64,000 bases of DNA, taken from the NCBI GenBank assembly GCA_017440465.1, contig JAFSHF010000023.1, positions 33,515 to 97,514 of the forward strand, given 5' to 3'. Of the stretch, positions 1 to 64,000 are shown piece after piece. How positions within the stretch are numbered: position 1 is the stretch's first letter; the number at the start of each line of letters is the position of its first letter. The position numbers were made by a program, and so were the translations under genes. Under the pieces are notes generated by a model. The model had not been told where the DNA came from and made no database searches. It saw only the letters and a program-made list of their open reading frames with translations. This DNA is from Clostridia bacterium. GTDB lineage: Bacteria; Bacillota; Clostridia; Oscillospirales; QAKW01.

Positions 1-10
1 TTTATAATTT

Positions 11-35
11 GTCTGCGAAGCAGACCCATTTTTTC
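11..35 (+). terminator. Intrinsic terminator of a + strand gene ending upstream of the window
   Basis: GTCTGC-GAA-GCAGAC hairpin (11-25) followed by a T-run at 29-34. Confidence 0.55.
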
Positions 36-262
36 TCTCTTATCCGAAAACGACAATTTTTTAGAGAAGAGTGAAAAGAACAAAAAGAGGGATTTTACCC
101 CTTTGCAACATCGAAAAATTCATCGTAAGCCGTCGTTTACTCGATATTTTTCGTGTTGCGGCAGCCGCTAACTGCCTCGCTTCATCTGCCAAAGGGCAGT
201 GCTTCGGCGTTGCGACCCTCGCGGAAAACTGCCGCGAGGAAAACCTAATTTCGCAGCCAAAC

Positions 263-292
263 AAAAACAGCACCCATTTGGGTGCTGTTTTT
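263..292. terminator. Bidirectional intrinsic terminator next to tRNA-Ser(GCU)
   Basis: AAAAACAGCACCC-ATTT-GGGTGCTGTTTTT: GC-rich stem flanked by an A-run and a T-run. Confidence 0.7.
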
Positions 293-295
293 ATT

Positions 296-387
296 TGGCG
301 GAGAAAGAGGGATTTGAACCCTCGCGGCAGTTAACCTACCCTACTCCCTTAGCAGGGGAGCCCCTTCGGCCTCTTGGGTATTTCTCC
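296..387 (-). tRNA. tRNA-Ser (anticodon GCU)
   Basis: Reverse complement GGAGAAATACCCAAGAGGCCGAAGGGGCTCCCCTGCTAAGGGAG...GGTTCAAATCCCTCTTTCTCCGCCA. It has a 7-bp acceptor stem, anticodon loop CT-GCT-AA, a long variable arm, a canonical T-loop and an encoded CCA. Confidence 0.9.
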
Positions 388-425
388 GTATCGTAAGCCA
401 AAGATATGATTCCGTTTGCCAATGT

Positions 426-454
426 ATTATATAATGTTTCGTTGAAAATGTCAA
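426..454 (-). promoter_or_regulatory. Sigma-A-type promoter for tRNA-Ser(GCU)
   Basis: On the - strand: TTGACA, 17 nt, TATAAT, about 40 nt upstream of the tRNA 5' end. Confidence 0.6.
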
Positions 455-481
455 GGTGAATTTAAAATCTTTCAATAAATT

Positions 482-512
482 AAAAAAGCAGAGCCAAGCG
501 GCTCTGCTTTTT
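482..512. terminator. Bidirectional terminator downstream of the 517..1185 gene
   Basis: AAAAAAGCAGAGCC-AAGC-GGCTCTGCTTTTT. Confidence 0.7.
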
Positions 513-516
513 ACTC

Positions 517-1185
517 TTATTGTATCGGAGCGGACATCGTGCTTTGCATTTGACCGAACAATTCGGAATACTCGCCTTTAGCAGCTTTTTCAAGCTCGTT
601 GACTAATTCGTTGTAGTCTTCTTCGGGAAGCACATTTTTAAGTTGCGGATAATCGCCTTCTTTTAAATCTTCCAGAGCATCGTAATAATTGCGGTCGGCA
701 ATGTCTTCGATCAGATCGTCGTATTTTCCGGTGGCAAGCTCATCCAGCAAGGGGGCATATTCTTCGCCCATCATTTCCAAAAGCTGGGGGCGCATATTAT
801 CGATGACCGCAGAATAGTTTCCCGAAGCAATGCCGCTGATGATGCCGAAGGCTTCGCCGAAATCCTGAAATTCGGTGCCCAGCGCATCGTTGATGGTGGG
901 GATCAACATTCCGCCGATGACGGTAACAGCAATGACGATGGAGATCAACGCGGCAATCGCGCGAACGATCAGCCAGGTCAGGGTAGCCCCCGCAAAGTTT
1001 TTAAGACTCTTGCGCTTGGGTGCAAAGAGAAAAACAATGGCGGCAATAAAGCCCACCACAGGGATAGCAAAAAGAACGATCAGCCCCAAAAACTCCCAAA
1101 ATCCGACCTTCTGCTCGATTTGCTCAGCTTTTTGAATCGGAGCGGTTTGCTCGGTAAGTACTTGATCCATCACTTGATTTTCCAT
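517..1185 (-). CDS. Hypothetical membrane protein with an acidic C-terminal half
   Basis: ORF 517..1248 trimmed to the ATG at 1185, which is preceded by AGGAGG. Two hydrophobic helices are followed by a D/E-rich tail. No family recognised. Confidence 0.6.
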   Translation of the reverse strand: MENQVMDQVLTEQTAPIQKAEQIEQKVGFWEFLGLIVLFAIPVVGFIAAIVFLFAPKRKSLKNFAGATLTWLIVRAIAALISIVIAVTVIGGMLIPTINDALGTEFQDFGEAFGIISGIASGNYSAVIDNMRPQLLEMMGEEYAPLLDELATGKYDDLIEDIADRNYYDALEDLKEGDYPQLKNVLPEEDYNELVNELEKAAKGEYSELFGQMQSTMSAPIQ

Positions 1186-1302
1186 AATGAACTCCTCCTT
1201 TATTTTATAATAACATATTCGTCTTATAAACACAATATTTAGTTGCAAAACAGCGGGATTTGGTGTATGATAGCAAAAGATTGTTTATAAAGGAGTTCGG
1301 TA

Positions 1303-2409
1303 ATGCCGGTTTTGCGCTTTATCAAAAAGAATATTGTTTTCTTCATTGCGGCAACGGCGGCGCTGGTTACCTGCTTTTTTGTCCCGCCCGATGCACGGTA
1401 TGGGGATTATTTCGATTGGAAGACGCTGGCCTGCCTTTTTATCACTCTGGCGGTGGTCTGCGCCCTGCGGAATATCAAGTTTTTCACCATCCTTGCCCGA
1501 AGATTGGTGGTTGCGGCAGGCAACCTGCGCAGTCTGTTTTTGCTGTTGCTCACCATCACCTTTATCGGCTCGATGCTGATCGCCAACGATATGGCACTGA
1601 TTACCTTTCTGCCGCTGGGCTATTTTGCGCTCAATGCCACCAAAAATCAAAAATATATGGCATATCTGTTTATTCTGCAGAATATTGCCGCCAATCTGGG
1701 CGGAATGTTGACCCCTTTCGGAAACCCGCAAAATCTGTATCTCTATTCCTATTTCCATATCCCCACCGGCGAATTTTGCTTGATAATGCTTCCGCCCTTT
1801 TTGTTGGCGATTGCGATGCTGGCGGTGGCTTGCCTGTTTGTGGAGCGGGAAAAATTGGTGATCGTCGACCATTTCTCCGAAAAACTTAAAGCGGGGAAAA
1901 CCGCCTTGTATCTTGCGCTGTTTGCTTTTTCGCTGTTGATCGTTTTTCGGGTGGTTCCCTTTTGGTGGGGATTAGTTTTAATCCCTGCGGTATTGTTGAT
2001 CATTGACCGCAAAGCGTTGCTAATGGTGGATTATTCGCTGTTGGGTACCTTCTTCTTTTTCTTTATCTTTGCGGGCAATTTGGCGCGGATCGATGGGGTA
2101 AATGAATTGATCTCTGCAGTGCTGCAAAAAGAACCGTTGCTGATCTCTGCTGCCTCCTGCCAGATCATCAGCAATGTTCCGTCGGCAATTTTGCTCTCCC
2201 GCTTCACCGCCGATTATCATTCCCTGTTGCTGGGGGTCAATATCGGAGGGGCAGGAACCTTGATCGCCTCCCTTGCCAGCCTCATTACCTTCAGCGAATA
2301 TCGGGTGCTCTATCCGGGGCACAGTAAAAGTTATTTTTGGAAATTCACCTATATCAATGCGATCTTTTTAGGTGTTCTGCTGATTGCGGCAAGATTCTTC
2401 TTTATATAA
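1303..2409 (+). CDS. ArsB/NhaD-superfamily (YbiR/citrate-transporter-like) anion permease
   Basis: 368-aa polytopic ORF with AAGGAG 7 nt upstream. The motifs LTPFGNPQNLYLYS and IISNVPSAILL are typical of this permease superfamily. Confidence 0.7.
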   Translation: MPVLRFIKKNIVFFIAATAALVTCFFVPPDARYGDYFDWKTLACLFITLAVVCALRNIKFFTILARRLVVAAGNLRSLFLLLLTITFIGSMLIANDMALITFLPLGYFALNATKNQKYMAYLFILQNIAANLGGMLTPFGNPQNLYLYSYFHIPTGEFCLIMLPPFLLAIAMLAVACLFVEREKLVIVDHFSEKLKAGKTALYLALFAFSLLIVFRVVPFWWGLVLIPAVLLIIDRKALLMVDYSLLGTFFFFFIFAGNLARIDGVNELISAVLQKEPLLISAASCQIISNVPSAILLSRFTADYHSLLLGVNIGGAGTLIASLASLITFSEYRVLYPGHSKSYFWKFTYINAIFLGVLLIAARFFFI

Positions 2410-2410
2410 T

Positions 2411-2438
2411 AAAAAGCGCCTCGGGCGCTTTTTATTTT
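2411..2438 (+). terminator. Intrinsic terminator
   Basis: AAAAAGCGCC-TCG-GGCGCTTTTT. Confidence 0.7.
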
Positions 2439-2502
2439 TATATTGAGTTTTTATAAAAAATTATATATAATAAAAGTATAAAGTCCAAAAGGAGGTCGCG
2501 TT

Positions 2503-4500
2503 ATGCCTGCTGAAAAGATTTGTAAAATGATCGAGATCGATCCCTATCTTACTCCCTATAAGGATGATATTTTGCTACGCGAGACCCTTTTTAAGCAAAA
2601 GAAAAAGGAGTTGGTCGGTGCCAAGGGCAATCTATTGCATTTTGCCAACGGGCATAAGTATTTTGGGTTCCACCGCACCGAGCGCGGCTGGGTCTATCGG
2701 GAATGGGCGCCCGCGGCCGAAGCAATGTATTTAACCGGCGATTTCAACGGCTGGTCGGCAGATTCCTGCCCGATGCAAAAGCTGGAAAACGGTGTTTTTG
2801 AAGTGCACTTGGATGGAAAAGACACCTTGCAGGCAGGGCAAAAGGTGCAAGCGATCGTGATTCATCAAGGGCAATGGCTGCGCCGCATCCCCCTTTATGC
2901 CACGCGGGTGGTGCAGGATCCGCAGACCAATCTTTGGTGTGCCGAATTGGAAGAACCCAACGCGGTGTTTCCTTGGACGGACCAAGGGTTTAAGCCTGCC
3001 AAAACCCCGCTGATCTATGAGTGCCATATCGGAATGGCGCAGGAAAAAGGAGCGGTGGGCAGTTATAAGGAATTTACCGAAAATGTCCTGCCGCGGATCC
3101 AAAAAGGCGGTTATAATACCATTCAGATCATGGCAATTATGGAGCATCCCTATTATGGCTCCTTTGGCTATCAGGTCTCGAATTTCTTTGCCGCATCCTC
3201 TCGCTACGGTAAGGCGGAAGATTTAAAAGAATTGATCGATCGTGCGCATCAGATGGGTATCGCCGTCCTATTGGATGTGGTCCATTCCCACGCGGTCAAG
3301 AATACCAACGAAGGCTTGAATGAATTTGACGGAACGGTCCATCAGTTCTTCCACGAAGGGCCCCGCGGCGATCACGGTGCCTGGGGCACCAAACTGTTTA
3401 ATTACGGTAAGAACGAAGTGTTGCATTTTCTGCTTTCCAACCTGAAATATTGGATGGAAACCTTCCATTTCGATGGCTTCCGTTTCGACGGGGTCACCTC
3501 GATGCTGTATCACGATCACGGTCTGGGCAGTGCTTTTACCGACTACAGTATGTATTTCTCAATGAATACCGATACCGAAGCGGTGACCTATCTGCAGTTG
3601 GCAAACGAACTGATCCATAAGATCAATCCCCGCGCCATCACCATTGCGGAGGATATGTCCGGAATGCCGGGGATGTGCCTGCCCATCAAGGATGGGGGAT
3701 TGGGCTTTGATTTTCGGCTTTCGATGGGCATCCCCGATCTTTGGATCAAGATGCTCAAGGAGGTTCCCGATGAGCATTGGGATATGGGCAAGCTTTGGTA
3801 TGAACTCAATTCCCGCCGCCCCCAAGAAAAGACGGTAGGGTATTGCGAATCCCACGATCAGGCGTTGGTGGGGGATAAGACCATTATGTTCCGCCTTTGC
3901 GATGCCGCGATGTATACCGATATGAATAAGGAGAGTGCCAGCCTGGTGATCGATCGCGGAATGGCGTTGCATAAAATGATCCGCCTGCTCACCGCATCGC
4001 TGGCAGGAGAAGGATATCTCAATTTTATGGGTAACGAATTCGGGCATCCCGAATGGATCGATTTTCCCCGCGAAGGCAATGGCTGGAGTTATCATTATTG
4101 CCGCCGTCAATGGTCCCTTGCCGATCATCCCGCGTTGCGATACGGTCAACTGCGCGATTTCGATGAAGCGATGATCGCATTGCTCAAAGAACATAAGGTC
4201 TTGACCCGTCCCGCCAAGTGCTTATGGGTGCATCAGGATGATAAAGTGTTAATTTACACCAAGGGTGATCTGATTTTTGCCTTCAATTTCCATCCCGAAA
4301 AATCCTTTGAGGGCTATCGCATCCCTGCCGAAAAGAAAGGGAATTATCAAGTGGTGCTGTCGTCGGATTCCGCAGTATACGGCGGCTTTTCGAGGATTGA
4401 CGAAAGCGTAAAGTATAAAACCTTTGCAGATAAAAACGGGCAAAACGGCTTTTTATGCTATCTGCCTAACCGCTCTGCCGTTGTTTTTAAAAAGAAGTAA
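2503..4500 (+). CDS. glgB: 1,4-alpha-glucan branching enzyme, eukaryote-like GH13_8 type
   Basis: 665 aa with GGAGG upstream. The N-terminus (IDPYLTPY...FGFHR...EWAP...LTGDFNGW) and the motifs GFRFDGVTSM, AEDMSG and ESHDQ resemble GBE1-type branching enzymes. Confidence 0.9.
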   Translation: MPAEKICKMIEIDPYLTPYKDDILLRETLFKQKKKELVGAKGNLLHFANGHKYFGFHRTERGWVYREWAPAAEAMYLTGDFNGWSADSCPMQKLENGVFEVHLDGKDTLQAGQKVQAIVIHQGQWLRRIPLYATRVVQDPQTNLWCAELEEPNAVFPWTDQGFKPAKTPLIYECHIGMAQEKGAVGSYKEFTENVLPRIQKGGYNTIQIMAIMEHPYYGSFGYQVSNFFAASSRYGKAEDLKELIDRAHQMGIAVLLDVVHSHAVKNTNEGLNEFDGTVHQFFHEGPRGDHGAWGTKLFNYGKNEVLHFLLSNLKYWMETFHFDGFRFDGVTSMLYHDHGLGSAFTDYSMYFSMNTDTEAVTYLQLANELIHKINPRAITIAEDMSGMPGMCLPIKDGGLGFDFRLSMGIPDLWIKMLKEVPDEHWDMGKLWYELNSRRPQEKTVGYCESHDQALVGDKTIMFRLCDAAMYTDMNKESASLVIDRGMALHKMIRLLTASLAGEGYLNFMGNEFGHPEWIDFPREGNGWSYHYCRRQWSLADHPALRYGQLRDFDEAMIALLKEHKVLTRPAKCLWVHQDDKVLIYTKGDLIFAFNFHPEKSFEGYRIPAEKKGNYQVVLSSDSAVYGGFSRIDESVKYKTFADKNGQNGFLCYLPNRSAVVFKKK

Positions 4501-4533
4501 TTTATAATTTCCGAAAGGACGTGTGTTTTTAGT

Positions 4534-6594
4534 ATGAATTCCAAGTATGATGCATTGTTTACTCCTTGGAAGATCGGCAATGTGGAGATCAAAAACCGCA
4601 TTGTGATGTGCCCGATGGGCGGCACCTCGCTGTTTGGCTGGTTTGAACTGACCGGTTGCGGTTTTGATAAAGAGGCAGCGAAGTTGTTTTTGGAGCGAGC
4701 AAATAATAACGTCGGTCTGATCATCCCCGGTATCGCACCGCTGCGGGATACCTTCTGGGGCAAATGGCTCTGGCAGAATCCCAAGATGTTTGAAGAATTG
4801 AAGGATTTTATGGAGGAGATCCATAAGACCGGTGCTAAGCTGTTTATTCAGTTGACCGCGGGTATGGGCCGCTCTTGGGCGATCACCGAGCTGGTGGCTC
4901 CCTTACATAAAAATAAATTCACCCGCGCGTTGGTGAAGCCCATTATCGATACTTCTCACGAGTTGGCTTCTCCATCTCCCCAAAAATCCCGCTGGGCGCA
5001 TGATATCGAATGCCCCGAAATGACGGTGGAGCAGATCCGCGAGATCATCGAAGCCTTTGCCAAGACCGCTAAACTCTGCAAGGATGCGGGCGTCGATGGG
5101 GTGGAGGTCCACGCAGTCCACGAAGGGTACCTGCTGGATCAGTTTGCCATCGAATTCTTTAATAAGCGTACTGATGAATACGGCGGCAGTTTTGAAAACC
5201 GCTATCGCTTTGCCGCCGAAGTGGTCAAGGCAATCAAGGAAGCCTGCGGCGAGGATTTTCCGGTATCTTTGCGCTATTCGGTGGAGTCCAAAATGAAGGG
5301 CTTCTGCGAAGGCGCGATGCCGGGCGAAGATTATGTGGAAGTCGGGCGGAATATGGAGGAATCCGAAAAGGCCGCCAAGTACCTGCAGGATGCAGGCTAC
5401 GATATGCTCAACGCCGATAACGGTACCTACGATTCCTGGTATTGGGCGCACCCCCCGATGTATATGCCCGAAAACTGCAATCTGGAGGATGTGGCGCATA
5501 TTAAGAAATTTGTCGATATCCCCGTCGTTTGCGCCGGAAGAATGGATATGGATGTGGGTGCTGCGGCGGTAGCGGAAGGGAAGATCGACGCGGTAGGCGT
5601 TGCCCGCCAATTTCTGACCGATCCCGCTTGGGTCACCAAGCTGATCGAGGATCGCTTGGAAGATATCAAGCCTTGTATCTGCTGTCATAGCGGCTGCTTC
5701 AATTTCTCTTCCTCCAAAGGCCACGCTAATACGCAGGATCTTACCGATACCATGGGTCTTGCCCGCTGTGCTCTGAATCCCGAAACGATGCAATCCAAAA
5801 AATATTACGTTGCTCCCGCCAAGAAGGCGAAAAAGATCGCTGTCGTCGGCGGCGGCATCGGCGGGATGGAGGCGGCGATCCTTTGCGCCAAGCGCGGCCA
5901 TCAGGTCTGCCTTTATGAAAAGAGTGACAAGCTCGGCGGTGTATTTATCGCCGCCGCGGCCCCTTCCTTTAAAGAAAAGGACCGTGCCCTGATCGCCTGG
6001 TATATCCGCGAACTTGCCAAATATCCCATAAAGGTGCATATGAACACCGAGATCAAGGATGTCAAATCTCTGGATGCCGATGAGATCATTGTCGCCACCG
6101 GTGCGGTTGCGAAAAAACTGCCGGTGAAAGGTGCCGAGACCGCGGTGGAAGCGGTGGATTATCTCTTGGATAATAAAAAGGTCGGCGAAAAGGTGGTCGT
6201 TATCGGCGGCGGCTTGACCGGTTGTGAAATTGCTTATGATCTCTATCTGCAGGGCAAAAAGCCCGCCGTTGTGGAGATGCAGGACGATCTGATCACCACC
6301 AAGGGCGTCTGCCTTGCCAATACCAGCTATCTGCGGGATTTCTTCAAAACGAATAAAGTTCCCGTTTATCTGGAGACCGCCCTTTCCGAAATCACCGAAA
6401 AAGGCGTTGTCTTGAAAGATAAAGAAGGGAAGACCTTTGAGGTGGAGGCTGATTCTGTGGTCCTCTCGGTCGGTTATAACCCTGTTCCTATCGCTAAAAA
6501 GAGCGGCCATATTCATATTATCGGCGATGCTTCCAAGGTCGGTAATCTCCGTACCGTCATCTGGCAGGCGTGGGATGTGGCAATGAAATTGTAA
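4534..6594 (+). CDS. 2-enoate reductase / 2,4-dienoyl-CoA reductase family flavoenzyme (OYE barrel + FAD/NAD(P) domains)
   Basis: 686 aa. N-terminal OYE-like TIM barrel (IVMCPMGG, HAVHEGYLLDQF), a Cys cluster CICCHSGC, then GGGIGG and GGGLTG dinucleotide-binding motifs. Confidence 0.8.
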   Translation: MNSKYDALFTPWKIGNVEIKNRIVMCPMGGTSLFGWFELTGCGFDKEAAKLFLERANNNVGLIIPGIAPLRDTFWGKWLWQNPKMFEELKDFMEEIHKTGAKLFIQLTAGMGRSWAITELVAPLHKNKFTRALVKPIIDTSHELASPSPQKSRWAHDIECPEMTVEQIREIIEAFAKTAKLCKDAGVDGVEVHAVHEGYLLDQFAIEFFNKRTDEYGGSFENRYRFAAEVVKAIKEACGEDFPVSLRYSVESKMKGFCEGAMPGEDYVEVGRNMEESEKAAKYLQDAGYDMLNADNGTYDSWYWAHPPMYMPENCNLEDVAHIKKFVDIPVVCAGRMDMDVGAAAVAEGKIDAVGVARQFLTDPAWVTKLIEDRLEDIKPCICCHSGCFNFSSSKGHANTQDLTDTMGLARCALNPETMQSKKYYVAPAKKAKKIAVVGGGIGGMEAAILCAKRGHQVCLYEKSDKLGGVFIAAAAPSFKEKDRALIAWYIRELAKYPIKVHMNTEIKDVKSLDADEIIVATGAVAKKLPVKGAETAVEAVDYLLDNKKVGEKVVVIGGGLTGCEIAYDLYLQGKKPAVVEMQDDLITTKGVCLANTSYLRDFFKTNKVPVYLETALSEITEKGVVLKDKEGKTFEVEADSVVLSVGYNPVPIAKKSGHIHIIGDASKVGNLRTVIWQAWDVAMKL

Positions 6595-6608
6595 TTTTAA
6601 GAGTCAAC

Positions 6609-6646
6609 CCCCCTTTGCGTTTTCGGCGCAAAGGGGGTTCTTATTT
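6609..6646 (+). terminator. Intrinsic terminator
   Basis: 11-bp stem CCCCCTTTGCG / CGCAAAGGGGG followed by TTCTTATTT. Confidence 0.7.
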
Positions 6647-6682
6647 ATAATAAGGAAAAAAGTATGCACCTCCATTGTTCAA

Positions 6683-6735
6683 ATATGCATATTATGCATA
6701 AAATTTTGCATAATTCGCGGTTTTGTGCATATATT
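6683..6735. promoter_or_regulatory. Candidate ArgR (ARG-box-like) operator cluster
   Basis: ATGCATATTATGCATAAAATTTTGCATAA and TGTGCATATATT: four TGCATA-type half-sites in AT-rich context about 100 nt upstream of the arg promoter. Assigned by analogy with TGAAT-N4-ATTCA ARG boxes. Confidence 0.4.
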
Positions 6736-6809
6736 ACACAAATACAGCGAAAAAAAGGCGATTTCCATTGTTAAATATATAAAAAGTATAAAAAAATAAC
6801 AAAAAAGTA

Positions 6810-6838
6810 TTGCATTTATCTATGGTGTGTGGTAAGAT
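6810..6838 (+). promoter_or_regulatory. Promoter of the arg operon
   Basis: TTGCAT, 17 nt, TAAGAT, with a TGg extended -10 element. Confidence 0.55.
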
Positions 6839-6881
6839 TTATTCATATTTTTTGAATTTTATTCAATCGGAGGACATTGCA

Positions 6882-8114
6882 ATGAATAAAGAGAACATTA
6901 AAAAGGTTGTTTTGGCTTATTCCGGAGGCTTGGATACCTCCATCATTATTCCTTGGCTGAAGGAAAATTATAATAACTGCGAAGTCATCGCGGTTTCCGG
7001 TAACGTGGGGCAGTCCGATGAGCTGGAAGGCTTGGAAGAGAAGGCACTCAAGACCGGCGCATCCAAACTCTATGTGGAGGATCTCAACGAAGAGTTTGTC
7101 AATGATTTCGTTTTCCCCGCAGTTAAAGCAGGTGCCGTTTATGAGAACTATCTGCTGGGTACTTCGCTGGCTCGTCCCTGCATCGCGAAGCGGTTGGCAG
7201 AGATCGCCATCGCCGAAGGTGCCGATGCTATCTGCCACGGTTGCACCGGTAAGGGCAACGATCAGGTCCGCTTTGAGTTGACCTTGAAGGCGTTTGCTCC
7301 CGACCTGCCCATCATCGCTCCTTGGCGGGAGTGGGATATCAAATCCCGCGAAGAGGAGATCGCTTATGCCGAAGCGCATAACATCCCCTTGAAGATCAAC
7401 CGTGAAACCAACTATTCCAAAGATAAGAATATGTGGCATCTCTCCCATGAGGGCTTGGATCTGGAAGATCCCGCCAATGAGCCTAAGTATAACGAACCCG
7501 GCTTTTTGGAGATGGGCGTTTCTCCCGAAATGGCTCCCGATGTTCCCACCTATGTCACCATCCATTTTGAAAAGGGTATCCCCACCGCCATCGACGGTGT
7601 GGAGATGAATGGGGTCGACCTGATCTGGAAACTCAACGAGCTGGGCGGCAAGAACGGTATCGGCTTGCTGGATATCGTGGAAAACCGCTTGGTCGGTATG
7701 AAGTGCCGCGGTGTTTATGAGACTCCGGGCGGTACCATCCTCTATAAAGCCCATGAGATTTTGGAAACCCTCTGCTTAGATCGCGCCACCTCCCATTATA
7801 AGGCACTGGTTGCTCAGAAATTTGCCGAGGTCATCTATGACGGTCAGTGGTTCTCTCCGCTCACCAAGGCGATTATGGCATTTGTGGATAGCACCCAAGA
7901 GACCGTCACCGGTGATGTCAAACTTAAGCTCTATAAGGGCAATATGATCTTGGCATCGGTCACTTCTCCCTATAGCTTATACGATCCCGAGATCGCCACC
8001 TTCGATGAAGACGAAGTATACGATCAAAAGGATTCCGCAGGATTTATCAATCTCTTTGGTTTGCCCATCAAGGTCAACGCCAAGATGCGGAAAAAGAATA
8101 ACCTTGATATCTAA
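6882..8114 (+). CDS. argG: Argininosuccinate synthase
   Basis: ORF trimmed to the ATG at 6882 behind [18 protein letters not shown]-pyrophosphatase motif. Confidence 0.95.
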
Positions 8115-8183
8115 ATTATAAATGGTGTGGGCTGTTGCGAAAATCGCAACAGCCCAAAGCCAAATTGAAAGGAACTTTTTCTT

Positions 8184-9557
8184 ATGGAAAAAATGTGGGC
8201 AGGGCGCTTCCAAAAAGAGTTGGATCGGGAAGCGGACGATTTTAATTCCTCCATCCATGTTGATCAGCGGATGTTCCGCCAGGATATTCGCGGCTCGGTG
8301 GCCCATGCGGCGATGCTGGCAAAGCAGGGCATCTTAACCGAGCAGGAAGGGCAAGAGATCATCGAAGCCTTGGGCGGAATTTTGCAGGATATTGAAGACG
8401 GTGCATTGGCGATCGATCCTGAAGCCGAGGATATTCATATGTTTATCGAATCGGTGCTGACCAAGCGGATCGGCGATCTGGGCAAAAAACTGCATACCGC
8501 CCGTAGCCGCAACGATCAGGTGGCGGTGGATATCCGCCTGTATCTGCGGGACGAAACCGCAGAGATCCTTGGTCTGATCAAAGAATTGATCGGCGCGGTG
8601 GCGGCGCAGGCGAAAACCAATGCCAATATCATTATGCCGGGCTATACCCATCTGCAACGCGCCCAACCCATCACCTTCGGGCATCATCTGCTGGCCTATT
8701 GTATGATGCTGATCCGCGATTGCGGTCGGCTGGAGGATGCGATGAAGCGGATGAACCAAAACCCCTTGGGTGCTTGTGCGCTGGCGGGAACTACTTATAA
8801 TACCGACCGCGCCGAGACTGCCAAACTGCTGGGCTTTGACGGCTATACCCTCAATAGTATCGACAGCGTTTCCGATCGGGATTTCTGCTTGGAACTGTTG
8901 AGTGCTTTTTCGGTGCTGATGATGCATCTTTCCCGCTTCTCCGAGGAGATCATTTTGTGGTCTTCCTGGGAATTTAAGTTTGTGGAGCTGGACGATAGCT
9001 ATACCACCGGCTCCAGCATTATGCCCCAAAAGAAGAACCCCGATATGGCGGAATTGGTCCGCGGCAAGACCGGTCGTGTCTACGGCGACTTGATGGCTCT
9101 GCTGACCACCCTGAAGGGCTTGCCTTTGGCTTATAATAAGGATATGCAGGAAGATAAGGAAGCCATCTTCGATAGCATCGATACGGTAAAAAAATGCCTG
9201 CGGGTCTTCACTCCGATGATCGCAACGATGAAGGCGATCCCCGAAAATATGTATGCCGCGGCAGGGAAGGGCTTTATCAACGCCACCGACCTTGCCGACT
9301 ATCTGGTGAAAAAGGGTCTGCCCTTCCGCACCGCCTATAAGATCGTCGGGCAGACGGTTGCCCGCGCCATCGAGGAACATAAAGTGCTGGACGCACTTTC
9401 CTTAGAAACCTTAAAAGAATTTTCCCCGCTCTTTGAGGCGGATGTGTATGAGGAGATCTCGCTGCAGACCTGCGTTTCCAAGCGCATCTCTGCCGGCGGC
9501 ACCGGCGCGGATTCGGTGGCTGCCCAAATTGAGTTTGTTGAGGACTATCTGAAATGA
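8184..9557 (+). CDS. argH: Argininosuccinate lyase
   Basis: 457 aa with the fumarate-lyase signature GSSIMPQKKNPD. Confidence 0.95.
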   Translation: MEKMWAGRFQKELDREADDFNSSIHVDQRMFRQDIRGSVAHAAMLAKQGILTEQEGQEIIEALGGILQDIEDGALAIDPEAEDIHMFIESVLTKRIGDLGKKLHTARSRNDQVAVDIRLYLRDETAEILGLIKELIGAVAAQAKTNANIIMPGYTHLQRAQPITFGHHLLAYCMMLIRDCGRLEDAMKRMNQNPLGACALAGTTYNTDRAETAKLLGFDGYTLNSIDSVSDRDFCLELLSAFSVLMMHLSRFSEEIILWSSWEFKFVELDDSYTTGSSIMPQKKNPDMAELVRGKTGRVYGDLMALLTTLKGLPLAYNKDMQEDKEAIFDSIDTVKKCLRVFTPMIATMKAIPENMYAAAGKGFINATDLADYLVKKGLPFRTAYKIVGQTVARAIEEHKVLDALSLETLKEFSPLFEADVYEEISLQTCVSKRISAGGTGADSVAAQIEFVEDYLK

Positions 9558-10483
9558 AAAAAGTATTTATTGACGGCAGTGCCGGCACCACCGGCCTGCG
9601 CATCCGCGAGCGGCTTGCCGCAAGGGGCGATATTGAACTGTTGATCCTTTCCGAAGAACTGCGTAAGGACCCTGCCGCCCGCAAAGAGATGCTCAATCAA
9701 GCGGATATCGCCTTTTTATGCTTGCCCGATGATGCGGCAAGGGAGGCGGTGTCGATGATCGAAAATCCCAATACCGTGGTGTTGGATACCTCCACCGCCC
9801 ATCGCACCGACCCCAATTGGTGCTATGGCTTCCCCGAACTTTCGGAAGAACGCTATCAAGCGGTGAAAGAAGCCAAGCGCATCGCGGTCCCCGGTTGCCA
9901 TGCCAGCGGCTTTATCGCATTGGTCGCGCCCTTGGTGGAAGCGGGTGCTTTGCCGAAAGATGCATTGCTGACCTGCCATTCCATCACCGGCTACAGCGGC
10001 GGCGGAAAAAAGATGATCGCTCAATACGAGGCGGAAGAACAAGACCCGCTCTATCAGGCACCCCGCCAATATGCGCTGGGTCAAGCCCATAAGCACCTGC
10101 CCGAAATGAAGGCGATCGCAGGGATCGAGAACGATCCCATCTTTTGCCCCATTGTTTCGGATTTCTATAGCGGAATGGCAGTCACCGTCCCGCTCTTTGC
10201 AAGCCAACTGAACGAAGGCTTTGATATCGAGGCGATCAAAGAGATCTATCGTAAAAAATATCAAGGTCCGATGGTATTCTGGAGCGAAAGCCCCGCCGCC
10301 GATGGCTTTTATTCCGCCGTTGCCTATGGCGATAGCGATAAAATGGAGATCACCGTTCAAGGCAACGCCAAGCGCATTTTGCTTTTGGCCCGCTATAATA
10401 ATTTGGGCAAGGGTGCCTCCGGTGCGGCATTGGAATGTATGAATATCGTATTGGGTGATGCACCCGATAAGAATTTGGAATAA
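9554..10483 (+). CDS. argC: N-acetyl-gamma-glutamyl-phosphate reductase (short, type-2 form)
   Basis: 309 aa. ATGA overlap with argH. Active-site PGCHASG. Confidence 0.9.
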   Translation: MKKVFIDGSAGTTGLRIRERLAARGDIELLILSEELRKDPAARKEMLNQADIAFLCLPDDAAREAVSMIENPNTVVLDTSTAHRTDPNWCYGFPELSEERYQAVKEAKRIAVPGCHASGFIALVAPLVEAGALPKDALLTCHSITGYSGGGKKMIAQYEAEEQDPLYQAPRQYALGQAHKHLPEMKAIAGIENDPIFCPIVSDFYSGMAVTVPLFASQLNEGFDIEAIKEIYRKKYQGPMVFWSESPAADGFYSAVAYGDSDKMEITVQGNAKRILLLARYNNLGKGASGAALECMNIVLGDAPDKNLE

Positions 10484-10494
10484 GGAGTTCATTT

Positions 10495-11706
10495 ATGAAA
10501 ATCATCCAAGGCGGTGTCACCGCCGCAAAAGGATTTCAAGCAAGCGGTATCCACGCAGGCATCCGCAAGAATAAAAGTAAAAAGGATCTGGCACTCATTG
10601 TCAGCGAAGTTCCCGCGCAGGCGGCGGCTGTCTATACCACCAATTTGGTCAAGGGCGCGCCTCTTTCAGTCACAAAGGAGAATATTTCCAACGGCATCGC
10701 GAAGGCGGTCATCTGCAATAGCGGCAACGCCAATACCTGCAATGCCAACGGCATTGAGGTGGCAAAAGAAATGTGCTCGATGGTCGGTAAGGCACTGAAT
10801 ATCGATCCCGCCGATGTGGTGGTGGCATCTACCGGTGTCATCGGTCAGCCGCTGGATTTAGAGCCTATTGCCAACGGCATGGATGCGCTGGTCGCTTCTT
10901 TGAGTGCCGACGGTTATCCTGCCGCCGAAGCGATTATGACCACCGATACTAAGCCGAAGGAAGTGGCGGTGGAATTTGAGATCGACGGCAAGGTCTGCCA
11001 TCTGGGCGGTATCGCCAAGGGGAGCGGAATGATCCATCCCAATATGGCGACCATGCTGGTCTTTTTGACCACCGACTGCGCCATCGACTCGAAAATGCTC
11101 CAAAAAGCCCTGAGCAACGATGTCCAAAATACCTTTAATATGACCAGTGTCGACGGCGATACTTCTACCAACGATATGGTGGTGGTCCTTGCCAATGGGT
11201 TGGCGGGCAACACCCCCATCATCGCCGAAGGTGCCGCTTTTGATACCTTTATGAAGGCGCTCAATACCGTCACTGTCGCCCTCTGCCAAATGATCGCTGG
11301 GGATGGGGAAGGTGCCACCAAGATGCTGGAATGTACCGTCTGCGGCGCCGCCGATCTGCAGACCGCAAAAACCGCCGCCAAGAGTGTTATCTGCTCTTCG
11401 CTGACCAAAGCGGCAATGTTCGGCGCCGATGCCAACTGGGGCAGAGTCCTTTGCGCGATCGGTTATAGCGGTGCAAAAGTAGATGTTTCCAAGGTGGAAT
11501 TGCATTTTGCCTCCAAAGCGGGCAAGATCCTGGTCTGCGAAAACGGGACAGGGGTGGAATTCTCCGAAGACCTTGCCAAAAAGATCCTCTTGGAGGATGA
11601 AATTGAAATTTTGATCGACCTTCATAGCGGCGATGCCAAAGCCACCGCCTGGGGTTGCGATCTGACCTATGATTACGTCAAAATCAACGGCGATTATCGT
11701 ACTTAA
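10495..11706 (+). CDS. argJ: Bifunctional ornithine acetyltransferase / N-acetylglutamate synthase
   Basis: 403 aa with the autoprocessing motif ATMLVFLTTD and a TAAGGAG RBS. Confidence 0.95.
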   Translation: MKIIQGGVTAAKGFQASGIHAGIRKNKSKKDLALIVSEVPAQAAAVYTTNLVKGAPLSVTKENISNGIAKAVICNSGNANTCNANGIEVAKEMCSMVGKALNIDPADVVVASTGVIGQPLDLEPIANGMDALVASLSADGYPAAEAIMTTDTKPKEVAVEFEIDGKVCHLGGIAKGSGMIHPNMATMLVFLTTDCAIDSKMLQKALSNDVQNTFNMTSVDGDTSTNDMVVVLANGLAGNTPIIAEGAAFDTFMKALNTVTVALCQMIAGDGEGATKMLECTVCGAADLQTAKTAAKSVICSSLTKAAMFGADANWGRVLCAIGYSGAKVDVSKVELHFASKAGKILVCENGTGVEFSEDLAKKILLEDEIEILIDLHSGDAKATAWGCDLTYDYVKINGDYRT

Positions 11707-11722
11707 TAAGGAGTAAAGTAAA

Positions 11723-12595
11723 ATGCCTTTATCTTTAACCAATGCGCAACGTGCCGAGGTGCTGACTCAAGCGTTGCCCTATATCAAAAAATATAATAAA
11801 AAAGTCGTTGTCATCAAATACGGCGGCAACGCCATGATCAACGAGCAACTCAAAGAGCAGGTGATGGAAGATATCGTTCTTCTCTCGCTGATTGGTGTCC
11901 GTGTGGTGCTGGTCCATGGCGGCGGCCCCGAAATTACCGAAACGATGAAAAAGGTCGGCAAAGAGAGCGTCTTTTTGAACGGTCTGCGGGTCACCGATAA
12001 GGAGACTGCCGAGATCGTCCAGATGGTGCTGGCGGGCAAGATCAATAAGAGTCTGGTCAACCTGCTGGAAGTCAAGGGCGGCCGCGCTATGGGTCTTTCG
12101 GGAATGGACGATCGGATGATTCTCTGCGAAATGAAGGATGAAGCGCTGGGCTATGTGGGTAAGATCACCAAGGTGAATGTGACTCCGGTCCAGGATCTTC
12201 TGGAAAAAGGTTATATTCCGGTCATTTCCACCGTCGGTTGCGATCAAGAAGGCAATGTTTATAATATCAACGCCGATACCGCCGCCGCGTATATCGCAGG
12301 TGCGATGCAGGCAGAATGTCTCATCACCTTGACCGATATTGCAGGTGTTTTGAAGGATGCCAACGATCCTTCCTCTTTGATTGCTTCTTTGGATATTAAG
12401 GAAGCTAAAGAACTGTTTGCCAGCGGTGTGATCTCGGGCGGTATGATTCCCAAGGTGGAATGTTGCATCGATGCCATCAACCGCGGTGTGCGTAAGGTGT
12501 TTATTATGGATGGGCGGGTGCCCCATTCCATTTTGATTGAGACCCTCACCGATGAAGGTGCAGGTACGATGGTGATCAGAGAGAAGAAAAAGTAA
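11723..12595 (+). CDS. argB: Acetylglutamate kinase
   Basis: 290 aa, amino-acid-kinase fold, VIKYGGNAM N-terminal motif. Confidence 0.95.
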   Translation: MPLSLTNAQRAEVLTQALPYIKKYNKKVVVIKYGGNAMINEQLKEQVMEDIVLLSLIGVRVVLVHGGGPEITETMKKVGKESVFLNGLRVTDKETAEIVQMVLAGKINKSLVNLLEVKGGRAMGLSGMDDRMILCEMKDEALGYVGKITKVNVTPVQDLLEKGYIPVISTVGCDQEGNVYNINADTAAAYIAGAMQAECLITLTDIAGVLKDANDPSSLIASLDIKEAKELFASGVISGGMIPKVECCIDAINRGVRKVFIMDGRVPHSILIETLTDEGAGTMVIREKKK

Positions 12596-13761
12596 TGAAT
12601 ATTCAAGAAAAAGACAGTCAATATGTTGCCCATACCTACGCCCGCTTCCCGCTGGAGCTGGTCAAAGGCGAAGGCTCGCTGGTATGGGATCACGAAGGAA
12701 ACGAATATATCGATTTGGGGAGCGGCATCGCGGTCTCTGCCTTGGGCAGTTGCGATGCAGGCTGGATCCAAGCGGTGGAGCATCAGCTCCATCAGATCCA
12801 GCATACCTCCAATTTGTTTTATACCGCACCGCAGGCGGATCTTGCCGAGCAATTATGCCTGCGGACCGGAATGAAAAAGGTGTTCTTCGGCAATAGCGGC
12901 GCCGAAGCCAATGAATGTGCCATCAAGGTCGCCCGCAAATATGCGGCGGAAAAGAAAGGCACCGATTGCTATACGATCATCACTTTGGAAAATAGTTTCC
13001 ACGGCAGAACTTTGGCGACCCTCGCTGCCACAGGGCAGGAGGTGTTCCATCAGGATTTCCTGCCGCTGATGGAGGGCTTTGCCTATGCCCCCGCCAACGA
13101 TCTGGCGGCGGTGGAAGCCCTTTGCAAGGAGAAAAAAATTGCCGCCATTATGGTGGAATTGGTGCAAGGGGAAGGCGGCGTTGTGCCGCTGACGGCGGAA
13201 TTTTGCCAAGGCTTGCAAAAAATTGCCGATGAGCAGGATATTCTGCTGATCTGCGACGAAGTGCAGACCGGCAACGGCAGAACCGGCGAATTGTATGCCT
13301 ATATGAACTTTGGTCTGCATCCCGATTTAGTAACCACCGCCAAAGGCTTGGGCGGCGGCTTGCCCATCGGTGCTTGCCTGATGGGTGTGCGGGTCGAATC
13401 GGTGCTGGACTATGGTTCCCACGGTTCTACCTTTGGAGGAAACCCCATCGCCGCTGCAGGCGCGCTCTATGTTCTTTCCCAAATCAATGAGGCTTTGCTG
13501 CAGGAAGTAAAAGAAAAGTCTGCATATTTGATTGATCGATTTTCTAAAGCTGAAGGCATTAAAAGTGTCAGCGGAATGGGCTTGATGCTGGGTTTGGAAA
13601 CCGAGCGTCCTGCCGCCGATGTCATTGCCGATTGCCGCGCCAACGGCGTGTTGGTTCTAAAGGCAAAGGATAAAGTGCGGCTGTTGCCGCCGCTGAATAT
13701 CCCGATGGAATTATTGGAAAAAGCCGCTGATGTGATCTGCAATGCGGTAAAGGAGAATTAA
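12595..13761 (+). CDS. argD: Acetylornithine aminotransferase
   Basis: 388 aa class-III aminotransferase. [12 protein letters not shown] and TTAKGLGGG (PLP Lys). 1-nt overlap with argB. Confidence 0.9.
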
Positions 13762-13762
13762 A

Positions 13763-14746
13763 ATGAATTTAAAAGGTCGTCATTTTCTGAAATTATTGGA
13801 TTATACCCCCGCCGAGATGGAATATCTGCTGGATCTTGCCGCCGATCTCAAGGCAAAGAAAAAAGCAGGCATCCCGCACAAACTCTGCGAAGGCAAAAAT
13901 ATTGCGCTGATCTTTGAAAAGACCAGCACCCGCACCCGTTGCAGCTTTGAAGTGGCAGCCTACGATCTGGGGATGGGCGTCACCTATCTGGACCCCTCCG
14001 GTTCTCAGATCGGTAAAAAGGAAAGTATCGCCGATACCGCGCGGGTCTTGGGCAGAATCTATGATGGCATCGAATACCGCGGCTTTGGTCAAGAGATTGT
14101 GGAAGAATTGGCAAAGTATGCCGGTGTCCCTGTCTGGAACGGTTTGACCAATGAATTCCATCCCACCCAAATTTTGGCGGATTTTCTCACCATTCGGGAG
14201 CATTTCGGCAAATTAAAGGGCATCAAATTGGTGTATTTCGGAGACGCCCGCTATAATATGGGCAATTCGCTGATGGTCGGCGCGGCGAAGATGGGCTTGC
14301 ATTTCGTCGCCGCCGCTCCCAAGGCCTATTGGCCCGATGCCAAACTGATTGAAGAGTGCCAAACGATTGCCGCCGAGACCGGCGCAATTTTGGAATTTGA
14401 AGAAGATCCCAAGGTCGCCGCCCAAGGTGCCGACGTTTTGTATACCGATGTTTGGGTCTCGATGGGCGAGCCTGCCGAGGTATGGGAGGAACGCATCAAT
14501 GCCCTCAGCCCCTATCAGATCAATGCCGAACTGATGAGCATCGCAGGGGAGAAAGCGGTCTTTATGCACTGCCTGCCCGCGTTCCATGATCTTAAAACCA
14601 CCGTCGGCAAAGAGATCAGCGAAAAATTCGGCATTTCCGAAATGGAAGTCACCGATGAAGTCTTTGAAAGTAATCGATCCATCGTCTTTGATGAGGCGGA
14701 AAATCGGATGCATACTATCAAAGCCGTCATTGCCGCAACAATGTAA
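13763..14746 (+). CDS. argF: Ornithine carbamoyltransferase
   Basis: 327 aa with the [13 protein letters not shown] and HCLP motifs. Confidence 0.95.
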
Positions 14747-14750
14747 ATTT

Positions 14751-14785
14751 AAAAGGTCCGTGTTTTTGAACACGGACCTTTTTTT
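14751..14785. terminator. Bidirectional terminator between argF and the convergent DUF308 gene
   Basis: AAAAGGTCCGTG-TTTTTGAA-CACGGACCTTTTTTT. Confidence 0.75.
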
Positions 14786-15344
14786 ATCGAGTTTTTTCAC
14801 TAATCAACTGCGGATAGATGAGAATTTTAAAGAGATATCCGAAGCTTTGGACAATTAAGATCATCGCCACAACAAAGTGCATACCCAAATAATCGTCCAC
14901 CGGCTTGAGCAGGGAGGCAACACCCGAAATGATCTCGATGGAGCCCACAATGCCGAACCGATGCCAGCCGTAATAGTGGTGGGAGCGCAGTTCCCGGGAT
15001 TCGATCAGCTTCAATACACCGCAGACCAATTCCCAAATCCCGAAAAAGAAGGGGATGGTCTTGGCTTCGATCATAGTATTGAACAGCAGAAAAACCGAAA
15101 GGAAGGCGGTGATCATTCCGTCTGCCAAAAGCAGGATCGATCCGTGGATCACATGGCTCTTACGATGGAAGATAAACATATTGATAAACCCTGCCAAGAG
15201 CATCGCGCTCCCCAAAGGAAAGGCAATGGCGACCAGATCTTTATGCCCGTCCAAGGCGGTGAAAATTCCCGCTGATAGCATCAGAATTCCGGCGATCGCC
15301 CATAGAATCTGCGCCCAATGAATTTTAATCTTTCCGATTTTCAT
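14784..15344 (-). CDS. DUF308/HdeD-like integral membrane protein
   Basis: 186 aa with six hydrophobic segments carrying the repeated G-x-G-rich pattern of HdeD-family proteins. Confidence 0.5.
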   Translation of the reverse strand: MKIGKIKIHWAQILWAIAGILMLSAGIFTALDGHKDLVAIAFPLGSAMLLAGFINMFIFHRKSHVIHGSILLLADGMITAFLSVFLLFNTMIEAKTIPFFFGIWELVCGVLKLIESRELRSHHYYGWHRFGIVGSIEIISGVASLLKPVDDYLGMHFVVAMILIVQSFGYLFKILIYPQLISEKTR

Positions 15345-15362
15345 ATGTTGAAATGATCCTTT

Positions 15363-15803
15363 TTATAATACGGTCACTGTTCCGTCTTCGTCGATCTTCA
15401 GCATCTCACCGGTTTGGACAGCGTCCAGAAAATCATCGCCCAGACTATCGATGGTGGGCATGGAAGACGCGGTCCAGACATCCGAAAGGATGGCACCGGC
15501 CGCCGCTAAAGAGTCGATGGGCTTGGAAAAGAGCAGGCAAGCGGGATTTCTGCCCATGGCATTGGCGCAGAAAAGCACCATTCCACCGGTGGTGGAGCCG
15601 ATGGTCTGGGGCAGGCAAAGAGCCTTGCCCGCCATCTCTTTGCCATAGAGATCGGGGTTGTTCTGATCGCCGCAGGTGGCTTTCTTATCGCCAAACTGCA
15701 AGGCTTTCTGGAAAGAGGCCAAGGTGTTGAGTCCGCCGTGGGAAACCAAGGCTTCCGCTTGGCAAGTTCCGGGTACGATCACGCGTCCTTCAAACTGTTT
15801 CAT
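15363..15803 (-). CDS. Aconitase X small subunit (swivel domain, DUF126)
   Basis: 146 aa with AGGAGG inside the 3' end of the upstream gene. The N-terminus MKQFEGRVIVPG..AEALVS is typical of DUF126. Confidence 0.7.
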   Translation of the reverse strand: MKQFEGRVIVPGTCQAEALVSHGGLNTLASFQKALQFGDKKATCGDQNNPDLYGKEMAGKALCLPQTIGSTTGGMVLFCANAMGRNPACLLFSKPIDSLAAAGAILSDVWTASSMPTIDSLGDDFLDAVQTGEMLKIDEDGTVTVL

Positions 15804-15806
15804 CGC

Positions 15807-17096
15807 TTATTGGACCTCCTTTGTAATATAGTCTAAGATCTCTGCGTTGGTATAGTAGCGTGCGGTGGTATAGGTACGGAGCTTATTGGAATTGGTGATG
15901 ACCGGCTTTTTGCCGCAGATGGGATTGTTCATATACATCAGCGGGCAGATATAACTTAAAATAACGCCGGTCGCCTTCAGCCGCGCCGCATAATCGGTCT
16001 TCTCAAAGGCTTCCTTCACCGCAGGGGGAGCGGTAAAGACGGTGGGAATGGAAACTTTTTTGCGCCCGTTTTCCTTGAGTTTCTTTTCCACCTTTTCGGT
16101 CCAATCCACCAGCTGATCGTAGGTCAGATGGGGGCATCCGATAAAGCAAAGTTTCGGTTTGGCATCGGGATTTTTCCAAATGACGGGATAATTATCTTTG
16201 ACCCGCTTGAGCTCGGCATCGTCGATGACATAGACCTGCGCCCCTTCAGCGATCAAGGCATCGCCCTGCTCCTTGGCTTCGGGGGTGAGGTTTTCGATAT
16301 GGTATAAACCAACCGCGCCGTTGGAGGCGGTGGCGGCGCCGAAATCCTTGAGATAGGCTTTATTGTCGCCGTTAAGTTCGGTACCGATAAAGCGATCCAA
16401 GCCCTTGATGTAGGGGACCTCTTCCATCACCTTCATCCCGATGGCAGAGCCCAAAACCTGCGCTTCGGGGATCTCTTTGGTCTGAATATCGATGATCCAG
16501 GTGGCCTTTCTGCCCTCATCGGTCAGCAGACCGAAATAGGGGACATAGCCTAAAATGGAACCGAAGATATCGATGATACCGGAATTGCGGTTGCACCGCG
16601 CACCCAAAACCGAGTTGGCGTAGACCACCGCGCTGGATTCCGCCCAGGAAAGAACCTCGCCTTTTTTGGGAGTGTTGCCCACTTCGTCCAGATAGCAGGC
16701 GCAGGTATAGGCATCCTTGTGCAGCAGCCCTAATTTCTCCAACTGCTTATCGTAACTGTTCTGGCGGGTATACATAAAGTTTTTAAAAACAAAGTTTTCC
16801 AAAAAGTTGGCAGGAACATTGGGGTCCAGTGGCTTGGGGTCCACCGAGAAGTTCTGCTGAGAGATGGCACCCGCTTCGATCAACTGATCCATCAGCTCGT
16901 AAACAGCGGTCATCGCCTTTAAGCCGAAGCTGGTGACCAAATGCCCTTTTTCGCCGGTGACCGGTACCATCTTGGTGGCACCGAAGGCTTCGCCATACAT
17001 AATTAACGTTTTCATTACCTTGGCAAGGGTCTCGCCCTTTTGACCGTCGAGAATGGCTTGTTGCTCAGCGGTCAGTTCCATTTTATATGCAGCCAT
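15807..17096 (-). CDS. Aconitase X catalytic subunit (DUF521)
   Basis: 429 aa, DUF521-like. Its stop lies 3 nt before the small-subunit start. Confidence 0.75.
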   Translation of the reverse strand: MAAYKMELTAEQQAILDGQKGETLAKVMKTLIMYGEAFGATKMVPVTGEKGHLVTSFGLKAMTAVYELMDQLIEAGAISQQNFSVDPKPLDPNVPANFLENFVFKNFMYTRQNSYDKQLEKLGLLHKDAYTCACYLDEVGNTPKKGEVLSWAESSAVVYANSVLGARCNRNSGIIDIFGSILGYVPYFGLLTDEGRKATWIIDIQTKEIPEAQVLGSAIGMKVMEEVPYIKGLDRFIGTELNGDNKAYLKDFGAATASNGAVGLYHIENLTPEAKEQGDALIAEGAQVYVIDDAELKRVKDNYPVIWKNPDAKPKLCFIGCPHLTYDQLVDWTEKVEKKLKENGRKKVSIPTVFTAPPAVKEAFEKTDYAARLKATGVILSYICPLMYMNNPICGKKPVITNSNKLRTYTTARYYTNAEILDYITKEVQ

Positions 17097-17182
17097 AAAA
17101 AAGAGTCCTTTCTTTTAATTTCTGTTAAAAATTATATCATAATAAATATAAAAAAGCAAATGAAGGATATTTAAGAAATGCA

Positions 17183-17211
17183 TTGACACCGTTTTTATTA
17201 AATGCTAAACT
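17183..17211 (+). promoter_or_regulatory. Promoter of cysK
   Basis: TTGACA, 17 nt, TAAACT, with a TGc extended -10. Confidence 0.5.
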
Positions 17212-17234
17212 TCTATTATAAAAGGAGCGATGTT

Positions 17235-18158
17235 ATGGCTATCTATCAATCGATCGACCAGTTGATCGGCAATACGCCGCTTTTGGAACTGTGTAATCTG
17301 CAAAAAGAATTGGGTTTCAAGGCGAAACTATACGCCAAATTAGAGTGTTTCAATCCCGCAGGCTCGGTGAAGGATCGGGTCGCTTTGGCGATGATCCAAA
17401 CCGCTGAGGCGCAAGGAGTGTTGAATAAAGATTCCGTTATCATCGAGCCCACCAGCGGTAATACCGGCATCGGCATCGCCGCTGTCTGCGCGGCAAGGGG
17501 CTATCGCGCGATCATTGTGATGCCCGATAGTATGTCGGTGGAGCGGCAAAAACTGATGACCGCCTATGGCGCAGAGCTGGTGCTCACCCCCGGCTCCCAA
17601 GGGATGAAGGGTGCCATTGCCAAAGCAGAAACTTTGGTAAAAGAAACCGAGGGTGCTATTCTGGCGGGGCAGTTTATCAACCCCGCCAACCCCGCCGCCC
17701 ATTATGCTACCACCGGCCCTGAGATCTATAAGGATACCGAGGGGAAGGTCGATTATTTTGTCGCAGGGGTTGGCACCGGCGGTACCGTTACCGGTACCGG
17801 TAAATACTTGAAAGAGCAAAAACCCACCGTTCAAATTGTTGCGGTGGAACCCGCCGATTCGGCGGTGCTTTCGGGTAAAGCGGCGGGAACCCATCAATTG
17901 CAGGGCATCGGCGCAGGCTTTGTTCCCGATGTTTTGGATACAACGGTCTATGATGAGATCCTTCCGATTACTACCGAACAAGCCTATGATGCGGCGCGGC
18001 TGATGGCAAGAAAGGAAGGGCTTTTGGTGGGCATCTCTTCGGGTGCCGCGCTGGCGGCGGCGTTGGCGGTTGCTGATCGCCCCGAAGCGGAAGGAAAGAT
18101 GATTGTCGTCCTTTTACCTGATACCGGTGACCGTTATCTTTCTACGGATTTATTTTGA
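17235..18158 (+). CDS. cysK: Cysteine synthase A (O-acetylserine sulfhydrylase)
   Basis: ORF trimmed to the ATG at 17235 behind AAAGGAG. PLP-lysine motif NPAGSVKDR and GVGTGGT loop. Confidence 0.9.
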
Positions 18159-18160
18159 AT

Positions 18161-18188
18161 AAAAAACTCCCAAAAGGGAGTTTTTTTC
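18161..18188 (+). terminator. Intrinsic terminator
   Basis: AAAAAACTCCC-AAAA-GGGAGTTTTTTT. Confidence 0.75.
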
Positions 18189-18253
18189 TTTACAACGGTG
18201 AAAAAAATATATATAATATATTATTATAAAAATACTTGAGAGAAGGAATGTTC

Positions 18254-19237
18254 ATGAAAATCAGAATCGGCATTGTTGGATACGGAAATTTGGGCAGAGG
18301 CACCGAATGTGCGGTGTCGGCCGCCGAAGATATGGAGCTGGTGGCGATCTTCACCCGCCGCGATCCTGCAGGGATCCAATCAGCAAGCGGTGCGCCCGTT
18401 TATCAGATCGAAAAAGCCTTCGAGATGAAGGATCAGATCGATGTGATGGTTCTTTGCGGCGGCAGTGCCAAGGATCTGCCGGAGCAGACTCCGATGATGG
18501 CAGAGCATTTCAATGTCATCGATAGTTTTGATACCCACGCAAAAATTCCGGAGCATTTTGAAGCGGTGGATGCCGCCTGCCGAAAGAGCGGCAAGGTTGC
18601 GGTCATTTCGGTGGGTTGGGATCCCGGTATGTTCTCGTTGAACCGCTTGTATGGTCAAGCGATCCTGCCCCAAGGTAAGGATTATACCTTCTGGGGTAAG
18701 GGTGTCAGCCAAGGTCATTCCGATGCCATCCGCCGCATTGAGGGAGTGCAGGATGCCCGCCAATATACCATCCCCGTCGGGGAAGCGTTGGAACAGGTAC
18801 GTAAGGGCGAAAATCCCGAACTGACCACCCGCGAAAAGCATACCCGCGAATGTTTCGTTGTGGCAAAAGAGGGTGCCGATTTAAAGGCGATCGAGCAAGC
18901 GATCGTGACCATGCCGAACTATTTTGCCGATTACGATACCACCGTCCATTTCATCTCCCAAGAGGAATTGGATCGGGATCATAAGGGGATTCCCCACGGC
19001 GGCAAGGTCTTCCGCACCGGCAAAACCGGCTGGGATGGAGAAAATACCCATATTATCGAATACAGTTTGAAGCTGGATTCCAACCCCGAATTTACCTCCA
19101 GCGTTTTGACCGCCTATGCCCGCGCGGCCTATCGCTTAAACCAAAAAGGGGAGCAGGGCTGTAAAACGGTCTTCGATATCGCTCCTGCAATGCTGCATCC
19201 TGCCGATCCCGCGGAACTGAGAAAGAACTTGCTCTGA
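18254..19237 (+). CDS. ddh: meso-Diaminopimelate D-dehydrogenase
   Basis: Start taken at the ATG at 18254, 7 nt after GAAGGA. IGIVGYGNLGRG Rossmann motif and VISVGWDPGMFS. Confidence 0.85.
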   Translation: MKIRIGIVGYGNLGRGTECAVSAAEDMELVAIFTRRDPAGIQSASGAPVYQIEKAFEMKDQIDVMVLCGGSAKDLPEQTPMMAEHFNVIDSFDTHAKIPEHFEAVDAACRKSGKVAVISVGWDPGMFSLNRLYGQAILPQGKDYTFWGKGVSQGHSDAIRRIEGVQDARQYTIPVGEALEQVRKGENPELTTREKHTRECFVVAKEGADLKAIEQAIVTMPNYFADYDTTVHFISQEELDRDHKGIPHGGKVFRTGKTGWDGENTHIIEYSLKLDSNPEFTSSVLTAYARAAYRLNQKGEQGCKTVFDIAPAMLHPADPAELRKNLL

Positions 19238-19250
19238 TTTCAAAATCATC

Positions 19251-19279
19251 TTGCAATTTCAATCGAAATATGATATATT
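19251..19279 (+). promoter_or_regulatory. Promoter of the oadB-like gene
   Basis: TTGCAA, 17 nt, TATATT, with a TGa extended -10. Confidence 0.5.
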
Positions 19280-19324
19280 GTTACGCAGTATGTTTATAAG
19301 TATTAAAAATAAGGAGAGTAAAAG

Positions 19325-20425
19325 ATGAACATTCTTTGGGAAAACCTCGCCAGATTTGAAATCGGCAATGTCATTATGATTTTGATCGGTTGCGTTCTTG
19401 TCTATCTGGCAATCAAAAAGGAAATGGAACCCACCTTGCTGTTGCCGATGGGCTTCGGTACCATTCTGGTCAACGTTCCGTTGGCAGATGTTATCACCGA
19501 GCACGGTGCGCTGACGACTTTGTATAACGCCGGTATTGCAAACGAGCTGTTTCCGCTGTTGCTGTTTATCGGTATCGGTGCGATGATCGATTTCGGTCCG
19601 TTGCTCACCAATCCAAAGTTGATGCTGTTTGGCGCGGCTGCGCAGTTCGGTATCTTCTTCACTCTTTCGATGGCGTCCATCTTCTTCGGCGATAACGATG
19701 CCGCATCCATTGCGATCATCGGTGCTGCCGACGGCCCCACCTCGATTGCGGTCGCCAATACCCTGAAATCCGAATATGTCGGTGCCATCACCGTTGCCGC
19801 CTATTCCTATATGGCATTGGTGCCCATCATTCAACCCCCTGTTATTAAGGCACTGACCACCAAGAAAGAGCGGTTGATCCGTATGCCCTATGAGCAAAAG
19901 GACGTTTCTAAGCTCACCCGCATTTTGTTCCCCATCATCATTACTATCGTTGTTTCTGCCATCGTTCCGCAGGCGACTGCGCTGATCGGCTTTTTGATGT
20001 TCGGTAACCTGATCCGCGAGTGTGGTGTTCTGGACTCTTTGTCCGATACCGCGCAGAAGGTTCTGGCCAACCTCATCACCATCTTCCTCGGCATTTCCGT
20101 TGCTTTCAATATGACTGCCGAGAAGTTCTTGAAGCCCGCCACCTTGCTGATTATGTTCTTGGGTCTGATCGCCTTCATCGTCGATACCGCAGGCGGCGTG
20201 CTCTTTGCTAAATTCTTGAACCTGTTCTTGAAAAAGAAGATCAATCCGATGATCGGTGCTGCCGGTATCTCGGCATTCCCGATGTCCGGCCGTATTGTCC
20301 ATAAGATGGGCTTGCAGGAAGATCCGCAGAACTTCTTGCTGATGCATTCCATCGGAGTCAACGTTTCGGGTCAGATCGCCTCGGTTATCGCCGGCGGTAT
20401 CATCCTGAATATGTTCGGGGCATAA
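19325..20425 (+). CDS. Sodium-ion-translocating decarboxylase beta subunit (OadB/GcdB/MmdB family)
   Basis: 366-aa polytopic protein. NELFPLLLFIGIGAMIDFGPLL and IGAADGPTSI are typical of the Na+-pumping beta subunit. Confidence 0.85.
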   Translation: MNILWENLARFEIGNVIMILIGCVLVYLAIKKEMEPTLLLPMGFGTILVNVPLADVITEHGALTTLYNAGIANELFPLLLFIGIGAMIDFGPLLTNPKLMLFGAAAQFGIFFTLSMASIFFGDNDAASIAIIGAADGPTSIAVANTLKSEYVGAITVAAYSYMALVPIIQPPVIKALTTKKERLIRMPYEQKDVSKLTRILFPIIITIVVSAIVPQATALIGFLMFGNLIRECGVLDSLSDTAQKVLANLITIFLGISVAFNMTAEKFLKPATLLIMFLGLIAFIVDTAGGVLFAKFLNLFLKKKINPMIGAAGISAFPMSGRIVHKMGLQEDPQNFLLMHSIGVNVSGQIASVIAGGIILNMFGA

Positions 20426-20439
20426 GGAGGTAAAGAACC

Positions 20440-20604
20440 ATGTTAGATTCGATTAAAAATATGTTCTCCGGTATGAACTTTGAGCCGGTGCGTTTTGTCC
20501 AGATGCTGGATAAAATGGGGATCGGGATGCTGGTCATCTTCATTATTATCGGTGTCATCATCCTTTCCACCCTGCTGATCAATAAGATCTTTTCTAAAAA
20601 ATAA
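20440..20604 (+). CDS. Small single-TM protein, OadG/GcdD-like gamma/delta subunit candidate
   Basis: 54-codon ORF not in the ORF track. AAGGAGG lies 9 nt upstream. Sequence MLDSIKNMFSGMNFEPVRFVQMLDKMGIGMLVIFIIIGVIILSTLLINKIFSKK. Position and topology fit OadG. Confidence 0.5.
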   Translation: MLDSIKNMFSGMNFEPVRFVQMLDKMGIGMLVIFIIIGVIILSTLLINKIFSKK

Positions 20605-20606
20605 TT

Positions 20607-20633
20607 AAAAGGCGCTCGCAAGAGCGCCTTTTA
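20607..20633 (+). terminator. Intrinsic terminator
   Basis: AAAAGGCGCTC-GCAA-GAGCGCCTTTT. Confidence 0.75.
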
Positions 20634-20641
20634 TATTTAGA

Positions 20642-20670
20642 TTGAAAAATTTGTATCGTTATAGTATAAT
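20642..20670 (+). promoter_or_regulatory. Promoter of the TIGR04076-ktrBA unit
   Basis: TTGAAA, 17 nt, TATAAT. Confidence 0.55.
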
Positions 20671-20702
20671 AAATTTAAAGTGCATTGAAAGGGGAGATTT
20701 CA

Positions 20703-21005
20703 ATGAAAGACTGCCGTATCACCGTGATGAAAATGGCGCGGTATGACGACTTGATCGAACGATACGAAAACCCCATCGAGCACACCTGTGACCTGAAGAT
20801 GGGGCAGGTATTTATCTCAAAGGGCGGTCAAAAGCCCCAAGGACTCTGCGACAGCGCTTGGGAGAGTATGGTTCCCTTTGTCGAGGAACTTGCCAAGGGC
20901 GGCGGGAATTTCTATGACGGCTGGATGAAGAACGAACGCTCCGCCATGATCTCCTGCAACGATGGCTTTCGCCCGGTCAGTTTTTATATTGAAGTAATCG
21001 AATGA
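20703..21005 (+). CDS. TIGR04076-family small Cys-containing protein (function unknown)
   Basis: Start at the ATG at 20703 behind AAAGGGGAG. 100 aa with 4 Cys. The C-terminal CNDGFRPVSFYIE pattern recalls TIGR04076. Confidence 0.55.
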   Translation: MKDCRITVMKMARYDDLIERYENPIEHTCDLKMGQVFISKGGQKPQGLCDSAWESMVPFVEELAKGGGNFYDGWMKNERSAMISCNDGFRPVSFYIEVIE

Positions 21006-21012
21006 GGTATCT

Positions 21013-22356
21013 ATGAAAAAGATCCGATTATCCACATCGCATATTATTATGCTGAGTTTTCTTTCGGCAATTTTGCTTGGAAGTCTGCTTCTGGCGTTGC
21101 CCGTCAGCTCTGCTTCGGGCAAGGCGGTGCCGTATATCGATGCGCTGTTCACCGCCGGCAGTGCCACCTGCGTTACCGGCTTGGTCACGGTGCCTACCTT
21201 TTCCACCTGGAGCGTCTTCGGTCAGATCGTGATCCTCTTGCTGATTCAGATCGGCGGCTTGGGGATCATCACCGTGATGGCGTCCTTTGTGGTCTTTATG
21301 CACCGCAAGCTGGGGCTGAGCGACCGCGTGTTGCTGCAGGACGCGTTTAACTTGAATACGCTTTCGGGCTTGGGTGCCTTTGTTAGAAAAGTATTGCTCG
21401 GCACCTTGCTGGTAGAAGGCGTTGGCGCAATGCTTTATCTGCCTGTTTTTATCAAGGATTTTGGGCTGAGGGGCATCTGGGTCTCGGTGTTTAACTCCGT
21501 TTCTGCTTTTTGCAATGCGGGGTTTGACATTATTGCCGAAGATAGCCTTTGCCGCTATGCAACCCATCCGCTGATCAATTTCGTAACCGCCGCGTTGATT
21601 ATTGTCGCAGGTATCGGTTATATCGTCTGGTGGGATGTTCTTCGGGTGTTGAAGGATCCGAAATTGCGCCGCTGGCGCCATTTGACATTGCATAGTAAGA
21701 TCGCTTTGACCACAACCGCCATTTTGATCTTCGGCGGCGCATTGTTGATCTTTTTGTTTGAATACCGCAATCCTCAAACCATCGGCACCCTGCCGTTGTT
21801 TGATAAGATTCAAAGTTCATTGTTCCAATCCGTCACCACCAGAACCGCAGGCTTTGCGGGGATCCCTCAGCAACATCTTAGCGAAGGCGCGGCAATGGTT
21901 TCCTGCCTGCTGATGTTTATCGGCGGTTCTCCGGTCGGTACCGCAGGCGGTGTTAAGACCGTGACAATCGCTGTCTTGCTTGCTTCTGCATTTTCCACCG
22001 TAAAGAATAAAAATGAGACGGTTTTGTTCCACCGTTGCATCTCCCGCGAGATGATCGGTAAGGCATTGGCAGTTGTGACAATGTCGGCATTGATCGCTAT
22101 CAGTTCGACGTTGCTTTTATCAGCGACCATCGATGCGCCGGCATTGGATATTGCCTATGAAACCATTAGCGCCACCGCGACCGTGGGGCTCACCCGCGGC
22201 ATCACCCCGCTTTTGAATTTATGGGGCAAGTTGATTATTATTGCAACGATGTATCTGGGCAGGATCGGTCCGATCTCCTTGGCGATCGCTTTTAACATCC
22301 GAACCAAAAGCCCGAACTTAATTAAGAATCCCACGGAGCAGATCAGCGTGGGCTGA
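21013..22356 (+). CDS. ktrB: Ktr-type K+ transporter membrane subunit (TrkH/KtrB family)
   Basis: 447 aa with repeated MPM-type selectivity-filter segments (TAGSATCVTGL, FCNAGF, TTRTAGF, SATATVGLT). Confidence 0.85.
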   Translation: MKKIRLSTSHIIMLSFLSAILLGSLLLALPVSSASGKAVPYIDALFTAGSATCVTGLVTVPTFSTWSVFGQIVILLLIQIGGLGIITVMASFVVFMHRKLGLSDRVLLQDAFNLNTLSGLGAFVRKVLLGTLLVEGVGAMLYLPVFIKDFGLRGIWVSVFNSVSAFCNAGFDIIAEDSLCRYATHPLINFVTAALIIVAGIGYIVWWDVLRVLKDPKLRRWRHLTLHSKIALTTTAILIFGGALLIFLFEYRNPQTIGTLPLFDKIQSSLFQSVTTRTAGFAGIPQQHLSEGAAMVSCLLMFIGGSPVGTAGGVKTVTIAVLLASAFSTVKNKNETVLFHRCISREMIGKALAVVTMSALIAISSTLLLSATIDAPALDIAYETISATATVGLTRGITPLLNLWGKLIIIATMYLGRIGPISLAIAFNIRTKSPNLIKNPTEQISVG

Positions 22357-22371
22357 TAAGGAGAATAAATT

Positions 22372-23022
22372 ATGAGTATTCATCAAAGTTATGCAGTTTT
22401 CGGTCTGGGGCGGTATGGCCGCTCTGTGGCAAAGGAATTGGTCCGCAACGGCGCTGATGTCTTGGCAGTGGATCGCAACGAAGCGGTCGTCAACGGTTTG
22501 AGCGGGGAGCTGCCTCTCTGCAAATGCGCCGATATTACCGATCCCGCGGTCTTTAATGCGCTGGATATCGGCGGAATGGATGTGGTCATCATCGCAATGG
22601 CAGAAAATCTGGAGGCCGCCGTGATGGCGACCATGCTTTGCAAAGAAGCAGGGGTTCCGCAGGTCATCGTCAAATGCGCCGATGAGATGCATTGCCGCAT
22701 TTTGAGCAAGGTGGGCGCCGATCAGGTGGTGGTTCCGGAATATGAATCGGGGACCCGCTTGGCAAAGAACCTGCTCAGTGCAGGCTTTATCGATATGGTG
22801 GATCTGGCGGAAAATGTTTCGGTACTCCATTTCAATGTCCGACCCGAATGGGTCGGCAAGACTCTGGCAGAATTGAATTTGCGTAAAAAACACTCAATCA
22901 ACGTCGTTGCCACAGAGCAAGGCGGAAAGGTTTCCACTGAGATCGATCCGACCCTTCCTTTGCAAGAGGATATGCAGTTGATCATCATTGCCGATCCTGC
23001 TAAATTAAAGAAGATGAAATAA
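22372..23022 (+). CDS. ktrA: Ktr-type K+ uptake peripheral subunit (RCK, NAD-binding)
   Basis: 216 aa. VFGLGRYGRSVA Rossmann motif plus a C-terminal RCK_C domain. Confidence 0.85.
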   Translation: MSIHQSYAVFGLGRYGRSVAKELVRNGADVLAVDRNEAVVNGLSGELPLCKCADITDPAVFNALDIGGMDVVIIAMAENLEAAVMATMLCKEAGVPQVIVKCADEMHCRILSKVGADQVVVPEYESGTRLAKNLLSAGFIDMVDLAENVSVLHFNVRPEWVGKTLAELNLRKKHSINVVATEQGGKVSTEIDPTLPLQEDMQLIIIADPAKLKKMK

Positions 23023-23023
23023 T

Positions 23024-23052
23024 AAATGCGCGATGCTTTGCATCGCGCATTT
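23024..23052. terminator. Bidirectional terminator shared by ktrA and the convergent trkH
   Basis: 13-bp stem AAATGCGCGATGC-TTT-GCATCGCGCATTT. Confidence 0.8.
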
Positions 23053-23055
23053 AAT

Positions 23056-24510
23056 TTATTTTTTAAATTTAAAGGTTCCCGCCCAAGTCTGCGGAGAAAG
23101 CAACGCAAGAATGGGGAAGATCTCCAGCCGCCCTGCCAGCATATCAAAGGAAAGGATCAACTTGGACAGATCGGAATAATTTTGGAAATTTTTAGAAGGA
23201 CCGACCAATTCCAAACCGGGACCGATGTTATTGATGGTGGCGGCAACCGCCGAAAAATTGGTGGTAAAATCAAAGTTATCCAGAGAGATCAGTAAAAGCG
23301 AGATCACAAAGACCCCTAAATAAGAGACCAAAAAGGTATTGACCGACCGCATGGTGCTGTGCTCGATGACCTTTCCTTCCAGATGCACCTTTTTAACAGT
23401 GCGGGGATGGATGATCCGCGCGAGTTCATTAAAGGAAGATTTGATCAAAATAACGATCCGCGAGACCTTGATGCCGCCGCCGGTGCTACCCGCGCAGGCG
23501 CCGATAAACATCAGCAGGATCAAAATCGTCTTGGAAAGGGCGGGGAATAGATTAAAATCGGTGGTGGCAAAGCCGGTGGTGGTGATAATACTGCCGACCT
23601 GGAATAAAGAATGGCGAAAAGCCTCTTCTGCGGTTTCAAAGAGATGCAGGGTATTGATAAAGATCGCCGCAGTGGAAAGGGCAATGATGGCAGTATACCA
23701 GCGTGCCTCTTCGCAGCGCGCCGCCTGCCGAACGTGCCGCCGCACCAATAGGAAGTAGACGTTGAAGTTGACGCCGAATAGGATCATAAAGACAGCAACC
23801 ACATATTGGCAGGCAGGGGAATAGGCGGCAAGCCCGGCGTTTAGGACCGCAAAGCCGCCGGTACCTGCGGTACCGAAGGTGATGGTGATCGCGTCGAACA
23901 AAGGCATCTTCAAGCAGATAAGGATGGCGATCTGCACCAAGGTCATTATGGTATAAATGATATAAAGTATCTTGGAGGTATCGCGGATCTTGGGCATCAT
24001 TTTGCCCACCTGCGGTCCCGGGCTTTCCGCCCGCATCAGATGCATGGTGGCGCCGCCCGCCAAAGGCAGAACAGAAAGGGCAAAGACCAGAATACCCATA
24101 CCGCCGATCCAATGGGAGAAGCTCCGCCAAAAAAGAGTGGCGTGGCTCAACGCTTCCACATCCGTTAAAATGGAAGAACCGGTGGTGGTAAAGCCCGAAA
24201 CCATCTCAAAAAATGCATCGATAAAATGAGGAATGTCGCCCGAAAGAACAAAGGGAACGCACCCGAAAAGGCTTAAAAAGATCCAACTGAGAGCCACCGA
24301 GGTGAACCCTTCTTTGGCATAAAATTCTTGGTTTTTCGGCTTGCGGGCAGTGATCAAGAACCCGATCAGCGCAATGATAAACGCGCAGATCAGATATGCA
24401 ACCGCTTCCTTTTCCCGATAGATCAGACCGGTCAAGGCAGGAAGAAGCATCAATAGTCCTTCGATCCGTAAGATATAACCGATAATGTAAAAAATAATCT
24501 GAAAATTCAT
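23056..24510 (-). CDS. trkH: TrkH-family K+ uptake membrane protein
   Basis: 484 aa with a repeated pore-loop architecture (SGFTTTGSS, GTAGTGGF, TTTGFAT, GSTGGG). Confidence 0.85.
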   Translation of the reverse strand: MNFQIIFYIIGYILRIEGLLMLLPALTGLIYREKEAVAYLICAFIIALIGFLITARKPKNQEFYAKEGFTSVALSWIFLSLFGCVPFVLSGDIPHFIDAFFEMVSGFTTTGSSILTDVEALSHATLFWRSFSHWIGGMGILVFALSVLPLAGGATMHLMRAESPGPQVGKMMPKIRDTSKILYIIYTIMTLVQIAILICLKMPLFDAITITFGTAGTGGFAVLNAGLAAYSPACQYVVAVFMILFGVNFNVYFLLVRRHVRQAARCEEARWYTAIIALSTAAIFINTLHLFETAEEAFRHSLFQVGSIITTTGFATTDFNLFPALSKTILILLMFIGACAGSTGGGIKVSRIVILIKSSFNELARIIHPRTVKKVHLEGKVIEHSTMRSVNTFLVSYLGVFVISLLLISLDNFDFTTNFSAVAATINNIGPGLELVGPSKNFQNYSDLSKLILSFDMLAGRLEIFPILALLSPQTWAGTFKFKK

Positions 24511-24514
24511 ATCG

Positions 24515-25870
24515 TTATTTTAAAATATCCTTAAAGTCGTTGAGTTTTGTCTGCCCTGCGACGACGATAACGCGATCGCCGGGTTGGATGGTGCTGTCAC
24601 CGTCGGGAAGAATAAACCGCTTGCCGCGGATGATGCCGCAAACGATCAGATTTTCTTTCAGATTCATCTCCTTTAAGGGGACGTTAATGCCGGGGGCATT
24701 TTGGCTGATGTTGAATTCCACCGCCTCTACCTTGCCGTCGAACAGGCGATAAAGGGTCTCCACATTGTTACCCAATGCATTTTGCTTGGCGCGCACGTGT
24801 TGCAAAATGTGTTCGGTGGTAATATGGTGCAGGTGGATCACACTCTCCAGATCCAGTCCTGCTACCAATTCGGCAAAGATCGGGCGATCCACCTTGGTAA
24901 CGACCTTGATATCCGCCATCTCTTTGGCATAAAGAGAAAGCAAAACATTTTCTTCATCAAAGCCGGTCAGCGCAACGAATGCATCGGTAGTTGCGATGCC
25001 CTCTTCGTTCAAAAGATGCTTATCGGATGCATCGCCGTGGATGATCATCGCCTCGGGCAGCAGTTCCGCCAATTCGTGGCAGCGGGCTTCGTCTTTCTCG
25101 ATGATCTTGACATTGATGCGGGAAGCCAAAAGGATCTGCGCCAGATAGTAGGCGATGGTCCCGCCGCCGACGATCATAACGCTTTTGACGCTATGGGTAT
25201 CAAACTTGATTTTGCGGAAAAATTGATTTGCCCGATTGGTTTCGATCATAACGGTGGCTTTGTCGCCCGCCTTCAGTTCAAAGGAGCCGGAGGGGATGGT
25301 GAAATCACCCTCCCGCTCGATGCTGCAGAAAAGAACGTTGCTTTCCAGCTTGGAGCGGACATAGGTCAGGTTCTTTCCGTCCAGAACCGATCCCTCGGGG
25401 ATCTTAAAGGTCAGCATTTCCACTCTGCCGCGGGCAAAGGAACTGACCTCAATGGCGGAGGGGAAGCGCAGCAATTGCGAGATCTCCATTGCTCCTGCAA
25501 ATTCAGGGTTGATGACCAACGAAAGCCCCACCTGATCTTTGATAAAATCCGTCTCCTTAAAATACATTGGGTTGCGGATGCGGGCAATGGTGGAGCAATG
25601 ATCGTTCTTTTTGGCAAAAAGGCTGCAGAGCAGATTTTGTTCATCCGAACCGGTGACCGCGATCAGCAGATCGGCATCCTCGATCCCCGCCTCCGAAAGG
25701 GCGGAATAGTTCATACCGTTGCCTAAAAGCCCCATCACATCGTTGTCGTTGCAGATGGTGGAGATGCGCTCGGTATTGAAATCGATGATAGTGACATCGT
25801 GCCCCTCGTCGTTCAGCGAGGCGGCCAGGCTGGCGCCGGTCTTGCCGCCGCCCACAATAATGATTTTCAT
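24515..25870 (-). CDS. trkA: Trk system K+ uptake protein TrkA (tandem RCK)
   Basis: 451 aa. Two Rossmann motifs (IIVGGGKTG, MIVGGGTIAY), each followed by an RCK_C domain. Confidence 0.9.
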   Translation of the reverse strand: MKIIIVGGGKTGASLAASLNDEGHDVTIIDFNTERISTICNDNDVMGLLGNGMNYSALSEAGIEDADLLIAVTGSDEQNLLCSLFAKKNDHCSTIARIRNPMYFKETDFIKDQVGLSLVINPEFAGAMEISQLLRFPSAIEVSSFARGRVEMLTFKIPEGSVLDGKNLTYVRSKLESNVLFCSIEREGDFTIPSGSFELKAGDKATVMIETNRANQFFRKIKFDTHSVKSVMIVGGGTIAYYLAQILLASRINVKIIEKDEARCHELAELLPEAMIIHGDASDKHLLNEEGIATTDAFVALTGFDEENVLLSLYAKEMADIKVVTKVDRPIFAELVAGLDLESVIHLHHITTEHILQHVRAKQNALGNNVETLYRLFDGKVEAVEFNISQNAPGINVPLKEMNLKENLIVCGIIRGKRFILPDGDSTIQPGDRVIVVAGQTKLNDFKDILK

Positions 25871-25941
25871 AAAAAATACCTATTCAAATCAATGAAATTT
25901 GCGTAAAAAATACGCCGAAAATTAGTTTAACACATTTATAT

Positions 25942-25982
25942 AAAAAAAGCAACAGACTTTATTATTGGTCTGTTGCTTTTTT
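25942..25982 (-). terminator. Terminator of the LtaS-family gene (bidirectional shape)
   Basis: GCAACAGAC ... GTCTGTTGC stem flanked by A- and T-runs. The stop codon lies in the loop. Confidence 0.6.
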
Positions 25983-27503
25983 CATTTCAAGAAATCGGGT
26001 GTTATAGAATTCGGATTTGTGTTGCAGTTCCTCGTCCAATCTTTCAATCCCGAATTGCTCGGCTAAGGTCATCTTATCGGAAAAGAGATTGGTACCCAGC
26101 CCTAAGCGGTCGCCCTCAATTTCCACCCCCATCGCCGCCAGGGTGGTGGGGAAGAAGTCGAAGGTGGCAAAGGTGCGGTTTTGCTCTTGCTTGGGTTCAA
26201 TAGGTGCATTGATGATGCAGTTATAGACGGTGCGGGTGTAGTTTTCATCAATGTCCTTTAAAAAGTTCGGGTCCATCGTTAAATGGTCGCCGCTCAAAAC
26301 GATCGTTGTATTTTCATAGAAGGGCTGTTGCTTGATCCAATCGATAAACTGCCCCACCTTCTGCGCTGAGCAGGTAAGAACATTGGCATATTGCTCGTCG
26401 TATTTCTGCGGGCAATCGGGGCAGAGATAACCGTCTGGAAAATGGGTATCGGCAGTCAGTATGGTGAAATTAAAGGGCTTTCCTTGGCTTGCCGCCTTGG
26501 TCAACTCTTCTTTGGCAAAATCAAAGAGTTTGGCATCTTCAAAGCCCCACCATTGCCGATAATCTTCGGGCAATCGCCCATCGGCCTTTAAGGTGTTGAT
26601 ATCGACAACATTGTAGTTTCCGTGCTCGGTGAAATAGGTCTCCCGCCCGGCAAATTCGGCATCGCTGCCGATCAGCAGCGTTTGGTAATAGCCTTCTTTT
26701 TCTAAAACCTCGCCGATGGAGGTCAGCCCCGGAATATAGGCGTCTTCACCGCCGTAGGTATCGGCAGTCAGCGGCACCTTGACGATCATCCCCGAAGTTT
26801 GCGCCACCATCGCCGAGGCGGTCCAGGTGGAGCCGGTGAGGGCGTATCCGCCGCCCAATCCGTTCGTATTGGAAAAATGAACATTTTCTTTGGCCAATGC
26901 CGAAAGCTGCGGGATCAGATCTTCGGTGATGGAACCGCCCGCTTTGGGATCGGCAAAGGTGGTCTCCATCGATTCCAAAAAGATATAGATCAGATTGCGC
27001 TTCTCTTCGGGGAAGGTGACCTTCACCGTTTCGGGATCGGCATAATGGGTTTCAATAAAGTCGGTCTCGGTTGTGGACTTATGAATGTAGCTTGTCACCC
27101 GCAATTCCAATGCAAAAAATAAGACCGAGACCGTCAGCATCCCTGCCGCCATCGGCAGAGCGTTGCGCTTGAAGAAACTGCAGACCTTTCCGCGGCAGAA
27201 GGCGGCATATTTTTCGTATTTTTGCCTGCATTTTTCCACCCTGCCGGAAAGAAACCACCAAAGGTAAAATTCCCCTGCAGTCAGTAAAATACCGAACAGA
27301 ATGACCCGAACATAAGCACTGCTCATCAGGTCTTCGTTGGCACCTGCCGCCGAGGTCTTCATCTGGTAGATGATCTGATCCAGCAGAATGTGATCGTATT
27401 TACTCAGCAGCCATAGGGTGAAAAGAAAGAGCAGATTTCCGCCGAGCAGCAGGATCAACGCTGTAATATGCGATTTTTTAAATTTTCGTTTTTGCTTGCT
27501 CAA
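25962..27503 (-). CDS. LTA-synthase-family sulfatase-like phosphotransferase (LtaS-like)
   Basis: N-terminal multi-TM region plus an extracellular sulfatase-fold domain (FLESMETTF, TADTHFP, LSGDH). The start is uncertain: TTG at 27503 (GGAGG 5 nt upstream) is preferred over TTG at 27515. Confidence 0.75.
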   Translation of the reverse strand: MSKQKRKFKKSHITALILLLGGNLLFLFTLWLLSKYDHILLDQIIYQMKTSAAGANEDLMSSAYVRVILFGILLTAGEFYLWWFLSGRVEKCRQKYEKYAAFCRGKVCSFFKRNALPMAAGMLTVSVLFFALELRVTSYIHKSTTETDFIETHYADPETVKVTFPEEKRNLIYIFLESMETTFADPKAGGSITEDLIPQLSALAKENVHFSNTNGLGGGYALTGSTWTASAMVAQTSGMIVKVPLTADTYGGEDAYIPGLTSIGEVLEKEGYYQTLLIGSDAEFAGRETYFTEHGNYNVVDINTLKADGRLPEDYRQWWGFEDAKLFDFAKEELTKAASQGKPFNFTILTADTHFPDGYLCPDCPQKYDEQYANVLTCSAQKVGQFIDWIKQQPFYENTTIVLSGDHLTMDPNFLKDIDENYTRTVYNCIINAPIEPKQEQNRTFATFDFFPTTLAAMGVEIEGDRLGLGTNLFSDKMTLAEQFGIERLDEELQHKSEFYNTRFLEMKKATDQ

Positions 27504-27691
27504 GGAAACCTCCAAGAAATAATAGTACCTCTATTTTAACGATAATCGACGGTTTTCGCAACCCTTTTTGAAAAAGTTCACGATTGTTTAAAAATTTCGT
27601 TGCTAAAAGCGCAGATGGTTTGGATTTCATAGTAATGATATTATTAAGAGTATTATAACATATTAAGATAGAAAATGCTATGATGCTCAAA

Positions 27692-27722
27692 GAAAAACAC
27701 CGCCTTTGTCAAGGCGGTGTTT
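27692..27722 (-). terminator. Terminator after the MBOAT gene
   Basis: 11-bp stem AACACCGCCTT-TGTC-AAGGCGGTGTT with a T-run on the - strand. Confidence 0.7.
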
Positions 27723-27723
27723 A

Positions 27724-29115
27724 TTAAAATCTAAAATAAATGAATGGATTGTATGTGGAACCCAATATAAAACAGATGCTGATTGCCAGCAACACGATGC
27801 AGGAAAAACATTTCAAAAGTTCACCCAAAGCAGTGTCGGGGAATTGGATTTTTTTGGCCCAAGGGAACATACAAAGAATTCCGAGCGGGACATAAACCAA
27901 TGCATAAAGGAGCGAGGGATCTGCGGTAACAGCGTCGATGATCGGAACAAAACGGAAAGAAAACATCATTTTCAGCGCGTCCGACATTTGAGCAAAGTCC
28001 GTCAGATTGAAAATGACCCACCCGATCAACACCAGAACCATGGTATAGAGCCAACGGATCCATTGGGGGAGATGCTCCAGAATTTTATGCAAAAACAGTT
28101 TTTCGATCAACAACAAGACGGCATAATAAATGCCCCAGAGAAGAAAATTCCAGCTGGCACCGTGCCAAAAGCCGGTCAATCCCCAAACGACGCAGAGGTT
28201 CAAGATCCAGCGCATCTTTTTTACGCGGTTTCCTCCCAAGGGGATATATACATAATCCCGAAACCAAGTGGAAAGAGAAATGTGCCATCGCCGCCAGAAA
28301 TCGGTGATGGAAAGGGAAATATAAGGATAATTGAAGTTTTCCAAGAAATGGAACCCAAACATTCGGCCCAGCCCGATCGCCATATCGCTGTATCCCGAAA
28401 AATCAAAATAGATCTGCAGAGCGTAGCAGACGGCGGCCAGCCAATAAAAAGCGGTCCCGTAAATTTCGGAATCCCCGCTGTAAATCGTGGCGGCCAGCGC
28501 ACCGACGTTGTTTGCAATAATGACCTTTTTTGCCAGCCCGATAATGAACCGTTGCATACCGACGGTGATATCCTTCAAGGTTTCTCTGCGATCGTGAATT
28601 TCTTGTTCCACCGTTTGATAACGAACGATTGGGCCGGCGATCAACTGCGGGAAGAAAGAGACATAAAGACTCAGGTTAAAAAAGTTTTTTTGAACACGGA
28701 TCTCTTTTTTATACAGATCGATCACATAGGAAAGGATCTGGAACGTATAAAAACTAATACCGATGGGTAATGCAAGCGCGGCGATCGGGGAAAGGCCGAA
28801 ATTCCCGATGGCAAAATTAAAGTACTTGAAAATAAAAAGGTTGGCGACCAGCAGACTGACTGTCGCGATCATATAAACCTTTTTGGCTGTTTTTCTGCCC
28901 TCTTTTTCGCACCGCTCTATGGCAAGACCGCCCAAATAGGCGATCAGGATCACTGCAAGCATAAGAAGGATAAATTTAGGCTCGCCCCACCCATAAAAGA
29001 TCAAGGAAAACAGGAGGAGTACGGTATTGCGGTACGTCCGATTGGGGCAAATGTAATAAAGCAGAAACACCAACGGAAAAAAGAAAAACAGAAAGGTTAA
29101 TGAACAGAACAGCAT
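27724..29115 (-). CDS. MBOAT-family membrane O-acyltransferase (DltB/AlgI/PatA-like)
   Basis: 463-aa polytopic protein with the MBOAT histidine motif FWRRWHISLSTWFRDYVYIPLGGNR. Confidence 0.85.
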   Translation of the reverse strand: MLFCSLTFLFFFFPLVFLLYYICPNRTYRNTVLLLFSLIFYGWGEPKFILLMLAVILIAYLGGLAIERCEKEGRKTAKKVYMIATVSLLVANLFIFKYFNFAIGNFGLSPIAALALPIGISFYTFQILSYVIDLYKKEIRVQKNFFNLSLYVSFFPQLIAGPIVRYQTVEQEIHDRRETLKDITVGMQRFIIGLAKKVIIANNVGALAATIYSGDSEIYGTAFYWLAAVCYALQIYFDFSGYSDMAIGLGRMFGFHFLENFNYPYISLSITDFWRRWHISLSTWFRDYVYIPLGGNRVKKMRWILNLCVVWGLTGFWHGASWNFLLWGIYYAVLLLIEKLFLHKILEHLPQWIRWLYTMVLVLIGWVIFNLTDFAQMSDALKMMFSFRFVPIIDAVTADPSLLYALVYVPLGILCMFPWAKKIQFPDTALGELLKCFSCIVLLAISICFILGSTYNPFIYFRF

Positions 29116-29117
29116 TT

Positions 29118-30281
29118 TTAATTCTCCAAATTAAATGTATCCATAACAAAGTAATCGATGTTTCCGATGATCAATACCTTGTCGATTTCATTTTTTTCGA
29201 TATATGCAGAAAAATCAAAGGGTTGCCCGTTAAAATGCTCATAGTTTCGAAGATCCACCGCATAGGTGTTGTTGTAGTGGGTCGCCAAAAGCTTGATGAC
29301 CGCATTGTCAAAAGAATCACCGATCAAAAGGATATTCTCCTTTTCACTCTTTCCGGTGCTTATCGCCACCTCGCCGTTGTCGGCTCCGTAGAATCCGCCA
29401 TAGGAAAGCGCATCGAAGTAGCCATCGGTATAAAAGACATCTTCTTGCCCGTAATCGACGACCGGCGCACCGTCGATTTTCACATTCATCGCGGGGAAAT
29501 CAAATTTATATGCGATAAATTCTTCGTTGAGATTTGTTGCCCCCACCGTGGCGGCTTTGGCACCGGAAAAATAGCCGATAGATACTTCATCGAGAGGCTG
29601 TAAGGGTGCTTCCAAAACAGAAAGAAAATGCAAAAGGTCGGCATATGCGGCATAGGAGCCTTTATTATTCCAGTGATGATCTGTTTTATAGAAATGCCTG
29701 CGAAAGGTATCATAGTCATTGATCTCATAGCAACCAAGGTTTGTTTTAGGAAGATCGATTTTATCGAAAAGGTATTCGCGCGCCCCGAGTTTTTTCTCGG
29801 TCTCAAAATCGATATCGGTATCTTTTTCAATATAATAGATAAAGAATTCAATATCACTGTGCTTTTTAAATGTCTTGTTTAAACTATCCGCTTTTTTATC
29901 CAAGGAGGGGGTCAGTTCCTCTAAGTTCATCGGCGGAAAAACAAGGTGCTCTTCATCGAAAAGATAAAGACTGTTGAACGGTACATAGGAGCCGTTTGTA
30001 TGGCACAGGATCGGGGAAAGAACGGAATATAAATAAGCGGATGTCGAGTTGTTATAGAGATGTTTTGCGTTTTGCGCATAAGGGATCTGGTCTGCCAAAG
30101 CAGATTCAACACTGTCTTGAAAAATATGGTTATTAATGCTATCTAAAGTGGGAGTTTTGATTTTTTCGGCATATCGGTTTTCGTATTCGTTGATGTCCGT
30201 AGGGAAGAAAAGTGTGCGGCCCAAGCTGAAAAGCATCACCAAAAGAAGGATGAAAATAAAAGAATATCTTATAAATTTCAT
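29118..30281 (-). CDS. DHHW-motif protein (AlgJ/AlgX/PatB-like extracytoplasmic partner of MBOAT)
   Basis: ORF trimmed to the ATG at 30281 (MKFIRYSF..., signal-anchor helix). Literal DHHW motif in FYKTDHHWNNKGSY. Its stop lies 2 nt before the MBOAT start. Confidence 0.7.
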   Translation of the reverse strand: MKFIRYSFIFILLLVMLFSLGRTLFFPTDINEYENRYAEKIKTPTLDSINNHIFQDSVESALADQIPYAQNAKHLYNNSTSAYLYSVLSPILCHTNGSYVPFNSLYLFDEEHLVFPPMNLEELTPSLDKKADSLNKTFKKHSDIEFFIYYIEKDTDIDFETEKKLGAREYLFDKIDLPKTNLGCYEINDYDTFRRHFYKTDHHWNNKGSYAAYADLLHFLSVLEAPLQPLDEVSIGYFSGAKAATVGATNLNEEFIAYKFDFPAMNVKIDGAPVVDYGQEDVFYTDGYFDALSYGGFYGADNGEVAISTGKSEKENILLIGDSFDNAVIKLLATHYNNTYAVDLRNYEHFNGQPFDFSAYIEKNEIDKVLIIGNIDYFVMDTFNLEN

Positions 30282-30296
30282 TGTGTAGCCCCTAAA

Positions 30297-30327
30297 AATA
30301 AAAAAGTGCGCTCCCGAAGGAGCGCAC
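30297..30327 (-). terminator. Intrinsic terminator inside the DHHW-MBOAT leader
   Basis: On the - strand: GTGCGCTCC-TTCG-GGAGCGCAC followed by TTTTTTATTTTT. The T-run ends 15 nt before the DHHW start codon. Confidence 0.75.
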
Positions 30328-30460
30328 CGAAAAAGTGAATTCCCTCCGTTGCTGCTACACAATTACACGCCCACTCGTGGCATAGTAAAAAGAGAGAAAA
30401 CACTTTTTGCCAAAGTATTTTCCCACAAGTGAGCAGTATATGTAATTGTGTAGCGTAACA

Positions 30461-30490
30461 ATCATAGCATAGGATAAAGGGAATTGTCAA
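30461..30490 (-). promoter_or_regulatory. Promoter driving the structured leader/sRNA upstream of the DHHW gene
   Basis: On the - strand: TTGACA, 18 nt, TATGAT, with a TGc extended -10. It lies between the permease terminator and the structured region. Confidence 0.5.
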
Positions 30491-30507
30491 GGTGGTATTA
30501 TAGGACA

Positions 30508-30543
30508 TAAAAATAGCGTTCGGTTTCCCGAACGCTATTTTTA
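30508..30543 (-). terminator. Terminator of the amino-acid permease gene
   Basis: 15-bp stem AAAAATAGCGTTCGG-TTTC-CCGAACGCTATTTTT. Confidence 0.8.
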
Positions 30544-30584
30544 TAAAATTACTTGTCTTCAATTCATCTTTTGAAACAGAGCGT

Positions 30585-31979
30585 TTATTTGTTTGCTTTC
30601 TTCGGTTTTCTGAGGAGGGCGCCGATGGCCATAATAACCGCAAAAAGAATGATATAGAACAAAACAGGGAAGGAGAACGCGCCGTTTGCTTTTGCCTGGA
30701 GGAAGGGAGTGATGCCGTGGGCATAGACCGCGGCAAAGACCATAAACAGGCAAGAAAGGATTGCAAGGGACGGGATGAGAAAACGCTTTGCAAAACCGAA
30801 TTCTTTTTCCTTGATCATCCAATTAATAAAGATGGGGATATAAAAAGCGTAGATGGTGATGATGGGAAGTTCGGAAGAATCGAAATTGAAATATCCAAAC
30901 CAACCGCCTTCGGTCAGGTTTGCACCGTAGAAGTAGATCAGCCAAGCGGCACATACCAAAAGTCCCCAAATGGAGGAGTTGGTCACCATATTGGTGTTTT
31001 TATCGATCTGCTTAAACATCTCTTGCTTGGGGCCTTCGTTGCGGCAGGCGATGGCATACATTCCGCGTGTGGCCGCAACCATAAGTCCGTTAAGCGTTCC
31101 AAGGCAGGAGACAACAATGCAGATGTTTAAGATCGTCCCGCCGACACCGCCGAAAATGTTGGTAAATGCGGTGGTTGCACCTTCGTTGATCAAGACTTCG
31201 TTGGTGGCACCGCCCGCAACGCCGATATAGTATAAAACATAAGCCACAACAACGATCAGCGAGCCGAAGATCAAAGCCAACGGCAAGTTTCTCTTGGCGT
31301 TATTAAGCTCGGCATTGATGGAGGTGGCAACGATCCAGCCCTCATAAGCAAAAACCGTAGCAACGATTGCGGCAAAAAGACCGCCGCTTGTACCGCCGAC
31401 CGCCTCGGAAACAACGGTGGTGAAGTTGGCGGTCAAGGTCCCGTTGAAAAGACCGACCAAGGTTCCCACAATCGCCATAAGAAAGATGGGGATCAATTTG
31501 ATAATGGTGGCACTTACCTGGAATTTACCGGCAAGCTTGGGCGAAAGTGCGTTCATAGAATAGGATAAGATCAGGAAGAACCCTGCCAGAGCCAAAACTT
31601 CGGGCCCTACCATGCTCCAGCCGAAAAGAACGCCGAAGTATCTCGCCGAAACCCAGGCGAGAACCGAAGTCATACCGGGATAATAGATATGTACGAGGAA
31701 CCACGCCAAATGGTAAGCATATGCATTTCCGCAAGTGGCTTCGGCATAGTCGACAACGCCGCTGACCTTTTCGTACTTGGTTGCCATCATAGCAAACTGC
31801 AACGAGCAAATGATCATCAGAAATCCGGTGATGATCCAAGCCAAAATGCCCAGCGGCATATTTCCGCCGGTTGCAGTCAGAACGTTCTGCGCTTTAAAGA
31901 ATACGCCGGAACCGATGACGGTACCCACGACCATGCAGATGGCGGTCGGTAAACCGTATCTTTTTTGTAATTTTTCCAT
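30585..31979 (-). CDS. APC-superfamily amino-acid permease
   Basis: ORF trimmed to the ATG at 31979 behind AGGAG (MEKLQKRYGLPTAICMVVGTVIGSGVFFK). About 12 TM segments. Confidence 0.8.
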   Translation of the reverse strand: MEKLQKRYGLPTAICMVVGTVIGSGVFFKAQNVLTATGGNMPLGILAWIITGFLMIICSLQFAMMATKYEKVSGVVDYAEATCGNAYAYHLAWFLVHIYYPGMTSVLAWVSARYFGVLFGWSMVGPEVLALAGFFLILSYSMNALSPKLAGKFQVSATIIKLIPIFLMAIVGTLVGLFNGTLTANFTTVVSEAVGGTSGGLFAAIVATVFAYEGWIVATSINAELNNAKRNLPLALIFGSLIVVVAYVLYYIGVAGGATNEVLINEGATTAFTNIFGGVGGTILNICIVVSCLGTLNGLMVAATRGMYAIACRNEGPKQEMFKQIDKNTNMVTNSSIWGLLVCAAWLIYFYGANLTEGGWFGYFNFDSSELPIITIYAFYIPIFINWMIKEKEFGFAKRFLIPSLAILSCLFMVFAAVYAHGITPFLQAKANGAFSFPVLFYIILFAVIMAIGALLRKPKKANK

Positions 31980-32012
31980 AGTTTCCACTCCTATATTTTT
32001 TTGATATATAGT

Positions 32013-32041
32013 ATCATAACAAATAAATTTGAATTTGTCAA
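32013..32041 (-). promoter_or_regulatory. Promoter of the permease gene
   Basis: On the - strand: TTGACA, 17 nt, TATGAT, with a TGt extended -10. Confidence 0.6.
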
Positions 32042-32160
32042 AATAATATGAAAAAATTTTTTCATAAGGGGGATACTCTGCGCTGTTTGCTTTTTCGACC
32101 ACTCCGCGGCTTGGCGGCTGCTTCAACGAACCCAGACGGGTTCGATCCCCGATCGACGCC

Positions 32161-32191
32161 AAAGAAAAAGGCACCCTCGAAAGGGTGCCTT
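32161..32191 (-). terminator. Intrinsic terminator (- strand) in the tRNA-Ser(GGA)/permease spacer
   Basis: AAGGCACCCT-TTCG-AGGGTGCCTT followed by TTTTTCTTT on the - strand. Confidence 0.6.
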
Positions 32192-32435
32192 CTTCTTTGG
32201 AAAGGGTGCACAAATTCAAACTCTTTTGATTTTTTGACCTATGTGTTCGAACCACTACATATTATTTATAATTCGTCGGCAAAGCCGACACCGAAATTAT
32301 TCATTATTCATCAGCGTAAGCGACTTCATTATTCATTACGAAAATCCGTTTTAATGAATGATGAATATTGAATAATGAAAAATGAATAATACAAAACAAA
32401 AATCCCACCGACAAAAGTCGACAGGATTTTCGTTT

Positions 32436-32527
32436 TGGCGGAGAGAGGGGGATTCGAACCCCCGAACGGGTTTAAGCCGTTACACGATTTCCAATCGTGC
32501 GCCTTCGACCAGCTCAGCCATCTCTCC
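32436..32527 (-). tRNA. tRNA-Ser (anticodon GGA)
   Basis: Reverse complement GGAGAGATGGCTGAGCTGGTCGAAGGCGCACGATTGGAAATCGTGT...GGTTCGAATCCCCCTCTCTCCGCCA. Anticodon loop TT-GGA-AA, long variable arm, encoded CCA. Confidence 0.9.
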
Positions 32528-32540
32528 AAACTGCTTGAAT

Positions 32541-32569
32541 AGTATATAATAAAAAGAATCAAAAGTCAA
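32541..32569 (-). promoter_or_regulatory. Promoter of tRNA-Ser(GGA)
   Basis: On the - strand: TTGACT, 17 nt, TATACT. Confidence 0.55.
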
Positions 32570-32586
32570 GCAATTTTTTAAAGAAT

Positions 32587-33225
32587 TTAGCGAATTTCCG
32601 AACCGTCCTTTTTATAGAACGCCAAACGGCGGACCCGCTTGATCTTGGCGGGGATTTCCGCATTGTTTAAGCCCTCGGCAAGATAGTTGGGGCTTAAAGA
32701 GCCTTCGTTGCCCGCCGCCAACGTCGCCCAAAGCACGACCTTGCCGCACTCGCCCTCGGCGGCGCGGATGGAACGAATGAAATCCGAAAGCAATACTTCT
32801 TTTTCGGTGCGCTTGGTCTTTTTCAAAACCGTCAGCGGGGTTTGGAACGCTTGCTCGATCTCTGCGGCAGAGCGATCGGTTTCTATTTCAATTTTATAGG
32901 AAGCAAAGGCAATTTCTTTAAAATGATCCTGCGGCTCATAGATCTCCAGGATCTTTAAAGAGTCGGGAAACGCATCGATCAGCATTTGGGGATCAAGTTC
33001 CGCCCCTTCCAACAAGCGAAAATCAAACAGCTCCCCCTCACTTTCAAACCCCAAGGATAGGGATTGGGCAAACACACAATAGGGATGGGGGCTGAACCCG
33101 CCCTTGCTCCAATAGGGGATGCCGCTGCGGCGCAACGCCCGCAGAACCACGCGGTTGAGATCTAAATGGGAAAAATAGACAGCACTGCCTTCTTTGCAAA
33201 AACGCACCCGCATATCTTTAAACAT
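32587..33225 (-). CDS. TIGR03936-family radical-SAM-associated protein (DUF2344)
   Basis: 212 aa. N-terminus FCKEGSAVYFSHLDLNRVVLRALRR. 8-nt overlap with the upstream radical SAM gene. Confidence 0.7.
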   Translation of the reverse strand: MFKDMRVRFCKEGSAVYFSHLDLNRVVLRALRRSGIPYWSKGGFSPHPYCVFAQSLSLGFESEGELFDFRLLEGAELDPQMLIDAFPDSLKILEIYEPQDHFKEIAFASYKIEIETDRSAAEIEQAFQTPLTVLKKTKRTEKEVLLSDFIRSIRAAEGECGKVVLWATLAAGNEGSLSPNYLAEGLNNAEIPAKIKRVRRLAFYKKDGSEIR

Positions 33226-35065
33226 CGCATTTCCCTCCCATCATTTTGTTTGCACCGCAACCGTTGCATTGCTCGGCGCAGTTGGGGGTGGTTTGGGCCT
33301 CATAACTGCGCTTGGCTTCGCGGATCAGATAATCCTTGGAAACACCGATGTCGATGAAATCCCAGGGTAAAAGTTCATCAAAATCCCGCTTACGCAGAGA
33401 ATAAAAGTTGCCGTCTACCCCGCAGGCATCCATCGCGTCGATCCAGCGATCGTAACTGAAATGCTCGCTCCAAGCATCGAGTTTTCCGCCCATCGCGGCA
33501 ACCTGCTCCAAAACCGGCGCCAAGCGGCGGTCGCCCCGCGCCAAGATGGCCTCGATCATCGAAGTGCGGCAATCGTGGCAGTTGACAGTGATCTGCTTGG
33601 AACGCACCTTTTCCCAAAGATACTGCTGTTTGCGGGTGGTCTCCTCGCGGCTGTCCTGCGCCTCCCATTGGAAGGGGGTAAAGGGCTTGGGGATAAAGGT
33701 GGCAACGCTGGCGGTGATCTTTATAAAGCGGTTACGTTTTTCTTTATCGGTATCGTAAAAGTAGCCGATGATCTTATCCGCCAAAGAGCGGATGGCATCC
33801 AAGTCCGCATCCGTCTCGGTGGGAAGCCCCATCATAAAATAAAGCTTGACCGAGGAGTTACCGTTCTCAAAGGCGATGCGGCAACTGCGCTCAATATCCG
33901 CTTCGGTGACGTTTTTATTGATGACATCCCGCATCCGCTGGCTTCCCGCTTCGGGCGCAAATGTAAAGGTAGATTTCTTTACACCCGTGATCTTCTCCGC
34001 CAATTCCTTGGAAAAGTTATCGATCCGCAGAGAGGGCAGAGAAAGGTTGATCCCGCGGGGTTCGGTGTATTGAATGAGTTGATCTACCAGCTTTTCGATC
34101 TCAGGATAATCGCTGGAGGAAAGGGAGCAGAGGGAAAGTTCCTCATAACCGGTGGTTTCCAGCAGGGCGCAGGCATCCTTTACCAAGGTATCGGCGCTCT
34201 TGCAGCGAATGGGGCGGAAAAGCATCCCCGCCTGGCAGAAGCGGCAGCCGCGGATGCATCCGCGGAACAGCTCGATGGTTACCCGATCGTGTACCGGCTC
34301 GGTGAAGGGGATGATCTGGTCCTTGGGATAATAGACCTTGTCCAAGTCTTTGATGATCCGCTTGCGAACAACGGCGGGAACGCCATCGCGGTTGGGGGTA
34401 AAGGCGGCTAAGGTGCCGTCTTCGTTATAGGTAGCATCATAAAGGGAAGGAACATAAAACCCTTCCATTTGGGAAACTTCAAAAAGAAATTCTTCGCGGC
34501 TGATCCCGCGGTCGCGGGCATCCCGCAGTTTTTCGGTCAGTTCGGGGAGTGCTTCTTCGCCTTCGCCGATGCTGAAGATATCAAAGAAGGGTGCCAAGGG
34601 TTCGGGATTATAGGCGCAAGGCCCCCCGCCGACGACGATCTGCTCCAATCCCTTGCGGTCCTTGCTGTAAAGCGGAATGTTGCCCAGCTTCAGCATATTG
34701 AGTACAGTGGGATAGCACATTTCGTATTGCAAGGTAAAGGCAACGATATCAAATTCATCCAGCGGGGTGCGGCTCTCTAAGGTATACAGCTTGATGCCTT
34801 CCTTTTGCATCGCTTCTTCCATATCGGGCCAGGGCTGGAAGGCACGCTCGCACCATACCTTTTCCTGCTCGTTTAAAACACCGTAAAGGATCCGCATCCC
34901 CAGGTGGGACATCCCGATATCGTAAATATCGGGAAAGCAAAAAGCCACCCGAATATCCACCGCTTCGGGATCCTTCATAATTTGCCCGATCTCTCCGCCC
35001 ACATAGCGGGCGGGCTTTTGAACGCTCAGCAAAAGATCGCGCATTTGATCTAAATTATACGTCAT
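33218..35065 (-). CDS. TIGR03960-family B12-binding-domain radical SAM protein
   Basis: 615 aa with the radical-SAM cluster motif CIRGCRFCQAG. Confidence 0.8.
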   Translation of the reverse strand: MTYNLDQMRDLLLSVQKPARYVGGEIGQIMKDPEAVDIRVAFCFPDIYDIGMSHLGMRILYGVLNEQEKVWCERAFQPWPDMEEAMQKEGIKLYTLESRTPLDEFDIVAFTLQYEMCYPTVLNMLKLGNIPLYSKDRKGLEQIVVGGGPCAYNPEPLAPFFDIFSIGEGEEALPELTEKLRDARDRGISREEFLFEVSQMEGFYVPSLYDATYNEDGTLAAFTPNRDGVPAVVRKRIIKDLDKVYYPKDQIIPFTEPVHDRVTIELFRGCIRGCRFCQAGMLFRPIRCKSADTLVKDACALLETTGYEELSLCSLSSSDYPEIEKLVDQLIQYTEPRGINLSLPSLRIDNFSKELAEKITGVKKSTFTFAPEAGSQRMRDVINKNVTEADIERSCRIAFENGNSSVKLYFMMGLPTETDADLDAIRSLADKIIGYFYDTDKEKRNRFIKITASVATFIPKPFTPFQWEAQDSREETTRKQQYLWEKVRSKQITVNCHDCRTSMIEAILARGDRRLAPVLEQVAAMGGKLDAWSEHFSYDRWIDAMDACGVDGNFYSLRKRDFDELLPWDFIDIGVSKDYLIREAKRSYEAQTTPNCAEQCNGCGANKMMGGKCDV

Positions 35066-35615
35066 TTCCGTTCTCCTTTAAAAGTCCTAACAGATAAAAG
35101 CAAATAAACAGCAAAGAAATATTATACCCGCTTGCCAAAAACTGCCAAAAAGCCAAGCCAAGCAGGGGCAAAATAAAGAGTAGCCCGATTCCTTGCAGAA
35201 TCGGTTGTTGCAGATGGAGCGGCAGAGTCTCGGTCAGAATTGCCCGCAGCATCCGCCCGCCGTCCAAAGGGTAGATGGGAAGTAGGTTCATTAATCCCAA
35301 GGCTAAATTGGTGTATAAAAATTGCCATTGCCGAAAGGCGGCAAAAAGCATCGCCAAAGCAATGCTGGTCAAGGGCCCTGCAAAGGCCGCCCAAAATTCC
35401 GCGCGGTAGGAAAGGGCGCGGGTGCCGATCCCAAAGCCTTGTCCGCCGCCTTGAAAACTGCGGATGCCGCCGCCCAACCACCGAATCGCCAAAAGATGCC
35501 CGCCTTCGTGGATCAGCGAAAAAAGCAAGACCCAAAGCGGCATAAAGGACCCCTCGATCACCATATAGGCAAAAAGCAAAAGTAATAAGAAAGGGGAGAT
35601 CTGCGGCTTATTCAT
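35055..35615 (-). CDS. M50-family (site-2 protease-like) membrane metalloprotease
   Basis: 186 aa with an HEGGH zinc motif in a TM helix and a downstream LLPIYPLDGG motif. Confidence 0.7.
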   Translation of the reverse strand: MNKPQISPFLLLLLFAYMVIEGSFMPLWVLLFSLIHEGGHLLAIRWLGGGIRSFQGGGQGFGIGTRALSYRAEFWAAFAGPLTSIALAMLFAAFRQWQFLYTNLALGLMNLLPIYPLDGGRMLRAILTETLPLHLQQPILQGIGLLFILPLLGLAFWQFLASGYNISLLFICFYLLGLLKENGNDV

Positions 35616-35910
35616 TTTGCTCCTTCAGCGCATCGTCCACAATGGATTGAACATCCACCGTATCTTCGCCCTGAAAGGCATCCGCCAGATCCTGCTGCCA
35701 TGCCTCCACCGCCGTTTTGAGCTCCGAAAAGCCTAAATGCTTTTTCAGCCAGGCAGGCTCGGCGGTGGCAAGATAAAAGATCCCCGCCGCCAAAAAGAGC
35801 AGGATGATCAAAAATGTAATAAACTTCGAGCCCTTTTCTTTCCGTTGCTGATGGGCTTGTTGCTCACCTCTGCGCATCTCCCGCAGAGAGTCTCTGGTAT
35901 ATTCTTCCAT
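35608..35910 (-). CDS. Hypothetical single-pass membrane protein
   Basis: 100 aa with AAGGAG upstream, one TM helix, and an 8-nt overlap with the M50 gene. Confidence 0.5.
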   Translation of the reverse strand: MEEYTRDSLREMRRGEQQAHQQRKEKGSKFITFLIILLFLAAGIFYLATAEPAWLKKHLGFSELKTAVEAWQQDLADAFQGEDTVDVQSIVDDALKEQNE

Positions 35911-36010
35911 TTTATCAACTCCTTTTTAAAAGAGTATGATAAAAGGATAAGCATTAGAATAAGAACTCTTCGAAAAATTATATAAAAATTTCCCTAAAAT
36001 GTCAATCAAC

Positions 36011-36039
36011 TTGACATTTTCGTTTCGTTTTAATATTAT
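36011..36039 (+). promoter_or_regulatory. Promoter of tRNA-Arg
   Basis: TTGACA, 17 nt, TATTAT. The -35 lies within the palindrome ATGTCAA-TCAAC-TTGACAT. Confidence 0.6.
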
Positions 36040-36051
36040 AATAAGGTCCAT

Positions 36052-36126
36052 GCCCTCATAGTTAAATGGATATAATAAGCCCCTCCTAAGGGCTGGTTGT
36101 AGGTTCGATTCCTACTGGGGGTGCCA
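36052..36126 (+). tRNA. tRNA-Arg (anticodon CCU)
   Basis: GCCCTCATAGTTAAATGGATATAATAAGCCCCTCCTAAGGGCTGGTTGTAGGTTCGATTCCTACTGGGGGTGCCA. Anticodon loop CT-CCT-AA, a canonical T-arm, an acceptor stem with two G-U pairs, and an encoded CCA. Confidence 0.85.
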
Positions 36127-36133
36127 AATAAAG

Positions 36134-36164
36134 CCCGCTCACCAAAAGAGAGCGGGATTTATTT
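36134..36164 (+). terminator. Terminator after tRNA-Arg (core of a longer hairpin)
   Basis: CCCGCTC-ACCAAAAGA-GAGCGGG followed by ATTTATTT. Confidence 0.6.
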
Positions 36165-36212
36165 GGCACCGTTTCCTACGCAAAGGTGTGCCCTTTTTAT
36201 ATGATCCGCATC

Positions 36213-36241
36213 TTGCAATTTATATTAAAATATAGTATAAT
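36213..36241 (+). promoter_or_regulatory. Promoter of the lepB-rbgA-rnhB-yraN cluster
   Basis: TTGCAA, 17 nt, TATAAT. Confidence 0.55.
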
Positions 36242-36273
36242 GATTTGAAATCTATTTTAAAGGAAGAACTCCA

Positions 36274-36822
36274 ATGAAAAAATTCAATCGAGATATTATG
36301 GATATTTTGGAATCGGTGGTGATCGCGCTGGTGGCGGTGATGATCATCTTCACCTTGGTCTGCCGTATCTACATTGTCGACGGTCCTTCGATGAACTCCA
36401 CCTTGACCCACGGCGATCGCTTGCTGGTCTCTCAACTGTTCTATACCCCCAAGCAAGGCGACATTGTCTGCTTTGTGGCGGAAAACCATCAGCAGAAGGT
36501 GCTGGTCAAGCGCGTCATTGCGGTGGCAGGGCAGACGGTGGATATCACCCGCGATTATAAAGTGACTGTCGATGGTAAGGTGCTGGACGAACCTTATATC
36601 GATCCCCACCGCGACCATTGCTTTGATATGGACCACGCAGCAGGTTGCACCCATCCCTCCGGCTTGAATTTACCTTATACCGTGCAGGAAGGGGAAGTCT
36701 TTGTCATGGGGGATAACCGCGACAATAGTACCGATAGCCGCCAGCTCGGCGCAGTGGAAGAGAAATACATGCTGGGTAAAATGCTGATTCGCATCTGGCC
36801 CAATACAGGAGTGGTAAAATAA
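36274..36822 (+). CDS. lepB: Signal peptidase I
   Basis: 182 aa. N-terminal TM helix, catalytic Ser box GPSMNSTL, Lys box KRVIAVAG, and GDNRDNSTDSR. Confidence 0.85.
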   Translation: MKKFNRDIMDILESVVIALVAVMIIFTLVCRIYIVDGPSMNSTLTHGDRLLVSQLFYTPKQGDIVCFVAENHQQKVLVKRVIAVAGQTVDITRDYKVTVDGKVLDEPYIDPHRDHCFDMDHAAGCTHPSGLNLPYTVQEGEVFVMGDNRDNSTDSRQLGAVEEKYMLGKMLIRIWPNTGVVK

Positions 36823-37682
36823 TGGGAAATCTTCAAATCCAATGGTATCCCGGCCATATGACCAAGACCAAACGCTATATCGAGAAGAATATCGGTATGG
36901 TGGATCTGGTGATCGAGGTGGCGGATGCGCGGGTGGTGCAAAGCAGCCGCAATCCCGATTTCGATCGGTTATTGGCCAATAAAAAACGGCTGACGGTTCT
37001 GACTAAAAAGGACCTTGCCGATGAAAGAATCAATCAGAAATGGGACGTTTATTTTAAATCCATCGGTGTCCCCGTGTTGTTTTTAAATAGCACCACAGGG
37101 CAGGGTGTATCGGATATTTTGCCCAAGGTGCGGGAGCTTTTGGCGGAGCCGTTGGCACGTGCCAAAGCCAAGGGAATGACCAAAACTATCCGTTTGATGA
37201 TGTGCGGGGTGCCCAATTCCGGCAAAAGTACGCTGATTAATGCCCTTTGCAAGCGTCGCGCCACCGAGGCGCAGGATCGCCCGGGGGTCACCCGCGGCGG
37301 GCAATGGGTCACCCTGCAAAGTGATGTGGAACTTTTGGATACACCGGGTATCTTATGGAATAAATTTGAGGATATGCAGCAGGGCATCCATCTGGCATTG
37401 ACCGGCGCGGTGAAGGACGATGTCGTCGATCGGGAAGGCTTGGCAATGGAGCTGATCGAGATCTTGCAGAAAACCTATCCGCGGGAATTGGAAGCGCGGT
37501 ATAAACTGCCCTGCATCGATGCTATGGAGCCGCTGGAGATCTATGAAGAGATCTGCCGCAAGCGCGGATTTTTGCTCCGCGGCAATGATTTTGATTATAC
37601 CCGCTGTGCCGCGGTTCTTTTGGATGAATTCCGCGGCGGCAAGATCGGCAGGATCTCCTTGGAGGAACCGCCTCATGCTTGA
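36822..37682 (+). CDS. rbgA: Ribosome biogenesis GTPase A (YlqF/RbgA)
   Basis: 286 aa. Circularly permuted GTPase motifs (LTKKDL ... GVPNSGKST ... DTPG). Confidence 0.9.
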   Translation: MGNLQIQWYPGHMTKTKRYIEKNIGMVDLVIEVADARVVQSSRNPDFDRLLANKKRLTVLTKKDLADERINQKWDVYFKSIGVPVLFLNSTTGQGVSDILPKVRELLAEPLARAKAKGMTKTIRLMMCGVPNSGKSTLINALCKRRATEAQDRPGVTRGGQWVTLQSDVELLDTPGILWNKFEDMQQGIHLALTGAVKDDVVDREGLAMELIEILQKTYPRELEARYKLPCIDAMEPLEIYEEICRKRGFLLRGNDFDYTRCAAVLLDEFRGGKIGRISLEEPPHA

Positions 37683-38277
37683 TTATCGCTATGAAGAAGA
37701 ATGCCGCAAGGCAGGCTATCAGAATATCTGCGGTGTGGATGAAGCGGGTAGAGGCTGCCTTTGCGGTCCGGTCTGCGCGGCGGCGGTGATCTTACCGCCC
37801 GATTGGAACCATCCCGCGCTGAACGATTCCAAAAAACTCTCCCCGAAAAAGCGGGAGCAACTCTTTGACATAATCATCGAAAACGCGCTGGCTTATGCCA
37901 TCGGCTGGGGCAGTGTGGAGGAGATCGACGAGATCAATATTTTAAATGCGGCGATGTTGGCGATGCGCCGAGCCATTGCCGATCTGCCGATGAAGGCGGA
38001 TTTTGCGTTGGTGGACGGTAATATCGCAAGAGATTTTTCCATCCCCACCAAAACGATTATCGGCGGCGATGCCTTATCGCCTTCCATCGCGGCGGCTTCC
38101 ATTCTGGCAAAAGTATCCCGCGACCGCCTTTGCGAAGAGATGGATCGGGAATATCCCGAATATAAGATCGGTGCCCATAAGGGCTATTGCACCAAGGTGC
38201 ATCGGGAGGCAATTTTGCAATTCGGACCCGCGCCGATCCATCGCAAAACCTTTTTGAAGAAAATATTGGGGGAATAA
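37675..38277 (+). CDS. rnhB: Ribonuclease HII
   Basis: ORF trimmed to the ATG at 37675 behind GGAGGA. GVDEAGRGCLCGPV active-site motif. Confidence 0.9.
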   Translation: MLDYRYEEECRKAGYQNICGVDEAGRGCLCGPVCAAAVILPPDWNHPALNDSKKLSPKKREQLFDIIIENALAYAIGWGSVEEIDEINILNAAMLAMRRAIADLPMKADFALVDGNIARDFSIPTKTIIGGDALSPSIAAASILAKVSRDRLCEEMDREYPEYKIGAHKGYCTKVHREAILQFGPAPIHRKTFLKKILGE

Positions 38278-38278
38278 A

Positions 38279-38635
38279 ATGAAGGTCTACGGCTTAGGCT
38301 TAAAAGGGGAAGAGGCCGCCAAACGCTATCTGCGTAAAAAGGGCTTCAAACTTCTCGATGCCAATTATCAATGCCGCTTCGGCGAGATCGATATTATTGC
38401 CCGAAAGAGCGATACCATCGTTTTCTGCGAAGTGAAAACCCGCAGCGAAGGGATGCTTGCCGCACCCCAAGAGAGCGTGGACTATTTCAAGCAGCAGAAG
38501 ATGGTCAAAACCGCGCAAATTTGGCTGCAGGTCAAGGGGATCGATGATTGCCCGCTGCGGTTTGACGTTCTTGCCGTAACCGTCAAGAAAGGGAAGGCGG
38601 AAATTGAGCATATCGAGAATGCTATATCAATGTAG
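38279..38635 (+). CDS. YraN-family (UPF0102) endonuclease-like protein
   Basis: 118 aa with the EIDIIA...VFCEVKTR pattern of the YraN family. Confidence 0.75.
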   Translation: MKVYGLGLKGEEAAKRYLRKKGFKLLDANYQCRFGEIDIIARKSDTIVFCEVKTRSEGMLAAPQESVDYFKQQKMVKTAQIWLQVKGIDDCPLRFDVLAVTVKKGKAEIEHIENAISM

Positions 38636-38647
38636 GAGACTCGATTT

Positions 38648-39568
38648 ATGGAAATTTACGGTGATCTTCATTGCGACACCCTTTGGAAATGCTATCGCCG
38701 CAAAAGCGATCTGGACGACCCGTCGTTGAATGTTCGGCGCAACCCGTCTTTTAAGCACCTGCAGACTTATGCTGTCTATATTCCGGACGGCACCGAGGAC
38801 CCTTATGCATATTTTCGCGCGGTCCATACATACGGAGAAGAGGTCCTGCGCCGCTACCCCGATATGCACCTTTGCCATAGCGGCAAGGAGATCGATAAGA
38901 CCTTTGCGGCAGGGCAAACACCGTATATTTACAGTGTCGAAGGCGGCGGATTTTTCGGCGAAGATATGCTGAAAAACGAGCGGATCGCCAAGAATTTAAA
39001 AAAGCGGGGAGTGGCGTTTATCTCCCTTTGCTATAACGACGGAAATCATTTGGCGGGCGGAATTAACGTCGATTTTGGGATGAGCGAACTTGGGAAAAAG
39101 GTGGCATTGCTTTTGAGAGATGCAGGGCTGACGGTGGATATCTCCCATCTCAACCATCGTTCTGCCGACCAGATGCTGGAACTGTTGCCCGATCACGTGG
39201 TCGCCACCCATTCCAATTGCTATGCCCTTAAAGCCCATCCCCGCAACCTCACTGATGAGCAGATCAAAGAACTGATCCGCCGCAAGGGGCTGATGGGGGT
39301 CAATTTCTGCCATCATTTTCTATCTGCACCGAGAGAAGCGAAAATTTCGGATATCATCGACCATTTTCGCCATATTTTGAAACTCGGCGGTCAATCCGTT
39401 GCCGCCATCGGCGGGGATTTCGACGGAATATCCCGCGTACCGATCGATCTGCCGGATCTCTATGCTGTTGCCGATCTGGGTATTGCATTAGAAAAAGAAT
39501 TTGGAGCAGAAATTGCCGATAAAATTCTCTACGGAAATATGAAAGATTATATTGATCGTGTCTTATAA
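38648..39568 (+). CDS. Membrane (renal-type, M19) dipeptidase family protein
   Basis: 306 aa with the N-terminal DLHCDTL motif and an HSNC metal-ligand region. Confidence 0.75.
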   Translation: MEIYGDLHCDTLWKCYRRKSDLDDPSLNVRRNPSFKHLQTYAVYIPDGTEDPYAYFRAVHTYGEEVLRRYPDMHLCHSGKEIDKTFAAGQTPYIYSVEGGGFFGEDMLKNERIAKNLKKRGVAFISLCYNDGNHLAGGINVDFGMSELGKKVALLLRDAGLTVDISHLNHRSADQMLELLPDHVVATHSNCYALKAHPRNLTDEQIKELIRRKGLMGVNFCHHFLSAPREAKISDIIDHFRHILKLGGQSVAAIGGDFDGISRVPIDLPDLYAVADLGIALEKEFGAEIADKILYGNMKDYIDRVL

Positions 39569-39570
39569 GT

Positions 39571-39597
39571 AAAATGCCGACATTCGTCGGCATTTTT
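39571..39597. terminator. Bidirectional terminator
   Basis: AAAATGCCGAC-ATTC-GTCGGCATTTT. Confidence 0.75.
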
Positions 39598-39607
39598 AGG
39601 GAAGGAT

Positions 39608-39769
39608 TTATTTTTCCTTATAGGTTTTGCAGAAGGTATCTGCGCTGCTGGTGCAACCGACACAGTTGCAAACTTCGATTTTCTCGGCGGTGCACTTATC
39701 ACCTTTGGTGTGATAATGGCAGTTCTCTACCTTGCAGTCAACGCCTAAGTTTACAGGATTATTGTTCAT
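39608..39769 (-). CDS. DUF1540-family small Cys-rich protein
   Basis: 53-aa ORF not in the track, with AAAGGAGAG upstream. Sequence MNNNPVNLGVDCKVENCHYHTKGDKCTAEKIEVCNCVGCTSSADTFCKTYKEK matches the CxxxNCxY...C..A..I.V pattern of DUF1540. Confidence 0.6.
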   Translation of the reverse strand: MNNNPVNLGVDCKVENCHYHTKGDKCTAEKIEVCNCVGCTSSADTFCKTYKEK

Positions 39770-39844
39770 TGTTTTCAAACTCTCCTTTCCGAGAGTTAGT
39801 ATGAGCAGAAAAAGAAAGAATATTCAAAAAAGGAGGGGAGCATT

Positions 39845-40618
39845 TTGGCAATCTTCGTGTTGGGTGATCCGCACCTTTCGCTTTCCGGCGAAAAACCGAT
39901 GGATGTCTTCGGCAGCCGATGGGCAGACCACGCGCAAAAAATCAAAAATCATTGGCTGGCAACCGTTCGGGAAGAAGATACGGTGGTTTTGGCGGGCGAC
40001 ATCAGCTGGGCAATGTCCTTAAAGGATGCGGAAGCAGATCTTCGCTTTTTCCATGATCTGCCCGGCAAAAAGATCCTCTTAAAAGGCAACCACGATTATT
40101 GGTGGGAAACGGTCGCCAAAATGACCCGCTTTTTTGAAGAGCGCAAATGGGAGGATTTTTTCATCCTTTTCAATAATTCCTATGAAGTCGACGGAGTAAC
40201 GCTTTGCGGAACGCGGGGCTGGGATGTGGATTGCTTTGATGAGCAGGCGCAAAAAATGCTCCCGCGGGAGATGCAGCGATTGGAACATTCGCTGGAGTCG
40301 GCGCAGGGAAAAGGGGAGAAGATCGTCTTCTTCCATCATCCGCCCGTCAGCGATGCCCACGATCCCTTTTTGCCGATCTTAAAGAAGTTTGGGGTGCGCC
40401 GCGTCTACTACGGTCATCTCCACGGCGGTAAAGCGATCTGCACCAAACCGTTTATTAAAAACGGTATCGAATATACCTTGATTTCGGCGGACGCGTTGGG
40501 TTTTCAACCGCTGAAAATTCCGCAAAATCTGTCGAAAATTGGGAAAATGCAGCAAATTCGCCAAAAAATGAAGGAAATTTGGGCGAAAGTTCTCTCTCAA
40601 TTTGGGCATAGGTGTTGA
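39845..40618 (+). CDS. Calcineurin-like metallophosphoesterase
   Basis: 257 aa with a TTG start behind AGGAGGGGA. Motifs GDPH, GDISW, GNHDYW and GHLH. Confidence 0.7.
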   Translation: MAIFVLGDPHLSLSGEKPMDVFGSRWADHAQKIKNHWLATVREEDTVVLAGDISWAMSLKDAEADLRFFHDLPGKKILLKGNHDYWWETVAKMTRFFEERKWEDFFILFNNSYEVDGVTLCGTRGWDVDCFDEQAQKMLPREMQRLEHSLESAQGKGEKIVFFHHPPVSDAHDPFLPILKKFGVRRVYYGHLHGGKAICTKPFIKNGIEYTLISADALGFQPLKIPQNLSKIGKMQQIRQKMKEIWAKVLSQFGHRC

Positions 40619-40682
40619 CTTTTTTTGGTATTAATTATAAAATAATAGAGTTATTAGGCAAAAATATGGAGGTACTAATAGG

Positions 40683-42086
40683 ATGCAAGTAAAAGAAGTT
40701 AAAAAACTTGAAAACAGTCTGGTTGAGCTGACCATCGAGGTCAAGGGCGAAGAATTCAAGAACGCAGTCGATGCCGCGTTCAAAAAGAACATCGCCAAGA
40801 TCACCGTCCCCGGTTTCAGAAAGGGCAAGGCTCCCCGCAAGGTTGTGGAGCGTATGTACGGCGAAGGCGTTTTCTTTGAAGATGCTGTCAATGCGCTGTA
40901 TCCCGATGCTTATGACGCAGCGGTGAAGGAAGCCGACCTGAAGGTCGTTGCCCGCCCCGAGATCGAAATTACCGAGGTGGATGCCGAAGGCTTTAGTTTC
41001 AAAGCGGTCGTCACCGTCAAGCCCGAAGTGACTGTTAAGGAATATAAAGGTTTAAAAGCCACCAAAACCGTCTATACTGTAACCGAGTCCGAAGTGAAGG
41101 CGGAGTTGGAGCGTCTGCAGAAGCAGAACGAGCGCACCATCGTTGTCGAGCGTGAATCCAAGGACGGCGATACTGTAAACATTAATTTCGACGGTTCTGT
41201 CGATGGCGTTCATTTCGATGGCGGCAAGGGCGAGAACTATGATCTGGTTCTCGGTTCCAATAGCTTCATCCCCGGCTTTGAGCCCCAGCTGGTCGGCAAA
41301 AAAGCAGGCGAGGATGTCAAGGTAGAAGTGACCTTCCCCGAAGAGTATCATGCAGAAGAACTGAAGGGTAAGGCAGCCATCTTTGATTGCCATATCAACG
41401 AAGTTAAAGAAACCGAAGTTCCCGAGTTGGATGATGAGTTTGCCAAGGATGTCAGCGAGTTCGATACTCTGGCAGAGCTGAAAAAGGATATCAAAAAGAA
41501 GATCAAGGAGCGCAAGGATGCTCAGTCCGCAAACGAACTTGATAACGCTCTGATCGATGCTCTTCTGGAGCAGACCGAAGTTGCCATTCCCGATGCCATG
41601 GTGCAGTCCGCGGTCGATAATAAGGTTGCTGAATTTGAACAGCGCCTTGCAGGCTCCGGCTTGAATATGCAGATGTATCTGCAGTATACCGGTATGGACG
41701 AAGCCGCGTTCCGCAAGGGCTTTGAAGAAGATGCCGAAAAGCAGACCAAGGTCCGCTTGGCTCTGGAGAAGGTCGTTGAGCTGGCCGGCGTTGTTGTTGC
41801 TGAGGAAGATATCGAGAAGGAATACAGCGATATCGCCGCCGCCTACGGTATGCCCGTAGACCAGGTCAAGATGTACCTGCCCAAAGAAGATATCACCATG
41901 GATTGCGCTGTTTCCAAGGCTGTTGAGCTGATCCGCAACAATGCGGAGGTTACCGAAGAGAAGGCAACCGCCAAGAAGACCGCAACCAAAAAGCCCGCCG
42001 CAAAGAGCGAAGGCGAAAAGAAACCGGCAGCGAAAAAGCCCGCCGCAAAGAAAACAACCGCTAAGAAGGAAGAGCCCAAAGAGTAA
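40683..42086 (+). CDS. tig: Trigger factor with a Lys/Ala-rich C-terminal extension
   Basis: 467 aa. N-terminal ribosome-binding motif GFRKGKAP and a central FKBP domain. The tail is KKTATKKPAAKSEGEKKPAAKKPAAKKTTAKKEEPKE. Confidence 0.9.
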   Translation: MQVKEVKKLENSLVELTIEVKGEEFKNAVDAAFKKNIAKITVPGFRKGKAPRKVVERMYGEGVFFEDAVNALYPDAYDAAVKEADLKVVARPEIEITEVDAEGFSFKAVVTVKPEVTVKEYKGLKATKTVYTVTESEVKAELERLQKQNERTIVVERESKDGDTVNINFDGSVDGVHFDGGKGENYDLVLGSNSFIPGFEPQLVGKKAGEDVKVEVTFPEEYHAEELKGKAAIFDCHINEVKETEVPELDDEFAKDVSEFDTLAELKKDIKKKIKERKDAQSANELDNALIDALLEQTEVAIPDAMVQSAVDNKVAEFEQRLAGSGLNMQMYLQYTGMDEAAFRKGFEEDAEKQTKVRLALEKVVELAGVVVAEEDIEKEYSDIAAAYGMPVDQVKMYLPKEDITMDCAVSKAVELIRNNAEVTEEKATAKKTATKKPAAKSEGEKKPAAKKPAAKKTTAKKEEPKE

Positions 42087-42116
42087 TCCTTCTTTTTACC
42101 AAAAAGGAGTTTATCT

Positions 42117-42698
42117 ATGAGTTTAGTGCCAATGGTAGTGGAGCAAACCGGCCACGGTGAGCGTTCCTATGATATTTATTCCCGCCTGCTGAATGATCGT
42201 ATCATCATTCTGGCGGAAGAGGTCAACGATACCACCGCAAGTCTGGTCATCGCTCAGCTGCTCTATTTGGAAAGCCAGGATCCTGATAAGGATATCAGCT
42301 TCTATATCAATTCCCCCGGCGGCTCGGTCACCGCAGGCTTGGCCATTTTTGATACGATGCAGTATATCAAATGCGATGTATCTACTATTTGTATCGGAAT
42401 GGCGGCAAGCATGGGCGCATTTTTGCTCGCCGCAGGCGCGAAGGGCAAGCGTTATTGCTTGCCCAACAGCGAAGTGATGATCCATCAACCGCTGGGCGGT
42501 ATCGCAGGCAGTGCCACCGATGTGGAGATCCGCAATCGGAACCTGAAGAAAACCAAGGATAAACTCAATAAGATGTTGGCGGATTTCACCGGAAAAAGTC
42601 TGGAAGAGATCGTTCGGGATACCGACCGCGATAATTTCCTGACCGCGGAAGAAGCAAAAGCCTATGGCTTGGTGGATGAGGTCATCGCCCATCGATAA
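42117..42698 (+). CDS. clpP: ATP-dependent Clp protease proteolytic subunit
   Basis: 193 aa with catalytic Ser in GMAASMGAF and His in VMIHQP. Confidence 0.95.
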
Positions 42699-42816
42699 AG
42701 ACTGTCAAAAAAGTCCCCGACCGCAGAAAAAGAAAAAATTAAAAGCAGTGGAGACCAATTTATAAAGTTTTTCATAGAGAAGGGGTTATACTCTTTCTCT
42801 ATGTTCTTTTATAAGG

Positions 42817-42846
42817 AAAAAATCCGCATAGTAATGCGGATTTTGA
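42817..42846 (+). terminator. Terminator after clpP
   Basis: AAAATCCGCAT-AGTA-ATGCGGATTTT. Confidence 0.7.
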
Positions 42847-43089
42847 TTGGATTTTTTCTGCTATCCGCCAAACCGCTCTCTACCGTGCGTCAGAACCAAT
42901 GAAAACCGCTCCATTTGCCAAAGGGCAAAAATCCGCTATTATCATTGGCTCTTCCTTTTCCCCAACAAAACCTCGGTTTTGTCGGGGACCCCGTGAATTA
43001 CGCCGACGAGAACGGTTTGACGAATTCGGAAACATTTTTGCTCAGTCTTCCCAGCGTGTCAAACAATATTTCTAAGGAGTCATTCTTGA

Positions 43090-44355
43090 ATGTCTGATCA
43101 TAAGAAAAATAGCTGCTCGTTTTGCGGGCGGTCTGCCAAAGAAGCCCATCTGATCGAAGGGTTGGATGCAATGATCTGTACCGATTGCGTAGAGCTTTGT
43201 ATGACCATTTTGGTAGAAAATGGGTATCATCCCCATAGCCATCCCGAATATCATAAGGGCAAGAATAAGAAAAAAGAAGATCAGCAGATCCATGTCCATA
43301 AACCGCAGGAGATCAAGCGGTTTTTGGATGAATATGTCATCGGGCAGGAGCGGGCGAAGATCGCCCTATCCGTCGCGGTGTATAACCATTATAAGCGGAT
43401 TCTGAACGAGGCTGCCGATGAAGACGGTGTAGAACTCCAAAAGAGCAATATTCTTTTGGTCGGTCCCACCGGCAGCGGAAAGACCTATCTTGCCAAAACC
43501 TTGGCAAAGATCTTGAACGTTCCCTTTGCCATCGCCGATGCCACCACCTTGACCGAGGCGGGCTATGTGGGCGAAGATGTGGAGAATATCTTGCTCAAGT
43601 TGTTGCAGGCGGCGGATTTTGATGTGGATCGCGCCCAAAAGGGCATCATCTATGTGGATGAGATCGATAAGATCGCCCGCAAGAGTGAGAATGTGTCCAT
43701 CACCCGCGATGTCAGCGGCGAAGGGGTGCAGCAAGCTCTGCTGAAGATTGTGGAGGGAACGGTCGCCAATGTTCCGCCCCAAGGCGGCAGAAAGCATCCC
43801 AACCAAGAATTTATCCAGATCGATACCTCCAATATTCTCTTTATCTGCGGCGGTTCCTTTGATGGAATTCAAAGCGTGGTCAAAAAGCGGATCGGTAAAT
43901 CGGCGGTCGGCTTTGGCGCGCAGATCCAAAGCAAGGAAGGGCCTTCTCTCAGCGAAATCTATCAACGGCTGGAAAGCCATGATATCGCCAAATTCGGTGT
44001 CATTCCCGAATTGGTGGGCCGCTTGCCGGTGCTGGTTACCTTGGATGAGCTGGATGAAGAGGCAATGCTTAAGATTTTAAGCGAGCCGAAAAATGCTATC
44101 GTCAAGCAGTATAAAAAACTCTTTGCGCTGGATCATGTGGAGTTGGAATTTACCGACGATGCCTTAAAGGCGATCGCCGAAAAGACCATCAAGCAAAAGA
44201 CCGGTGCGCGCGGGTTGCGTGCAATTATTGAAAATACAATGATGGATATTATGTACCGCGTTCCTTCGATGGAGAACGTCCGAAAGGTCACCGTCGACCG
44301 TCCCTTTGTTTTAGGGGAAGGGGAAGCGGTCATAGAGGAAATGAACAATGAGTAA
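43090..44355 (+). CDS. clpX: ATP-dependent Clp protease ATP-binding subunit ClpX
   Basis: 421 aa. Zinc ribbon CSFCG...CTDC and Walker A GPTGSGKT. Confidence 0.95.
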
Positions 44356-44923
44356 GAATTTTTTTTCGATGTTGTTTCGAATGAAATATATCGATCGCTG
44401 GGCGTTGATGCGCAATTCCCGCGCCGAAACGCTGACCGAGCATACTTTAGAAACCGCCGTTTTGGCGCACGCCCTCGCTGTGATAGCCAATGAGCGTTGT
44501 GGAAAAGCCTATAATGTGGATCGCGCGGCGGTGTTGGGAATGTTCCACGATGCCCATGAGATCTTAACCGGCGATATGCCCACACCGGTGAAATATCAAA
44601 ACCCCTCGATCGAATCGGCGTTTAAAGGGGTAGAGGAGGCGGCAAATGATCAGCTGCTTTCGATGCTCCCCGACGATTTGAAGCCGACCTATGCACCGCT
44701 CCTGCGGGAAGAGGATAATGAACTGCGCCCGCTGATCAAAGCGGCAGATAAATTATCGGCGTTGATCAAATGCATTGAAGAGCGCAAAGCAGGAAATATG
44801 GAATTTCAATCGGCGGAAAAATCGCTGAGGGAAATCCTTTCCAAGATGCCTTTGGATGAAGTGAAGATCTTTATGGAAGAATTTCTGCCTGCCTTTGAAT
44901 TGACGTTGGATGAGATGAGATGA
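44348..44923 (+). CDS. HD-domain 5'-deoxynucleotidase (YfbR-like)
   Basis: 191 aa. N-terminal RMKYIDRW...E.L.EH and an HD motif (FHDAHE). 8-nt overlap with clpX. Confidence 0.7.
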
Positions 44924-44927
44924 AAAT

Positions 44928-44968
44928 AAAAGCCACTAAATCAAAAAAGATTTAGTGGCTTTGTTTTA
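44928..44968 (+). terminator. Intrinsic terminator
   Basis: 14-bp stem AAAGCCACTAAATC-AAAAAA-GATTTAGTGGCTTT followed by a T-rich tract. Confidence 0.75.
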
Positions 44969-45179
44969 TTGTATTGTTTGCTAATAAATCACAGCGAAGC
45001 TGTGTATGTAATCATCACGAACTGATGAATGTAATTGCAACTTTAGTTGCGTATGTAATCAAACCCGAAGGAGTTTCCGCCCATACACCTAACGGTGATG
45101 CCATGCTGTGCTCCGCACAAATTACATACAATTCGCATTACGCGAATTGATTACATCCTCAAACCCCTCGGGTTTGAAT

Positions 45180-45212
45180 AAAAAAACCTCGTTCTGAGAA
45201 CGAGGTTTTTTT
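45180..45212. terminator. Bidirectional terminator adjacent to tRNA-Gln
   Basis: A7-CCTCGTTC-TGA-GAACGAGG-T7. Confidence 0.8.
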
Positions 45213-45288
45213 GGCTGGGATAGCAGGACTCGAACCTGCGGAATGACGGAGTCAGAATCCGTTGCCTTACCAACTTGGCTATATCCCA
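45212..45288 (-). tRNA. tRNA-Gln (anticodon CUG)
   Basis: Reverse complement TGGGATATAGCCAAGTTGGTAAGGCAACGGATTCTGACTCCGTCATTCCGCAGGTTCGAGTCCTGCTATCCCAGCCA. Anticodon loop TT-CTG-AC and an encoded CCA. Confidence 0.9.
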
Positions 45289-45301
45289 ACGAACGTTCAA
45301 T

Positions 45302-45330
45302 ATTATATCAAACAAAATTCCATTTGTAAA
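45302..45330 (-). promoter_or_regulatory. Promoter of tRNA-Gln
   Basis: On the - strand: TTTACA, 17 nt, TATAAT, with a TGa extended -10. Confidence 0.55.
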
Positions 45331-45369
45331 GTAAATTTTTGAACAAATATAAAATATTTTTCATTATGG

Positions 45370-45398
45370 TTGACATAAATCAAAGAAAACATTATAAT
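45370..45398 (+). promoter_or_regulatory. Promoter of the phosphodiester glycosidase gene
   Basis: TTGACA, 17 nt, TATAAT. Confidence 0.6.
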
Positions 45399-45430
45399 TC
45401 TAAGAGTGTGTAATATTAAAATAATGATAG

Positions 45431-46525
45431 GTGAAAAAATTGAGAAAAAATAAACGGTATGTTGCAAAGCACCAGCGGGTACTCAGCAAGCCGCGGCTCT
45501 TTCAGGATCCGGACGCTTGGTTTCGTCGCCCGTGGGGAAAATATCTGGTCAGCCTTCTTGCAACCTTGGTTGCAGAGGCGGCCTTGGCGTTGTTCTTGCT
45601 GTATGGTCCCATTGCGTTCTTCCGCGATACGTTGATCACCTCGGCAATGTCGACCTTATCGCATAAGTATTATGCGACCACTTTTTATTCCGAAGAAACC
45701 ATCCAAAAAGTTTTGGCAAAGCATAAGGTGACCAACCTGACCACCAAAACCGAAGCAGATGCGATCGATACAGGAGAGCGAAAAGACGATATCAATCTCA
45801 AGAGGATCACAGGCCGCGGCTATGTGGGCTATGTGCTTGAAATCTCGAACCCTGCCTGGGTGCGGTTGGGTATTCCCAGCAACTTTGGCACCAAGGGGCA
45901 GAAGATTCCTCTCTTAATTGAAGACTATAACGCCATTGCCGGCATCAACGGCGGCGGCTTTGATGATCCCAGCGGCTGGGGCAACGGCGGCGCGGCCATC
46001 GGAACCGTCATTATAGACGGTGTAATGATTCAGGAAACCTGGCAGACTTCCAGCAATATCATCGGATTTAATGAAGATGATGTTCTGGTCCTCGGAACCT
46101 ACAGTAAGGAAGAGGTTAAGGATCTGAATCTGCGGGATGCCTGCGAATTCTATCCGTTTCTGATCATCAACGGCGAACCCGCTGATATTAAAGGTGACGG
46201 CGGCTGGGGGATCGCTCCGCGTACCGCCATCGGTCAGCGGAAAGACGGAACGGTGGTCTTTGTCGTCATCGACGGTCGTCAGCTTTCTTCTGCAGGCGCG
46301 ACCATTAAGCAGTTGCAGCAGGTAATGATCGATGAAGACTGCTATAATGCCGCCAACCTCGACGGCGGTTCTTCTACCGTATTGTACCATGTGGACGAAG
46401 GCGGTGTGGTCAATAGTCCCAGCGGCTCGGATCGCGACGGAATGCGTTTTCTGCCCAATGCTTGGTTGGTTATCGATCCCGAAGGCTATGAGCCGCCGCA
46501 GGATCGCCCTCCTTACGACAATTGA
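45431..46525 (+). CDS. Phosphodiester glycosidase family protein (NAGPA/DUF2233-like), membrane-anchored
   Basis: N-terminal TM anchor. GINGGGFDD, PRTAIGQRKDGTVVFVVIDGRQ and NLDGGSST motifs. The start is uncertain: GTG at 45431, or in-frame TTG at 45440 behind AGGTGA. Confidence 0.7.
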   Translation: MKKLRKNKRYVAKHQRVLSKPRLFQDPDAWFRRPWGKYLVSLLATLVAEAALALFLLYGPIAFFRDTLITSAMSTLSHKYYATTFYSEETIQKVLAKHKVTNLTTKTEADAIDTGERKDDINLKRITGRGYVGYVLEISNPAWVRLGIPSNFGTKGQKIPLLIEDYNAIAGINGGGFDDPSGWGNGGAAIGTVIIDGVMIQETWQTSSNIIGFNEDDVLVLGTYSKEEVKDLNLRDACEFYPFLIINGEPADIKGDGGWGIAPRTAIGQRKDGTVVFVVIDGRQLSSAGATIKQLQQVMIDEDCYNAANLDGGSSTVLYHVDEGGVVNSPSGSDRDGMRFLPNAWLVIDPEGYEPPQDRPPYDN

Positions 46526-46526
46526 T

Positions 46527-46565
46527 AAAAAATGCTTGAATCCAAAATGGATTCAAGCATTTTTA
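46527..46565 (+). terminator. Intrinsic terminator
   Basis: 13-bp stem AATGCTTGAATCC-AAAAT-GGATTCAAGCATT followed by a T-run. Confidence 0.75.
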
Positions 46566-46804
46566 AATGCAAAATATAGCAACACCCTTTGCCAAAGATG
46601 CGCTCCATAGCGGTGTAATATTCCGCACTGTTGCTAACGCAACATAAAGCAAAATGAAAAACGGCAAAATTTAACTTTAAATTTAATTTTTAACGAAAGG
46701 TTGCAAAAAGTTGGATGTTTTTTTAATTTTATGTTGCAATTTTTAACAATATGTGGTATGATTGATTTGACTTTAAGTGTATAAAAAACGTAGTGAGGTA
46801 AAGC

Positions 46805-47650
46805 ATGCAGAAGTATTTGGATCGTGAAGAGCATTTTTCTTTCGGCAACGAATATTTCCCCGATATTCAGTTGGATCTGTGCTGTTGCCATCGGTATAAT
46901 CCATCCGAGCGGCTGGGCCCCATTGTTCCGGATCGGTATGTGATCAACATTCTGGAGACCGGCCGCGGTGTGCTTGATATCGGCAACCGTCGGTATAACG
47001 TGGTGGCAGGGCAAGCGTTTGTGTTGTTCCCCGATAAGTCGGTCACCTTGAAGGCGGATAATATGGAGCCTTGGAATTATATCGGAATCGTTCTTTCCGG
47101 CAAGGATGTCGGGAAATTTATCGAGCATCTGGGGCTGACTTCGCAGACGCCGCTGATCGATTTTTCCACCTCTCATAAAGCGATGGATCTGGCCTACGAC
47201 CTTTTTATGGAATGTGAAAAGAAATATCAAAATCATTTTTCCATTAGCTCCTGCTTTTTAAACCTTCTGGAATGTTTGGAAGAAAGCCTGATCTCCCGCA
47301 AGATCCCCGCCAAGAACTTTTATATGACCCGCGCGGTGGAATACATAAAAGAAAACTATAATAAAAACCTCAGCGTGGAAGAGATCGCCAATATGCTGGG
47401 TATCGAGCGGAGCTATCTTTCCCGCTTGTTTAAGACCTATAAAAATAAGAGTACCCAAAATTATATTATCGATTACCGTATCCAGCGCGCCAAGAAAATG
47501 TTTGAAGAAGAAGACCTCAACGTTTCTCAGGTCTGTAGCGCGGTGGGATATACCAATATCTATTGCTTCTCCCGCATCTTCAAAAGCCGCGTCGGTATGA
47601 GCCCCAAGGAATACCGCGAAATGTGCAAGAGAGTGAATATCGTCGAATAA
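46805..47650 (+). CDS. AraC-family transcriptional regulator (cupin sensor + HTH)
   Basis: 281 aa. The C-terminal double HTH carries the AraC signature (..IANMLGIERSYLSRLFK.. and ..VGYTNIYCFSRIFKSRVGMSPKEYR). Confidence 0.8.
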   Translation: MQKYLDREEHFSFGNEYFPDIQLDLCCCHRYNPSERLGPIVPDRYVINILETGRGVLDIGNRRYNVVAGQAFVLFPDKSVTLKADNMEPWNYIGIVLSGKDVGKFIEHLGLTSQTPLIDFSTSHKAMDLAYDLFMECEKKYQNHFSISSCFLNLLECLEESLISRKIPAKNFYMTRAVEYIKENYNKNLSVEEIANMLGIERSYLSRLFKTYKNKSTQNYIIDYRIQRAKKMFEEEDLNVSQVCSAVGYTNIYCFSRIFKSRVGMSPKEYREMCKRVNIVE

Positions 47651-47652
47651 TG

Positions 47653-47684
47653 AAATCCCGATGCATCAGCATCGGGATTTTTTA
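47653..47684. terminator. Bidirectional terminator between the AraC gene and sigF
   Basis: AAATCCCGATGC-ATCA-GCATCGGGATTT. Confidence 0.8.
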
Positions 47685-48335
47685 TGGGTCATATTGCTTT
47701 TTAAGTTTGAGCAGAATCTTCTTTTCCAATCGGGATACCGCCACCTGGCTCATTCCCAGCTCGGCGGCGGTGACACTTTGGGTTTGATCCAAAAAATACC
47801 GCAGGACCATCAGCCGTCGTTCGTCGGGGGATAAGGTTTCCAGCATTTCCCGCACCCAGACCCGTTCCAGCAGATGATTTTCCGGTGAGGGAATCCCGGG
47901 TGCAACGCCGCCTTCCTCCGGCGGAAGATCCAAAGAGACCGTCGGGCGGGTGGCCTCCATCGCCGAGAGGATCTCCTCTTGGGAAAGGGAGGTATACTTT
48001 GCCAGCTCGGAGATGCGCGGTTCCCGACCGAGTTTTTGCGTCAATGCGCGGGCGGCGCGGTCGATTTTTAGTTTATCTTCTTTATATTTTCGCGAGACCT
48101 TGATACTGCCGTTATCCCGCAGATAGGTCTTGATCTCGCCGATGATCTTTGCCACCGCATAGGTGGAAAAACGAACTTCTTTTTCCGGATCGAAATCTCG
48201 CGCGGCTTTGATCAGGCCGATCGAACCGATCTGCATTAAATCTTCATCTTCCACTCCAAATCCCCGATAGCGTTGGACCGCCATCCGAACCAAACCTAAG
48301 TTTTCTTCGACTAAGCGGTCTTGCAAAATCGGCAT
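47682..48335 (-). CDS. sigF: Sporulation sigma factor SigF
   Basis: 217-aa sigma-70 family protein (regions 2-4), last gene of a spoIIAA-spoIIAB-sigma operon. Confidence 0.85.
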   Translation of the reverse strand: MPILQDRLVEENLGLVRMAVQRYRGFGVEDEDLMQIGSIGLIKAARDFDPEKEVRFSTYAVAKIIGEIKTYLRDNGSIKVSRKYKEDKLKIDRAARALTQKLGREPRISELAKYTSLSQEEILSAMEATRPTVSLDLPPEEGGVAPGIPSPENHLLERVWVREMLETLSPDERRLMVLRYFLDQTQSVTAAELGMSQVAVSRLEKKILLKLKKQYDP

Positions 48336-48769
48336 TAATCTTTGGCTTTTATGTATTTGGTCAAGGTTACCGTTGTACCCATCCCCATTTTCGATGTAAC
48401 CTTAACTTTATCCATAAATGCCTCCATCACCGTAAAGCCCATCCCGCTGCGCTCTTCCGCGTTGCCGGTGGTAAAAAGCGGTTCCATGGCTTGGGCAATG
48501 TCTTCGATCCCTTTGCCGCGGTCTTTAATGTTCAGCACCAATTTGCCGTTGGGATAAAGCCGTCCGCTGATGTTGATGGCCCCCAATCGGTCGGCATAGC
48601 CGTGTACGATGGCATTGGTCACCGCTTCGCTGACTGCGGTTTTAATTTCGCTGATCTCCTCGACGGTGGGATCTAATTGGGCGGCAAATGCCGCCACCGC
48701 AATGCGGGCAAACCCTTCGTTTGCCGAGCGGGAAAGAAAAGTGATGCGCATTTGATTATTCGCTTTCAT
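48335..48769 (-). CDS. spoIIAB: Anti-sigma F factor / serine kinase SpoIIAB
   Basis: 144 aa with the GHKL ATPase motifs EAVTNAIVHGY and DRGKGI...GMGFT. Confidence 0.85.
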   Translation of the reverse strand: MKANNQMRITFLSRSANEGFARIAVAAFAAQLDPTVEEISEIKTAVSEAVTNAIVHGYADRLGAINISGRLYPNGKLVLNIKDRGKGIEDIAQAMEPLFTTGNAEERSGMGFTVMEAFMDKVKVTSKMGMGTTVTLTKYIKAKD

Positions 48770-49082
48770 TGGGCTCCTCCTTTACGATTACGTATTTTGA
48801 AATTCCTGCCATATCAAACACTTTTTTGGCGGCTCCGCAAAGATGGCGAAGTTCTACCTTGCCGTCGTAGTTCATCATCAGCTTTCTTCGCCCCATCACG
48901 ATCGCCAGCCCCGAACTATCCATAAAACTGACTCCGCCGAAATCCAGCACTAAGCGGGAAGGGCAATGGCGGCGGATCTTGAAATCAATACTGTCGGAAA
49001 GTCCGCGGGCGCAATGGTGATCGATCTCGCCGTAGAGCCGCACTTCCAACTCATCGTAGTTGTTTATAAAATCAATATTCAT
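48756..49082 (-). CDS. spoIIAA: Anti-sigma F factor antagonist SpoIIAA (STAS domain)
   Basis: ORF trimmed to the ATG at 49082 behind AGGAGG. STAS fold with the phosphorylatable Ser motif FMDSSGL. Confidence 0.8.
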   Translation of the reverse strand: MNIDFINNYDELEVRLYGEIDHHCARGLSDSIDFKIRRHCPSRLVLDFGGVSFMDSSGLAIVMGRRKLMMNYDGKVELRHLCGAAKKVFDMAGISKYVIVKEEPNESE

Positions 49083-49103
49083 TTGAACCTCCTTATAATT
49101 TAA

Positions 49104-49142
49104 AAAGCACCCTTTCGATCCATTATATCGAAAGGGTGCTTT
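49104..49142 (-). terminator. Terminator-like 16-bp perfect hairpin after folC
   Basis: AAAGCACCCTTTCGAT-loop-ATCGAAAGGGTGCTTT with a T-run on the - strand. Confidence 0.65.
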
Positions 49143-49164
49143 ACAATTTGTCGGTATTTGCAAT

Positions 49165-50421
49165 TCAAATAAGTTTTTTTAATTCCTTGGCGACCTCACC
49201 CGCCAAATAGAGGGAACCTGCCGCAAGAATACAACCGTTTTGCTTTTCCATGGCGAGTTTTGCCGCCTGCTCATAACTGTCGCAGGCGATGCAATCATCG
49301 CAGAAAAGATCTGCCATATTTTTAAGGTCGTAGGCGGTCATCGCCCGCGGCAACGGCGGCTGAACCGTAAGGAAGGTCTTGGCGCGGGATGCTAATTGCC
49401 GCACCGCGTATTGATAGGGTTTATCCTTCATCATCCCGAAGATGACGGTGGGCTCTTTCAGTTCTTCCCATTGATCCATCGCCGCCAAAAGCATATCGAT
49501 GCCGTCTTTATTATGCCCGCCGTCGATGAAGATGAAAGGATCGCGGGAAAGACATTCCAGCCGCGAGGGGATAAAGGCATTCTTTAAGCCTTGGCGCAGT
49601 TGCGCTTCGGTCCAAGGAAAGCGATCTTGGATTTGTAAGAGGGTCTCGATCGCCACCGCGGCATTATCCGCTTGGTGCGCGCCCCGCAACGAAACAAAAT
49701 ATTCCTGCTCTTTATAGCGGAATGTTGTTCCGTCCACAGCGCAGGAGATCAACTCTGTCGGCAAGCAAAGGGTGAGGGGGGCAGATAATTCATCACATCG
49801 CTTTTGGATCGTTTCAATGGCATCCTGCGGATTCTTTCCGTAGAGGATGGCAGGGCAATTCTTTTTGATGATCCCTGCTTTTTCATAAGCGATTTCCGCT
49901 ACCGTATTGCCCAAAAATTCGGTATGATCCAAAGAGATGGAGCAGATCACCGACGCCAGCGGTTGCTCAATGATATTGGTGGCATCAAACCGCCCACCCA
50001 ATCCGACTTCCAAGACGCCAATGTCGCAACCTTGGAAATAGAGAAAACCGATGGCGGTGACGATTTCAAATTCGGTGGGTTGCTCGTCTAAGCGTTGCTC
50101 GGCTTGCATCACCTGCTCCGCCAATTCTGCCAATCGCTCTTTTTCGATCATCTCGCCGTTGATGGCGTACCGCTCCCGAAAATCATAGATGAAGGGGGAG
50201 GTGAAGCATCCCACCTTGTATCCCGCTTCTTTCAGTACCGATGCCAGCATGGTTGCGGTGGAGCCTTTGCCGTTGGTTCCCGCAATATGGAGCAAGGGCA
50301 ACCCTGCTTTATGAGGGTTGCCCAGTTGCTCCAGCAATGCCGCGATGCGATGTAACCCCGGCTTGGCGCTGTGCGCACTGTGCCGATGGATATAATCTAA
50401 GGCTTGCTCGTAATTCATCAT
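49165..50421 (-). CDS. folC: Bifunctional folylpolyglutamate synthase / dihydrofolate synthase
   Basis: 418 aa, Mur-ligase fold with P-loop [15 protein letters not shown] overlap with valS. Confidence 0.85.
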
Positions 50422-53036
50422 CTGTTTTTCATTTCCTCAATGCTCTTGGCAAGGTCGGCGATCAACGCTTCAAACTTGGCCTTTTTGGCATTCTCGGCTT
50501 CCACCAAGGCGGCAGGCGCTTTGGCGATAAAGCCTTGGTTGGAAAGTTTGCCGTTGACACGCTTGAGCTCGCCTTCGGCCTTTTCCAATTCCTTGGTCAG
50601 GCGGGCGATCTCGCCTTCGATATCCACGAGTTCAGCAAAGGGGATATAAAGGGACGCGCCATTGCAAACCAATTTAACCGTTCCTTCGGGTGCAGGCTGA
50701 TTGACCAGCACCTGATCGGCACCCGCTAACTTTTGATAGAAGATCTCAGCCCCTTCAAACCATTCGGTATGGGCGGTCTCAATATAAAGGGTCGCTTTTC
50801 TGGAATGGGGAACATTCATTTCGGCGCGGCGGTTGCGGATGGCTTTGATGGTTTCCATCACATGCTCCATCTTCTCGGCACCTGCGGCGAAATTCAATGC
50901 GGGATCATACGCGGGGAAGCGGGCGGTGACGCAAGCCTCTTCCGAAACAGGCAGAGCCTGCCAGATCTCCTCGGTAATGAAGGGCATAAAGGGATGCAGC
51001 ATCTTCAAAGAACCGGAAAATACGTGCAGAAGAACTCTTTGCGCGGTAGCACCGTCTTCGCCACCGGCATAGAGGCGGGGCTTGACCAATTCAATGTACC
51101 AATCGCAGAAGAGATCCCAAATGAAATCGTAGACCTTCTGCAAGGCTAAGCCGATTTCGAACTTATCCAAGTTTTCGGTAACATCGCGAACAACATCGTT
51201 GTACCGAGTCAAGATCCATTCATCCTCGGGCTTGAGGTTCTCTGCCTTGAAGGTCAGATCCTCTTCCTTTAGATTCATCAAAATGAAGCGCGCCGCATTC
51301 CAAACTTTATTGGCAAAGTTGCGGGAGGATTCCACCCGCTCGGGATAATAGCGCATATCGTTGCCGGGCGCATTGCCGGTGGCAAGGGTAAAGCGCAGCG
51401 CATCCGCACCGTATTCCTTAATAACTTCCAAAGGATCGATGCCGTTGCCCAGGGATTTGCTCATCTTGCGGCCTTGGCTGTCGCGCACCAGACCGTGGAT
51501 CAAAACGTGCTCAAAGGGAACTTCGCCCATCTGCTCCAAGCCGGAGAAGATCATACGGGCAACCCAGAAGAAAATAATATCATATCCGGTAACCAGCGTG
51601 CTGGTGGGATAGTAATAATCCAATTCGGGAGTCTTATCGGGCCAACCCAAGGTGGAGAAGGGCCAGAGTGCCGAGGAGAACCAGGTATCCAAAACGTCTT
51701 CTTCCTGCCGCATCGGTGCGCCGCACTTGGGGCAGGTGTGGACATCGTCTTTGGAAATGACCATCTCGCCGCAGGCGTCGCAATAGTATGCGGGGATGCG
51801 GTGACCCCACCAAAGCTGGCGGGAGATGCACCAATCGTGAACGTTTTCCATCCAATTCAGATAGGTCTTGCTGAACCGATCGGGAACAAACTTGGTAGAA
51901 CCTGCCTTGACTTCCTTGATGGATTTTTCCGCCAAAGGCTGCATCTTGACAAACCATTGGCTGGAAGCCATCGGCTCGACCGTGCAACCGCAACGATAGC
52001 AGGTGCCGACATTATGGGTATGGTCTTCGATCTTGACCAAGAAACCGCCTTCTTCCAGATCGGCAATGATCTGCTTGCGGGCTTCATAGCGATCCAAACC
52101 TTCGTATTTTCCGCCGTTGGCGTTGATCTTGGCGTTGCCGTCTAAAACCAGGATCTCTTCTAAGTTATGCCGCTTGCCGACCTCAAAGTCGTTGGGGTCG
52201 TGGCAGGGGGTGATCTTCACGCAGCCGGTACCGAACTCTTTATCGACATATTCATCGGCGACCACGGGAATTTCGCGGTTGACCAAGGGCAGGATCAGCA
52301 TCTTGCCCACCAGATGGGTATAACGCTCATCGTCGGGATGCACCGCTACCGCGCTATCGCCCAAGAGAGTCTCGGGGCGGGTGGTCGCGATGGTGACAAA
52401 TTCGTCGCTGCCTTTAACCGGATAGCGGATATGCCAAAAATGACCGGGTTGCTCTTCATATTCAACCTCGGCATCGGAAAGGGCGGTGGTGCAGTCGGGG
52501 CACCAGTTGATGATGCGGTTGCCTTTATAGATCAACCCTTTTTCATAAAGGTTGACAAATACTTCTTTGACCGCCTTGGAGCAGCCTTCGTCCATAGTAA
52601 AACGCTCGCGGTCCCAATCGCAGGAAGAACCGAGTTTCTTCAGCTGATTGATGATGCGGTCGCCATACATCTTTTTCCAATCCCAAACGCGCTCTAAGAA
52701 TTTCTCTCTGCCCAGATCATAGCGGGTCAGCCCTTCTTCCTTGCGAAGAACCTCTTCCACCTTGATCTGGGTGGCAATTCCTGCGTGGTCGGTACCGGGG
52801 ACCCAAAGGGCATTAAAGCCCTGCATCCGTTTATAGCGGATCAGGATATCCTGCAGGGTCTCGTCCAAAGCGTGCCCCATATGGAGCTGACCGGTAACGT
52901 TCGGGGGCGGAATAACGATGGTGAAAGGCTCCTTGCTTTCATCCGGTTCGGAATGAAAATAGCGGCCCTTCAACCAGAAATCGTATATGCGGTCCTCAAA
53001 TTCCTGAGGATTATATACCTTTTCAAGTTCTTTCAT
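50418..53036 (-). CDS. valS: Valine--tRNA ligase
   Basis: 872 aa. HIGH-type motif (TGQLHMGHA), KMSKS, and a C-terminal coiled coil. Confidence 0.95.
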
Positions 53037-53084
53037 CTTTATATCTCCTTTGATTGATATCTAATTGATAATCACATTTCTACT

Positions 53085-53113
53085 ATTATAAAATAAGAAA
53101 ATATTATTGTCAA
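53085..53113 (-). promoter_or_regulatory. Promoter of valS
   Basis: On the - strand: perfect TTGACA, 17 nt, TATAAT. The -35 overlaps the stop codon of the upstream gene. Confidence 0.65.
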
Positions 53114-53823
53114 TCCTTTTTCCAGCCGGTAAGCTCGCTGCGCTGAATGGCACCGAAGAGGCGGTCATTCAATCCGGGGAACCGCTCTTCTGCTTCCTTT
53201 AAAAGATCTTTGGTCTCCTTACGCATCGATGTATGATCCATCGGGCAGGGGTTCTTGACAATGGGGATGTTCAATTTACGTACCGCATTTTCGATCTGCT
53301 GCTCCGAAAGATAGATCATCGGGCGAATGGCGCGTACATCCTTGCGGTCCAGATAGGTGACCGGCTGAAAACACCCGATCCGCCCTTCATATAATAAATT
53401 CATCGCAAAGGTCTCCACCGCATCGTCCCGATGGTGCCCCAGGGCAATGGTACGGCATCCGTTTTCGATGGCGGCATCGTGGATGGAGCCGCGGCGCATC
53501 TTGGCGCAAAGGGCGCAAGGATTGCTCTCTTTGCGGATGTCGAAGACCAAGGGAGCGATATCGGTCTTGCGGATGATGAGCGGGATCTCCAAGCGATCGC
53601 ATTCTTTTTGCAAGGTTTCAATATCAATATTATTGAATCCCAAATCGATAAAGACGGCGATCAACTCAAATTGGGCGGGGTGGTAGCGGGAAAGATGCCT
53701 CATTGCGTGGAGCAAAAGCATCGAATCCTTACCGCCCGATAGGGCGATCGCCACCCGCTCCTTGGGCGCGATCATATGAAAATCATCAATGGCGCGGCGC
53801 AAATAACCGGAAATCTGCTGCAT
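53110..53823 (-). CDS. PP-loop ATPase, tRNA 2-thiocytidine (TtcA)-like thiolase
   Basis: 237 aa with PP-loop SGGKDS and a CALCAKMRR Cys motif. Confidence 0.75.
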   Translation of the reverse strand: MQQISGYLRRAIDDFHMIAPKERVAIALSGGKDSMLLLHAMRHLSRYHPAQFELIAVFIDLGFNNIDIETLQKECDRLEIPLIIRKTDIAPLVFDIRKESNPCALCAKMRRGSIHDAAIENGCRTIALGHHRDDAVETFAMNLLYEGRIGCFQPVTYLDRKDVRAIRPMIYLSEQQIENAVRKLNIPIVKNPCPMDHTSMRKETKDLLKEAEERFPGLNDRLFGAIQRSELTGWKKD

Positions 53824-53984
53824 AGTGTTCTCCTATCTATGTTTTACCTGCTTATTTTAAGGCTTTTTCGCTGAAAAAGCAAATAATTTTTGTAAATGCA
53901 AAGTGAGTAAATCAAAGAAAAACAGAGAAAAACAGAGATATATCGAGATTGAAAAGTGTAAATTGATTTTTTTGAAAAAAGGTG

Positions 53985-54013
53985 TTGACATTGGGTTTTG
54001 GTTGTATTATAAT
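53985..54013 (+). promoter_or_regulatory. Promoter of rplM-rpsI
   Basis: TTGACA, 17 nt, TATAAT. Confidence 0.65.
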
Positions 54014-54058
54014 AACGTGGCAATGAAAAAGAGAAAATAAATTGGAGGAAGAAATTCG

Positions 54059-54487
54059 ATGTCTACTTTTATGAAAAAGCAAGAGCAAGTCGATCGCAAG
54101 TGGTACATTGTTGATGCCGCTGATAAGCCGCTCGGCAGAGTCTCCACCCAGATCGCAATGATCCTGATGGGCAAGCATCGCCCCGACTATACCCCGCATG
54201 TGGACGGTGGTGACTGCGTGATCGTTCTGAACGCTTCCAAAGTCGTTCTGACCGGCGATAAGCTCAATAAGAAGTTCTATCAATACCATACCGGCCATAT
54301 CGGCGGTTTGAAGGAAATCAGCTATAAGCGCTTGATGGAAAACAACCCCGAGAAAGTGGTCGAGTTGGCTGTGAAGGGTATGCTGCCCAAGAATAAGATT
54401 GCATCTGCTGCAATGACCCGCCTGAGAGTATTCTCCGGCGCAGAGCATAACCTGGGCGCACAGAAGCCCGAAGTATTTGAGAAGTAA
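54059..54487 (+). CDS. rplM: 50S ribosomal protein L13
   Basis: 142 aa with the N-terminus KWYIVDA...LGR typical of L13. Confidence 0.95.
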   Translation: MSTFMKKQEQVDRKWYIVDAADKPLGRVSTQIAMILMGKHRPDYTPHVDGGDCVIVLNASKVVLTGDKLNKKFYQYHTGHIGGLKEISYKRLMENNPEKVVELAVKGMLPKNKIASAAMTRLRVFSGAEHNLGAQKPEVFEK

Positions 54488-54501
54488 GGAGGACTTGACC
54501 A

Positions 54502-54900
54502 ATGTATAATAACGAAAATTATTTCTACGGCACCGGCAGAAGAAAGTCTTCTGTTGCCAGAGTCCGCTTGCTTCCCGGTAGCGGCAATGTCACCATCAAC
54601 GGCAGAGCGATGGACGAATATTTCGGTCTGGAAACCCTGCGTATGTTGGTTCGTCAGCCCATGGAACTGACCGGTACTATGGGTAAATATGATGTTATCG
54701 TCAACGTTGTCGGCGGTGGCGTCAGCGGTCAGGCAGGTGCCATCCGTCATGGTATCACCCGCGCTCTGATCGAATCCGATGAGACCCTCAAGACCGTTCT
54801 GAAGAAGGCCGGTTTTGTAACCCGCGACCCCAGAATGAAGGAAAGAAAGAAGTACGGTTTGAAAGCCGCAAGAAGAGCACCCCAGTTCTCCAAGCGCTAA
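54502..54900 (+). CDS. rpsI: 30S ribosomal protein S9
   Basis: 132 aa with GTGRRK and the C-terminal [11 protein letters not shown]. Confidence 0.95.
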
Positions 54901-54922
54901 TCTGTATTATTTCAATACAAAC

Positions 54923-54957
54923 AAAAAACCCGAAACCATCACGGTTTCGGGTTTTTC
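54923..54957 (+). terminator. Intrinsic terminator
   Basis: CCCGAAACC-ATCAC-GGTTTCGGG followed by TTTTT. Confidence 0.8.
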
Positions 54958-55002
54958 TCTTTGATTAAAAATCCTTTTAAATTTTTGATATATTGGAGTT
55001 TA

Positions 55003-55170
55003 CTATTTACTGTTCCCGCTAAAAAAGCCGATCACTGCCATAATTAAACCTACGGGGATTAAAAGAAACGAAACGTATACCGCTTGTGGATATATTATAC
55101 TCATTTCAACAAGTTTCAATATTGCTATGGCTAATAGCATTAAACTGTTTCCGAACATAATTTTCTTCAT
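55003..55170 (-). CDS. Possible small two-TM membrane protein (hypothetical)
   Basis: 55-codon ORF not in the track, with GAAGGTGG 6 nt upstream. Sequence MKKIMFGNSLMLLAIAILKLVEMSIIYPQAVYVSFLLIPVGLIMAVIGFFSGNSK. Confidence 0.35.
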   Translation of the reverse strand: MKKIMFGNSLMLLAIAILKLVEMSIIYPQAVYVSFLLIPVGLIMAVIGFFSGNSK

Positions 55171-55328
55171 ATAGTCCACCTTCTTTCGTTAATTTATAAG
55201 TTTGATTCAATTATACCATAAATTATTAATAATGCAATATTTCCGCGATCTTTATTAAAAGAATCTAATTTGACGAAATTTCTCAAATGTAATATAATGG
55301 TTCTATCTCTTTGGAAGGGGGATGAAAA

Positions 55329-55862
55329 ATGGAAAGGATATATCTTTTATTAAGCCAGAGCGGCACCCTCCCTGCGCGTGTTTTAAAATGGTTCACCGGC
55401 GCGGAATATAACCATATCTCCCTTGGCTTTTCCAAAGACCTATTGACGATGTATTCCTTCGGCCGCCGCTATCTGTATCTGCCGATTCCGGGAGGTTTTA
55501 TTGCCGAAGGGCGCGATCGGGGAATTTATGAACGTTTTCCCGATGCGAAGGTCGCGTTGCTGGAATTGGAAACGTCGCAGGAAAAGAAAGAACTTTTGGC
55601 GAAACGCCTTGAAGCAATGTATAAAAATAAGAAGAGATACCGCTATAATTTATTGGGTGTTGGCTTGGCGGCATTTCGCATTCCCTATCAAAGAAAAGAG
55701 CACTACTATTGCTCCGAATTTGTGCGGGATCTTTTGGTGGAGATCGGCATTTTAAAGGGCGAAGATTTTGAGCGGATCGTTCAGCCGATCCATTTTTTGG
55801 ATCTTGAGGAAACCAAGATGATCTTTTGCGGAAAATTATCGGAGTATTTTGCTGAAAAATAG
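55329..55862 (+). CDS. Hypothetical protein, possibly a permuted papain-like (YiiX/NlpC-P60 superfamily) hydrolase
   Basis: 177 aa with GAAGGGGGA upstream. His (EYNHISLG) precedes Cys (HYYCSEFV), as in permuted papain-fold enzymes. The family call is tentative. Confidence 0.45.
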   Translation: MERIYLLLSQSGTLPARVLKWFTGAEYNHISLGFSKDLLTMYSFGRRYLYLPIPGGFIAEGRDRGIYERFPDAKVALLELETSQEKKELLAKRLEAMYKNKKRYRYNLLGVGLAAFRIPYQRKEHYYCSEFVRDLLVEIGILKGEDFERIVQPIHFLDLEETKMIFCGKLSEYFAEK

Positions 55863-55943
55863 TCAAATTTCCAAAGGAAGAATACCGATATTTACCGAAT
55901 CAATATAGATTGCACAAAAATAAAAAAACCGCTTGCTTTTTCG

Positions 55944-55972
55944 TTGACATTTTTTTTAGTTTTATATATAAT
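55944..55972 (+). promoter_or_regulatory. Promoter of the pur operon
   Basis: TTGACA, 17 nt, TATAAT. Confidence 0.65.
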
Positions 55973-55982
55973 AGACAAGTAG

Positions 55983-56096
55983 AGAACGACTCTTTGCGAC
56001 TGACGGATCATGTGGAGTTCACCACAATGGAGCAAAGGGTAAAAAGCCGACCGTCTGGGCGCACATCTCCTGCAAGGAGTCGTGCGCCCTTTTTGT
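55983..56096 (+). ncRNA. ZTP riboswitch (pfl motif) with terminator expression platform
   Basis: GCGACTGACGG...GTGGAGTTCACCAC..GGAGC sub-domain, a linker, then GCCGACCGTCTGGGCG (compare the consensus CCGCCUGGGC). The 3' element overlaps the terminator GGGCGCAC...GTGCGCCC-TTTTT, directly upstream of purE. Confidence 0.8.
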
Positions 56097-56126
56097 TTTA
56101 TAAAATAATTTCGGAGGTATAAACTT

Positions 56127-56609
56127 ATGAGAAAAGTCGCAGTAATGATGGGGAGCGACAGCGATCTGCCCATCGTTCAAAAGGCAATGGATACGCTGGC
56201 TTCCTTCGGTGTTCCTTATGAGGCGCATGTTTATTCCGCCCATCGCACCCCGGAGCAGGCAAAAGACTTCTCCCAAAATGCAAGAGAGAATGGCTTTGGT
56301 GCCATTATCTGCGCCGCGGGGATGGCAGCGCACTTGGCAGGTGCGGTCGCCGCCAATACCACATTGCCGGTCATCGGCATTCCCATCCAATCCAAATTGG
56401 GCGGTATGGATGCCCTGCTTTCTACCGTGATGATGCCTCCCGGAATTCCCGTCGCCACCGTTGCCATCGACGGCGGTGTCAACGCCGCGTTGCTGGCGAT
56501 TCAGATCTTGGCGGTGGAAGATGCCGAATTGGCAAAGAAACTCAACGATAAGCGCGTCAAGGACGCAGAAACTGTGTTGGCAAAGGATGCCGCACTTCAA
56601 GAAGTTTAA
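56127..56609 (+). CDS. purE: N5-carboxyaminoimidazole ribonucleotide mutase (class I PurE signature)
   Basis: 160 aa with MGSDSD and SAHRTP motifs. Confidence 0.9.
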
Positions 56610-56640
56610 AATTTTAATTCATATAAAGGAGAACGAAAAA

Positions 56641-57321
56641 ATGAAACTTGTTTACACCGGAAAAACCAAGGACGTATTTGCACTGGATAACGGCAACTAT
56701 TTGCTGAAGTTTAAAGATGATTGCACCGGCAAGGACGGTGTCTTTGATCCCGGCGAAAATGCAGTCGGTCTGACCATCGACGGTGTCGGCGATGTCAACC
56801 TGCGGATGTCCATCTATTTCTTTGAAAAGGTCAATGCTGCAGGCATCAAGACCCATTATGTGGATGCTTCTTTGCAGGATACCACTATGGAAGTTCTGCC
56901 CGCTAAAGTATTCGGTCACGGTCTGGAAGTCATCTGCCGCCATAAGGCTGTCGGCAGCTTCACCCGCCGCTACGGTGATTATATCGAAGAAGGTGCTGAT
57001 CTGCCTGCTTATGTGGAGATGACCTTCAAGGACGATGCCAAGGGCGATCCTCTGGTGACCAAGGACGCTTTGGTTGCGCTGAATGTGATGACCGACGCGC
57101 AGTATGAAGATATGAAGGCGATGACCCAGAAGATCACCCAGATCGTTGCCGACGATCTGAAGGAAAAGGGCTTGGTGCTCTATGATATCAAATTTGAATT
57201 TGGTTATGATGCCGAAGGCAACGTGATGCTGATCGACGAGATCGCATCCGGTAATATGCGCGTCTATAAGGATGGCAAGTATATCGATCCGATGACCTTG
57301 AGCGAACTCTTTTTTGCATAA
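56641..57321 (+). CDS. purC: SAICAR synthase
   Basis: ORF trimmed to the ATG at 56641 behind AAGGAG. N-terminus [13 protein letters not shown]. Confidence 0.9.
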
Positions 57322-57345
57322 TTGAGTAGGTTATAGGAGGAACTC

Positions 57346-58770
57346 ATGGGAGGATTTTTTGGAATAACCTCAAAAGAAGAATGTCTGCAAGACGTTTTCT
57401 TCGGTGTGGATTATCATTCCCATCTCGGAACGCGCAGAGCAGGCTTGGCGGTCTACGATAAGGAGATCGGCTTGCAACGCAAATTGCACAGTATCGAAAA
57501 TTCCCCGTTTCGGACAAGGTTTGAAAATGTCTTCGACGAAATGCACGGAACCGCGGCAGTCGGTTGCATCAGCAATACCGATCCTCAGCCGCTGCTGATC
57601 CGTTCCAAGGGCGGAACTTTTGCCCTTTGCACCACCGGGATCGTCAATAATGCAGCCGCATTGATCGATGAATATCTGGAAAAGGATGGCGGCCATTTCG
57701 ATTCGATGACCGGTGGAAAGGTCAATACCACCGAACTTCTGGCGGCATTGATCAGCCGTGAGAATACTTTGGTTCAAGGAATCAAGGCGGTCCAGCAGGC
57801 GGTGGACGGAACGGTCGGGATCGTTCTTTTGAAAGACGACGGAACCATCCTTGCCGCCCGCGACAAAATGGGGCGGTTGCCGATGCTGATCGGTAAGCGG
57901 GAGGATGGCTATTGCGTCACTTTTGAATCCTTTGCCGCGATTAAACTTGGCTTTGAAATCATCAAGGAACTCGGTGCCGGTGAAATTGTCGAACTTTCAC
58001 CTGCCGAGATGAAGATCTTGGCCGAACCTTTGCCCAAGAAGAAGATCTGTGCCTTCCTTTGGAGCTACTATGGCTATCCCACCGCCACCTATGAAGGGGT
58101 CAATGTGGAAGCGATGCGTGTGCGTAACGGTGCGCTGATGGCAAAAAGCGACCGCGAGAACGGGCTGGCGCAGGAGATCGATTACGTCTGCGGAATTCCC
58201 GATTCCGGCGTTCCGCATGCCATCGGCTATGCCAATGAAAGCGGCATTGATTTTGCGCGGGCGTACATTAAATATACCCCCACCTGGTCCCGCAGTTTTA
58301 CCCCCAATAAGCAGACCGACCGCAATCGGATCGCCAAAATGAAGCAGATCCCTGTTCACGAATTTATTCAGGATAAAAAATTGATGCTTATTGATGATTC
58401 GATCGTGCGGGGAACGCAGATTCGCGAAACGGTTGAATTTTTGTATGAAAACGGTGCCAAGGAAGTGCATATGCGCTCCGCTTGCCCGCCGATCCTGTTC
58501 CCTTGTAAATACCATAATTTCAGCCGCACCGCTTCGGAGATGGATCTGATTGCGCGTAAGCTGATCGCCGAATTTGAAGGGGACGAGGGGATGAACCATA
58601 TCGATGAATATCTGGATGGTTCCACCGAGCGCGGAAAGAGATTGCGCGATACCCTTGCCAAGCGGTTTGAGTTTGCTTCTCTGGATTATCAATCGCTGGA
58701 GAATATCATTAAAGCAATAGGCTTGCCGGAATGTGAGCTTTGCACTTATTGCTGGAACGGAAAGGAATAA
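57346..58770 (+). CDS. purF: Amidophosphoribosyltransferase homologue lacking the N-terminal catalytic Cys
   Basis: 474 aa with AGGAGGA 6 nt upstream. An Ntn-amidotransferase-like N-domain plus a PRTase domain ([13 protein letters not shown]). The N-terminus is MGGFFGI rather than (M)CG[IV]. Confidence 0.8.
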
Positions 58771-58774
58771 ACGA

Positions 58775-59815
58775 ATGAAAAATTCAATGTCTGAAAGTTA
58801 TGCAGCAGCAGGCGTAGATATTACTGCCGGCTATAAAGCAGTGGAACTGATGAAGAGCCACGTTGCCCGCACCAAGACCGCGGGCGCCGATATTGATATC
58901 GGCGGCTTTGGCGGCCTTTTTATGCCGGATCTTGCCGGAATGAAAAAGCCGGTTTTGGTCAGCGGTACCGACGGTGTCGGCACCAAACTGAAGATGGCAT
59001 TTTTGATGGATAAACACGATACTGTCGGCATCGATTGCGTGGCGATGTGTGTCAACGATGTCATCTGCTGCGGCGCAAAACCCTTGTTCTTCCTGGACTA
59101 TATCGCTTGCGGCAAGAACTATCCCGAAAAGATCGCTCAGATCGTCGCCGGTGTTGCAGAAGGCTGTGTCCAGAGCGGCGCGGCTCTGATCGGCGGTGAA
59201 ACGGCCGAAATGCCCGGCTTCTATCCGGTGGATGAGTATGACCTTGCAGGCTTTGCTGTGGGCATTGTGGATGCCGAAAAGGTGGTCGATAATAAATCGA
59301 TGAAAGCAGGCGACGTAGTTATCGCCCTGCCCTCCAGCGGCGTTCATTCCAACGGCTTTTCGCTGGTACGTAAGGTATTCGACGTTGAAAATGCTGATCT
59401 CAAAACTCCCGTTGCCGAATTGGGCGGCAAATCGGTGGGCGAGACTTTGCTGACCCCCACCAAGATCTATGTCAAGCCGATGGTCGCGCTCTTTGAGCAG
59501 GTCCAGGTGAAGGGTGTTTCCCATATCACCGGCGGCGGTTTTTATGAAAATATCCCCAGAAGCATCCCCGATGGCTTGGGTGCTAAGATCGATAAGAGCG
59601 CAGTACGCGTTCTGCCGATCTTTGAATTGCTGGCTAAGGTAGGCAATATCCCCGAAAGAGATATGTTCAATACTTTTAATATGGGTGTCGGTATGAGCGT
59701 TGTGGTCGCTCCCGAAGATGCCGATCGTGCCATCGAGATTTTGAAGGCCAACGGCGAAGATGCTTATGTCATCGGCTCCATCATCGAATCCGATGAAAAG
59801 ATCATTCTGGAGTAA
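58775..59815 (+). CDS. purM: Phosphoribosylformylglycinamidine cyclo-ligase (AIR synthase)
   Basis: Start at the ATG at 58775 behind [15 protein letters not shown] and DGVGTK motifs. Confidence 0.9.
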
Positions 59816-59819
59816 GCGG

Positions 59820-60434
59820 ATGGGGAAGACAAAGATTGCTGTCCTCGTCTCGGGCGGCGGAACCAACCTGCAGGCGCTGATCGATAGTGTCGCAAGCGGT
59901 GTCTTGCAGAGCGGAGAGATCGCGCTGGTCCTTTCCGGCAACCGCGATGCCTATGCATTGGAGCGGGCGGCTAAGGCAGGGATCGCCACCGAGATCGTGG
60001 TCAAAAAAGAATGTGCCGATCAGGCAGATTTTGAGCAAAAGATCATCGCCGCTTTGAAAAAATACGGCATTGAGCTGATCGTTCTTGCCGGCTTTATGAA
60101 TATTCTGAGTGCGGATTTTACCGAGCGGTATCCCGAGCGGATCATCAACGTTCATCCGTCGCTGATCCCCTCCTTCTGCGGTAAAGGCTTTTACGGTCTT
60201 CGGGTGCATGAGGCGGCATTGGAATACGGCGTGAAGGTGACCGGCGCCACCGTTCATTTTGTCAATGAAATTCCCGACGGCGGAAGGATCATTGCCCAAA
60301 AGGCGGTGGAGATCCAAGCGGGGGATACCCCCGAGATCCTGCAAAAGCGGGTGATGGAGCAGGCAGAATGGATCCTGCTTCCCCAAGCTGTCGAAACCGT
60401 TTCGGCGGCGATGATGAAAGGAGAAACCGTATGA
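59820..60434 (+). CDS. purN: Phosphoribosylglycinamide formyltransferase
   Basis: ORF trimmed to the ATG at 59820. VLVSGGGTNLQALID and NVHPSLIP motifs. Confidence 0.9.
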   Translation: MGKTKIAVLVSGGGTNLQALIDSVASGVLQSGEIALVLSGNRDAYALERAAKAGIATEIVVKKECADQADFEQKIIAALKKYGIELIVLAGFMNILSADFTERYPERIINVHPSLIPSFCGKGFYGLRVHEAALEYGVKVTGATVHFVNEIPDGGRIIAQKAVEIQAGDTPEILQKRVMEQAEWILLPQAVETVSAAMMKGETV

Positions 60435-61150
60435 ACATCTATGACATTAAATCGATGGGCGAGCGCATCGAAGGAAACAGTTATGTAGGCCGCGGCATTG
60501 TTCTGGGTAAGACGGCCGACGGCAAAAAGGCCGCAGCCGCTTATTTCATTATGGGCCGTAGCGAGAACAGCCGCAACCGTATCTTCACCGAAAGGGACGG
60601 CGCGGTCTTCACCGAGCCCTTTGATCCCTCTAAGGTGGAAGATCCGTCTTTGATTATTTATGCCGCTCTGCGTCGGTATGAAAATAAACTGATCGTTACC
60701 AACGGTGATCAGACCGATACCATCTATGAAGGTCTGAAAAAAGGCGATAGCTTTGCTACCGCGCTGACCACCAGAGAATTTGAGCCCGATGCTCCGAACT
60801 TAACGCCGCGTATCAGCGGTATGATCACCTTCGGCGAAGGGGATTTTACTTATGAAATGAGCATTTTAAAGAGCGCGGATGCCGAAGGAACTGCCTGCAA
60901 CCGTTATCATTTCTCCTATCCTGCGTTGGCAGGTCTGGGTCATTTTATCCATACCTATGTATGCGACGGCAATCCCATCCCTACCTTCCAAGGGGAGCCC
61001 GAGCGTGTCTCCATTCCCGATGATATCGATGCCTTTGCGGAGGATATCTGGAATCATCTGGATGCGGATAATAAGATCTCTTTGTATGTCTGCTATACCG
61101 ATCTGGAGACCGGCGCAGAAGAGACCTATATGATCAATAAAAATTCTTGA
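60431..61150 (+). CDS. IMP cyclohydrolase, PurO-like (non-PurH type)
   Basis: 239 aa with an ATGA overlap with purN. N-terminal YVGRGIVLG...YFIMGRSENSRNR is typical of PurO-family cyclohydrolases. Confidence 0.75.
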   Translation: MNIYDIKSMGERIEGNSYVGRGIVLGKTADGKKAAAAYFIMGRSENSRNRIFTERDGAVFTEPFDPSKVEDPSLIIYAALRRYENKLIVTNGDQTDTIYEGLKKGDSFATALTTREFEPDAPNLTPRISGMITFGEGDFTYEMSILKSADAEGTACNRYHFSYPALAGLGHFIHTYVCDGNPIPTFQGEPERVSIPDDIDAFAEDIWNHLDADNKISLYVCYTDLETGAEETYMINKNS

Positions 61151-61168
61151 GAAGGGCGGAATTTAAAT

Positions 61169-62353
61169 ATGAACGAATTTGAACTGAAATATGGTTGTAA
61201 TCCCAACCAGAAGCCTTCTAAAATATATATGAAGGACGGCAGCGAACTGCCCATCAAGATCCTTTCCGGCCGCCCCGGTTATATCAACTTCCTGGATGCC
61301 TTCAATTCCTGGCAGTTGGTCAAAGAAATTAAAGAAGCTTTGGGGATGCCTGCGGCAACCTCCTTTAAGCACGTCAGCCCCACTTCCGCCGCGGTCGGCA
61401 CTCCGCTGCCCGAAAAGCTGAAGAAGGCTTGCTTTGTAGACGATATTGAAGGGTTGGATGACTCGCCCTTGGCCTGCGCTTATGCCAGAGCCCGCGGTAC
61501 CGACCGTATGAGTTCCTTTGGCGATTGGATCGCCCTTTCCGATGTCTGCGATGTCACCACCGCGTTGCTTATCAAAAGAGAGGTTTCCGATGGGATCATT
61601 GCCCCCGGTTATACCCCCGAAGCATTGGAGATTTTGAAATCCAAGCGGAAGGGCAACTATAATATCGTCGAGATTGATCCCGACTATCGCCCCGAAATGC
61701 AGGAAACCAAGCAGGTCTTTGGTATCACCTTCGAGCAGGGTCGTAACGAATTTAAAATCAACAATGAATTGCTGGAAAATCTCGTTACCGAGAATAAGAA
61801 TTTGCCCGATAGTGCCAAGCGCGATCTGATCATTGCGCTCATCACCTTGAAATATACCCAATCCAACTCCGTCTGCTATGCGGTGGACGGTCAGGCGATC
61901 GGTGTCGGCGCAGGTCAGCAATCCAGAATCCATTGCACCCGCCTTGCCGGTAATAAAGCCGATGTCTGGCATCTGCGTCAACACGATAAGGTGCTGAATC
62001 TGCCCTTTAAGGAGACTCTCGGCAGACCGGATCGGGATAATGTCATCGATAGTTATATCAATAAGAACGAAGAAGATGTCTGCAAAGACGGCATCTGGCA
62101 AAAATATTTCACCGAGCAGCCCGAACCCTTCACCAAAGAAGAGATGGATGCTTATCTTGCCACCCTCAGCGGTGTAGCAGTCGGCAGCGATGCCTTCTTC
62201 CCCTTTGATGATAATATTGAGCGCGCTAAAAAGAGCGGCGTTTCCTATATCGCCGAGCCCGGCGGATCCATCCGTGACGACATTGTCATCGATTGCTGTA
62301 ATAAGTATGGCATTGCGATGGCATTCACCGGAATGCGCTTATTCCACCATTGA
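61169..62353 (+). CDS. purH: AICAR formyltransferase (stand-alone AICARFT domain of PurH)
   Basis: 394 aa with LKYGCNPNQ, and SNSVCYA...GVGAGQQSRIHC near the active site. It lacks the MGS-like cyclohydrolase domain. Confidence 0.85.
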   Translation: MNEFELKYGCNPNQKPSKIYMKDGSELPIKILSGRPGYINFLDAFNSWQLVKEIKEALGMPAATSFKHVSPTSAAVGTPLPEKLKKACFVDDIEGLDDSPLACAYARARGTDRMSSFGDWIALSDVCDVTTALLIKREVSDGIIAPGYTPEALEILKSKRKGNYNIVEIDPDYRPEMQETKQVFGITFEQGRNEFKINNELLENLVTENKNLPDSAKRDLIIALITLKYTQSNSVCYAVDGQAIGVGAGQQSRIHCTRLAGNKADVWHLRQHDKVLNLPFKETLGRPDRDNVIDSYINKNEEDVCKDGIWQKYFTEQPEPFTKEEMDAYLATLSGVAVGSDAFFPFDDNIERAKKSGVSYIAEPGGSIRDDIVIDCCNKYGIAMAFTGMRLFHH

Positions 62354-62365
62354 TGATATCCCATA

Positions 62366-62389
62366 TTGCCTCTCCGCAAGGGGAGGCAA
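62366..62389 (+). other. Intra-operon GCAA-capped hairpin between purH and purD
   Basis: TTGCCTCTCC-GCAA-GGGGAGGCAA (10 bp, one G-U) followed by only a weak T tract. Possibly a partial terminator or an RNA-stability element. Confidence 0.35.
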
Positions 62390-62427
62390 GTGGTGTTTTA
62401 TATCGGAGATAAATAAGGAGAAAAATT

Positions 62428-63699
62428 ATGAAACTTTTGGTTGTGGGCGGCGGTGGCCGCGAGCATGCCATTATTAAAAAATTAAAAGAAAATCCCAATG
62501 TGGAAGAGATCTTTGCCTGCCCCGGCAACGGCGGTATGGCAGAGGATGCCACCTTGGTTCCCATCGGCGCAAAGGAGATCGAAAAGATCGTTGCTTTTGC
62601 CGCCGAGCAAAAGATCGATTATGCCGTTGTTGCTCCCGACGATCCTTTGGTTCTGGGATGCGTCGATGCCCTCAATGAGATCGGAATCCCTTGCTTTGGT
62701 CCGAAGGCCAATGCGGCGATTATTGAAGGCAGTAAGGTCTTTTCCAAGGACTTGATGAAGAAATACCATATTCCCACCGCGGAATACGCGGTCTTTGAAA
62801 ACTGCGAAGATGCGCTGGCATATTTGGAAACGGCACCGATCCCCACCGTTGTCAAGGCGGATGGCTTGGCACTCGGTAAGGGTGTCATCATCGCCGAGAC
62901 CCGCGAAGATGCTAAAAATGCAGTGCGGTCGATGATGGAAGATCAGATCTTCGGTGCCAGCGGCAGTCGTGTTGTCATCGAAGAGTTTTTGACCGGTCCC
63001 GAAGTATCGGTCCTTTCCTTTACCGATGGGGAGACGGTCATCCCGATGATCTCTTCGATGGACCATAAACGCGCTTTAGATGGCGACCAAGGGTTGAATA
63101 CCGGCGGGATGGGTACTGTTGCACCCAACCCTTATTATACCGAGGCGATCGCCGCCGAATGTATGGAAACCATCTTCCTGCCCACCGTTCGCGCGATGAA
63201 GGCAGAGGGGCGTACTTTTAAAGGATGCCTTTATTTCGGTTTGATGCTTACTCCGAACGGCCCGAAGGTAATCGAATATAACTGCCGTTTCGGCGATCCC
63301 GAAACGCAGGTGGTTCTGCCCTTGTTGGAAAGCGATCTGCTGACTGTGATGCAGGCAACCACCAACGGAACTTTGGCCGAAACCGAAGTGAAATTCAGCA
63401 ATGGGCACGCCTGTTGCGTGGTGATGGCATCGGAAGGCTATCCCGGAAAATATACCACCGGCCATAAACTGACCATCCCTGCCGAAATTAAGGACGATGT
63501 CTTTGTGGCAGGTGCTAAATTGGATGGGGAAGACCTGCTTACCGCAGGCGGCCGTGTTCTTGGTGTCACCGCCACCGCAGACTCTTTAGAAGCGGCGATC
63601 GATGCCGCCTATGCCAAGGTAAAGGATGTTCATTTTGCGAATGCCTTTTATCGTCATGATATCGGTCAAAAAGCGTTGAAAGCCGGAAAGGAGAACTAA
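62428..63699 (+). CDS. purD: Phosphoribosylamine--glycine ligase
   Basis: 423 aa, ATP-grasp. N-terminus MKLLVVGGGGREHA. Confidence 0.95.
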   Translation: MKLLVVGGGGREHAIIKKLKENPNVEEIFACPGNGGMAEDATLVPIGAKEIEKIVAFAAEQKIDYAVVAPDDPLVLGCVDALNEIGIPCFGPKANAAIIEGSKVFSKDLMKKYHIPTAEYAVFENCEDALAYLETAPIPTVVKADGLALGKGVIIAETREDAKNAVRSMMEDQIFGASGSRVVIEEFLTGPEVSVLSFTDGETVIPMISSMDHKRALDGDQGLNTGGMGTVAPNPYYTEAIAAECMETIFLPTVRAMKAEGRTFKGCLYFGLMLTPNGPKVIEYNCRFGDPETQVVLPLLESDLLTVMQATTNGTLAETEVKFSNGHACCVVMASEGYPGKYTTGHKLTIPAEIKDDVFVAGAKLDGEDLLTAGGRVLGVTATADSLEAAIDAAYAKVKDVHFANAFYRHDIGQKALKAGKEN

Positions 63700-64000
63700 T
63701 GGTTTATCGTATTTATGTTGAAAAAAAGCCGGAACTCGCCAATGAGGCGCGGGACCTGCGCTATGAAGTGCGCCACATTTTGCAGATCAAAACGCTGGAA
63801 AAGGTGCGCGTTATTAACCGCTATGATGTGGAAAATATTGAAAAAGAACTGTTCGATTATGCGGTAGGTACCGTATTTTCCGAACCTCAGCTGGATATTG
63901 CCACCAATTCCATCGAAATGGACGGTGCCAAGGTGTTTGCGGTAGAGCCCCTGCCCGGTCAGTTTGATCAGCGCGCCGATTCTGCCGCGCAATGTATCCA
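63699..64000 (+). CDS. purL: Phosphoribosylformylglycinamidine synthase (large single-chain type), 5' partial
   Basis: The ATG at 63699 overlaps the purD stop by 1 nt. The frame is open to the window end. MVYRIYVEKKPELANEARDL...VFAVEPLPGQFDQRADSAAQCI matches the N-domain of single-chain FGAM synthases. Confidence 0.85.
   Translation, partial: MVYRIYVEKKPELANEARDLRYEVRHILQIKTLEKVRVINRYDVENIEKELFDYAVGTVFSEPQLDIATNSIEMDGAKVFAVEPLPGQFDQRADSAAQCI

Follow-up and report, generated by a model that had tools for sequence, protein, structure and literature searches.

The four-helix-bundle family PF05635/TIGR02436 includes S23p, the "23S rRNA intervening-sequence protein", and the DGR protein Avd. Members of this family are abundant and structures have been solved, and to our knowledge no function has been established for them outside DGRs. 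Judged by analogy, the closest known kind of element to the one we describe here is the S23p-encoding 23S rRNA intervening sequence. In Coxiella, this sequence carries a promoter-less S23p ORF inside the transcript of a stable RNA, RNase III cleaves its terminal stem of 28 bp, strains differ in the number of tandem heptamers that precede the ORF, and S23p is a homopentameric toroid (PMC4990558). The DGR target, the substrate of a system in which the PF05635 protein is Avd, must contain a hairpin that is unconstrained in stem sequence but depends on its structure and on a G-R-N-A loop (PMC3240598). We searched the literature on PF05635, TIGR02436, tandem hairpins and conserved linkers and found no description of the element reported below.

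The window, meaning the whole 64-kb stretch of DNA that was analysed, from an uncultured lineage of gut Clostridia, holds eight short hairpins at 44990-45177, all at the coordinates at which an earlier sequence-only reading of this DNA had placed them. That reading set them between two terminators, and we find terminator-like hairpins on both sides, at 44929-44962 and 45180-45212. The former is bidirectional, belongs to the yfbR-like gene and is the far boundary of the element; the latter is a perfect 16-bp bidirectional intrinsic terminator directly 3' of tRNA-Gln(CTG) (45212-45288, - strand, promoter at 45330-45302 on the same strand) and has a T-run and ATTC after it on the - strand, a feature shared by all members of the family described below. 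The neighbours upstream are tig, clpP, clpX and the yfbR-like HD gene, and beyond the tRNA-Gln lie NAGPA, an AraC-family gene and sigF/spoIIAB. The element sits after tRNA-Gln, and no rRNA was found in the window. The window sequence is 100% identical in five independent metagenome assemblies, which excludes an assembly artefact.

The segment had been called a structured non-coding element, and its predicted folding is much more stable than that of dinucleotide shuffles: z is -6.1 for the + strand and -4.5 for the - strand, and 0/200 shuffles do as well. Only short mechanical ORFs overlap it, in agreement with the reported absence of a credible ORF, and we found no sigma-70-like promoter inside it. 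The Rfam 15 models matched only the tRNA, no family matched the segment even at E = 10, and the best other scores were far below the gathering threshold. Seven of the eight stems are perfect in the Watson-Crick sense claimed for all of them; the exception, AAACCC-GAAG-GAGTTT, has one C.A mismatch on the + strand, and this is the pair that becomes G.U on the - strand only, as had been observed. The motif ATGTAAT/ATTACAT occurs 9 times in the window against 7.2 expected, and five of the nine fall within 45006-45156. These account for the direct and inverted copies already known, five exact instances of G-TATGTAAT-C or its complement. Two degenerate inverted copies had been overlooked, CCGCCCATAC at 45077-86 and GATGCCATGC at 45097-106, so that the chain comprises 3 + 4 linkers joining 8 hairpins. 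Every linker has the form G-8mer-C, and its G and C close the neighbouring stems.

The same architecture was found in at least nine other lineages, and we are confident that the window segment is a member of a conserved, uncatalogued family of hairpin chains, here without its ORF. Compared loci are labelled with L-numbers. Among the matches listed in a motif scan and blastn, L201, L228 and L059 share the 10-mer while their hairpins are unrelated. Loose scans (three gapped copies of ATGTAAT, or three of GTATNTNATC) listed mostly eukaryotic and giant-virus tandem repeats, the real members being these same three. The L201 chain follows the tRNA-Gln of another organism and the L228 chain ends at a contig end, and in both a PF05635 gene adjoins the chain. 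L059 is a phage fragment in which the chain lies between divergent genes, upstream of a small ORF and of terminase and portal genes; neither a tRNA nor a PF05635 gene adjoins it. A search with the L201/L228-type PF05635 protein returned at least 1,600 close homologues, mostly on short contigs. A look-up of PF05635 genes that was independent of the motif led back to this arrangement, behind tRNA-Gln in L201 and behind tRNA-Cys in three lineages (L453-462, L463/464 and L465-467). The tRNA upstream of full modules is tRNA-Cys in three lineages, tRNA-Gln in one (L201) and tRNA-Arg in one (L468). We found no close relatives of the PF05635 protein in viral contigs, and scans of viral contigs for other motif variants gave no further members.

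In every close-homologue context that we examined, the order on one strand is tRNA-Cys(GCA), terminator, a first hairpin X, direct GTATGTAATC units, inverted GATTACATAC units, last hairpin and PF05635. The terminator of full copies is strong and intrinsic and ends in a T-run plus ATC. The direct (D) arm has 3-4 units of C-stem-loop-stem-G plus TATGTAAT, the inverted (I) arm has 3-9 units with the complementary linker ATTACATA, and the conserved last hairpin is followed by the RBS and ATG of a promoter-less PF05635/TIGR02436 gene. The G-8mer-C junctions are alike in the window, L201, L453, L463, L465, L059 and L283. Between terminator and ORF, no sigma-70-like promoter was found in any of L463, L453, L465 and L201. 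L453 and L201 have a consensus promoter immediately before the tRNA; in L463 and L465 the tRNA is the last of a tRNA cluster, with no promoter within the scanned stretch, and promoter-like sites occur after the ORF in L465 and L201. Having no promoter of its own, the PF05635 ORF would have to rely on read-through from the tRNA unit, much as the ORFs of intervening sequences do in rRNA transcripts.

The strand of the window copy had been left undecided. A call from wobble pairs or folding energy fails, as G.T pairs are too few and the z-scores are equal on both strands, but the constant order of tRNA, chain and PF05635 ORF in full modules places the window element on the minus strand. After the terminator at 45212-45180 this strand reads DDDD-III, which matches the family order. 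It begins with the first hairpin X (45159-45177), TCAAACCC-GAG-GGGTTTGA, whose 5' arm has a local and a distal partner. The D arm then runs through linker D1 (45149-45158, GGATGTAATC), hairpin AATTCGC-ATTAC-GCGAATT (45130-45148), D2 (45120-45129, GTATGTAATT), hairpin TGTGC-TCC-GCACA (45107-45119), D3 (45097-45106, GCATGGCATC, with the variant GTATGGCATC at the same place in L453 and L280), hairpin ACC-TAAC-GGT (45087-45096) and the degenerate D4 (45077-45086, GTATGGGCGG). The centre hairpin (45059-45076) follows; its 3' half on the - strand, GGGTTTGA (45059-45066 on the + strand), is the distal X' and can pair with X. In the I arm, I1 (45051-45060, GATTACATAC) is followed by hairpin GCAAC-TTTA-GTTGC (45037-45050, with a homologous hairpin at the same place in L228), I2 (45027-45036, AATTACATTC), in which an altered first base makes up for the altered last base of D2, hairpin ATCA-CGAAC-TGAT (45014-45026, perfect in the strain variant L280 as ATCAC-GAA-GTGAT) and I3 (45004-45013, again GATTACATAC). 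The hairpin CACAGC/GCTGTG at 44990-45004, formerly listed as the first, is therefore the last hairpin of the family and the homologue of the conserved pre-RBS hairpin ACGCC..GGCGT-GATT of full modules; it fits the last-hairpin consensus CAC(R)(S)C-loop-G(S)(Y)GTG followed by ATT (alignment A1). The window also has the family's second X' copy directly before the first inverted linker, complementary to the 5' arm of X. Since tblastn found no PF05635 homologue anywhere in the 64-kb window, we regard the window copy as an orphan. L283, L280 and L059 are orphan chains too.

Set beside the S23p intervening sequences of Coxiella burnetii and Leptospira, the chain has in common a promoter-less PF05635 ORF within a stable-RNA transcription unit, complementary sequences able to form long-range helices, variation in unit number upstream of the ORF (for the chain, an indel between the window and L280, and 8-9 units in L465) and the existence of ORF-less derivatives. 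The differences are of place and layout. The chain occupies the trailer of a tRNA after an intrinsic terminator, whereas the intervening sequences lie inside helix 25 or 45 of 23S rRNA; both of its complementary arms are upstream of the ORF rather than flanking it; and its arms consist of 8-10-bp linkers split by variable hairpins instead of one 28-bp stem cut by RNase III. We would class the chain as a variant of the S23p intervening sequence that sits in tRNA trailers and whose arms are split by variable hairpins. It extends the idea of an intervening sequence from rRNA to tRNA operons, with gut and rumen Clostridia having a promoter-less PF05635 gene behind tRNA genes together with a covarying hairpin chain.

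The chain resembles the DGR target in its free stems, in the mostly GAA/GNRA loops of its D arm and in its place beside a terminator-like hairpin. Unlike a DGR, it has no reverse transcriptase, template repeat or variable repeat nearby and gave no PADLOC hit, and it consists of many hairpins with a conserved linker where the DGR target is a single hairpin. CsrB/RsmZ-type RNAs are likewise hairpin chains that display many copies of a short motif, and by analogy this multi-copy display points to multivalent binding by an oligomeric protein. In those RNAs the motif is in the loops, whereas in the chain it is between the hairpins, half of its copies occur as the reverse complement, able to base-pair with the others, and nothing in Rfam matches. 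REP/BIME and terminator-hairpin clusters are also intergenic arrays of palindromes in alternating orientation near gene ends (PMC8355165). REP elements have conserved stem sequences and many dispersed copies; in the chain no two stems are alike, conservation is in the linkers, and there is one copy in 64 kb. The chain thus adds a family of structured elements, with conserved linkers and covarying stems, that has no counterpart in Rfam.

Repeat arrays of this design extend beyond the close family. PF05635 homologues at 43% identity keep it with other motifs: L468 has tRNA-Arg, terminator, GTGATATT direct, AATATCAC inverted and ORF, and L469 has the terminator of a protein-coding gene, ATGAAATA direct, TATTTCAT inverted and ORF. 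A four-helix-bundle gene on a Nostoc plasmid has (AATTCGC)x4 upstream and a complementary array downstream, and one in Bernardetia has (TAGTGAT)x16 upstream and inverted copies downstream. Given these four arrays, direct and inverted lineage-specific repeats of 7-8 nt appear to be a trait of the PF05635 gene family, whose genes are regularly preceded or flanked by such arms. PADLOC gave no hit for the PF05635 protein. The arrangement gives a testable hypothesis on PF05635 function, namely that the protein recognises its own repeat scaffold.

We compared the same site in close relatives, graded by identity of the yfbR-like protein. At 99% identity, L280 and L281 have the window element with one extra 21-nt unit, CGCC-GTA-GGCG-G-TATGGAATC. 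At 93%, L003 and L282 have an empty site, with a single bidirectional terminator and then the tRNA. At 90%, L283-285 have the same architecture with all six linkers being TATATCAT/ATGATATA, and their last hairpin is compensated relative to the window (CACAGC/GCTGTG to CACGGC/GCCGTG). A different structured insert occupies the site in L001, L002 and L406 (88-95%), and L004 (86%) has a rearranged chain with CGATATA linkers. We counted one copy of the element in the 64-kb window and saw no target-site duplication when filled sites were compared with the empty sites of relatives. Changes in the arrays are of whole units, one between the window and L280, and L465 has 8-9 near-identical tandem I units. 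Hairpin chains of this sort explain the strong variability of tRNA 3' flanks in these genomes.

As a neutral benchmark for divergence we used identity at four-fold degenerate sites, which is 53% between the window and L283, 89% between the window and L280, and 25% (8/32, saturated) between L463 and L465. The linkers are identical across lineages with saturated four-fold sites, and the stems differ yet remain paired, with 42 of 58 scored spacers forming perfect hairpins. Between the window and L283, the hairpins at first looked hypervariable (52% spacer identity against 87% in the neighbouring intergenic sequence) and we took this for hypermutation. With four-fold sites themselves at only 53%, the stems diverge at approximately the neutral rate while staying paired, and we dropped that idea. 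Between the window and L280, the intergenic region shows 2 substitutions in 229 positions plus the one whole-unit indel, against 9 differences in 79 adjacent four-fold sites (Fisher p = 1e-4), so the orphan copy is still constrained. In the last hairpin, 4/6 pairs are compensatory (alignment A1), and its covariation score of 0.512 compares with 0.166 in shuffles, none of 500 reaching 0.512. Stems contain few G.U (G.T) pairs, 4 of 316 scored. Loops of the G..A type (GAA, GNRA) are found on the tRNA strand for the D arm but on its complement for the I arm, and between L463 and L201 one hairpin differs by inversion of its loop only.

Nested long-range helices between direct and inverted motif copies had been predicted for the window. 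This is partly supported: the 8-mers are indeed complementary and covary, although a competing helix between X and the distal X' had been missed. In the window, TATGTAAT-T pairs with A-ATTACAT, and D2 ending in AATT faces I2 beginning with AATT, a change of C-G to T-A. In L453, TATGGAAT pairs with ATTCCATG or ATTTCATG, and in L283 the motif has switched in the whole element, in all six copies (TATATCAT/ATGATATA). The 5' arm of X is perfectly complementary to the distal X' just before the first inverted linker, and four unrelated X sequences (TCAAACCC, CATTGCG, CAAGCCGCC and AATCCAAAGG) keep this complementarity across members; in L059 the distal X' is the only partner of X. The predicted D:I and X:X'(distal) pairings are therefore both supported by covariation. 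In the window, TCAAACCC can pair with GGGTTTGA locally or distally, and the two long-range arrangements are mutually exclusive, with energies of -65.9 and -67.6 kcal/mol (difference 1.7).

The best overall explanation, which we regard as an evenly balanced proposition, is that the window element is the orphan hairpin chain of a tRNA-linked PF05635 module and acts as RNA. The RNA-level mechanism itself, which we favour but infer, we put forward a shade more cautiously. The chain would be transcribed as a trailer of the tRNA by read-through from the tRNA promoter, and the RNA would form local hairpins plus one of the two competing long-range arrangements. In one of these, nested D:I helices of 8-10 bp would make a ladder of four-way junctions; in the other, the X:X'(distal) helix would close off the D arm and leave the linkers single-stranded. 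Switching between them could display or hide the invariant 8-mer for a cognate PF05635 oligomer, the linker being a candidate recognition or processing site for this oligomer and possibly also for a double-strand-specific RNase. Such processing would parallel that of the 23S intervening sequences, where the terminal stem is cut by RNase III. Binding of PF05635 to the chain is pure supposition on our part. Because the ORF-less window copy is still conserved, we propose a partner in trans: the copy has lost or never had its ORF, and its likely partner is a PF05635 protein from another locus of the genome.

Several observations sit uneasily with an RNA leader. Read-through may be small, given the strong terminator ahead of the chain. 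The near-absence of G.U pairs (4/316) is unusual for RNA under structural selection, a dyad-symmetric loop design is unexpected for an RNA made from one strand, and the folding energies are equally good on both strands. The D:I helices, at 8-10 bp and interrupted by junctions, are not canonical RNase III substrates, and the phage copy L059 stands apart from any adjoining tRNA or PF05635 gene.

The chain is always right after a terminator hairpin, including in the phage and after a protein-coding gene. This is one reason to consider that the structure acts as DNA, as single-stranded hairpins or an extruded branched cruciform recognised by a PF05635 oligomer or by host enzymes, for example in placing or maintaining the module just downstream of terminator hairpins, the way in which DGR target hairpins and group IIC intron target sites work. 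We think such a role less likely than an RNA leader, but it is a serious rival and the alternative with the most in its favour. Four features suit it better than they suit an RNA: the stems are almost purely Watson-Crick (4 G.T in 316), GNA/GNRA loops are on opposite strands in the two arms, the L463/L201 hairpin differs by a flipped loop only, and C-GAA-G/GCGAAGC mini-hairpins, whose stability as DNA is exceptional (PMC13037366), turn up repeatedly, in the window, L201, L228 and L059. The site is also polymorphic in close relatives (empty in L003 and L282, another motif in L283, another element in L001), and the hairpin that DGR targets need is a DNA hairpin, free in its stem and with a GRNA loop on the sense strand, in a system whose Avd is of the PF05635 family (PMC3240598). 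What weighs on the other side is the constant place and direction of the chain, between tRNA and ORF in every full module, as would suit a transcript leader, together with the lack of a consistently nearby reverse transcriptase, transposase or recombinase, of target-site duplications between filled and empty sites, and of more than one copy in 64 kb.

A broader idea, which we consider improbable and offer as speculation, is that a PF05635 protein and the repeat array of its lineage make up the two parts of a selfish or regulatory module that is widespread. A toroidal oligomer would recognise its own 7-8-nt repeats on a branched scaffold and colonise the 3' side of the terminator hairpins of stable-RNA genes, in tRNA trailers here and in rRNA helices elsewhere. 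If this were true, the PF05635 family would for the first time have a defined cognate ligand in the hairpin chain, which may work as a DNA cruciform or hairpin array directing insertion or maintenance and not as an RNA leader.

The sequence-only reading had also likened the motif copies to iterons or operator half-sites, that is, a double-stranded array of 8-10-bp sites in both orientations for a protein regulating the neighbouring gene or replication. The motif is kept in sequence beyond what mere pairing asks for, and both of its orientations occur ahead of a small gene that could encode its own regulator. Nevertheless, we judge this reading very unlikely. Motif centres are 21 to 27 bp apart, with variation within as well as between members, and hence out of helical phase; the spacers are without exception hairpins of unrelated sequence, a feature that binding to a duplex would not account for; no promoter is present to be regulated; and the neighbours (yfbR-like gene, tRNA, NAGPA) include no replication gene.

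A role as back-up terminator or insulator, separating the convergent yfbR-like gene and tRNA-Gln, would suit the chain's place between two terminators of convergent units, and hairpin clusters have been proposed as intrinsic terminators (PMC8355165). We find this hard to credit, since the relatives L003 and L282 need only a single bidirectional terminator, the chain in L201, L453, L463 and L465 precedes a co-oriented ORF that needs transcription through it, the L059 chain is flanked by divergent genes, the hairpins have no U-tracts, and the invariant 8-mer and the D:I and X:X' covariation are left unexplained. Equally implausible is a functionless decaying relic or the footprint of a mobile element (integrase arm sites, MITE, REP/BIME-like or phage packaging site), in our judgement. 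In its favour, no PF05635 ORF adjoins the window copy, relatives differ at the site, which adjoins a tRNA 3' end, a classic integration site, and one copy lies upstream of phage terminase genes. Against it, the element exceeds four-fold sites in conservation in the closest pair (p = 1e-4), its hairpins are still perfect, no integrase among the nearest genes, duplicated tRNA 3' fragment or target-site duplication accompanies it, and the scanned viral contigs gave no more copies.

Some more specific candidates were set aside as well. Six related phage contigs share the terminase and portal genes of L059 with nothing upstream, which disposes of a phage packaging site. For integrase arm sites or a prophage remnant, there is no integrase among the nearest genes and the element is unsplit; we also found no tRNA-Gln fragment in the window element or in the phage L059. 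A CRISPR array is excluded by repeats of 8-10 nt (not >=23), by "spacers" that are palindromes of 11-21 nt, and by the absence of cas genes among the scanned neighbours.

The other two tRNA spacers to which attention had been drawn, those of Ser-GCU and Ser-GGA, do not belong to the family of the hairpin chain; one of them holds an AT-rich repeat cluster. A different tRNA-3'-end-like element is present in one or both of these tRNA-Ser spacers.

The 3' flanks of tRNA genes carry a second kind of insert, ~250 nt long and located on the strand opposite the tRNA, in relatives that have the yfbR-like/tRNA-Gln locus of the window (L001, 5900-6135; L002, 5630-5870; L406, 2264-2435; L004, 4847-4928), and also in the window itself at 32105-32160 and possibly at 150-260. 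Compensatory changes are present in the hairpins of this insert when L001 is compared with L406, and no Rfam match was found for it. The insert and the real tRNA have a bidirectional terminator in common, and the terminal part of the insert, which reads ...GGCTGCTTCGACGAAC-hairpin-GTTCAAGCC..CCCAGCCA, resembles the T-arm and acceptor 3' end of a tRNA. At the very end of the L002 contig (5840-5946), we noted a perfect long palindrome that covers the terminator together with the 3' end of the tRNA; this palindrome is probably a fold-back assembly artefact.

Three relatives without the tRNA-Gln arrangement (L005, L006, and L407) have a conserved leader-like hairpin (ATCAACGTGCAGTTTGC...GCAAACTGCACG followed by a T-run) ~60-140 nt past the stop codon of the yfbR-like HD gene and upstream of the next gene. 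L005 also has tandem units of ~170 bp at 10150-10573, each of which combines a tRNA-like segment (GCGGTTCGAGCCCGC) with a terminator; these units may be stacked attachment-site remnants. In L465, which has a full module of tRNA-Cys, terminator, hairpin chain and PF05635 ORF, a tRNA-Arg(CCT) lies just downstream of that module, with a gene for a tyrosine integrase after it on the other strand (1719-2968); this stretch is a separate integrated element.

Tandem heptamers lie upstream of the distant four-helix-bundle (PF05635) genes on two plasmids, and the reverse complements of these heptamers lie on the downstream side of the genes. The repeats are (AATTCGC)n at 640-690 and 1058-1095 in Nostoc punctiforme pNPUN02 (L470) and (TAGTGAT)n at 535-640 and 1060-1100 in the Bernardetia plasmid (L471). 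These arrays could pair into a long stem enclosing the PF05635 ORF.

Two other repeat arrays do not belong to the hairpin-chain family. In a phage region of the IMG/VR contig L262 (4290-4590 and 1740-1800), GTATGTAAT(C/T/A)CG occurs in many direct and inverted copies, but the copies are not separated by hairpins. This region resembles a common operator-type array and has no relation to the chain. Downstream of tRNA-Ser(GGA) in the window, an AT-rich cluster at 32280-32395 contains direct copies of ATTATTCAT, inverted copies of ATGAATAAT, and one clean hairpin (GTCGGC-AAA-GCCGAC), and its likeness to the chain is only loose.

Elsewhere in the window, a ZMP/ZTP riboswitch (pfl motif) was detected at 55986-56067 on the + strand, scoring above the Rfam gathering score.
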